Virus record (IMG/VR): IMGVR_UViG_3300025018_000075
Location: 1 to 35,053 of that record
Source: a virus
Taxonomy: Duplodnaviria > Caudoviricetes
Direction: 5' to 3' (one strand)
DNA: 35,053 nt
Shown: positions 1 to 35,053 of the stretch, one piece after another
Numbering within the stretch: position 1 is the stretch's first letter
Layout of the letters: each line of letters begins with the position of its first letter
Notes under the pieces: generated by a model
Databases searched by the model: none
Told to the model about the DNA's origin: nothing
Seen by the model: the letters and a program-made list of their open reading frames with translations, nothing else
Program-made: the position numbers and the translations under genes

Positions 1-127
1 AACCTGTATATCCAGTAGGACCTGTGGCCCCAACTGCTCCATTCGGACCTGTGTAACCAGTAAAACCAGTGTAGCCTGTCGGTCCTGTTACAGTAGAGGC
101 TGCTCCATTCGGACCTGTGTAACCAGT
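1..127. repeat. Terminal overlap, copy 1 (identical to 34927-35053)
   Basis: The first 127 nt match the last 127 nt; 127 is a common assembler k-mer, implying a circular contig of 34,926 bp. Confidence 0.95.
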
Positions 128-574
128 TGGACCGATAGGACCTGTATAACCTGTGAAATTTCCTGGTCCAGTATATCCAGTAGGACCAGTTGGACCCAGA
201 GGGCCTGTATAGCCAGTTGGTCCAGTATAACCTGTGTAACCAGTAAAATTACCTGGACCTGTATAACCAGTAGCGCCTGTGGGGCCTATCGGACCTGTGT
301 AACCTGTTTCTCCAATAGGACCAGTGTAACCAGTAGGGCCTGTGTAGCCTGTAAAATTACCAGCGCCAGTATAGCCTGTTGCTCCAGTTGGACCTAGAGG
401 GCCTGTGTAGCCTGTAGGACCGATTGGCCCAGTGTAACCTGTAAAACCTGTCGCTCCTGTGGGACCGATTGGTCCTGTGTAACCAGTGGGGCCTAAAGGA
501 CCAGTGTAACCAGTTGGACCAGTGGGGCCAGTAGGACCCAAAGGACCAGTATAGCCAGTAGGGCCAGTGGCTCC
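1..574 (-). repeat. Collagen triplet repeats (GPT/GYT/GAT/GFT)
   Basis: 9-nt periodic repeats such as ggaccagtgtaaccagt encode G-X-T triplets. Confidence 0.95.
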
Positions 575-691
575 GATCAATTCATCCTTTGTGGCCTTTT
601 TTGTTTCGTTAGCGGCAATATCGACAAAAGGAATCCAGTCAGTTGCGGCTGGTGTTCCTGTGGTCAATTCGCTTATTTTTTTATCAGGCAT
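1..691 (-). CDS. Collagen-like (Gly-X-Thr) fibre protein, 5' part; continues across the join to 34085 (~510 aa in total)
   Basis: ATG at 691 gives [50 protein letters not shown]...; circular length 691 to 34085 is 1533 nt, in frame with the 34085..34732 ORF. Not in the ORF track. Confidence 0.9.
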
Positions 692-695
692 ATTT

Positions 696-866
696 TTAAG
701 CTTTACTATCGTTAGTATATAAATTATCTGGGACATTATTATAACTCGCTTGCAGCTCTATTTTAAATCCGCTTTCTTGAAGCAGATATGACAAAGACTG
801 TTGAAGGAGATAATAAACCCCAAAGTCGAAAGTTGATGCTGGTTTTGTGTCGTTTGAAAAACTCAT
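696..866 (-). CDS. Small putative virion protein (56 aa)
   Basis: [56 protein letters not shown]; fills the gap between adaptor and fibre genes; repeated YLLQ motif. Not in the ORF track. Confidence 0.75.
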
Positions 867-868
867 AA

Positions 869-1591
869 TTATTCAAAGTTCTGTTTTTTAGCGGTAATCT
901 CTACTGGGTTATCATCTTTGTATCTCTCGGAATAAAATTCCTCTAACTGTGCTGAGGCTTTATCGTAATTCTTGATTAATAAAGGTAGGGTAGGGGAATT
1001 GGGCTGATTGATCTCTAGCCATGAAATAGCTGCTCCTAAACCGACCATTGAATGGAAAGGAGAGGCAAATCCAGGGACCTCGGTGGTGTCATCGTAGGCA
1101 AAGTCCACTGCATCTCTTGAAAAGAAAACTTTTAATCCGCCAGTAGAGGCATAATTAGGGACTGGTAAAAGTTCGATTGTATCTCCATTCAAGAAATACC
1201 CCTCAGGAGTTCCGTTTTGAGTTTCTAAGTAACCAAGAGCAGCGCTACCTTTTTCCTTGCTAATTGGATCAAGCTTTTTCCAATTTCCATTAGCATCTTT
1301 GATTTCTATTCTCTCGACAGTCAGCGCAGTTGCAGGCAAAGCATATCTATAAGTCCCAGACACTAAATCGGTAACACCTTGAGGAAGATCTGTCTGTTTG
1401 CTGTCATCCCAGCGCCAAGTCCCAGAGGCAGAAAATATCAAAGACCAAATATCACTGACCGCATCATTCGCGTAGGTGGTAAATTCTTTTAATAAAGTTG
1501 TATCTCCGCTAATTGACCCATAACCAAGAGAAGTTTTCTTCTCCATATATTGGATCAATCCTTGAAGATTTGTTGTGTCGTTAAATTGAAT
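869..1591 (-). CDS. Head-tail adaptor / tail tubular protein A-like
   Basis: Motifs DLVSGTYRYALP, GTPEGYF, IELLPVP..GLKVFF and PGFASPFH are typical of phage adaptors. The frame is open up to an ATT at 1591; alternative starts are TTG 1558 and ATG 1546. Confidence 0.7.
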   Translation of the reverse strand: MQFNDTTNLQGLIQYMEKKTSLGYGSISGDTTLLKEFTTYANDAVSDIWSLIFSASGTWRWDDSKQTDLPQGVTDLVSGTYRYALPATALTVERIEIKDANGNWKKLDPISKEKGSAALGYLETQNGTPEGYFLNGDTIELLPVPNYASTGGLKVFFSRDAVDFAYDDTTEVPGFASPFHSMVGLGAAISWLEINQPNSPTLPLLIKNYDKASAQLEEFYSERYKDDNPVEITAKKQNFE

Positions 1592-1595
1592 ATGA

Positions 1596-2075
1596 TTATT
1601 TAATGAAGGATAAAAATTGTTCTAAATTATTGTTACCTTTACCATATTTATTATGGAATTTTTTGTGGCAATTTGAACAAAGAGTTACCCCATTATTGAT
1701 GTTAAAAATTAATTTGATATTATTATTAAAACTTTCGATATGATGTGCCTCTAAATTACCTCCTCTATCACTACATTTCTGACATGACCATTTATCTCTT
1801 AAAAATATTTTAGTTCTCCATTTTTTATATCTGACACTTCCCCTAATAATATTATTAATTTTACTTTTTCCTCCATCCCATCTAGGATTATTTTCTCCCA
1901 TCATTATACCAGAATGTCCTATCCCCTTACATTTCCTGCTGCAATAAATTGCTTTAAGATATTGGCTTACTCTTATTCTTTTTTCTCCTTGTTTAGTATT
2001 TCTCTTTATATCTTTATGGCAAATAATACATTGTCTAATATTTATTATTTTCTTTTTTTCTGATCTTCTATCCAT
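1596..2075 (-). CDS. HNH homing endonuclease
   Basis: CxxC..YCSxxC, NPRWDGG, WRxxIFxRDxWxCxxC, EAHHI..NGVTLCxxCH..H; AT-rich. Confidence 0.9.
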   Translation of the reverse strand: MDRRSEKKKIINIRQCIICHKDIKRNTKQGEKRIRVSQYLKAIYCSRKCKGIGHSGIMMGENNPRWDGGKSKINNIIRGSVRYKKWRTKIFLRDKWSCQKCSDRGGNLEAHHIESFNNNIKLIFNINNGVTLCSNCHKKFHNKYGKGNNNLEQFLSFIK

Positions 2076-2076
2076 G

Positions 2077-3201
2077 TTATTTTAATATTTTATCAAATAC
2101 TTTTTCCCATTTGTAAATGTGATCCTGTATTCTCCACTCTTTTTGAATATGATCATAAGCATTCTGGCCTATTTTATCCCTTAATTCCTCACTCTTAATC
2201 AATTTATCTAACTTTTTAACCCATTGATTGGTATTAGAGGCAAGAAAACCAGTTTTTCCGTCAGTTATCGTCTTAACTCCCTGTATTTTTTTGTAATAAG
2301 GGTAAACTTTTGAAGCTACCGCTGGGATCTTAAAGGTCGCGTATTCCATCCATTTGATATGGCTCTTATTGCGGTTAAACTCGTCATTGATCAGCGGACA
2401 AATACCGATATCCCATTTTCTTCGAGAAAGTGCGCGTGGATATTTTTTCCAGCTCGGAGTCCCACCAATAACCTTGACTCGGTTAAACATTTCATCGGTA
2501 AATTGATCAAATAGTTCTTTAATCATATAAAGTTCGATTCCGCCCATAAATTCCAAGTGCAGATTATGGTATCTATCCATTAAGATTTTTAGCGCTGGCA
2601 TAACAAGTTTCAAATCTCCTAAATGGGTCGTTGATCCTTGCCATCCGATAATAATCTTATTTCTATCGGCATTTTTTCGGTGGCTATATTTAAATTCTGC
2701 AAAGTCATGACAATTAGGCAAAACATCAGGGACTATTTTCTTTTTGTTGTGCTTCTTAGACCATTTTTCGTAATAATCTGCCAAAGGCTGAGTCGAAACG
2801 ATTAAATGAGTCGCAAGCGATAAATAAGCGCTTAGAATTCCTTTTTTTTGGCTTCCAGGATGATAATATTTATAACCTGGCTGATCTGGGCGCACTTCGA
2901 AATAGTTGTCATCAAGATCCACTATCAATGGTTTCTTAAAATGATTAGCCATGAAGCACAGCGCAGAGGCCGCTTGAGGGTTGTCCACCGCTTTGGTAAC
3001 TACTGCATCATATTCTGTAAAAAGTTTGGTAAAGATCTGGGCTAAATCGCCTGGCCAATCCTTGATTTCTTTTCCGATAATATCAATCTGATATTTCGTA
3101 ATATATTTGGCTGGTTGAATCAATCTGTAATAACCGACACCGCTATATTGTTTATCTTTAGTATTGTTCCAAGTGTTTTCTATGAATGCTATTTTTTTCA
3201 T
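2077..3201 (-). CDS. Glycosyltransferase, GT-B/GT4-like
   Basis: GVGYYRL, DLDDN, IGWQGS..H..DL, DIGICPL..FN..KS.IKWMEY, DGKTGFLA. Confidence 0.9.
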   Translation of the reverse strand: MKKIAFIENTWNNTKDKQYSGVGYYRLIQPAKYITKYQIDIIGKEIKDWPGDLAQIFTKLFTEYDAVVTKAVDNPQAASALCFMANHFKKPLIVDLDDNYFEVRPDQPGYKYYHPGSQKKGILSAYLSLATHLIVSTQPLADYYEKWSKKHNKKKIVPDVLPNCHDFAEFKYSHRKNADRNKIIIGWQGSTTHLGDLKLVMPALKILMDRYHNLHLEFMGGIELYMIKELFDQFTDEMFNRVKVIGGTPSWKKYPRALSRRKWDIGICPLINDEFNRNKSHIKWMEYATFKIPAVASKVYPYYKKIQGVKTITDGKTGFLASNTNQWVKKLDKLIKSEELRDKIGQNAYDHIQKEWRIQDHIYKWEKVFDKILK

Positions 3202-3222
3202 ATTTAATTGCCCTCTTAATAA

Positions 3223-3945
3223 TTAAATAATATCTATAATTCGTCTGATCCCTTGCTCCAGGCTGACTTTAGTCTTTACACACCCTACTGGAGTGTCCTG
3301 GATATAAGAATCAGGTTTATTTATGTAAATTGGTTCGATCTTAGTGCCTAAAACTTTATTAATGATTGAAATTACTTCATTAAAGCTGGTATTTACTCCA
3401 GTTCCAAGCTCCACAATTCCAGTCCGACCTTCGGCCACTAGATCCATAATGTTGTCGATGACATCGTCTATGAAAATGAAATCTCTCGTCTGAGTTCCAT
3501 CTCCCCAAATCACTGGGCGCTCTCCGCGCTTCATTTGCTTACACCACTGATAAATGATTGATGCATACTCTCCCTTATGTCCTTCTCCTGGCCCATAGGA
3601 GGCTGAAATTCGCAATCCTAGAGCTTTTAGACCATAGGCCTGGTGTATTTCCTCCAAACAAGCTTTACAGCGCGCATAGGAGTTATTTTTGTTGTTTACA
3701 GTCGCGCTAGATGGATAAATCAGGTAGGCTCCATGTTCTTTGCAGAACGATGCCATTGATAGGAAGCTTCCGATAGTTTCTCTTAGGCAATAGTCTAAAT
3801 TCTTATTAAACAGAATGACCGATGATGGAGATCCAAAGAAATATACCGCCTCGTTTCCTTTTTGAGGGGTGGTGTCGAATTCTCCCAGTCTTTTAGCAAT
3901 CTCTTTTCCGAGAAAGCCATTTCTGCCTAATAAACAATTTTTCAT
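3223..3945 (-). CDS. NAD-dependent nucleotide-sugar epimerase/dehydratase (extended SDR, HldD-like motif)
   Basis: GxxGFLG, SSA, YARCK (YxxxK), YGPGEGHKG..ASII, GDGTQTRDFIFIDD. Confidence 0.9.
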   Translation of the reverse strand: MKNCLLGRNGFLGKEIAKRLGEFDTTPQKGNEAVYFFGSPSSVILFNKNLDYCLRETIGSFLSMASFCKEHGAYLIYPSSATVNNKNNSYARCKACLEEIHQAYGLKALGLRISASYGPGEGHKGEYASIIYQWCKQMKRGERPVIWGDGTQTRDFIFIDDVIDNIMDLVAEGRTGIVELGTGVNTSFNEVISIINKVLGTKIEPIYINKPDSYIQDTPVGCVKTKVSLEQGIRRIIDII

Positions 3946-4568
3946 AAATATTTTTTCCTAGTTTGCTCGGCTTGCGCCAGCTGCTCGCCTGTTATTTTTT
4001 GAGTGATCTGCCCTTCATGGACTGTGTAATTTGCTAACACTCTGTCGGTCCATATTGGTTCGTATTTTTTACCTATTCTTAGCCAATATTCGTAATCTGA
4101 TGTTAAGTCTTGGTCCTCGCACATACCCCCTAGTTCGTTATACAAATCTCGTTTCCAATAAACTGCTGGCTGTGGGACTATGTTGTTTTGCTTCAATCTC
4201 TCGTAGTTATAAGTTTCTCCGTATAATTGATCCCCCATCAGAATTCTACCGACTAACCATTTATGACCTCCGATGTTGTCTATCACGAATCTGAATGTCC
4301 CAGGCGCTATCAAATCGTCATCATTGGCCCAGACAAATATATCTCCTGTCGCTTTCGCCATCGCTTGGTTCATCGCATCTGTAATTCCTCGGTCCCTGCC
4401 GCCTATATATCTGATCCGAGCATCTTTAGGGAGTAAATGCTCGATTGAATCTCCGCCATCCTTAACTATTATTTCGAAATTGTCATAATCCTGAGCGAGA
4501 ATTGCCTCAACCGCCTTAACGATGAAGTCTGGTCGGTTAAAAGTTGGCATGAAAGCAGAAATCTTCAT
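3942..4568 (-). CDS. Glycosyltransferase family 2
   Basis: ISAFMPTFNR, EIIVKDGG, DRGITDAMN, NDDD, DYEYWLR. Confidence 0.92.
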   Translation of the reverse strand: MKISAFMPTFNRPDFIVKAVEAILAQDYDNFEIIVKDGGDSIEHLLPKDARIRYIGGRDRGITDAMNQAMAKATGDIFVWANDDDLIAPGTFRFVIDNIGGHKWLVGRILMGDQLYGETYNYERLKQNNIVPQPAVYWKRDLYNELGGMCEDQDLTSDYEYWLRIGKKYEPIWTDRVLANYTVHEGQITQKITGEQLAQAEQTRKKYL

Positions 4569-5134
4569 AAATTTTCATATATTGCATGGTAAATTGATTG
4601 GTTCCCCTTGTCGTTTCTCTCGATCATGCTATCTAGGAGCTTAAATCCCTTCAAATACTTCTTAACCATGTCCTCATCCCATAGATCATAATGGCATGGG
4701 CTTAAATAGTCATCGAAATTAACCTGGAAATACAATTTACAACCTTTTTTAAGCACTCGCTTGATTTCTGAGATCATTTTATCTGGATTCGGAGTATGGT
4801 CGATCACATTACAGCAGAAAACATAGTCGAAATAGTCCTTTGGGAAAGGTATTTCCTCTCCGCTGGCGGTCAAATAAGCTACATTTCCATCCTTTTTATA
4901 GTCATAAATCTCATTATACTTGTCATTTAAAGGGTCTATGGCTACTATCTGATTCTTTAATCCGCTAAACACCGACACTAATCCATTACCTAGATCAAGG
5001 CCTATTCCATCGCGGTCAGGCAAATCAGGAAAGAATTTCATCTTTATTTTTCCGTCAGCGACTCTAAACTCTGGATAGGCTTCCGAATAAATGCTTCTCC
5101 AAAAATCTAGTTCGTGTGTTTGCTTAATCTCCAT
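4565..5134 (-). CDS. Class I SAM-dependent methyltransferase
   Basis: LDLGNG motif I, AIDP, GEEIPFPKDYFDYVFCCNVIDH, EIKRVLK. Confidence 0.9.
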   Translation of the reverse strand: MEIKQTHELDFWRSIYSEAYPEFRVADGKIKMKFFPDLPDRDGIGLDLGNGLVSVFSGLKNQIVAIDPLNDKYNEIYDYKKDGNVAYLTASGEEIPFPKDYFDYVFCCNVIDHTPNPDKMISEIKRVLKKGCKLYFQVNFDDYLSPCHYDLWDEDMVKKYLKGFKLLDSMIERNDKGNQSIYHAIYENL

Positions 5135-5396
5135 ATTTTAGATCTCGATATAGGGGACTTATTACTAAGGGGATCCCTAGTTCTCGGCATGAATTAACTT
5201 TCTCAGGGACATTTCTCACATCCCAAACAAACAAGTGGATCAAATCGTATTTTAACATCTCTGCTTGGCTCTCGCGGTATTTATCGATTATATCAACTTC
5301 TAGTCCCAGTTTCCTGAGGCTCTCCGCTGTCTTCTGGACCTGGATAAAGTCCCCACCGATTCCGTCTATTGGCCTTGTCCATAATAACACCTTCAT
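5124..5396 (-). CDS. Truncated GT4 N-terminal-domain paralogue (90 aa)
   Basis: MKVLLWTRP..IGGDFIQVQKTAESL aligns with MKILYTNRP..IGGDYVQMLKTAEHL of 5293..6321. Confidence 0.75.
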   Translation of the reverse strand: MKVLLWTRPIDGIGGDFIQVQKTAESLRKLGLEVDIIDKYRESQAEMLKYDLIHLFVWDVRNVPEKVNSCRELGIPLVISPLYRDLKYGD

Positions 5397-6321
5397 AAAT
5401 TTCTTTTATTTCCTGGGCTACATTTTCCCATAAATAATGTCTGACTAAATCGCTTGGGCTTCCAATAAGCTCCGATCTTAGGGTGTCCTTCTTCTTAATC
5501 GATGTTTCAATCGCGGCCTTAATGCTTTCTTGGTTATCAAACTCGCATAAAGTAACACAAGCTGGTTTCCATTCGCTATGGTCCGTTAAAACAATACTGC
5601 AATCCTGGGCCATCGCTTCCATTACTACTAAGCTCATGATCTCAGCGCGTGATGCTAGGCACATTACCTCACAAGTCGCGTAGAGATTGATCAGTTCTTT
5701 CTGGTTCTGGGGACCAATTAAGATCCCTCCTTCGGCCTCGACTAATTTACTATATTCTTCATCGTATCTTTCGCCAGCGCAGATATATTTCTTTCCTAAT
5801 TCTTTACAGGCTTTAGCTGTCGCGAGCTGACCCTTAGAAGGTTCGACTCTGCCGACAGTCAGAACAAATTTCTCATTAGCTTTTACTCTCGGTTTCTTAA
5901 ACCAGGATTTATCGATTCCGTTCATTACGAAGTGGACTTTCTTTCGATCTATTTTTAAATGTCTTTCTGCTCTAGCCAGTTCGCCTTCATTTAAGAAAAT
6001 AAGCGCATCCGCCACATCGGCCATGATTTGCTGTTGGTCATAAGGAATAAATTGATCACTTTCATGATAAATCATAGAAACTACTAAAGGTTTTTTATGG
6101 ATCTCAGCCATTATCACTGCGTATTTGGCCCAGATCATACTAAAATTCCAAGTATGAATGATATCAAATTCTCGGACCCTGATCGCTGGACTTAAGAGGG
6201 GAGTTTCGATTATTTCGATCTCCATCCCTAAGTTACCTAAATGCTCGGCTGTCTTTAACATCTGGACATAATCTCCACCGATCCAAGCGCTCTGAGGTCT
6301 GTTTGTATATAAAATCTTCAT
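5293..6321 (-). CDS. Glycosyltransferase family 4
   Basis: GGD, DIIH, NGID, VGRVEPSKG, SRAEIMSLVVMEAMA (E-x7-E). Confidence 0.92.
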   Translation of the reverse strand: MKILYTNRPQSAWIGGDYVQMLKTAEHLGNLGMEIEIIETPLLSPAIRVREFDIIHTWNFSMIWAKYAVIMAEIHKKPLVVSMIYHESDQFIPYDQQQIMADVADALIFLNEGELARAERHLKIDRKKVHFVMNGIDKSWFKKPRVKANEKFVLTVGRVEPSKGQLATAKACKELGKKYICAGERYDEEYSKLVEAEGGILIGPQNQKELINLYATCEVMCLASRAEIMSLVVMEAMAQDCSIVLTDHSEWKPACVTLCEFDNQESIKAAIETSIKKKDTLRSELIGSPSDLVRHYLWENVAQEIKEIYEGVIMDKANRRNRWGLYPGPEDSGEPQETGTRS

Positions 6322-6662
6322 ACCTTTCCTTTTTTCTTATAATAAGCATCAAGATCATCATCAGACATTGTTAAAAGGTTATAGGTTTCTTCGTCTGCTA
6401 GCTTAGCGACAAAGGCCTTAGCCATACTTGTAACTGTTTCAATACTTCTGTGAGGTCTGCCGAAATCATCAGTGTAACCTGGATCAGCTTCCTCCCTGAT
6501 CTCCCTACTAGGGCAGGCGCAGATATCTAACTGCTTCCCACTCTTTGGGTCGTTGTAGCGGACACTCATGATGTCTTTAACATTATGTTGTGAAAGATCG
6601 ACTATCTCGATATGCTCGCTTACTTCTTTTTTGAGCTTCTGCTCAAAGTCTTCTATTTTCAT
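6318..6662 (-). CDS. Hypothetical protein (114 aa; likely start MKIEDF at 6662)
   Basis: ATG in the genome-typical AT-rich context; the longer TTG-start version runs through a hairpin. Confidence 0.7.
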   Translation of the reverse strand: MKIEDFEQKLKKEVSEHIEIVDLSQHNVKDIMSVRYNDPKSGKQLDICACPSREIREEADPGYTDDFGRPHRSIETVTSMAKAFVAKLADEETYNLLTMSDDDLDAYYKKKGKV

Positions 6663-6665
6663 AAA

Positions 6666-6721
6666 CTTGCTTACCCTCTTGCTCGGCTTCTGAGGAGGGC
6701 CACAGAGCCGAGCAAGCAAGT
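6666..6721 (-). terminator. Strong hairpin after the capsid gene (terminator or mRNA stabiliser)
   Basis: CTTGCTCGGCT..AGCCGAGCAAG inverted repeat at 6678-6716, with alternative outer arms ACTTGCTT/AAGCAAGT; no clean U-tract. Confidence 0.6.
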
Positions 6722-6749
6722 ATATTAAATTAATAATCTTGTAAATTCG

Positions 6750-7664
6750 TTAGGCAGTTACACCAGTTTGAATCTTGATGATCCAATTAGCGTTTAATAC
6801 CTTAGCAACGAAAGTAGCTTTCCAGCCGATGGTTGAATACAAATCCAAAGGATTGGAAGTGTCATTCATGCCAGGATTCTTTACATAAATCCTCTTATCA
6901 GGTTGGCCTGCTAAGTTTATTGTTCCGTATGCATTCGCTCCGAAGACATAGGTTTCATAAACATTAACAGTAGAAGCTACATACACCTCGTTGTTAGTTT
7001 CAACGAAGCGAACACCATGCAAAGCGCCAACTTGGCCATTCTTATAGAATTCTGTGTTTACATAGGTGTTGGCAGCTAACCAATCGCTGTTACCACGAAG
7101 ATCATAAGCCGCGGAAACAGGCATGATTCCTCGGAAGAAACCATCACTGAAAGGCTTGGCTTTATTTTGCTTCAAAGTTCTAGCAGCTTTACGGATTTCT
7201 GCGCCTGTCAAAGTGTCAGTAGCGGCTACCGCTGTCAATACCTTGCCACTCACGATTTGAGCAGTTCCGCCAGCTGACAAAGCTGCGGCAATTAAAGTAT
7301 CAAGGGTTTCTCCTGCGTTTTGACCCATAACTTCGACATGTTCTTTCAAACCGACATCAATAGATGTCATATCGAATAGGCTAGAAACGACAGTGTAGGT
7401 CCCATATTCGGCCACAGTTGCGCTAACAATAGTGGAAGACATGGAAACTGCAGAAGGGCTAGTCCCTTCGGTTAAGGCAGTAGTTGCAACTGCCAAAGGA
7501 GAGAATCTATTAAAGTAAACAGTTTTACCACTGTTTAGAGGAACAGATTTCTTCTGTGCGCCATAATCATAGCGGATGTCGGCTTCTGCGCGATCAAGGA
7601 ACACCTTGTCGTAGAAGATCGACATTAACTGGGTTAAACCAGTAGTCGTTGAGTTTGCACTCAT
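6750..7664 (-). CDS. Major capsid protein (N4-gp56 family-like)
   Basis: PLNSGKTVYFNRF, LTEG, GQVGALHGVRFVET, NPLDLYSTIGWK; follows the scaffold gene. Confidence 0.92.
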   Translation of the reverse strand: MSANSTTTGLTQLMSIFYDKVFLDRAEADIRYDYGAQKKSVPLNSGKTVYFNRFSPLAVATTALTEGTSPSAVSMSSTIVSATVAEYGTYTVVSSLFDMTSIDVGLKEHVEVMGQNAGETLDTLIAAALSAGGTAQIVSGKVLTAVAATDTLTGAEIRKAARTLKQNKAKPFSDGFFRGIMPVSAAYDLRGNSDWLAANTYVNTEFYKNGQVGALHGVRFVETNNEVYVASTVNVYETYVFGANAYGTINLAGQPDKRIYVKNPGMNDTSNPLDLYSTIGWKATFVAKVLNANWIIKIQTGVTA

Positions 7665-7697
7665 ATTCTTAATATTTTAAGTAACGATTTTGGTCGT

Positions 7698-8243
7698 TTA
7701 CTTCGGCTGCGCTTTAGGCAAGATCTTTTCAAGCTCGGAAACAGGCATGTCCCTGAGTTGGTCGTGAGTGAATTTCTTCTCCACTTCACTACCGCCTCCA
7801 GTGTCCTCGCCAATAGTGGCTTTCTCAGCCGCAGACTTGGCGCGCATTTCGGTTATCCCAGCCATAATGATTGGGTCCTCTAAGGCTTTAACTCCTCCGT
7901 ATTTCTGTAAAACAGAAATTTCTTCGTCATTATAACCTCTGGATCTCAAGTCGATGGCCTCTAAACGATCTGAATTTGGATCATCAGCCGATGGTTTTTT
8001 AGGTTCTTTACTAATAGGTTCAAAAGTTATTGGATCAAGTAATCCAGCCTCCACCGCCTTAGAGCGGTAGGCTACTTTCTGATCTATCGCCTTTGAAAGG
8101 CTCTTTTGTGATTCAATTCGATCCGCAACGATCTTGTCGATTACTACCTTGTTAGTTTCATCCTCAGGATCTAGGCCGAATTCTGTAATCACATTTGCTT
8201 TAACCTCCTCTGTGGTCAAGACTTTTTTGTTGTCATCTGACAT
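7698..8243 (-). CDS. Putative capsid scaffolding protein
   Basis: Acidic, helical, directly upstream of the capsid gene. Confidence 0.65.
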   Translation of the reverse strand: MSDDNKKVLTTEEVKANVITEFGLDPEDETNKVVIDKIVADRIESQKSLSKAIDQKVAYRSKAVEAGLLDPITFEPISKEPKKPSADDPNSDRLEAIDLRSRGYNDEEISVLQKYGGVKALEDPIIMAGITEMRAKSAAEKATIGEDTGGGSEVEKKFTHDQLRDMPVSELEKILPKAQPK

Positions 8244-8317
8244 AATCTTTTTTTTGTTCTCATAGCGAAGCCTCTGCCTTTCTATGAAATTATATTTATA
8301 AGCCTATCTGGCTTAAT

Positions 8318-8359
8318 TGTGGTAGCCGAGGAATCGAACCTCGGAATAACCATTCTACC
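8318..8359 (-). ncRNA. tRNA-like T-arm/acceptor minihelix
   Basis: Minus strand GGTAG-AATGGTTATT-CCGAGG-TTCGATT-CCTCGG-CTACC-ACA. Confidence 0.5.
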
Positions 8360-8637
8360 TACTCGTTGGAATCTCTAGGGTCGCTCCCTGATGGATTGGC
8401 CTTAGAAGCGAGTAATTTAGCATCTCCAAAAAATGAAGTAACCAGCGCGTGAAAGTGTTTCCTGGCGCGGATCTCTCCTTTTATTGAAAGTGCAGTGTCG
8501 TTTATATTTAAATTATCAATATCCTTTAATGGCTCAATATAATCTAAAAACATATCTTCGACCAAGTGCCATTCTGGATCTCGGAAGAATTTATCTCTCA
8601 GAGCTTTCATTTGTTCTGCGGTATATATTTTAGCCAT
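8359..8637 (-). CDS. Hypothetical protein between portal and scaffold
   Basis: 92 aa ORF tightly packed in the head operon. Confidence 0.8.
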   Translation of the reverse strand: MAKIYTAEQMKALRDKFFRDPEWHLVEDMFLDYIEPLKDIDNLNINDTALSIKGEIRARKHFHALVTSFFGDAKLLASKANPSGSDPRDSNE

Positions 8638-8638
8638 A

Positions 8639-10486
8639 TTATTGCATCATGTTAGCCATCGGTCCTGGCATCGCTGGCGCTGCTGGAGCTGCTGGAAGTT
8701 CTCCAGCTTGGACCATTTGGCTGTTTTGTTCTTTTAAGTTAGAAGCAGCTTCTAGTTTTAATGGACTAATACCGCTCTTTTCGGCCCATTCGTAGATCAA
8801 TGTCTTTAATACTGGATCTTGGAGTAAACCAGGACTCTTAGCCAAAGTAGTGATCACTGTGAATAAGTTAGAAGTAACCAAAGGCATATCTTCTTGCTCG
8901 TTCTGAGTGTTTATATCAAAGTCAATGTCTGCGTTCTTATAAAAACCTTTCTTGATGATGATAAATCTATTGCCTCCTTTTTTCTTGATCTCAGCTAAAA
9001 CCTTCTGCTTCATTTCTTCTGGCTCGACATATTTACCTGATAGCATTTGCTCGATTCCTCTTGTTTTAACAATATTATCAGCGAAAAGATTATCTAATTT
9101 TGCTAACTCCTCTGGACCTCCGATAAAATGCATAATATGTTCTGGAGTCAGTTCTTTAATGGCTTGAGGGATTACTTCATCATTGAAAAAATCTCTATAC
9201 ATATTGCCGAGATTTTCGCGCTTAAACATGTAAACAGATGACGAGCTTCTTTCCTGAATAATCGCATTAGTAGCAGGAGTAGAGCTAGGCAAAGCTTCTC
9301 CGCGAGTCGCATCATAGGCAAAAGTTAAATCATTAACCTGCTTCGCGTATCTATTCTCCTCAGATTGAAAAGCTGGGAGATTGCGTTCCTCGTTAGCCAG
9401 TGGTGTCAAACCACCTTTAGGGCCAGCGAGAATAACCGCGCCATCGACCAGATCTCTCATGATATTTTTAACGACTGTCTTGTCTTGAGTCTGGAATATA
9501 TGCATCGAGCTGATCTGCATTGATGTTCTCTTTTGGTTGGTCAATTCGTTTACTCTCTCCTGGATTGGAAATAAATCTTCAATAACACCGATTCCTAAAT
9601 AACGACCTGGAGTCTTATCGTAGTGGAAATCCTTAAAAGGCCATTCTCCATACCATTTAGACTTAAACAAAGTAACTCCATTCTCTCCCAGGTAAACACT
9701 ATTCTGTTCTCCGCCAAGCTGAATGCTGTTCTGTCCGCAAACAATAAAGACTGCTCGGACCATTTCTTGGCCTTCTTCGTTGCTAGGGTTATCTGTTAGC
9801 CAAGACTTTGGGACTTCTCCAAATCGCTCTAAAACCTTGATATAAGGGGTAGAAACTACCTGATTCATCATTTCAGAATTGACATAACTATCAGGAGCTT
9901 TATTTGTATAAAACTTAGAGATAGCTTCCTCGACTGCATCCTTATCCCAACCATCGGCTATCTTCTTGCGCATTTGAGAGGGGGTTAGGTTGTGTTCTAT
10001 ATCAACGAATCGGCTATCTTGAATAGTTTCGACTGTCGGATCCATGAAGACATACCTAAGATCCTGGACCTTAGCGCCTCCTTTAGTCTTACGAAGCAAA
10101 ACAGTCCCATAAATAGGAGCCTCAGCTGCTATCTTATTCATGATGTTAGCCACCTTATTGGTTTTCATCCAATACTTTAATTCTTTCTCCAATAGGAAGG
10201 CGGCCATCTCGCTATTAGCATTGTTAGCCAATAAACGGATATCTTTAGTATCGAAATTCAAAAACCGACTCGCGACCTTGCAAGGCGGTTTTACTACATT
10301 GAAAAATATCTTTTTGTTACCAGAAGAATCCACATCTCCGCTTACAAATTTAGAATTGTAATACAGGTGGATTTTCTTAATGGTTTGGTATTGATTAAAA
10401 CTGTAACCATCGACAATGGAAATAAAGTCATCAGTAAAACTTCGGACTTCGTTTCTAATCATCGCGTATATGTTTTGTGGAGTCAT
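8639..10486 (-). CDS. Portal protein
   Basis: 615 aa, follows terL; IFFNVV, GRYLGIGVIEDL..IQ..VNEL, TPAT motifs, Q/P/M-rich tail. Confidence 0.88.
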   Translation of the reverse strand: MTPQNIYAMIRNEVRSFTDDFISIVDGYSFNQYQTIKKIHLYYNSKFVSGDVDSSGNKKIFFNVVKPPCKVASRFLNFDTKDIRLLANNANSEMAAFLLEKELKYWMKTNKVANIMNKIAAEAPIYGTVLLRKTKGGAKVQDLRYVFMDPTVETIQDSRFVDIEHNLTPSQMRKKIADGWDKDAVEEAISKFYTNKAPDSYVNSEMMNQVVSTPYIKVLERFGEVPKSWLTDNPSNEEGQEMVRAVFIVCGQNSIQLGGEQNSVYLGENGVTLFKSKWYGEWPFKDFHYDKTPGRYLGIGVIEDLFPIQERVNELTNQKRTSMQISSMHIFQTQDKTVVKNIMRDLVDGAVILAGPKGGLTPLANEERNLPAFQSEENRYAKQVNDLTFAYDATRGEALPSSTPATNAIIQERSSSSVYMFKRENLGNMYRDFFNDEVIPQAIKELTPEHIMHFIGGPEELAKLDNLFADNIVKTRGIEQMLSGKYVEPEEMKQKVLAEIKKKGGNRFIIIKKGFYKNADIDFDINTQNEQEDMPLVTSNLFTVITTLAKSPGLLQDPVLKTLIYEWAEKSGISPLKLEAASNLKEQNSQMVQAGELPAAPAAPAMPGPMANMMQ

Positions 10487-10487
10487 A

Positions 10488-11894
10488 CTATTCGTTTTGA
10501 TTTATGCTCAAGGCCCTGTGCGTTGCCACTTCATTAATGAAAGTGGGATCTTCGACTAGGATCTTGTTAAGCTCGAACCACATCCGCATCATGAGATTAT
10601 CGGAATAATCTGGAGAGCGGCCTATGAGTTCTTTTATCTTATCTTTTGAAACTACTTTTAATTTGCCATCCTTATCCATGTCCTCGCGCTTAATCTGTTC
10701 AAGCTCCTCGACAATATACTCTCTCACTCCATCCTCTAGACATGCCTCGTTGTTTTCATTGACTGATTGAATGGCCATTTTATGATTATTGACATATTGG
10801 CTCAGTAGATAACAGCACTGGGTTTTTAAGTTCTGATAATTCTCTTTGGCTTCTGGATCGTTACTGATAGCCACTGAGTTGGCTGTGAAGCCATTAACTC
10901 CCTGTAATATATCAACCACTCCGCCACCAATTCCATCTTCATCAACGATTATGTGAGAAAAGGGGACTTTAGTTCTGACCGCCAGATCTCTAATCTCCTT
11001 CGCGGATTCGACTATACTTAGTTTGCGGAAGGTCAGTATCTTAATAACTCTCAAACCTTCCCATAGCATGATAACTGTTTTGTCCGACCCATAGCGCGCA
11101 ATATCCGCTGTGATGAATCTGTCGGCTGATTCTGGGACTGTGTTGGTAAATAGATCCACGATATAGTTATAAACCATTAGAGATGACGGATCAGAGTCAT
11201 ACTCCCAGTTTCCAAACATTAACCTTTCTTTAAGCGCCTTATCAGTAATCGAAGACAGCTGTTTCTTGTAGTCTTCGGAGTTAAATGGATTATCGTTATG
11301 TAAAGCCTGTATAAAAGCATATTCAGACGGCAGTTGGTTTTCTTTCCAAAGCTTGTAGAAAATAACATATAGCCAGTTCTTAGTCGGATTGCAGGTCAAT
11401 AGGATCTTAGGAGTCAGTTTGTATTCGGTGTTCATGTGTCTTCCGACTCTAACCTTTAGAACATCGAAAGCTTTAAACTTGACCTCTCCTGCTTCCTCGA
11501 TCCATCCTCCAGTAAATTCCAGCGATCCAAATCTTTCAAAGTCAGGATCCGAGGGCTGGTAATCGACATCCAGCAAGTCTATTCTCGATCCGTTAGCAAA
11601 CTCAATGAAGTTATATTGTCCATTAAGTTTCCAGTCAGAATCAGGAATCTTATGAAATCTGCAAACCTTTCTCCAAGTAACATAGGTCGAAGCCATCAGG
11701 CGCTTTAATTCCTTTCGGCCCATAAACCATTTAGATCCAGGGTAGAGGTAACATCCAGTCAGTAGCCATTCGCATCCCATCCAAGACTTTCCTCCTCCAG
11801 CTGCTCCACCAAACAAAATATATCTAGTGAAATTATCCAATAGCTTCTGCCATGCTAGATCCTGTTTGATTGTCGGTTCTATGGTCGGTTTCAT
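10488..11894 (-). CDS. terL: Terminase large subunit (PBSX-like)
   Basis: Walker A GGAAGGGKS, IEEAGE, LTCNP, nuclease DIARYGSD..VDEDGIGGGV..RSPDYSD. Confidence 0.96.
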   Translation of the reverse strand: MKPTIEPTIKQDLAWQKLLDNFTRYILFGGAAGGGKSWMGCEWLLTGCYLYPGSKWFMGRKELKRLMASTYVTWRKVCRFHKIPDSDWKLNGQYNFIEFANGSRIDLLDVDYQPSDPDFERFGSLEFTGGWIEEAGEVKFKAFDVLKVRVGRHMNTEYKLTPKILLTCNPTKNWLYVIFYKLWKENQLPSEYAFIQALHNDNPFNSEDYKKQLSSITDKALKERLMFGNWEYDSDPSSLMVYNYIVDLFTNTVPESADRFITADIARYGSDKTVIMLWEGLRVIKILTFRKLSIVESAKEIRDLAVRTKVPFSHIIVDEDGIGGGVVDILQGVNGFTANSVAISNDPEAKENYQNLKTQCCYLLSQYVNNHKMAIQSVNENNEACLEDGVREYIVEELEQIKREDMDKDGKLKVVSKDKIKELIGRSPDYSDNLMMRMWFELNKILVEDPTFINEVATHRALSINQNE

Positions 11895-12324
11895 CTTCGT
11901 TTTTTCTTATAAAATTAAATCCCTCAATTTTATCCCCTTTAGTGGTCATATCGACTTCGCTCTTATCCTTCATGTCAGTAAAATTCTTAGCAACAAATAT
12001 AGCAAAGTTAGATTGATAAAGTCCCATTAATCCGTTCTGGATTAAGAAATCCTTTTGAATCTGTCGGCACTTCTCCATAGTGTCGGAAAACTCAGGATGA
12101 TTTTTCTCCCATTCGTAAAGAGTATCGCGAGAAATTCCTTTAACCTCAGCAAATCTTTCGAAGGTCGGTAATTCGTTAGCCACTCTCTTTTCTTCTTCCT
12201 TGCAATAATCATTCTTCCCAGTAGTAACTACAGTAATAGTAGCAAATCTATCCTTACTAAAAAAATCTCTCAATTCTTCATTCAGTTCTGGTGTGTATAG
12301 AGTTGGTCTTCCTGTCTTCGCCAT
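11833..12324 (-). CDS. terS: Terminase small subunit
   Basis: GRPTLY, HTH GISRDTLYEW..HPEFSD, AIFVAKN; overlaps the terL start by 62 nt. Confidence 0.88.
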   Translation of the reverse strand: MAKTGRPTLYTPELNEELRDFFSKDRFATITVVTTGKNDYCKEEEKRVANELPTFERFAEVKGISRDTLYEWEKNHPEFSDTMEKCRQIQKDFLIQNGLMGLYQSNFAIFVAKNFTDMKDKSEVDMTTKGDKIEGFNFIRKNEDETDHRTDNQTGSSMAEAIG

Positions 12325-12551
12325 GATAATAGAGAAAGGGGGAAAGTTTGACTCGCGACATATAGTCTTTTAGATGCTTTAATCAGCTTCCCCCTTATCT
12401 TGAATAAATTACGCATTTATTATGCTTTTCTTTACTATTGTCTTGCTCATTATTTTTAACTCCGTAGAGTTAGGCAAGACATCCTCAATTAAATCCTAGC
12501 AGAGGACAAGGCCCATAAGCCAAGTAATAATTTGAGCAGACAATAATAAAT

Positions 12552-12667
12552 AAAAGGACCTTAATTCTCCGACCAGTCCTCGATGCGCTGAGGCCACAAG
12601 TCAAAGATTCTTTCGTCTTCAGGGCCTTTTTGCTTAGGGATATGTGTCAGGGAATTAAAGCCCTTTT
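12552..12667 (-). ncRNA. Structured leader RNA of the morphogenesis transcript
   Basis: 22-position stem 12646-12667/12552-12573 with 3 G-U pairs and 1 mismatch when read on the minus strand. Confidence 0.6.
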
Positions 12668-12680
12668 TGTTTCTAATCTT

Positions 12681-12709
12681 AGTATAAAACATTATTTGGT
12701 TTGACACAA
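12681..12709 (-). promoter_or_regulatory. Leftward sigma70-type promoter for the morphogenesis operon
   Basis: TTGTGT-17 nt-TATACT on the minus strand. Confidence 0.6.
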
Positions 12710-12719
12710 TAGTAAAAAC

Positions 12720-12737
12720 TGTGGATAATTATCCACA
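12720..12737. promoter_or_regulatory. Adjacent inverted pair of perfect DnaA boxes
   Basis: TGTGGATAA (12720-12728) immediately followed by TTATCCACA (12729-12737). Confidence 0.85.
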
Positions 12738-12747
12738 AGTTAAGCAC

Positions 12748-12776
12748 TTGACAAACAATCTTACATGCGCTAAGAT
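12748..12776 (+). promoter_or_regulatory. Rightward sigma70 promoter for the replication operon
   Basis: TTGACA-17 nt-TAAGAT. Confidence 0.75.
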
Positions 12777-12784
12777 CCTGGTAT

Positions 12785-12913
12785 ATGAATCATGCAAAAA
12801 AAATCATCAATCTAATTAAAAGTCTATTAAGGAAGATTACTTCTCGAAAGTTTCGAGTCTGGTTTGTGATGATACCAGGTATGGTAGTAGTCTTCCTCAA
12901 TAGATTTTTTTAA
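12785..12913 (+). CDS. Putative leader peptide (42 aa)
   Basis: MNHAKKIINLIKSLLRKITSRKFRVWFVMIPGMVVVFLNRFF*; ATG 9 nt past the -10 box, stop 4 nt before the initiator ATG. Confidence 0.4.
   Translation: MNHAKKIINLIKSLLRKITSRKFRVWFVMIPGMVVVFLNRFF
12818..12909 (+). ncRNA. Structured leader RNA upstream of the replication initiator
   Basis: 24-position stem 12818-12841/12886-12909 (2 G-U, 1 mismatch) enclosing hairpins at 12843-12857 and 12859-12878. Confidence 0.65.
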
Positions 12914-12917
12914 TTAT

Positions 12918-13646
12918 ATGGCAAACGGATGGGTAAAACTTCATAACAAGATAACTAGCTGGGGATGGTATTCTGATGCAAATGTTTTCAGAGTATTCAT
13001 GCATCTTTTATTGACTGCCAACTACCAAGAAAAAGAATGGATGGGCCACAAAATCAAGCCAGGCCAGACAGTGATCGGACTCGTTTCTCTATCAGAAACA
13101 CTAGAGATTTCAATACAATCGCTACGGACAGCGATAAACAAGCTAAAATCAACAAACGAAATAACAGTCCAATCAACAAACAGATTTAGCATTATTACTG
13201 TGTTAAAATGGGAAGATTATCAGTCAGACACTAGAAAATCAACCAGCAAAACAACAAGCCAAGCAACAAACGAACAACAAACGAACAACAAACCACTAAC
13301 AACACCTAAAGAATATAAGAATATAAGAAGTAAAGACATATCTAGCAAACAAAGTTTGCAGGACCAGAAAAATCCTATAAATATCTTAATGGGAATCTTC
13401 TATGAATTTAATCCTACTATCAATTTTGGCAACTTGACCCAGAGGAGCGCAGCAGAAGACTTAATCAAGAAGTTCGGACTAGAGAAACTTACTGGAATGA
13501 TCGAATGGTATAGAACCAGAATGTCAGATCGTTTCTGCCCCACTGCTACTAATCCTCTCGCTTTTAAGAATAAACTAGGAGATATCATCGCCTATGCTGA
13601 TAAACTCAAAGAGGCTAATAAAAAAAGAGAAGTAATAAAAATATGA
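12918..13646 (+). CDS. Phage replication initiator (replisome-organiser/O-like)
   Basis: GWVKLH..WGWY..FMHLLLTAN N-terminus, wHTH, IITVLKWEDYQ, T/N/Q-rich linker containing DNA repeats. Confidence 0.85.
   Translation: MANGWVKLHNKITSWGWYSDANVFRVFMHLLLTANYQEKEWMGHKIKPGQTVIGLVSLSETLEISIQSLRTAINKLKSTNEITVQSTNRFSIITVLKWEDYQSDTRKSTSKTTSQATNEQQTNNKPLTTPKEYKNIRSKDISSKQSLQDQKNPINILMGIFYEFNPTINFGNLTQRSAAEDLIKKFGLEKLTGMIEWYRTRMSDRFCPTATNPLAFKNKLGDIIAYADKLKEANKKREVIKI
13146..13303 (+). repeat. Iteron-like repeats (putative origin) inside the initiator gene
   Basis: CAACAAACGAA twice in tandem plus CAACAAAC at 13264-13293; further AATCAACAAAC copies near 13147 and 13171. Confidence 0.7.
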
Positions 13647-13783
13647 AAAATCATCAAAAAGAGTGCAAACTGTGTGGAAACATAAAAACTCAAAAAGTTT
13701 GCGAACACTGTGGCCACCTCTCATCTTGCTGCGGCGCAGAAATAATTAATTCATTTTGCTCTGATTGCAGAGAACATTGTTAA
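13643..13783 (+). CDS. Small Cys-rich Zn-binding protein (46 aa)
   Basis: MKNHQKECKLCGNIKTQKVCEHCGHLSSCCGAEIINSFCSDCREHC*; ATGA overlap with the initiator. Not in the ORF track. Confidence 0.75.
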   Translation: MKNHQKECKLCGNIKTQKVCEHCGHLSSCCGAEIINSFCSDCREHC

Positions 13784-13787
13784 ATAT

Positions 13788-14243
13788 ATGCAAAACATCA
13801 CAATTTACAAAAAAAAATTCATGCTCAAGACTTTCTCTGGCGGTAAATACATCATCACTGAGGATCAAGAGAAAAACCTCAGAGGACTTCCTGACAAGAT
13901 GATGGTCGATATCAATGGCAACCAGGTAAATACCTCTAGCATCTCAGAAATAGTAGAATTGGGAGAATATTATCGTCAAAACCCAAAAGAGCGACCAGAG
14001 TCCACTCCAGAACACTTCCAGGCCGAAGAAACGACCCCCTACAACCTGTTTAGATATAAAAAGGCTCTAACTAGCATGGTCAAAGGATTTAAACAGCGTG
14101 TGACCTCCCAGGGTCATCCGATCAGTCCAAACCAACAGAAGATCTTAAACAAGATGGAGGAAAAGATGGAGGCCCTGAATAAAACCACTGAAAAGAATTT
14201 CAAGCCTCGCGCTATGGATCTTAATTCAATTTTTAATCGATAA
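13788..14243 (+). CDS. Hypothetical protein
   Basis: 151 aa ORF in the operon; no recognised motif. Confidence 0.8.
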   Translation: MQNITIYKKKFMLKTFSGGKYIITEDQEKNLRGLPDKMMVDINGNQVNTSSISEIVELGEYYRQNPKERPESTPEHFQAEETTPYNLFRYKKALTSMVKGFKQRVTSQGHPISPNQQKILNKMEEKMEALNKTTEKNFKPRAMDLNSIFNR

Positions 14244-14299
14244 ATTTATAAAGTTAAATAAAATCCAGCCATCTTTAAGAGCTGGGGAATGTAAAATGT

Positions 14300-14503
14300 A
14301 TGAAAGAAGTTCAAGTATGTAAAAATTGTTATAATAAAGGTTACTCTACTGAATTACAAGGTGACCAATTTTGTTTAGCAGACTTTATAGGAGATAAGAC
14401 TTATAAATATCGTAGTCTAGGAATAAGAATCAAGTTTTGTAATTGCGGTAGGGGTAAAGATTTACAAACATTCTTTAATGTTAAAAAAGAGTTTAAAAAC
14501 TAA
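14300..14503 (+). CDS. Small Zn-ribbon protein
   Basis: CxxC..KG...CxC..G pattern. Confidence 0.75.
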   Translation: MKEVQVCKNCYNKGYSTELQGDQFCLADFIGDKTYKYRSLGIRIKFCNCGRGKDLQTFFNVKKEFKN

Positions 14504-14543
14504 CACCCCCACTATAAGGTAATACTTAGGGGGATAAATATGT

Positions 14544-14957
14544 ATGAGAGAAATAAAATTTAAATTTGTTATAGATAATAAACTTTTAACAAAAGAGTAT
14601 TCTTTAGATGAGTTATTAGAAAAATCAGAAGAGGATGTTTTTGATGACCTAGAAGATAAGTATAGTGATTGTAATTGTCTGAACGAGAGTTGTAATCATT
14701 GCGAATGTCAACCAATATTTGAAGATAGTAAAATAACAGGCAAAGTTCAATTCACAGGACTTAAAGATAAGAACGGTAAGGATATTTATGAGGGGGATAT
14801 TTGCAGGGGCGGTGGCATTTTTGGAGTTATAACTTGGACAAATTATTATTGGGATATTAGAAGACACAATGGTTCAGTTGGCACGTTAGGAATAGCTAGT
14901 GATTTAGAAGTAATCGGCAACATCTACAAAAACCCTAATTTAATTAACCCAGTATAA
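14544..14957 (+). CDS. yopX: YopX family protein
   Basis: MREIKF, QFTGLKDKNGKDIYEGDI, EVIGNIYKNPNL. Confidence 0.92.
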   Translation: MREIKFKFVIDNKLLTKEYSLDELLEKSEEDVFDDLEDKYSDCNCLNESCNHCECQPIFEDSKITGKVQFTGLKDKNGKDIYEGDICRGGGIFGVITWTNYYWDIRRHNGSVGTLGIASDLEVIGNIYKNPNLINPV

Positions 14958-14967
14958 TACTGGAGAA

Positions 14968-15162
14968 ATGTATATGAAAAAATTATTAAGAAATATTGAG
15001 TTTGGATATTTTAACCACCCAGAAGACTATCGTTCATATTTTATTAAAATATTTGGCTTAACTATTTATAAAACTAAAGTTTATCCTTATGATTTATTAC
15101 TAAGCGTTCCGTTAAGAGTTAGATTTTTTAATAAGATTTTTAAATATTTAATGTCTAAATAA
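14968..15162 (+). CDS. Hypothetical protein
   Basis: 64 aa AT-rich ORF in operon packing. Confidence 0.6.
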   Translation: MYMKKLLRNIEFGYFNHPEDYRSYFIKIFGLTIYKTKVYPYDLLLSVPLRVRFFNKIFKYLMSK

Positions 15163-15163
15163 T

Positions 15164-15586
15164 ATGCCCTTATCTAACAAGAAGCCACAATTATCTAACT
15201 GCTGTAAGGCAGAAATAAAAGTAATAACTGATACTGACTTAGGGAGAGCTGGAACTTCTTATTACGAGTGTCAATCTTGTAGTAAACCTTGCGACCCAGT
15301 TCAGGAAGACAAGCCACAATGGGAGGAGAAACTACAAGAACTATCTTGTAAATATGCTAATGATTTAGCAGAGTTTCATAGAGAAAATACTGTTAGCCTT
15401 AAAACTGAAATTATAGAAAGAGAACTTAATCAATTCATCTCCGATTTAAGACAAGCTGATAAGGAGGAGATGATTAAGATGATAAAAAATAAAGGATTAA
15501 TACATATCGGAGCAACTGGTTATATTAAAGTTTCAGTCGAAGATATAATTAATATTTTAGAAAGTTATTATAATAAATATGTCTAG
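15164..15586 (+). CDS. Hypothetical protein with N-terminal Zn ribbon
   Basis: LSNCCKAEI...YECQSCSKPCD. Confidence 0.75.
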   Translation: MPLSNKKPQLSNCCKAEIKVITDTDLGRAGTSYYECQSCSKPCDPVQEDKPQWEEKLQELSCKYANDLAEFHRENTVSLKTEIIERELNQFISDLRQADKEEMIKMIKNKGLIHIGATGYIKVSVEDIINILESYYNKYV

Positions 15587-15899
15587 ATCAAACTTAAAAA
15601 TGAAAGTGATCCACTGTCTAGAGAAGCATCCTAAAACCAGAAACTCTGACATGCTTTTAACTCGCGCTGTTTGGCACGAATTCCACAACAGCAAGGGGTT
15701 TATGCATAACGGAAGGATGGCCCACTATGACGATGACCTCATGGACCTCCCAAGAGAGGATGAAGTTTCCAGGATCAGAAGAAAAGTAACCGAAAATGGG
15801 GAATATCTCCCAACCGATCCAGAGGTATACAAACAAAGAAAAATTAATGAGATTAACTGGCGCGAAGATATGTCCCCCAGTAATCCAGCAAGAGGATAA
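15579..15899 (+). CDS. Hypothetical phage protein
   Basis: 106 aa; L..HPKTRNSD..L and SRIRRK..G.YLPTD pattern. Confidence 0.8.
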   Translation: MSRSNLKMKVIHCLEKHPKTRNSDMLLTRAVWHEFHNSKGFMHNGRMAHYDDDLMDLPREDEVSRIRRKVTENGEYLPTDPEVYKQRKINEINWREDMSPSNPARG

Positions 15900-15900
15900 T

Positions 15901-16080
15901 ATGTCTGACACAATCTATAAATTTATTTGCATATCATGCAGTAAAAAAAGACAGTCCAAAGATCATTCTGTGATTATGTGCCGAAAATGTAGGGCCTGGA
16001 ATAAACCAGGAAAAGGCCAAACAAGTATGATTGATTTGTTATCCCCAGATGACACAAGTTATCCACAGACCACAACTTGA
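15901..16080 (+). CDS. Small Zn-ribbon protein (59 aa; likely start MSDTIY)
   Basis: CISC..CRKC; its 3' end overlaps the DnaA boxes and -35 of the next promoter. Confidence 0.65.
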   Translation: MSDTIYKFICISCSKKRQSKDHSVIMCRKCRAWNKPGKGQTSMIDLLSPDDTSYPQTTT

Positions 16081-16104
16081 CAAACATTTTCAAAGTGCTA
16101 TAAT
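16039..16104 (+). promoter_or_regulatory. DnaA boxes plus sigma70 promoter
   Basis: TTATCCCCA 16039-16047, TTATCCACA 16059-16067, TTGACA 16077-16082, 16 nt spacer, TG-c-TATAAT 16099-16104. Confidence 0.85.
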
Positions 16105-16109
16105 TTCAA

Positions 16110-16194
16110 TATCATCACTAGGCGCGGAGCGGTAATTACGCATGATGGAGCGGCCATCAAGCAAGATGTTACTTCCTCCGCCTCTGGTATGATA
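16110..16194 (+). ncRNA. Structured leader RNA
   Basis: TATCAT..AGGCG.GGAG pairs with CTTCC..CGCCT..ATGATA; internal TGATGG/CCATCA hairpin. Confidence 0.5.
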
Positions 16195-16217
16195 ATAATA
16201 AATTAAATCATCACAAT

Positions 16218-16364
16218 ATGTCATTATTACCAAAAGAACTCGAAGATATGTTATCTCGACAATGCCCTAAATGTCATCAAGTAAAGCAAGATGCAGAAGA
16301 CAAAGAAAACATCGATGCTTACGGAGAATGCATGATGTGCGAGAAACTTAGATTCGACAATTAA
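16218..16364 (+). CDS. Small Zn-ribbon protein (48 aa)
   Basis: MSLLPKELEDMLSRQCPKCHQ...ECMMCEKLRFDN*. Not in the ORF track. Confidence 0.7.
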   Translation: MSLLPKELEDMLSRQCPKCHQVKQDAEDKENIDAYGECMMCEKLRFDN

Positions 16365-16368
16365 AATT

Positions 16369-16608
16369 ATGAAAGCAAAATCTCTAGTAGAAAAAGCTAA
16401 ACTGATTGAATCTAAAAGACAACCTAAAGTTAAAATTGATCAAGACCGCATGGAATTAGCACTGGCCTGGTTATCTGGAGAAGTTTCAACTAAGCAAGCA
16501 AACGATGTTCTCGGATATGCCAGATTAAGCGCCAATGTTCTATACACTATCGCCTCTAATTTGAAAAAAGCCTACCAAGAAGGACTATTAAAAATAATTA
16601 AAAAATAA
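16369..16608 (+). CDS. Hypothetical protein, possibly HTH DNA-binding
   Basis: ELALAWLSGEVSTKQANDVLG helical pattern. Confidence 0.7.
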   Translation: MKAKSLVEKAKLIESKRQPKVKIDQDRMELALAWLSGEVSTKQANDVLGYARLSANVLYTIASNLKKAYQEGLLKIIKK

Positions 16609-16621
16609 ACAATAAAACTTT

Positions 16622-17188
16622 ATGTCATTCATGCCTAAAGGTTACGAGATGCCTAAATCAAATTCTCACTATCTAAAATTACAAGACGGAGATAATCTTG
16701 TTCGTATTCTCGCCAAACCTATCATGGGCTGGTTAGACTGGAGCGAAGACGGAGATGGTAAAAGATCCCCAGTCAGAACACCTTTTACTGATCAGAAACC
16801 AGCTCCAATTAAAGCTGATAAACCAGTGAAACACTTCTGGGCCTTCCCTGTTTGGGACTATAAAGATAAGGCAGTTAAAATCTGGGAGATCACTCAAGCA
16901 TCTATTCAAGAAGTTATCTATAATCTTGACTCCGATGAATCGTGGGGAGATCCGACTGGTTATGATTTGAAAATAAATCGCACTGGAGAGAAGCTAGAAA
17001 CTAAATACTCAGTTATCGCTAGGCCTCCTAAACCCTTAGCAAAAGAAATAATCGCAGAATTCAAGGAAGTAAATCCTGATCTTAACGAATTATTCTCAAA
17101 CGGAGATCCATTCGCTAAACAGGCCGACCAAGAACCACAAGAACCAGGAGAAGATGAGGAGATAAATGTAGCAAATATTCCCTTCTAA
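16622..17188 (+). CDS. Single-stranded DNA-binding protein (phage type)
   Basis: YLKLQDG.N.VRIL, HFWAFPVWD, WGDPTGYDLKI.R.G..L.TKY, acidic tail ending IPF. Confidence 0.75.
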   Translation: MSFMPKGYEMPKSNSHYLKLQDGDNLVRILAKPIMGWLDWSEDGDGKRSPVRTPFTDQKPAPIKADKPVKHFWAFPVWDYKDKAVKIWEITQASIQEVIYNLDSDESWGDPTGYDLKINRTGEKLETKYSVIARPPKPLAKEIIAEFKEVNPDLNELFSNGDPFAKQADQEPQEPGEDEEINVANIPF

Positions 17189-17602
17189 ATGAAAGACAAA
17201 TCAGAAAAAAATCTTTGGGATATATTCTCAAAGTTTATAAGAGCCAGGGATGCTAATTGGCAGGGTTACTGCCAATGCATCTCTTGCTCCACTGTAAAGA
17301 AGTGGAATCAAGGAATCGATGCAGGACACTTCATCCCAGTAGGAAGCGACAGCGCATTAAAATACAACGAAATGAATGTCAATGCTCAATGCTCTTATGC
17401 CTGCAACAGAATGAAGTCTGGCAACCTTGCAGAATATAGACTCAGGCTGATTAGTAAATATGGGAAAGAAGCTGTCGAGAAACTAGAGCAATCTCACTAT
17501 TTCAAAACAACAAAGAAGAAACTAAACCAACTCGAAATCAATGTCGCTTACCTCCACTATAAAGCAGAATTCGAAAAGCTTAAAAAAGAAAAGTGTTTAT
17601 AA
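17189..17602 (+). CDS. ninG: NinG/Rap-family recombination endonuclease
   Basis: FSKFIRARD..CISC..DAGHFI..NVNAQC..CN...SGN..EYR..L..KYG. Confidence 0.9.
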   Translation: MKDKSEKNLWDIFSKFIRARDANWQGYCQCISCSTVKKWNQGIDAGHFIPVGSDSALKYNEMNVNAQCSYACNRMKSGNLAEYRLRLISKYGKEAVEKLEQSHYFKTTKKKLNQLEINVAYLHYKAEFEKLKKEKCL

Positions 17603-17606
17603 AAAT

Positions 17607-17966
17607 ATGTTAGAATTATTTCAAACTCCAGCCATAGTGCAATCAATCAGGACCCTAGTAGATGGCGGTTGCAAACTAGACATAGTTACAAATGAATTGA
17701 ATCCTACTGAAATGGCCTCGCTGTTTGGACTTAAAAATAAGATGGGCTGGATGCTTTTCAAAGAAGATGCTATTCAAGGAAAAGAAGTCGAAGATCTAGG
17801 AGATAGCAAGATGGAAAGTTTTGATAAGAAATCTCCCTCTCAGAGAATGCATGACCGAATGTTTGTCTGTTACAAAGCAACCCATAGCGAAACATCAGGA
17901 TTCAGGCAGTGGTATGAGAGAGAGCTTGATCGTTTAGGATCACAATATTTAGATAAAGCAAAATAA
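17607..17966 (+). CDS. Hypothetical phage protein (likely start MLELFQ)
   Basis: IRTLVDGG.KL...KSPSQR pattern; ATG 4 nt after the ninG stop. Confidence 0.75.
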   Translation: MLELFQTPAIVQSIRTLVDGGCKLDIVTNELNPTEMASLFGLKNKMGWMLFKEDAIQGKEVEDLGDSKMESFDKKSPSQRMHDRMFVCYKATHSETSGFRQWYERELDRLGSQYLDKAK

Positions 17967-17984
17967 TTCACTAACCATACAAAT

Positions 17985-18590
17985 ATGGAAAAAGAAAAAA
18001 CATCATTTTTTGTTCTCGACATCGAGAGCAAACCACAAGAAAGTTTAGTCCCACTTTGCGAAGGGGAGATAATCGCTAGTAAAGTATTAAAAGATCCAGC
18101 TAAAATAGAGGCTGACATCGAGGCCAAGAAACTAGGATTAAAAAAGAAAATGTCAGTAGATCCAGATTTTGCAGATATAATTTGCATCGGCCTTAAAAGA
18201 CTGGGCGAGGATGGTAAATTATATTCAATAGATGAGATGGAAAAATTCTTCGAAGAAAATCCTTTCGTGGTATTTATTACTTTTAACGGAAAAGGATTCG
18301 ACTTACCGCTTCTAATCAAAGCAGGGATAAAAAGAGATCTAAAATTCCCTTACGCAAGGCTAAAAGAAATGAGCAAAAAGTGGACCACTAATGGCCACTA
18401 CGATCTCATGGAATTAATCTGTGATGGAGATTATAAGAGCTTAGATTTACTTCTCCAAATCTATTGCGGAATCAGCAAGACACCAATCGATTTCGAAACA
18501 GCGACAGAAGAAGAAATCAAAACTCACTGTCTAGAAGATCTTGATAACACCGAAATCCTATACAAGAAGTTTCAACAAATATTATCATAA
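17985..18590 (+). CDS. DnaQ/PolB-like 3'-5' exonuclease
   Basis: ExoI LDIE, ExoII FNGKGFDLP, ExoIII HCLED. Confidence 0.88.
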   Translation: MEKEKTSFFVLDIESKPQESLVPLCEGEIIASKVLKDPAKIEADIEAKKLGLKKKMSVDPDFADIICIGLKRLGEDGKLYSIDEMEKFFEENPFVVFITFNGKGFDLPLLIKAGIKRDLKFPYARLKEMSKKWTTNGHYDLMELICDGDYKSLDLLLQIYCGISKTPIDFETATEEEIKTHCLEDLDNTEILYKKFQQILS

Positions 18591-18593
18591 AAT

Positions 18594-19163
18594 ATGCCAC
18601 AACATAGATTTTGTAAAATTTGTGGGAAAGATTTTATACCAAAAAGCAATTCTAAAGGAATATACTGCTCATTAAAATGTTCTTATTCTGATAAAGAAAG
18701 AATGAAAAATTTAGGAGAACGACACAGAATAAATGTTGGGAACGCAAAGAGGGGGAAAAAATTTACCGAACAACAGAAAATTGGTATGAGAAAACCAAAA
18801 TCAGAACAACACAAAATTAATCTTCGTTTAGCAAAAAATGGAAGTTGGACTGGGAATAAAAACCCGCGCTGGAAAGGTGGGGTTTCTGTTTTAAGATGTT
18901 TAATAAGGGGATGCTTTGAGTATAGACTTTGGCGCTCTGATGTATTTAAAAGAGATAATTATACCTGTCAGCATTGCGGAAATAATAAAGGACATAATCT
19001 TAATGCCGACCATTACCCTAATAGTTTTGCTGATATTTTAAGTAAAAATAAAATAAAATCTATAGAGGATGCTTTAAGTTGTGTTGAGATCTGGGATATA
19101 AATAATGGAAGAACACTATGTATAGATTGCCATAAAAAAACAAAAAACTATGGAAAAGCCTAA
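18594..19163 (+). CDS. HNH homing endonuclease with NUMOD3-like motifs
   Basis: CKICGK..YCSLKC, SEQHK, NPRWKGG, WRSDVFKRDNYTCQHC, ADH..NGRTLCIDCH. Confidence 0.9.
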   Translation: MPQHRFCKICGKDFIPKSNSKGIYCSLKCSYSDKERMKNLGERHRINVGNAKRGKKFTEQQKIGMRKPKSEQHKINLRLAKNGSWTGNKNPRWKGGVSVLRCLIRGCFEYRLWRSDVFKRDNYTCQHCGNNKGHNLNADHYPNSFADILSKNKIKSIEDALSCVEIWDINNGRTLCIDCHKKTKNYGKA

Positions 19164-19719
19164 ATTTTCAATTTGTCTTATCGCTAGAAATGAGGAAAAT
19201 ACACTCCCAAGATTATTAAAGTCTTTACAAGATTTCAAAAGTTGTGGAGGGGAAGTTGTATGTTTAGATACTGGCTCAACTGATAAAACAGTCCAGGCGG
19301 CCAAAGACTGGGGATGCAAAGTCGAAGAAGTCGGAGATCGATTTGTCAGATATGTAGATTCTCAGATGGCCAAAAAGATTAATAGAAAATTCAAGGCTCC
19401 TCTAGATACTGGAGAAATAGTCAAAGACGGAGATAAGAATTTCGACTTCGCCTCAGCCAGAAACTACGCAGCTAGTCTTGCGAGTAATAATTTTATTTGG
19501 ACACCAGACTGTGATGAAATATTTACAAAATTAAATATTGAAGAAATAGATAAAAAAATAGAAGAAGGATTCGAGCAATTAGAATTTAATTTTGTATTTG
19601 CTCATGGCCCTAAGGGGGAAGAATTGATTAAGTTTATTCAATGCAAAGCATACGATAGAAGGAAATTAGAATGGCGGGGTATCATACACGAAGTATTATC
19701 TCCAATAGGTATTGCGTGA
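19150..19719 (+). CDS. GT2 glycosyltransferase, N-terminal part of a split GT2-TPR-GT2 gene
   Basis: SICLIARNEE, LDTGSTD.T, FDFASARN, DCDE, WRGIIHE, then a stop. Confidence 0.88.
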   Translation: MEKPKFSICLIARNEENTLPRLLKSLQDFKSCGGEVVCLDTGSTDKTVQAAKDWGCKVEEVGDRFVRYVDSQMAKKINRKFKAPLDTGEIVKDGDKNFDFASARNYAASLASNNFIWTPDCDEIFTKLNIEEIDKKIEEGFEQLEFNFVFAHGPKGEELIKFIQCKAYDRRKLEWRGIIHEVLSPIGIA

Positions 19720-19740
19720 AGTTCTATAATATGCTATAAT
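19712..19740 (+). promoter_or_regulatory. Internal sigma70 promoter of the HNH cassette
   Basis: TTGCGT-17 nt-(TGc)TATAAT; the GT stop codon TGA overlaps the -35. Confidence 0.7.
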
Positions 19741-19766
19741 TTTAATATAAAATAATATTTAAAATT

Positions 19767-20255
19767 ATGACAAAAAGCGAAGCATTAAAATTAAGATGGG
19801 AAAACGGAACTTTTAAAGGAACAACTGGAAGAAAAATGTCTGACACAGAGAAAGAAAAACATAGTGTTGCGCTAAGAGGAAAAATGCCAAAAAATTTGGA
19901 AATGTTAAATGCTAATAAATTTGGCAAAAATAATCCTATGTGGGGAAAAACCACTAGCGATTTACAAAAATCTGTAATGAGAGCTAGGGTGGGAGAATTA
20001 CACCCAAATTGGAAAGGAGATGATGTTGGTTATTGTGGTTTACACGATTGGTTAAAAAAAAATGAAGGGTCGGCTAATAAATGCGAAAATCTTGATTGCT
20101 CAAAAGACGGAAAGAAAAAATTTGCTTGGGCGAATATAACAGGAATTTATAAAAGAGAAAGAAAACACTGGGCTATGTTATGTGTAACTTGCCATAATAG
20201 ATACGATAAAAAGAAAATAAAGTTAAATATTAATAATAAGATATATGGAAATTAA
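19767..20255 (+). CDS. NUMOD3-containing HNH-like homing endonuclease
   Basis: GRKMSDTEKEK.S, NPMWGK, HPNWKGD.VGY.GLHDWL, CENLDC, WAN..G.Y, LCVTCH..YD. Confidence 0.85.
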   Translation: MTKSEALKLRWENGTFKGTTGRKMSDTEKEKHSVALRGKMPKNLEMLNANKFGKNNPMWGKTTSDLQKSVMRARVGELHPNWKGDDVGYCGLHDWLKKNEGSANKCENLDCSKDGKKKFAWANITGIYKRERKHWAMLCVTCHNRYDKKKIKLNINNKIYGN

Positions 20256-21492
20256 GAGAACTTTATTATCAGAAGATATTGTTAAAATAGAACACTACCA
20301 AAACGAAAGCACTGATCGCAAAGGTTATCTAGTCGGCCTGGCAATAGACTGCTTCGAAAATCCCAATAAAGACAGAAACTCTCACTACTTCGCCAGAGAA
20401 TTAATGTATAAAGGATTTACTCATTCTGCTATCAAAGAATTTGAGCGCTATTTGACTATTGGCTGGTGGGCCGCAGAAAGAAGCCAATCTCTAATATTCA
20501 TCGGAGATTGTCTTATGCAACTAGGGAAAGAAAAAGAAGCCCTGGATTATTACCAGCGCGCCTACTTAGAATGCTCTGACCGCAGAGAGCCATTATTAAG
20601 ACTGGGAAAATACTTTTTTGATAAACAAGACTGGCCCAAAGCTAGATTTTATTTAGAAGGATCTCTCCCTATAAAATACTCTGGTTTTTATGCTGATGAC
20701 ATGAGCCACTATGGGGACTACCCTTACGGAATGCTTTATGCTGTCTGTTACCGATTAGGGGACTACGAAAAAAGCAAAGAGTATTTCAACGAGGCCCTTC
20801 GATTAAGTCCAGATAATGAAACCTATAAAAAAGAGCAGAAATTCTATGAAGACTACCCAGAAGATCTTCCGACTATTAGCATCCTCATCCCTACTCTAGG
20901 CCGACCAGAAGGCTTAAAACGATGCCTGGATAGTATAGACATGATCAAATACCCTAAAGATAAATTAGAAGTCTTATCGGAGGAAGACTCTCCTCGAATG
21001 GGAGTCGCTAAAAGATTAAATAGCCTATTCCTGAAAAGTAAAAACAAATGGATTGTTTACGGATCAAACGACATCGAGTTTACTCCAGATTGTCTTTTAG
21101 AAGCAGTCAAAGAAACAGGACAGAATAATCTGATCGCTTTTAACACTGGGGAGTTATTACCAGATAAAGGAAATATCTGCGAGCATTTTATGATTAACAG
21201 AGATTATGTAGTGCTTGAGTTAGATGGAAAAATATTTGATGAAGATTTCAACCATATCGGAGTAGATAATTTGCTCTGGGCCAGATGCCAATTCAAAACC
21301 AGGGCAGAAAATGCAATCATCCACCATTATCATTTTTCTCGCGGAGGGAAGATCGATCCTATTTATGAATTAGGATGGTCTGAGGTAGAAAATGATCGTA
21401 AAATTTTAACTAAAAAAATGGAGGAGCTGAATCATGGGAAAAAATCGTCATCACTACGACCCTCCGAAATCAAGGAGAAAGGGACAGAGTAA
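20245..21492 (+). CDS. C-terminal part of the split glycosyltransferase (TPR repeats plus second GT2 domain)
   Basis: Starts with the KIEHYQ end of GT2, TPR-like helices (YFARELM, WAAERSQS, RREPL), then ISILIPTLGRPEGL..CLDSI and SNDIEF. Confidence 0.85.
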   Translation: MEIKRTLLSEDIVKIEHYQNESTDRKGYLVGLAIDCFENPNKDRNSHYFARELMYKGFTHSAIKEFERYLTIGWWAAERSQSLIFIGDCLMQLGKEKEALDYYQRAYLECSDRREPLLRLGKYFFDKQDWPKARFYLEGSLPIKYSGFYADDMSHYGDYPYGMLYAVCYRLGDYEKSKEYFNEALRLSPDNETYKKEQKFYEDYPEDLPTISILIPTLGRPEGLKRCLDSIDMIKYPKDKLEVLSEEDSPRMGVAKRLNSLFLKSKNKWIVYGSNDIEFTPDCLLEAVKETGQNNLIAFNTGELLPDKGNICEHFMINRDYVVLELDGKIFDEDFNHIGVDNLLWARCQFKTRAENAIIHHYHFSRGGKIDPIYELGWSEVENDRKILTKKMEELNHGKKSSSLRPSEIKEKGTE

Positions 21493-21643
21493 ACATGGAG
21501 TATGCAAAGTAGATGAAAAAATTCATCATTTATCACATCTAATTTTCGGAAACTTATTTCCCTGGGAAATACTTGAATTCCTAAATGAAAATTTGTGGGA
21601 TAACTCATACGACATAACAATCAAAAAAAAGGGGGAGGATTAA
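21434..21643 (+). CDS. Small His-rich, minimal HNH-like protein
   Basis: RHH...P.SRR.G......V....H...H.IFGN..P.E.L. Confidence 0.55.
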   Translation: MGKNRHHYDPPKSRRKGQSKHGVCKVDEKIHHLSHLIFGNLFPWEILEFLNENLWDNSYDITIKKKGED

Positions 21644-21652
21644 ACTCCCCCC
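21623..21652 (-). terminator. Intrinsic terminator for leftward transcription
   Basis: GGGGGAG/CTCCCCC stem followed by T8 on the minus strand. Confidence 0.7.
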
Positions 21653-21686
21653 AAAAAAAACTTTTATAAATTAATATACAAAAATT

Positions 21687-21857
21687 ATGAAGACTCTAAA
21701 AGTCATGGCTATCGTGGGCTTAGCTCTATCCCTTTTGACATGGATAGTAATCGCCACAATGGATGCCGAAACTGCCTCAGGATGGGGAGCATTATTAATG
21801 TTCTATCTGATCGCTTTCTCGATCACAGTTTTATCGATTTCAGGTAGAAAGAAATAA
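21687..21857 (+). CDS. Small two-TM membrane protein (56 aa)
   Basis: MKTLKVMAIVGLALSLLTWIVIATMDAETASGWGALLMFYLIAFSITVLSISGRKK*. Not in the ORF track. Confidence 0.75.
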   Translation: MKTLKVMAIVGLALSLLTWIVIATMDAETASGWGALLMFYLIAFSITVLSISGRKK

Positions 21858-21862
21858 AACAA

Positions 21863-21932
21863 TCTGGAGTCGGCTAGTGGTCCAGGCCTCCTCTTTCAAG
21901 AGGCAACGAGGGTTCGAATCCCTTCTCCAGAT
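21863..21932 (+). tRNA. Atypical tRNA-Glu(TTC)-like gene with shortened anticodon arm
   Basis: Acceptor TCTGGAG/CTCCAGA, Glu-like D arm GGCTAGTGGTCCAGGCC, T arm GAGGG-TTCGAAT-CCCTT; anticodon arm only 14 nt (CCTCTTTCAAGAGG); no encoded CCA. Confidence 0.7.
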
Positions 21933-21935
21933 CCT

Positions 21936-22154
21936 ATGCTTAATAAAAATAAAATCTGTAAAGATTTTACAAAAAAACACCTAACCTATAAAGAGTTAAG
22001 TGTTTTATATAACACTAGCATCCCCAATGTTCTTAGAATCCTTAAATGCTTTATAAGCAGTGATGAAAGAAGGATTATTCTAAGAAAGAATTGCCTCTGG
22101 CGCTGCACTCAAAGATCTAAATTACCTAAGAGCAATCGAATTAACAGTCGCTAG
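21936..22154 (+). CDS. Small basic HTH-like protein
   Basis: LTYKELSVLYNTSIPNVLRIL resembles an HTH. Confidence 0.55.
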   Translation: MLNKNKICKDFTKKHLTYKELSVLYNTSIPNVLRILKCFISSDERRIILRKNCLWRCTQRSKLPKSNRINSR

Positions 22155-22811
22155 GTAGGATAAAGTTTTATCGGTCCCAGGAGTTCCATTATGAGCCATA
22201 ATACTATTAGATCTATATTTAGGGTAGCCCTTAGAAACTAATCGCTTCGCAGTCCAGATAGCGGCCCAGAAAGGATCCTCTGCTTGCGCGACTGTAACTT
22301 GAGGATGATATCCTAGATGAATTTGAAAACATCCCTTAGCTTTTCCAGAATCTCCAGAAGATTTACAGTTGAATGATCTAGTTTCTGCATAAGCAATCCC
22401 AACAAGATCCTCAATGCATTGTTTTTCTCCACTCCATTTTTCAGCTCCGATATATTTGCAAGCCTGCTCGGATGCCAGTCTAATATTGACCTCAGCATCA
22501 AAATATGGTGTTTTAATAGGAATCAGCTTAGTTCCGTCAGATAACTGCTCGTAATCAGCGCTAGAATAGGCGTTTTTCTGGATATTTGCCACCGCCACAA
22601 TGTTTTCAGATGTTTCGTGAGTGTTTATACCTTGAATTTCTTCCTGGGCCATTATAGGGCCTTCTTTTTTTTCAGTGATTACATCATAGATCATATTTGA
22701 CCCTGCGCAGAGCATAAATGCGATGATGAAGCCTCCGAGCATAAAGTCATGACTTCTTTTTTCCTGGCGATATCTCGTCAGTCTTTTTTTGTATGTTTTA
22801 TTTTTTCGCAT
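22122..22811 (-). CDS. Membrane-anchored lytic transglycosylase/lysozyme-like protein (likely start MRKNK at 22811)
   Basis: Basic N-terminus, TM segment FMLGGFIIAFMLCAG, then IAYAET (catalytic E), GDSGKAKGCFQI, AHNG. Confidence 0.75.
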   Translation of the reverse strand: MRKNKTYKKRLTRYRQEKRSHDFMLGGFIIAFMLCAGSNMIYDVITEKKEGPIMAQEEIQGINTHETSENIVAVANIQKNAYSSADYEQLSDGTKLIPIKTPYFDAEVNIRLASEQACKYIGAEKWSGEKQCIEDLVGIAYAETRSFNCKSSGDSGKAKGCFQIHLGYHPQVTVAQAEDPFWAAIWTAKRLVSKGYPKYRSNSIMAHNGTPGTDKTLSYLATVNSIALR

Positions 22812-22968
22812 ATTTGTTTTTATTAACGACAATTAATAATTGCGTTTTGACTGGCCGAGTGATAAAGTTACTGATCTTGCCGAGCCTGATATCCATGTAA
22901 ACCTGAGCGCGGCTCTTTCCGATGTATTTTGCATACTCTGCGATTGTCATTAAAGTTTCTTTAGACAT
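22798..22968 (-). CDS. Small HTH DNA-binding protein (excisionase/MerR-like, 56 aa)
   Basis: MSKETLMTIAEYAKYIGKSRAQVYMDIRLGKI...KK*. Not in the ORF track. Confidence 0.75.
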   Translation of the reverse strand: MSKETLMTIAEYAKYIGKSRAQVYMDIRLGKISNFITRPVKTQLLIVVNKNKYAKK

Positions 22969-22975
22969 ATTTTTG

Positions 22976-23596
22976 TTATTTAATTCTATTAATTATTTTT
23001 ATTGCCTGATCGTATAAACCTTGATCTCCTTTATAGCTAAGATTTTTACCTTCTCTGTTGTAACATTCGAAATATTCTTTGGCGCGTTCTTTTATCTTAT
23101 CGATATCATCGTCAGAGAATCTTTGTAATTGACCACAGCGAGAGCATTCAAATATTGTTTTTTCTTTACCATCTCTAATCGCCTGGAATCTAACTGTTAA
23201 AAATTGTTCTCCAGCCCCTCCGTTACTTTGTTTTACTTTTCCGTCAAGAATAAGGTCTTTGAAATCTTTTGAATAAGGGCAGGGAATCATGATATTCATG
23301 TTGTGGAATCCGTTTTTGTGAGTATTCCCTACGCAGATTGTTGAATGGCCAACATCTTCTAAGTCCCCAGCTGGAATATTGAATCCTTTATCATACTGGC
23401 AGTTAGCTGGTATGCCTTCGTCTTCATCAGGGAAAGGAAATCTAAACATGGTTGCGTTGTCAGTCAGATAAGATTCAAAAGTTATTCCGTCATCATCTCT
23501 GGCTCCTTGCTTTGCTAATTCTTGCGCTTCGCTCAATCTCATATAATACATTGATTCGCAAGTGCCGATTTTTTTACCTTTGTAATATTGTCCCAT
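22976..23596 (-). CDS. Hypothetical protein
   Basis: 206 aa; KIGTCESMYYMR, FRFPFPDED, CSRCG. Confidence 0.8.
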   Translation of the reverse strand: MGQYYKGKKIGTCESMYYMRLSEAQELAKQGARDDDGITFESYLTDNATMFRFPFPDEDEGIPANCQYDKGFNIPAGDLEDVGHSTICVGNTHKNGFHNMNIMIPCPYSKDFKDLILDGKVKQSNGGAGEQFLTVRFQAIRDGKEKTIFECSRCGQLQRFSDDDIDKIKERAKEYFECYNREGKNLSYKGDQGLYDQAIKIINRIK

Positions 23597-23600
23597 ATAT

Positions 23601-23828
23601 TTAAGCTTTAGCTGGAGCTAAGACTCCATTTTCGATTAAGTTAGAAGCGGTCCGACCATACCAGCCTTGCAAGCTCCAACACAGATGCGTGTCGATCAAA
23701 TACTGCCATGCTGCCAGTTTCTCAATTTGACCAGCTCCTTCTCCCTCACAGAATCCTTCCGCTATGGCGCATGCCATATAACGAGTCATTTTTTTGTAGG
23801 CCTTTGTGGCCCTGAGTGATTTTTTCAT
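23601..23828 (-). CDS. Small conserved-looking phage early protein (likely start MKKSL at 23828)
   Basis: AWQYLIDT.LCWSLQGWYGRTA..LIE.G motif; the longer ORF version overlaps the promoter. Confidence 0.8.
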   Translation of the reverse strand: MKKSLRATKAYKKMTRYMACAIAEGFCEGEGAGQIEKLAAWQYLIDTHLCWSLQGWYGRTASNLIENGVLAPAKA

Positions 23829-23869
23829 ATAGTTTATTATTTTCGAGGTTATTTCCTCATTACTTAGTA

Positions 23870-23914
23870 AGTATACACCTGTCGCATACACCTGTCAAGT
23901 GGTAGTTATCCACA
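23870..23914 (-). promoter_or_regulatory. sigma70 promoter with internal direct-repeat operator and upstream DnaA box
   Basis: TTGACA (23898-23893)-17 nt-TATACT (23875-23870); ATACACCTGTC at 23873-23883 and 23886-23896; DnaA box at 23906-23914. Confidence 0.85.
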
Positions 23915-23942
23915 AACAAAAAAGAGCCTGTTAAAGCTCTTT
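23914..23942 (-). terminator. Intrinsic terminator ending the morphogenesis operon
   Basis: AAAGAGC/GCTCTTT stem with T-rich tails on both strands. Confidence 0.65.
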
Positions 23943-23994
23943 CTTTTGATCTAGACCACTCGCATCCCACCTGGCACTTTAGGCCAGCCATAAG

Positions 23995-24363
23995 TTATTC
24001 ACTTAAAGCCTTGTCCGTCTGATCAGTTTGTTGCTTGAATTCTTCTTCCGATATTTCAATTAGTGATTCATTATCATCCATGACACTTTGTATAACAAAA
24101 TTTCCATTCTGCTCTACTCCGTCATTATAAGCGGTTATTCTCAATCCCTCGTCTTCGATCATTTCTGATTTGACTGGAATTTCATCATCGAGGAGAAAGA
24201 ATCTAGGCATCCCCATCTCAGGAGCTAGTAACCGAGTCATGGCGCTTTCTGTTTGACCAACCTCATCAAGTTCTTCCTTTTCTTCCTGAGGCGGACCAGA
24301 TTGCAAAACCTTATCGACTTCCTCCGCGCTTATAGGGACTACTATTCTTTTTGCTTTTTCCAT
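23995..24363 (-). CDS. Small acidic protein, candidate immunity protein for the upstream synthetase domain
   Basis: 122 aa, E/D-rich, starts 4 nt after the 939 aa gene; the function is inferred from position only. Confidence 0.6.
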   Translation of the reverse strand: MEKAKRIVVPISAEEVDKVLQSGPPQEEKEELDEVGQTESAMTRLLAPEMGMPRFFLLDDEIPVKSEMIEDEGLRITAYNDGVEQNGNFVIQSVMDDNESLIEISEEEFKQQTDQTDKALSE

Positions 24364-24367
24364 ATAT

Positions 24368-27187
24368 TTAATCGTTTAATAGTTTTTTAACCTTTTTCCC
24401 TCGCTCATAAACACTTCCGAATTGACCAACATTTTCTCCAGTTCCTCCAGTTGGGACTTCCTGTCCTTTGCCAAGATCATAGATAGCCTTCTGGTTGAAT
24501 TCTTCTCCGAGGATCTTAGCTCTACCAAGCCCAGCAGGAGTAACAACAACATCTAAATAAAGCTGTCCAGTTGATTCGTCTAACCATCCACCGATAGAAT
24601 TTTCAGGTTTTTTTAGAAGATCCTGATTGTTTCTGATGAATTTATAGATATCAGTCGGAGTAACTTTACCATCAAATATCTTGCTGCGCTCTGGATAAAT
24701 TGAAACTGAATAGACACTCTTGCCAGCTAGGTCAGAATTCCCCTTAATATTAAAGGTAAAACCGCCTTCGTTAGCTTTCGTGGCCAAGTCTTTCAAAATT
24801 GATTTATTCGCGTTAGCATTTATATTATATACTGCGGATCTATTTTTGTCAAGTCCAACAAAGTTTTGCTTGACTGGAATATAGTTTTTACTGTCTTTAG
24901 ACCAGGCCTCGCTATAATTCGCATCCTGTTTTTTACTTAGCTCATAAAGCTTAATCCGCTCCTCAGAAGTTAGATCCCTGACTGCTCGCGCTTCTTTTAT
25001 AACTCTAGATTCCTCGTATAGGATGTGGTTGGCTTTCTTAGCCCTGGCCATGTTAGCAGGAATAATCTGAATTTCTCCAGTAGTTCCGTTTGCTAGTTTA
25101 ACTTTGACAGTAATATCTCGATATCCCAAAGTCGGATCTTCGAGCCTGTTCTCAATCTTAATAACATTATAGTCCTTTTTAATATCGTCTAATAAATTAA
25201 GAGTCTTATTGAAATCGCTAGTTACAAAGTAGCCACGATTCATGTCTGTAATCTTTTCAAAGTTTCCGTTGTATTTATTGTAGGCTTTTTCGATAGCGCG
25301 GCCATCAGACTTGATGTTAGAAGAAGACAAGATCCCATACTTTCTTTCCAGGGTTAAAAACTTCTCAGAAAATTCCTGGGAATCAATATAAACATTTTTC
25401 TTAAAATTCATGTAGGTAGCTTTTTCCTCAGGACTCATTCTTTCTAACAGAGCGCGCTGGGCCTCGACATTCTGGTTAGTTTTAGTTGGATAGATTTTGA
25501 TTCCGTCTAATTCGGTGTTGCGGATAACTCCTTGCTTTTTTAAGAGAGCGATAGCTTCTTCCTGGGTATATAATTTAGATCCTAGATTGACTTTGTCAGA
25601 AGTCGAGTATTTACCCCCTACTGGGATATATTTAGGCGCTTCTAAAAGCCCAGCATTAGGGTTTTTAGGCATCGCTGGTTTTAAAATCTTAGGAGTTTTT
25701 GCTTTCTGTTTTTCGATAGCCTCAAAAATCTTTTTAACATACCGATTTGGGTTATTAAGATATTTATAAACCTCTTTTATCCCTCGGCCACCAAGCCCTC
25801 TAATCAAACTGGTAGGATCGATCACACCAGCTAAAATATCTCCACCAGTAAAAATATCTGTAAAGTCGATTAATCCTTTTTGATTCCTGCGTAGTTCAAG
25901 CGCCACCTGTCTAGCGACATCCTTTTCGATAGATTTAAGAGCGCCATATTCTAGCCTTAGAGGGCGATAAGCCTCCCCAGTGATCCTAGTTACCAGCTCA
26001 TCGAGGGATTGATTCAATTTGGAGGCCACAGAGGCATCCAGGCGAGCTTTAGCTTTATCGACACGACCTGCAAAGAACCCACCGAGGCTCTCATTCAAAT
26101 CTTTTATTCTAGATTGAATAACCTCAGGCGCTTTTCCTCCCAGTTCGCTCATTTCCGATATTAAATCATTGGCATACTTTCTGATCTGGGGGTTATAAGA
26201 AACATCCTCAGTAACTTTTACCAAGTCATCGATAATCGACTTAGCATTGAAAGTCGCGCCTTCTTTTCCAGCTCCGACAGCTAGATCGTTGTATTTTTTG
26301 AATATAGATGTTTTTACATCCTGAATAGCCTGGAGTAATTCTTGTCTGTTCTCAGGAAGTTTTTTACTCAGGTTACCAAGCTCGTCAGTTAGTTTAATGG
26401 CTTCTTTGTTATCCACGATTACCTCAAAAGCCTTGATAGCATCATCGTAATATTTACCAGAAGCAATATCCCCTATTTTACCTGAAAAACTAGGCTTGAT
26501 AGCCTTAGCGATATAATTGGTTAAATCTTGTTTGATAGGTTGGATGATCTTACTAAAACCAGCTCCAGCTCCGCCAATAGCGCCACCAAAAACAGCTCCG
26601 CCTAAACCTCCTTTGATAGCTCCCGCGAAAGCATTCTCGTCTTCTTGCAAAGCCTGACCAAATCCCATTAAAGATCCAGCCTCGGCTCCTATTTTAGCTC
26701 CCTGGCCGACAGATCTTAATATTCTAGCGCCAGTCCCTAATTGTTTAAGGCCCTGAGCGGCTGGTCCGACTGGAATAAACCATGATCCAATCTCAGTTCC
26801 AGTTCCGAATATTTCTTTATTGAATTGGCCAAATTGCTTTCCCATCGAAGCATTCGGATCTACTTTTTTTCCTAGAGGATCTACTTTTCCGAAATAACCA
26901 AAATTCATTGGCTCTGTCAGAGTTTTGTTAGCGCCAGCGGTATCTCCTTTGGCCAGCTGAACAGCCGATTTAATTGCGGTATATGGCGCAGACAAAGTTT
27001 TTAGAAAAGGCTTGGCTATTCCCTGGGCCAAAGACTGAATAAAACCAGGTTGAGCCACCTCAGAAGTTTTCTCAGGTGTTGCAGGTTGATTTATTCCTAG
27101 CTTATTAGCGACTTCTTCGATATCTTGAGGGGTTGGATTCCCATCAAAATTAACCTGAGTCCCATTAGAAAATTTTATGATAGCCAT
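24368..27187 (-). CDS. Large ejection-type/polyvalent virion protein with RelA/SpoT-like synthetase and C-terminal SAM-lyase-like domains
   Basis: N-terminal IKFSNG..V.F...PTPQDIEE, Gly/Ala hydrophobic segments, helical core; IKSDGRAIEK..Y, ITDMNR, GYRD, GEIQI; then GGWLD..TG.LYLDV..LG..FNQKAIYDL. Confidence 0.8.
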   Translation of the reverse strand: MAIIKFSNGTQVNFDGNPTPQDIEEVANKLGINQPATPEKTSEVAQPGFIQSLAQGIAKPFLKTLSAPYTAIKSAVQLAKGDTAGANKTLTEPMNFGYFGKVDPLGKKVDPNASMGKQFGQFNKEIFGTGTEIGSWFIPVGPAAQGLKQLGTGARILRSVGQGAKIGAEAGSLMGFGQALQEDENAFAGAIKGGLGGAVFGGAIGGAGAGFSKIIQPIKQDLTNYIAKAIKPSFSGKIGDIASGKYYDDAIKAFEVIVDNKEAIKLTDELGNLSKKLPENRQELLQAIQDVKTSIFKKYNDLAVGAGKEGATFNAKSIIDDLVKVTEDVSYNPQIRKYANDLISEMSELGGKAPEVIQSRIKDLNESLGGFFAGRVDKAKARLDASVASKLNQSLDELVTRITGEAYRPLRLEYGALKSIEKDVARQVALELRRNQKGLIDFTDIFTGGDILAGVIDPTSLIRGLGGRGIKEVYKYLNNPNRYVKKIFEAIEKQKAKTPKILKPAMPKNPNAGLLEAPKYIPVGGKYSTSDKVNLGSKLYTQEEAIALLKKQGVIRNTELDGIKIYPTKTNQNVEAQRALLERMSPEEKATYMNFKKNVYIDSQEFSEKFLTLERKYGILSSSNIKSDGRAIEKAYNKYNGNFEKITDMNRGYFVTSDFNKTLNLLDDIKKDYNVIKIENRLEDPTLGYRDITVKVKLANGTTGEIQIIPANMARAKKANHILYEESRVIKEARAVRDLTSEERIKLYELSKKQDANYSEAWSKDSKNYIPVKQNFVGLDKNRSAVYNINANANKSILKDLATKANEGGFTFNIKGNSDLAGKSVYSVSIYPERSKIFDGKVTPTDIYKFIRNNQDLLKKPENSIGGWLDESTGQLYLDVVVTPAGLGRAKILGEEFNQKAIYDLGKGQEVPTGGTGENVGQFGSVYERGKKVKKLLND

Positions 27188-27201
27188 ATTTTAAGTTTTA
27201 A

Positions 27202-29658
27202 TTATTGAATAACCTGCCATCCTAAACCAGTGGAAGTTTGTCCGCTGTTATTATCTCCTGTCGGATAATAAGTTGATTGATTAGGCGCGGTATATCCAGA
27301 AAAAATATCAGAGAACCCCATTTCTTGTAAAATCTTCATTGATTTATCAGAAATAAGTTGAGGCGGTTGTTGATTAGGAAGATTTATAATAGTTTCCCAT
27401 GACCCAGCCAAAGCTTCGAGTCTGCCTCTCATCAATTCTAAAAGGGTATTAATTGAAGTCTGCAACTGAGCTGGAGAATTACTTGAGCTGATATTTTCTC
27501 TCCACTGTTTGATTTCTTGATCAGTAGCTCCAGTCCCCTTAAATACATTAGCCATTTCTCCTTCTACCGCAGTGGCGGCTGTCTTGAATTTAGTAATACG
27601 AGGATCTCCGACTGCATTTAAAGTAGCATTTCCGATAGCATTCCATAATCTCAAACCACCATTTTCCAATTCAATCGAGGCATCGTTTAGTTCTTTAAGA
27701 TGCTGAATCGCGGTGTTAAGAGAAACCACATTTTTGTAATCCTTTCCACCAGGAGCGAAAGACTTTTTAGCCTGAGTTACCTGAGCATAAGAATTAATAT
27801 CAAATTCTGGGTTGATTAACTGCGCGAGATTAATAATAGATTGTCTTTTATTTCCTCTTAGGGAGGAAACTTTAGAGATATCTAGCCTATACTCAGCTAA
27901 ACCTTGAGCGACATTTCTGTCTTCTTGAGTAGCTGAAAGCCAAGCAGGTCGATCTATTGGATCTAGTGAGCTTAGAATATCTTGATTGTATTGCTGACCT
28001 TCTGACATACCACCAGCAGAAATTGAAGTTCCGCTCTCTTTTTTAGCCATAGCTTGAGCTAAAGTATCAATATTGATCTGACTAATAGGCGTATTCGCGT
28101 TTGCTCCAGTTTGTTGAGATATCTGATTTATATAAAGATTTGTATCATTTTCTGTCGGAGGAGCATATTTATTAATAAATTGTCCGAGAGTCAGTCCGCG
28201 AGAAGCATCGAGTTGTATTTGAGATTTTAAAGCTTCGTAGCCTGCTTCTGGAGTAGCAAACTTGGCAAAGCCTCCTTCTCCTTGAGTTGCTCCAGCCTGA
28301 CCGACAAATCTTAAATTTCCTGGGTTATTATTCCTATAAGCTAAAGTATTTTGTGGGATTGTAACCGCCCCACCGCCACCGAAGCTAGTATCAGACTCAG
28401 AGGCCTGTATTGTCGTAATTTCTCCAGTTACATTATTAAGAACAAAGTTTGTCCCTGTGATTGGAGTAAATTTATTTGTTTGAAGATAAGTCCCTGCGGC
28501 CTTTAGCGCATCCATTGGAGTCTTCGCAGTAGCGATCTTGTTTAGAACATCAGCAGTGGCTCCGTTTTTAGCAGCTTCTAGGCCCACACTTAGAACAGCA
28601 TTACGATCATCTTTGGCTTGATTTACTAGCGCAGTTCTTTCATTCAAAACAGTTACCAGCTGATCGGCCTGGGTCTTCTGAGCCGAAGTCAAATCTTGAT
28701 AATTAAGATCTATTTGAGCTTTTAATTTATTGATTTCGTTTTCTATCGGCTGGAATTCCATCGTTACAGTATCTAAAACAGTTTGCTGTGCAGTCGCGAT
28801 ATTACCTTGAATAGTTTGCGCCATTGAGGTTAGAGCGCCTACTTCCGCAGCTTGCTGTCTTCGGATCAGGCCTTCTTGACCACCAATCATAGAAGACATA
28901 ACAGCTCGGCCAGTATTATCGACACTAGCTCTTTCAAAAACTGAGTTTTTGGCAGATATCTGGGTCATTAAATCGGCTAAGTTCTTTTGCATTTCTGGGA
29001 ATCCAGATTCTTTTAACAACTCTGACTGACGAATCCCGAGCTGTCCGTATTTATCGATATTAGCTCCGTAATTATCAATCAAAGATTTTCTTTCTGCGGC
29101 CATAGCATCAGCCGAGGCTTTTAGTTCTTCTTGCTGTTTTTTAAGCCCAGCGTAATAAGGATCTAAATCATAATTAGGCACAGTCGATTCTGGTGTTTTA
29201 ATATCTGTAACATTCTGATTTAAATTATCTGTATTAATAGCTGTCGGACTTACTAACAAATCTGGTCGTTGGCCCAAATCTTTAGCGCCTTTATATTGAG
29301 AAACTAAAGTCGCGACATCTGGGATCTTAGTATTAGTGGCAGCATCATAGATATCGTTACCAACTCGATAAATTGATTTTGTAGGAGCAGTAGGCACAGA
29401 GAAAGAAGCTCCGCTGTTTACTGGTTGAATGGCTGACGAAGGAGTCAGCGAAGGTTGCGGAGTTTTTATAACACTGGGATTCAAATTCAATGCTGATCCT
29501 TTTAACAGGGAAGAAAGGTTAGCCTGAGCAGCAGCAGAGGTATTTAACTGAGGAGCTGGAGTCCCAGGAGAGTAAATAGCAGGAGAACTATACTTGATAG
29601 GTCCGCTGGTATTTAAAGTAGGTATTTTATTATTTAGTGTTGGTAATTTAATAGCCAT
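27202..29658 (-). CDS. Large ejection-type virion protein with lysozyme-like RNNNPGN domain
   Basis: P/S/T-rich N-terminus, coiled-coil, then AYRNNNPGNLRF..FAKFATPEAG..KYAPPTENDT..Y..AKKESG (~28025-28345). Confidence 0.8.
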   Translation of the reverse strand: MAIKLPTLNNKIPTLNTSGPIKYSSPAIYSPGTPAPQLNTSAAAQANLSSLLKGSALNLNPSVIKTPQPSLTPSSAIQPVNSGASFSVPTAPTKSIYRVGNDIYDAATNTKIPDVATLVSQYKGAKDLGQRPDLLVSPTAINTDNLNQNVTDIKTPESTVPNYDLDPYYAGLKKQQEELKASADAMAAERKSLIDNYGANIDKYGQLGIRQSELLKESGFPEMQKNLADLMTQISAKNSVFERASVDNTGRAVMSSMIGGQEGLIRRQQAAEVGALTSMAQTIQGNIATAQQTVLDTVTMEFQPIENEINKLKAQIDLNYQDLTSAQKTQADQLVTVLNERTALVNQAKDDRNAVLSVGLEAAKNGATADVLNKIATAKTPMDALKAAGTYLQTNKFTPITGTNFVLNNVTGEITTIQASESDTSFGGGGAVTIPQNTLAYRNNNPGNLRFVGQAGATQGEGGFAKFATPEAGYEALKSQIQLDASRGLTLGQFINKYAPPTENDTNLYINQISQQTGANANTPISQINIDTLAQAMAKKESGTSISAGGMSEGQQYNQDILSSLDPIDRPAWLSATQEDRNVAQGLAEYRLDISKVSSLRGNKRQSIINLAQLINPEFDINSYAQVTQAKKSFAPGGKDYKNVVSLNTAIQHLKELNDASIELENGGLRLWNAIGNATLNAVGDPRITKFKTAATAVEGEMANVFKGTGATDQEIKQWRENISSSNSPAQLQTSINTLLELMRGRLEALAGSWETIINLPNQQPPQLISDKSMKILQEMGFSDIFSGYTAPNQSTYYPTGDNNSGQTSTGLGWQVIQ

Positions 29659-29676
29659 ATTTTTAATTATTTATTA

Positions 29677-30297
29677 TTAACCTATACATTCCCACATATA
29701 ATCGCAGGCGATTGTAGTCGTGGTCCAATCAAAAGTGAATCCGTCTGCATCTATACTATCTAAATCTGCGACTGCTTTTCTGGCTCCATCAGTTCCGATT
29801 AAATCTACTAAATGTGCAGAAGCTGATTGCATATCCTTATTGATAGCTCCTGCTCTATAAAAATATATCAGACAATAAGGATCGGCTGTGGTTGATGCGT
29901 GTCCTCTAGAATGGGAAGAAATTGTGTATTGGTCAGGATCATCTACTTTATTAGCATATACTAGGATCAGCTTAGGGGTAAATCCTACTCCTGTTATAGC
30001 CTGAGTTCCGTTTGATGTTGGACTAGCCCCATAGCCTACCGCGATTTGAGTCGCTGGTGTAGGATTAATTTTTACCCAAGTTCCATTCATATACACCCAT
30101 AAGAAGCCGCCATCTTGAAGATAAAATTGCTCCTGAAAACTCTGAGGGGTATGAGTAGGGGCATTAGTATTTTTCAAATTCAATCTTCTTAATTTATCAA
30201 AGATTGTCGCGTTATCTAACCCCTGCATTTCTTCGGTTGATAATATTTTATTATCTACTGGGAGTTGAACATTTTGAATTTTATCTTTTTCTTCCAT
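29677..30297 (-). CDS. Tail/fibre-associated structural protein (likely start MEEKDK at 30297)
   Basis: LWVYMNGTW, GTQAITGVGFTPK, DADGFTFDW beta-rich motifs. Confidence 0.65.
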   Translation of the reverse strand: MEEKDKIQNVQLPVDNKILSTEEMQGLDNATIFDKLRRLNLKNTNAPTHTPQSFQEQFYLQDGGFLWVYMNGTWVKINPTPATQIAVGYGASPTSNGTQAITGVGFTPKLILVYANKVDDPDQYTISSHSRGHASTTADPYCLIYFYRAGAINKDMQSASAHLVDLIGTDGARKAVADLDSIDADGFTFDWTTTTIACDYMWECIG

Positions 30298-30298
30298 A

Positions 30299-32254
30299 TT
30301 AATAAATATCAATACTGTTTATAGAAATCGGGCAGGAGCTAGCTATCCCATGCACAATTATTTCAATAAACAATTTATCAGAAATTAAACCTTGATCAAT
30401 ATTGAATAAAATTGGATCTCCGAAATCATTTATACTGATAGTCTTCGATAATGGCTTCGTGCTTTTTACCCTAATTATTTTCAAATTAGAGGAGGCCGCC
30501 AGTAAAGAGCTAAGAGCAGGGCTCACTGTCCACACCTCGTTTGCGGTCCCTTTTTCGGCAATACTGGTAATAAATGTCCTTTCCCCAGCTAAAATAGTAT
30601 TAACATACTGAATTTCATCTCCGACAGTCCCAGATCTGACAGTCCCATTTACCGAAATCGTAGTGGTCGATGGAGTGGTGGTTGTTTGAACAAAACTCAT
30701 TATATTCCCCTTGCCAGCTCCGACATTAACTGAAATTTTAGTTTGTTGATAAGAAGAAATATCCCCTGCTATATTATTATCCACTCCGACATTCAAAGAA
30801 ATTTGTTTTATCTGAGATTTATAAGGGAGCTTAATAAAATACATAAATGATCTAGTCAGATATCCATTCCCATAGGAATAGTTATCTCTCAGAGAGCTTA
30901 ACCCTCCAGACAAACCGACATCAATCCCTGGTCGGAAATAAGAAGCAGAGTTAGAAGCATAGCTACTCAAAAATATTCCAGTAGGGATCCCGTATAATCT
31001 ACTTTTATAAATAATCGGAGTATAGCTCCATCCGAATTTTCTATTCCAAACATAAACACCAGGCATGGCGCGAGCATAATCCACACTGCTAGAATAAGTA
31101 ACGATTGATTCATTGATTACTTCTATTCCGTTAAAGTTTCTAGGTTGGATCGAAGTGTAATTAAGTAAAGATTTCCCAGAATAAGCTTGCAACTCTTGGA
31201 TCTGATATCCGTCTGTAAAATATATAGTGCTATTTAGAATGAAAACCCATCCATTTTTATAGTTTTTTACACAATTTATTTCGTCATCCACTTCCAAAAT
31301 GTTGTTAAAACCATCGGAATATCCATCCCATAGTAATAATCTGAACCCTTGGCTGATGGATCGAGCCGCGATTAACATTCTGTCTGTGTTGGTATCAAAA
31401 CAAGTGGCCTGAAACCCAGCTGGCAGAAGTTTATGATTAGCAGCAAAAGTTGATTCATCCGAAGATAGTTTTGCGATATATCCGCCATTCAAAGCATAAT
31501 AATTATCTCCAAATTGTTTTATCTGTCTGGACCAATAATTTCTACTTGGTTGGCCGACAAACAAAGGGAAAGTAACTCCGCTAGTAAAATCAAACTTCTG
31601 ATGCACAATAACTATAAATTCATCGTTAGCTGTATTGGCTAAAGCTCCGCTGGCAGTGAAAGTTAATTTATCGTTAGTCGCATCTCCGTTTCCGATAGCT
31701 GTGATAGCATAATTAGCGCCAGTTACTAAATTGGTAACATAATCATCAGTAGTTACTCCCAAAGTAGTAAAGTTTCTTCCAGCTGAGTCAATAATCGTAG
31801 TAGTAGATGACCCAGTTTTTACTTTTCCTCTAATCAAAAGGCCCATCGCTATATTGTTTGTAAAAAGAATATTCCCACTGATCATTTCATGAAGATCGGG
31901 CTTCTGACAAAATGTATAGTTTCCGACAGTCGGAGTTTTTCCAATATATCCATTATTAAAAGTGGTTAAAAGATAATTTTTTAGATAGAAGGACCCTTGA
32001 CTATCGAAACATAGTTTATAAACACTATTTCCGTTTAACCCTAAAACATATTTAACAGCCTGGATATCAGCCACATAGGGTTTAGGATCTCCAAAATTAG
32101 CATCTGCATTATCAAACCCTTTAAGGCTACCGAGGCCTTCTCTAAGCACTGATGCTCCGTTATCTTCGTCTGGTATGAATCCTTCGTTGAAAAAGACTCC
32201 GCCCTCGCCAGAACCAGAAAACTTATTTATTGATATTAGTGGTTTTTCTAACAT
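30299..32254 (-). CDS. Putative tail nozzle / tubular protein B-like structural protein
   Basis: 651 aa, beta-propeller-like (LLWDG, IYFTDG, GVYVW); lies ahead of the ejection-type genes. Confidence 0.6.
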   Translation of the reverse strand: MLEKPLISINKFSGSGEGGVFFNEGFIPDEDNGASVLREGLGSLKGFDNADANFGDPKPYVADIQAVKYVLGLNGNSVYKLCFDSQGSFYLKNYLLTTFNNGYIGKTPTVGNYTFCQKPDLHEMISGNILFTNNIAMGLLIRGKVKTGSSTTTIIDSAGRNFTTLGVTTDDYVTNLVTGANYAITAIGNGDATNDKLTFTASGALANTANDEFIVIVHQKFDFTSGVTFPLFVGQPSRNYWSRQIKQFGDNYYALNGGYIAKLSSDESTFAANHKLLPAGFQATCFDTNTDRMLIAARSISQGFRLLLWDGYSDGFNNILEVDDEINCVKNYKNGWVFILNSTIYFTDGYQIQELQAYSGKSLLNYTSIQPRNFNGIEVINESIVTYSSSVDYARAMPGVYVWNRKFGWSYTPIIYKSRLYGIPTGIFLSSYASNSASYFRPGIDVGLSGGLSSLRDNYSYGNGYLTRSFMYFIKLPYKSQIKQISLNVGVDNNIAGDISSYQQTKISVNVGAGKGNIMSFVQTTTTPSTTTISVNGTVRSGTVGDEIQYVNTILAGERTFITSIAEKGTANEVWTVSPALSSLLAASSNLKIIRVKSTKPLSKTISINDFGDPILFNIDQGLISDKLFIEIIVHGIASSCPISINSIDIY

Positions 32255-32255
32255 A

Positions 32256-33281
32256 TTATTGTATTGGCTCTAATTTCAAATTAACTTTAGGAAACATTTC
32301 CCACTGCTCCATGACTAGAGGCATGACTTTGCCTCCTGTATTTCCATTATTTCTAACCATGAAAGAGGCGAGAACCTTTTCTAAGTCATCGACAATTATA
32401 TTTCCATCCAAGTAAAGACCAAATCCTCCTGGAGCGGAAACTAATTGGATTAATGTGTTGTTTGCGATAGTTGGCTTTATCATATTTTTTTGGCTTATAT
32501 TAATTTTTAAACCTAGCGGATAAAAATCCTCCATTTTGCTCATCTCTTTTACTTGAGGATCATATTGGTCAATGATAGATATTGTTGAATATTGGCCGAA
32601 ATCTATCGCATGTCCTGAGCTTCCTGGGACTGGGTTATAATATTTTCCATTAGGGAGTCTATACCAAGCTTTTGTATAAACCTGGATCACTCCCTCCTTC
32701 GATGCTTCTTCGAAGTCAGGGACACTGACCCATTCATATTGTATATCAAATAACTTTGCAAATATAGCAGCAACCTCATCAGCCTTCGGATTAATAGTCG
32801 CGGCATTATAATAAGCTTCTTTATTGTTTACAGAAGGATCTCGATCTCCCATATTCCAATCACATAATAAAAGAGGCGCTAGACCAAAATGACGCGCATA
32901 TCCTGCCACGATATCTCCTCTATTCCCGAAATTAGGATCGGTTCCGCTTCTGACAACTAGCCACCGATTAGAAAGTCTAACTCGATTAACGATCATGTAA
33001 CCATTATTTCTGAGCCAATTAATATGACCATCGGAAAGCAAACCAAGTTCAATCATCCTGTCTAGAAGAATCTCGATTGCATTTGCGAAAGACCTAGAAA
33101 CACATCCGTAATCATCAAAATAAACACCGACCTGGCTTTCAAATACTGGAATATTAACTAAACAGCCATTTTCAAAAAGAATAGTCTTTTTAATTCCAGA
33201 CATTCCACCAAATTCGAAATCTGTTGGCTTTACTACTGGGGTTATTGCCCCCTGAGGAATTATTTTTTCTTCATTGTCCAT
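32256..33281 (-). CDS. Papain-like cysteine peptidase (likely start MDNEEK at 33281)
   Basis: ESQ..DYGCVSRS (Gln, Cys), LSNRWL, GHAI (His), IDQY (Asp). Confidence 0.7.
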   Translation of the reverse strand: MDNEEKIIPQGAITPVVKPTDFEFGGMSGIKKTILFENGCLVNIPVFESQVGVYFDDYGCVSRSFANAIEILLDRMIELGLLSDGHINWLRNNGYMIVNRVRLSNRWLVVRSGTDPNFGNRGDIVAGYARHFGLAPLLLCDWNMGDRDPSVNNKEAYYNAATINPKADEVAAIFAKLFDIQYEWVSVPDFEEASKEGVIQVYTKAWYRLPNGKYYNPVPGSSGHAIDFGQYSTISIIDQYDPQVKEMSKMEDFYPLGLKINISQKNMIKPTIANNTLIQLVSAPGGFGLYLDGNIIVDDLEKVLASFMVRNNGNTGGKVMPLVMEQWEMFPKVNLKLEPIQ

Positions 33282-33406
33282 ATTATTTGAATTATGCTTG
33301 ATATTAAAAAGGCTATAAATCCTACTAATAAAGACCACCAGAGATTACAGTCGTAGAAAATTGCGGTGTAGAAAGCTATTGCGAAAATTAAATAACATAT
33401 AAACAT
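33260..33406 (-). CDS. Small two-TM membrane protein (48 aa)
   Basis: MFICYLIFAIAFYTAIFYDCNLWWSLLVGFIAFLISSIIQIIWTMKKK*. Not in the ORF track. Confidence 0.6.
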   Translation of the reverse strand: MFICYLIFAIAFYTAIFYDCNLWWSLLVGFIAFLISSIIQIIWTMKKK

Positions 33407-33407
33407 A

Positions 33408-33749
33408 TCATTTTCGAGGAAGCCTCTCCTCTAAGATTGTAAATAATTTAGCCAAACTTTTGTCCTGATCAGTCAGTCTTATCTCAATATGTTTTATGTC
33501 ATTCTCTTGCAATAGCAGCAGTGTCTTGTTAAGGGAGGCAATATTATCGTTTATATGGCCAATTCGTTCATCCATCAAAGTATCTAGAGCGGTATGCTTG
33601 AAAACACATCCCTGTTTAATTGAAGCTATTTCAGAGTCTTGTTTTATATTTGGATCTTTAATTCCACTACTAAAATCTAAAATTGTTTTAATAAGCGTAA
33701 CTGTTCCTAATACTATCACAAATATTTCTGGCCAAGATAATCCAAACAT
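33408..33749 (-). CDS. Membrane-anchored coiled-coil protein (lysis-module-like)
   Basis: N-terminal TM IFVIVLGTVTLI, then an amphipathic helix ending LFTILEERLP. Confidence 0.75.
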   Translation of the reverse strand: MFGLSWPEIFVIVLGTVTLIKTILDFSSGIKDPNIKQDSEIASIKQGCVFKHTALDTLMDERIGHINDNIASLNKTLLLLQENDIKHIEIRLTDQDKSLAKLFTILEERLPRK

Positions 33750-33752
33750 AAA

Positions 33753-34067
33753 TTATTTTTTATCAATCTTTACGATTGGTTTATTAACTTCTACCGCACT
33801 GGAGCTATACTTATATACTCCAATTTGGACCATTATGAAGGCCCAGATAGAGCGGTAAAAAGCATCAATAACCACAGGCCAGACATCAGTTAGTTGCTGA
33901 ATGGTCGGAAAGCTCGTATTAAACAGCTCATTGATTATCGGACTGGCAAAAAGTATCCCGAAGAAAATACCTGTGAAAGATAAGACAGATGACTTAATGA
34001 AGTGTCCGAGCTTTGTTGTGTTGAAAAATAACACGACACCATCCCAGACTTTTTTTAATTTTTCCAT
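33753..34067 (-). CDS. Holin-like membrane protein (likely start MEKLKK at 34067)
   Basis: Two hydrophobic segments and a basic C-terminus. Confidence 0.6.
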   Translation of the reverse strand: MEKLKKVWDGVVLFFNTTKLGHFIKSSVLSFTGIFFGILFASPIINELFNTSFPTIQQLTDVWPVVIDAFYRSIWAFIMVQIGVYKYSSSAVEVNKPIVKIDKK

Positions 34068-34084
34068 AATATTTTGATTACATT

Positions 34085-35053
34085 TTAATCTGCTTTTTGA
34101 ACACCGATGACAGAACCATCGCTTCCGTAAGTCCAAAGATAAAACGATGTTGGCAAACAAAACCCTGGAAGGTCGGCCACGATAGCCTGCCATCCTGTTA
34201 GAGTTCCATTAAACCCAGCTTTAACTACATACGGGGCAGAACCAGCTCTTGCGTAAATACCATTTTCATTTACCTTTGTTTTAGCGGAATAAGGAGAGCC
34301 AGTAATCGTAATATCCGTTCCGTGAGTTAAAGTAGTCCCCGATAAAGTGTATGGTCTAAGCCCTGTTGCTGATTGGTCTGTAATCCAAAATTTCCCATCA
34401 CCATATCCAATAAAGAAATCCGCACTTACCAACGCCGTTCCTGAAATTGTAAGTTCTGCCCAGTTTAAAGCAGACGATATATCGCTTGATGTAGCACACC
34501 TAAATATTTTACCATTAGTCCCATCGCCCAAAAGAACATAGACGTATCCATCAACTGTCATCGCATAATGAATAACTGTCGCCGAAGCCCAGATGTCTGT
34601 CATTACTATTGTTTGAGCATTACCACCAAGATATTTTAAGAAATGTGTATATTGCGAGCCGACATTTATTTTTACATATTTTGTCGCTCCATTATCAGCA
34701 AAAGACATATTAGAAATATCGTCTGAATACACGAATACAAAATTAGTTGTATATCCGCCAATAAAGAAAGGCTCTGAAATACCACTCGGACCAGTCGGGC
34801 CAGTCGCTCCAGCCGCTCCTCCTGGTCCTGTGTAACCAGTAGGACCTGTCGCACCAGCAGCTCCGTTTGGCCCAGTATATCCTGTGGGGCCAGTTACATT
34901 AGAAGCCGCGCCATTGGGTCCAGTATAACCTGTATATCCAGTAGGACCTGTGGCCCCAACTGCTCCATTCGGACCTGTGTAACCAGTAAAACCAGTGTAG
35001 CCTGTCGGTCCTGTTACAGTAGAGGCTGCTCCATTCGGACCTGTGTAACCAGT
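34085..35053 (-). CDS. Collagen-like fibre protein, 3' part with C-terminal beta-rich head domain
   Basis: G-X-T repeats at ~34781-35053 run in frame into the 34085..34732 ORF. Confidence 0.88.
34927..35053. repeat. Terminal overlap, copy 2
   Basis: Identical to 1-127. Confidence 0.95.

Follow-up and report, generated by a model that had tools for sequence, protein, structure and literature searches.

A Tas1/Apk-like RelA/SpoT synthetase domain and a candidate immunity gene on a likely podovirus ejection protein

Results

The window analyzed in this study is the whole 35,053-nucleotide stretch of IMGVR_UViG_3300025018_000075, a complete DTR genome of 35 kb. The genome is podovirus-like, and a terminase, an SU10/P22-like portal, and a capsid were found. 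All features described below lie on the minus strand. An ORF at 24368..27187 encodes a 939-aa protein in which an ejection-type scaffold (aa 1 to ~500, 25688..27187) is followed by an RSH synthetase and a domain designated 'GGW'. The upstream gene (27202..29658) codes for an ejection-type protein of 818 aa; this protein carries a transglycosylase-like domain (phrog_873, E 3e-25; phrog_7182, E 7e-15) and also matches structural proteins of epsilon15 and SPN1S. The N-terminus of the 939-aa protein showed a weak match to the internal virion protein phrog_342 (E 2.7e-4), and GGW matches were found within annotated T7-like internal virion proteins of Syn5, P60, and S-CBP42. With large genes after the tail genes, a transglycosylase-bearing neighbour, and an internal-virion family match, the locus has the layout of ejection proteins, and the 939-aa protein is likely a podovirus ejection protein; the initial annotation had likewise called it ejection-type. 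The 939-aa protein gave no Pfam match, PF04607 and LPD domains included, and no MuF domain (PF04233) was detected in aa 1-589 at E<=10. Neither an alarmone hydrolase nor, with a weak filter, an integrase was found in the complete 35-kb genome. A relatives search with the 651-aa tail gene returned the same phage only. Four DNA sequencing runs yielded short fragments, with no letter differences among the matches listed and no cargo swap, and among the runs listed as containing the sequence there was no RNA data set.

Orthologues of the scaffold carry other or no cargo. L005 has a different tail in place of the synthetase cargo, and L081 and L084 carry none; the synthetase and the small downstream gene are both missing from these 3/3 usable orthologues, a count that left out L082 (its ORF is cut by the contig end) as well as L083 (a 26-residue match). 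Because three scaffold orthologues are without it, the synthetase is a swappable cargo. One scaffold orthologue sits in a Desulfococcaceae MAG contig, on which no terminase match was found. L005 has an integrase-like ORF, as judged by eye.

The synthetase domain, assigned to the Tas1/Apk-like group by motifs and profile, spans aa ~600-765 (24893..25390). All four synthetase blocks noted previously were present in the translation, namely IKSDGRAIEK (aa 625, 25286-25315), ITDMNR (aa 646, 25235-25252), GYRDIT (aa 688, 25109-25126), and GEIQI (aa 704, 25064-25078), and a further motif, HILYE, was found at aa 721. Residues K626, R630, K634, D648, R651, G688-Y-R-D691, E705, Q707, H721, and Y724 are intact. 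The motif series K626/R630/K634, D648/R651, G688-Y689, and E705/Q707 occurs in order and is conserved in 139-150 of 150 family rows, and every family-invariant residue is present in the 939-aa protein. The SxH of motif 3, a trait of housekeeping RelP/RelQ, is replaced by GYRDIT. The canonical His is indeed missing, as had been pointed out, but this is a family trait and not decay: GYRD occurs in 129/150 rows, and His was found at that column in 0/147 tallied rows (of 150). A regex search located a clade-specific motif, I.I.PT.TN.....Q, before the synthetase (aa 563-577, 25457..25501). This motif occurs in 10/151 stored proteins, all 10 of which carry the GGW domain.

The best PDB sequence match of the domain as a single query was Tas1 (E 0.0011), and Tas1 was also the top PDB match of a profile of the 16 closest relatives (E 3.6e-4). 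With a 64-row family profile, Tas1 reached E 3.8e-34 and 122 bits, whereas the next RSH or housekeeping enzymes scored <=48 bits. Because the query and its 16 closest relatives match Tas1 weakly, the strong 64-row score stems from the more distant rows. The 64-row profile matched 20 RSH chains at E<=2.2e-5, and no FaRel2 or CapRel chain was among its 26 PDB matches. Relatives of the domain comprised 1080 representatives at E<=1e-3, and the clade was not found in GTDB genomes. PF04607 was matched by 15 of the 50 relatives scanned, though not by the query alone; the other delivery domains on these 50 were MuF (2), eCIS core (4), and ART-bearing polyvalent proteins (2). Sequence identity was 44-45% in the synthetase domain compared to 31-34% overall, so that the domain is much better kept than the scaffold. 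At the level of sequence, these results confirm an intact RelA/SpoT-type synthetase with affinity to the Tas1 group, in agreement with the initial annotation.

The synthetase is not the C-terminal domain of the protein. A separate, well-folded GGW domain of ~130 aa, overlooked in the initial annotation, follows it (aa ~791-917, 24437..24817). Its conserved residues are G866, W868, D879, and Q899, and it matches the family phrog_17808. The predicted core is beta-alpha-beta-beta-alpha-beta (structure model pLDDT 91.4). The family covers 62 viral loci, either stand-alone (113-159 aa in other phages) or as part of giant virion proteins, of which Syn5 gp45 is one. GGW accompanies 14/14 KSD[GA]R-type synthetases, and in the 19 proteins with both domains it is C-terminal in 9 and N-terminal in 10. 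The G, aromatic, acid, and Gln classes were all present in 39/40 rows. The acid is Asp in 35/40, the G-to-acid spacing is 13 in 28/40, the acid-to-Gln spacing is 20, and Glu follows Gln in 1/40. PDB sequence and profile searches with GGW gave nothing credible, and PF23780 gave no match, a weak negative given that the same filter missed PF04607 too. An Atlas cluster of nucleoside hydrolases at TM 0.60 was not accepted, and the other Atlas matches were unnamed viral clusters. A word-index search for stand-alone GGW proteins scored 0/45 candidates.

The candidate immunity gene (23995..24363) encodes a 122-aa protein and starts 4 nt past the stop of the 939-aa gene. The protein has a family core at aa ~45-110 (RFF...G...EISEEE) and an acidic N-terminal extension. 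It had been described as a small acidic gene 4 nt downstream; the spacing and the composition (31 D+E vs 11 K+R) hold, but the acidity is not shared by its 82-aa relatives (14 D+E vs 12 K+R). Acidity was rejected as an immunity signature, being peculiar in its strength to the 122-aa copy. Membership of the 122-aa protein in the family is moderate (pairwise E 5.5e-5, held-out E 0.027). The family was found at 5/6 loci with the synthetase, 0/52 GGW-only loci, and 0/3 scaffold-only loci, and it thus does not occur independently of the domain. Because L003 and L004 are 90% alike, the five loci represent about four independent cases. Since the family tracks the synthetase (5/6 vs 0/52), an immunity role is supported, and the 122-aa protein is likely an antidote to the synthetase. 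At the sixth synthetase locus (L014), a convergent HD_4-like gene stands in place of the small gene (E 9e-6, just under the cut-off). The small gene of L013 is on the opposite strand and has a 12/12 sigma-70 site of its own. A HAD phosphatase, convergent in L003, L004, and L012 and missing from the window, was rejected as a required part of the module.

No Tis1 match of the small-protein family was obtained by sequence or profile search; BcTis1 itself is 24% identical to Tis1 (PMC10083569, available text). Profile comparison with small genes beside MuF-type RSH toxins gave probabilities of 0.3-0.5%, and small genes beside other phage RSH toxins gave no sequence or profile match. PDB sequence and profile searches with the 122-aa protein and the L047-type small domain gave nothing credible, and an Atlas model of the 122-aa protein (pLDDT 0.58) named no family and gave no usable feature match. 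The tRNA-pyrophosphorylating toxSAS (FaRel2, CapRel, PhRel) are paired with a pZFD antitoxin carrying YXXY (PMC11782079); this motif is absent from the 122-aa protein. Pyrophosphorylation of tRNA looks the least likely activity.

A perfect sigma-70 consensus, TTGACA-17-TATAAT, which the initial annotation did not mention, lies inside the 939-aa coding sequence between the cargo domains (24824..24852) and is aimed at the small gene. This 12/12 site had P=0.022 under synonymous recoding, and 12/12 sites occurred in 2/86 genome tiles. Conservation of the promoter across relatives was rejected, the sites of L003, L004, and L012 giving P 0.61, 0.17, and 0.66 against the synonymous control. Downstream of the candidate promoter, the codons for aa 798 and 801 are in-frame TTG triplets. 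The small gene is followed by a terminator-like hairpin with T-runs on both strands (23915..23942), and an 11/12 sigma-70 consensus before the DUF7417 gene group (23870..23898) forms the downstream boundary of the module. From the predicted internal promoter, host polymerase would be able to produce the small protein without relying on the late operon. Because of this 12/12 site, neutralization during assembly, as initially suggested, is probably an incomplete account.

Discussion

An ejection-type carrier would be expected to bring its cargo into the cell, and therefore a function at the entry stage is the natural hypothesis. We favour, at a probability of about 0.6, an ejected Tas1/Apk-like synthetase that most likely converts ATP to (p)ppApp and is silenced by the small protein from the internal promoter. 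The 939-aa protein would be packaged and then injected with the phage DNA, and the synthetase would pyrophosphorylate purine nucleotides. The small protein would bind and silence the enzyme; its early synthesis from the internal promoter is likely. The net effect would be a short, self-limiting pulse that, as the DNA enters, stalls host functions or defences dependent on ATP/GTP, and the same inhibitor would shield the cell while new toxin copies arise late. GGW may act as a second injected enzyme, possibly a SAM-cleaving one.

The closest known systems are compared here. Apk2-IapK/BcTis1-Aph1 (PMC10083569 and PMC12226406, available text) likewise has a phage virion-linked carrier, a Tas1-like cargo, and a small downstream gene, and Tis1-like genes follow Apk2 homologues (PMC10083569, available text). 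By analogy, the present system is one that would work like Apk2-IapK/Tis1, but on a non-MuF carrier. The Apk2 carrier is MuF, whereas the 939-aa carrier is an ejection-type protein without MuF. Here the synthetase is followed by a second domain, the small protein has no detectable Tis1 sequence match, and an integrase was not found. An alarmone hydrolase is variably present in Apk2 systems as covered by the available text, is not found in the 35-kb genome, and is HD_4-like in L014. Tas1/Apk1-Tis1 of P. aeruginosa PA14 (PDB 6OX6) has KS..RA..K...Y.G....D..R, GY, GEIQ, AK, and H..YE in common with the 939-aa protein. However, Tas1 is delivered between bacteria by T6SS PAAR and is without the TN...Q extension and GGW partner of the clade, and its insertion before H..YE is missing from the 939-aa protein. 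Injection of phage-borne alarmone toxins, and its benefit to the phage, were stated as open for MuF/Apk2 (PMC10083569, available text). Here, the carrier of a similar toxin-immunity pair is of the ejection type, no integrase was found in the phage, and the internal promoter is suggestive of a timer built into the module.

The identity of the product is the main point of competition. The enzyme might instead make (p)ppGpp or mixed alarmones, which would retune host transcription or force dormancy with no ATP drain, the small protein limiting the dose; we regard this as possible, though clearly less probable than the favoured reading. Motif 3 is GYRDIT and thus unlike the GxN signature at syn3 of Apk2/Tas1 (GYSGVN in Tas1), and SxH has been described as the guanine-recognising motif (PMC12226406). 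Of the Apk1-like enzymes, VpEAS and AaEAS produce (p)ppGpp alone and SaEAS produces both (PMC12691689, available text), and for the RelA/SpoT domains of polyvalent proteins a shut-down of the alarmone kind was suggested by Iyer et al. (PMC5512222). However, SxH is lacking here too, and the family is far nearer Tas1 than SaSAS or housekeeping RSH. Overall, we would give (p)ppApp an even chance, (p)ppGpp or both about one chance in three, and tRNA-PP or another product about one in seven.

It is unlikely that the pair is a kin-competition or superinfection module, in which the injected toxin would kill or stall cells without a resident copy constitutively expressing immunity from the internal promoter. 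A toxin-immunity scheme of this kind was proposed for MuF pairs of temperate phages, with antagonism as an open option (PMC10083569, available text). The host-type promoter and terminator flanking the small gene, the polymorphic cargo on one scaffold, and the integrase-like ORF of L005 are consistent with it. However, the weak filter found no integrase in this complete genome, and an entry-lethal toxin that is not rapidly neutralised would keep the phage itself from infecting productively. We consider it rather improbable that the cargo acts inside the cell, the internal promoter giving stand-alone GGW and small protein early while the synthetase half is late or processed and never injected. 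Starts at TTG 798/801 would yield a ~140-aa protein like the stand-alone GGW proteins, but TTG starts are common by chance, and retention of the synthetase on a virion scaffold is left unexplained. Since GGW is N-terminal about as often as C-terminal, this layout is not general. A catalytically dead relic beside an unrelated small gene, for which the missing Pfam match and His might speak, is highly improbable given the complete set of invariant residues, the better-kept domain, and the tracking of the domain by the small-gene family.

The favoured reading, injection of an active synthetase, also resembles polyvalent proteins (Iyer et al. 2017, PMC5512222), in which RelA/SpoT domains occur in multidomain phage proteins with proposed delivery at invasion; as in these, domain order is shuffled among relatives of the 939-aa protein. 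The RelA/SpoT domains described there were from Spirochaetes and epsilon-proteobacterial (pro)phages and from MuF fusions, whereas the 939-aa protein has no LPD or Pfam domain found and has a dedicated small partner gene. In exported alarmone synthetases (EAS), Apk1-like synthetases are on varied export domains, and the relatives found here include MuF and DUF4157/eCIS. The EAS carriers listed in the available text of PMC12691689 are Sec peptide, WXG/LXG, XopAD, MuF, DUF4157, and Rhs/PAAR, with no podovirus ejection protein among them. Searches of open-access papers returned no description of an RSH toxin carried by an ejection protein; the supplementary lists of PMC12691689 and PMC5512222 may include clade members.

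A bolder reading, which we hold to be doubtful, is that polymorphic toxin-immunity cargo is delivered through podovirus ejection proteins, a route so far unrecognised. The clade would inject a warhead of two anti-defence enzymes, a (p)ppApp synthetase draining ATP and a SAM-lyase-like domain draining SAM, the cofactors of type I restriction and BREX. The immunity gene would be read by host RNA polymerase from the promoter within the toxin gene, so that toxin activity would end once reading of the phage DNA is under way. GGW is a widespread unnamed phage family, and if it does cleave SAM, virion-delivered anti-restriction would be much commoner than recognised. SAM lyases are known as early, non-virion proteins. 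In Svi3-3, T3 SAMase, and Orf1, which are trimers (PMC7877911), G56, Y58, E69, and Q104 parallel G866, W868, D879, and Q899 of GGW, and the predicted ferredoxin-like strand and helix order of GGW is like theirs. GGW differs in having Asp for Glu and Trp for Tyr, an acid-to-Gln spacing of 20 vs 35, and Glu after Gln in a single row.

Synthetase domain of the 939-aa protein

The initial annotation had placed four RelA/SpoT-homologue (RSH) synthetase blocks in the 939-aa protein (gene at 24368-27187, minus strand), with a motif 3 lacking the canonical His and a small gene 4 nt downstream. All of this was confirmed: the blocks lie where they had been placed, the His is absent, and a 122-aa ORF (23995-24363, minus strand) starts 4 nt past the gene. 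The synthetase domain (aa ~600-765) had no Pfam match on its own, and its best PDB sequence match was Tas1 (E 0.0011). An exhaustive search returned 1080 representatives at E<=1e-3. In the best 150 of these, K626, R630, K634, D648, R651, G688, Y689, R690, D691, E705, Q707, H721, and Y724 are individually conserved in 139-150 rows, and GYRD is intact in 129, so the missing His is a family trait. PF04607 was matched by 15 of 50 scanned relatives; the carriers among the 50 included MuF (2), eCIS core (4), and ART-bearing proteins (2). Against the PDB, a 64-row family profile gave 122 bits for Tas1, 48 for the next RSH chain, and 41.5 for SaSAS. A profile of the 16 closest relatives alone matched Tas1 at just E 3.6e-4. 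The synthetase thus forms a divergent branch within the Tas1-like group.

In the accessible part of PMC12226406, Apk2 carries GxN at the position where (p)ppGpp synthetases have SxH; the window synthetase has RDIT, which is neither. Since the 939-aa protein has no MuF and no GxN, identity with Apk2 was rejected. Enzymes of the Apk1-like set produce (p)ppApp, (p)ppGpp, or both, as far as the available text of PMC12691689 goes. According to PMC11782079, toxSAS enzymes aimed at tRNA are neutralised by pZFD antitoxins with YXXY, and (p)ppApp synthetases by Tis1-like antitoxins. YXXY is absent from the small protein, and the 26 PDB matches of the synthetase family profile included no FaRel2 or CapRel chain. 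The sequence does not fix the product; the chance that the enzyme would make (p)ppApp is about even.

Carrier protein and exchangeable cargo

The window, 35,053 bases long, covers the entire virus record and has direct terminal repeats. Among its 39 scanned ORFs are those for both terminase subunits (small and large), the SU10/P22-like portal, the capsid protein, and an adaptor, and none matched a major-tail or sheath family. The capsid shares ~34% identity with its counterpart in Bacillus phages Page and Pony, which are podoviruses. The tail region is followed by two large genes, encoding the 818-aa and 939-aa proteins. The 818-aa protein has a transglycosylase-like domain, common to internal virion and injection proteins; one PHROG match is labelled tape measure, yet is confined to that domain. 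The 939-aa protein matched phrog_342 (internal virion protein) weakly, at E 2.7e-4. Neither an integrase nor an HD_4 hydrolase was found in the window, which are weak negatives as the filter used also missed PF04607.

In two full-length relatives, the synthetase domain is 44-45% identical, compared to 31-34% for the whole protein. The scaffold orthologue L005 has another tail in place of the cargo, and orthologues L081 and L084 have no tail cargo. In the available DNA of these three, there was no synthetase, no second cargo domain (GGW), and no small-gene family member; orthologues L082 and L083 were left out of the count as uninformative. By these comparisons, the synthetase is an exchangeable cargo of the scaffold. 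At L012:723-6243 and L013:519-5417, the synthetase lies mid-protein in larger virion proteins, the L012 one being split into two genes.

Association of the small gene with the synthetase

In loci L003 and L004, an 82-aa gene starts 1 nt past the cargo gene. When a profile of these two proteins and the window 122-aa protein was searched against every ORF in 76 loci, the sole additions were L012:6278-6541 and L013:5537-5905 (minus strand), both adjoining a synthetase of the same clade as the window's. The window small protein alone found the L012 member (E 5.5e-5 in 3704 unique ORFs), and held-out members matched the family profile at E 0.027 (window), 4e-10 (L012), and 2e-7 (L013). A viral scan again found only L003 and L004. 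Co-occurrence in relatives, the check that the initial annotation proposed for its immunity gene, bore the pairing out: the family is present at 5/6 distinct synthetase loci (about four of the five independent), against 0/52 GGW-only loci and 0/7 loci with a different MuF-like synthetase (both from a set of 62 viral loci less 3 duplicates). Thus the small gene tracks the synthetase. The locus without a member, L014, is a 1.9-kb contig with the synthetase 3' end only, on which an HD_4-like (SAH/Aph1-like) gene converges (L014:543-950, minus strand), as would be expected of an Aph1-type hydrolase.

Searches by sequence and profile gave no link between the small-protein family and Tis1. Both have a C-terminal E[IV]S/T.EE helix start, which we take to be resemblance only.

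Three of the synthetase loci have a HAD-family phosphatase gene convergent with the small gene (L003:6386-6892, L004:6365-6823, and L012:6465-6839, all minus strand); the window has no such gene, which could encode an alternative detoxifying enzyme. Bordetella phage PHB04 offers a cultured parallel, with a portal, an RSH-bearing gene, a 69-aa gene, and an annotated alarmone hydrolase in a row (L079, MF663786.1, 3359-7369), and is an accessible Apk2-like locus in a cultured phage. At L047:6761-9105 (also L049, L050, L056-L058, and L066), a different head-region RSH toxin, directly preceded by a GGW-bearing gene, is followed by a gene with an immunity-like ~75-aa N-terminus fused to an XkdF prohead protease. 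A 10/12 promoter-like site lies just upstream of this fusion gene in L047, L049, L056, and L058, and none in L066.

GGW domain

Residues ~791-917 of the 939-aa protein form a separate domain family. GGW occurs in 19 of the best 150 of 1080 synthetase relatives, including all 14 with a KSD[GA]R motif, after the synthetase in 9 and before it in 10. It is found in 16 members of a 20-member synthetase clade (UFBoot 83; 62 of 148 rows). Most of 62 viral loci have GGW without synthetase, stand-alone (113-159 aa) or embedded in proteins as long as 2,693 aa, and the domain matches internal virion proteins of Syn5 (gp45), P60, and S-CBP42 at E 6e-5 to 4e-4.

The predicted model (pLDDT 91.4, pTM 0.82) has a beta-alpha-beta-beta-alpha-beta core. 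G866, W/Y868, D/E879, and Q899 occur together in 39/40 GGW rows, with a G-to-acid spacing of 13 in 28. They parallel G56, Y58, E69, and Q104, the conserved residues of SAM lyase Svi3-3 in the part of PMC7877911 available. However, compared with Svi3-3 as described there, the GGW acid is mostly Asp, the acid-to-Gln spacing is 20 rather than 35, and the Glu after Gln is absent. No SAM-lyase family or structure matched GGW by sequence. We consider a SAM-lyase fold somewhat probable and cleavage of SAM less likely than not.

Stand-alone 116-117-aa GGW proteins occur in L034, L044, L045, L064, L067, and L073, several in ~100-kb phage contigs. GGW fusions in L031, L033, L037, and L025 carry Nudix plus 2H phosphoesterase, ADP-ribosyltransferase, zeta-toxin kinase, or MuF domains, which are typical polyvalent cargo.

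A predicted promoter inside the putative toxin gene and the proposed scheme

Between the two cargo domains, at 24852-24824, the coding strand of the 939-aa gene has a 12/12 TTGACA-17-TATAAT. The small gene is followed by a terminator-like hairpin and then an 11/12 sigma-70 site opening the next gene group. Only two 12/12 sites occur in the window genome, compared to 0.13 expected after shuffling, and when the last 810 nt of the gene were recoded synonymously, P was 0.022. The relative protein P0003 retains, at the protein level, the LDK....VYN spacing that underlies the promoter. The L013 small gene, which lies on the strand opposite to the synthetase, has a 12/12 site directly ahead of it; that of L012 is immediately preceded by a 10/12 site. 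As counter-evidence, the 10-11/12 sites within the L003, L004, and L012 cargo genes did not beat the synonymous control. We infer that host polymerase can transcribe the small gene apart from the late operon through this predicted promoter.

In the most likely scheme as a whole, the 939-aa protein would be packaged in the particle and ejected into the host, where its synthetase would give a short pulse of toxic alarmone at entry. The small protein, expressed from the internal promoter, would bind the synthetase and stop the pulse, and would also shield the cell during late synthesis of the 939-aa protein. As proposed, the pair would work in the same way as Apk2-IapK/Tis1, in the accessible text of PMC10083569, and the 939-aa protein fits the polyvalent-protein theme in that of PMC5512222. 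The literature searched held no description of an ejection-protein carrier of an RSH toxin or of a tandem second domain.

Host and accessory genes

Shine-Dalgarno-like words precede just 3/31 window gene starts, and promoters are of sigma-70 consensus. The sequencing samples listed as containing the window sequence are mostly aquifer metagenomes, one of which may be its source. This combination presumably fits Patescibacteria. Window leaders are A/T-rich, often ending in ATATG, with near-perfect sigma-70 promoters (12701-12748, 16077).

Family matches placed glycosyltransferase-type genes at 2077-6321 (minus strand) and 19150-21492 (plus strand): a cluster located between the genes for capsid and adaptor, which also includes an epimerase and a methyltransferase, and two further GT2/TPR genes in the early region. 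These genes suggest virion or DNA glycosylation. A tail-fibre-like ORF with collagen-like G-x-T/GPTG repeats runs across the genome end (34085-35053, minus strand).
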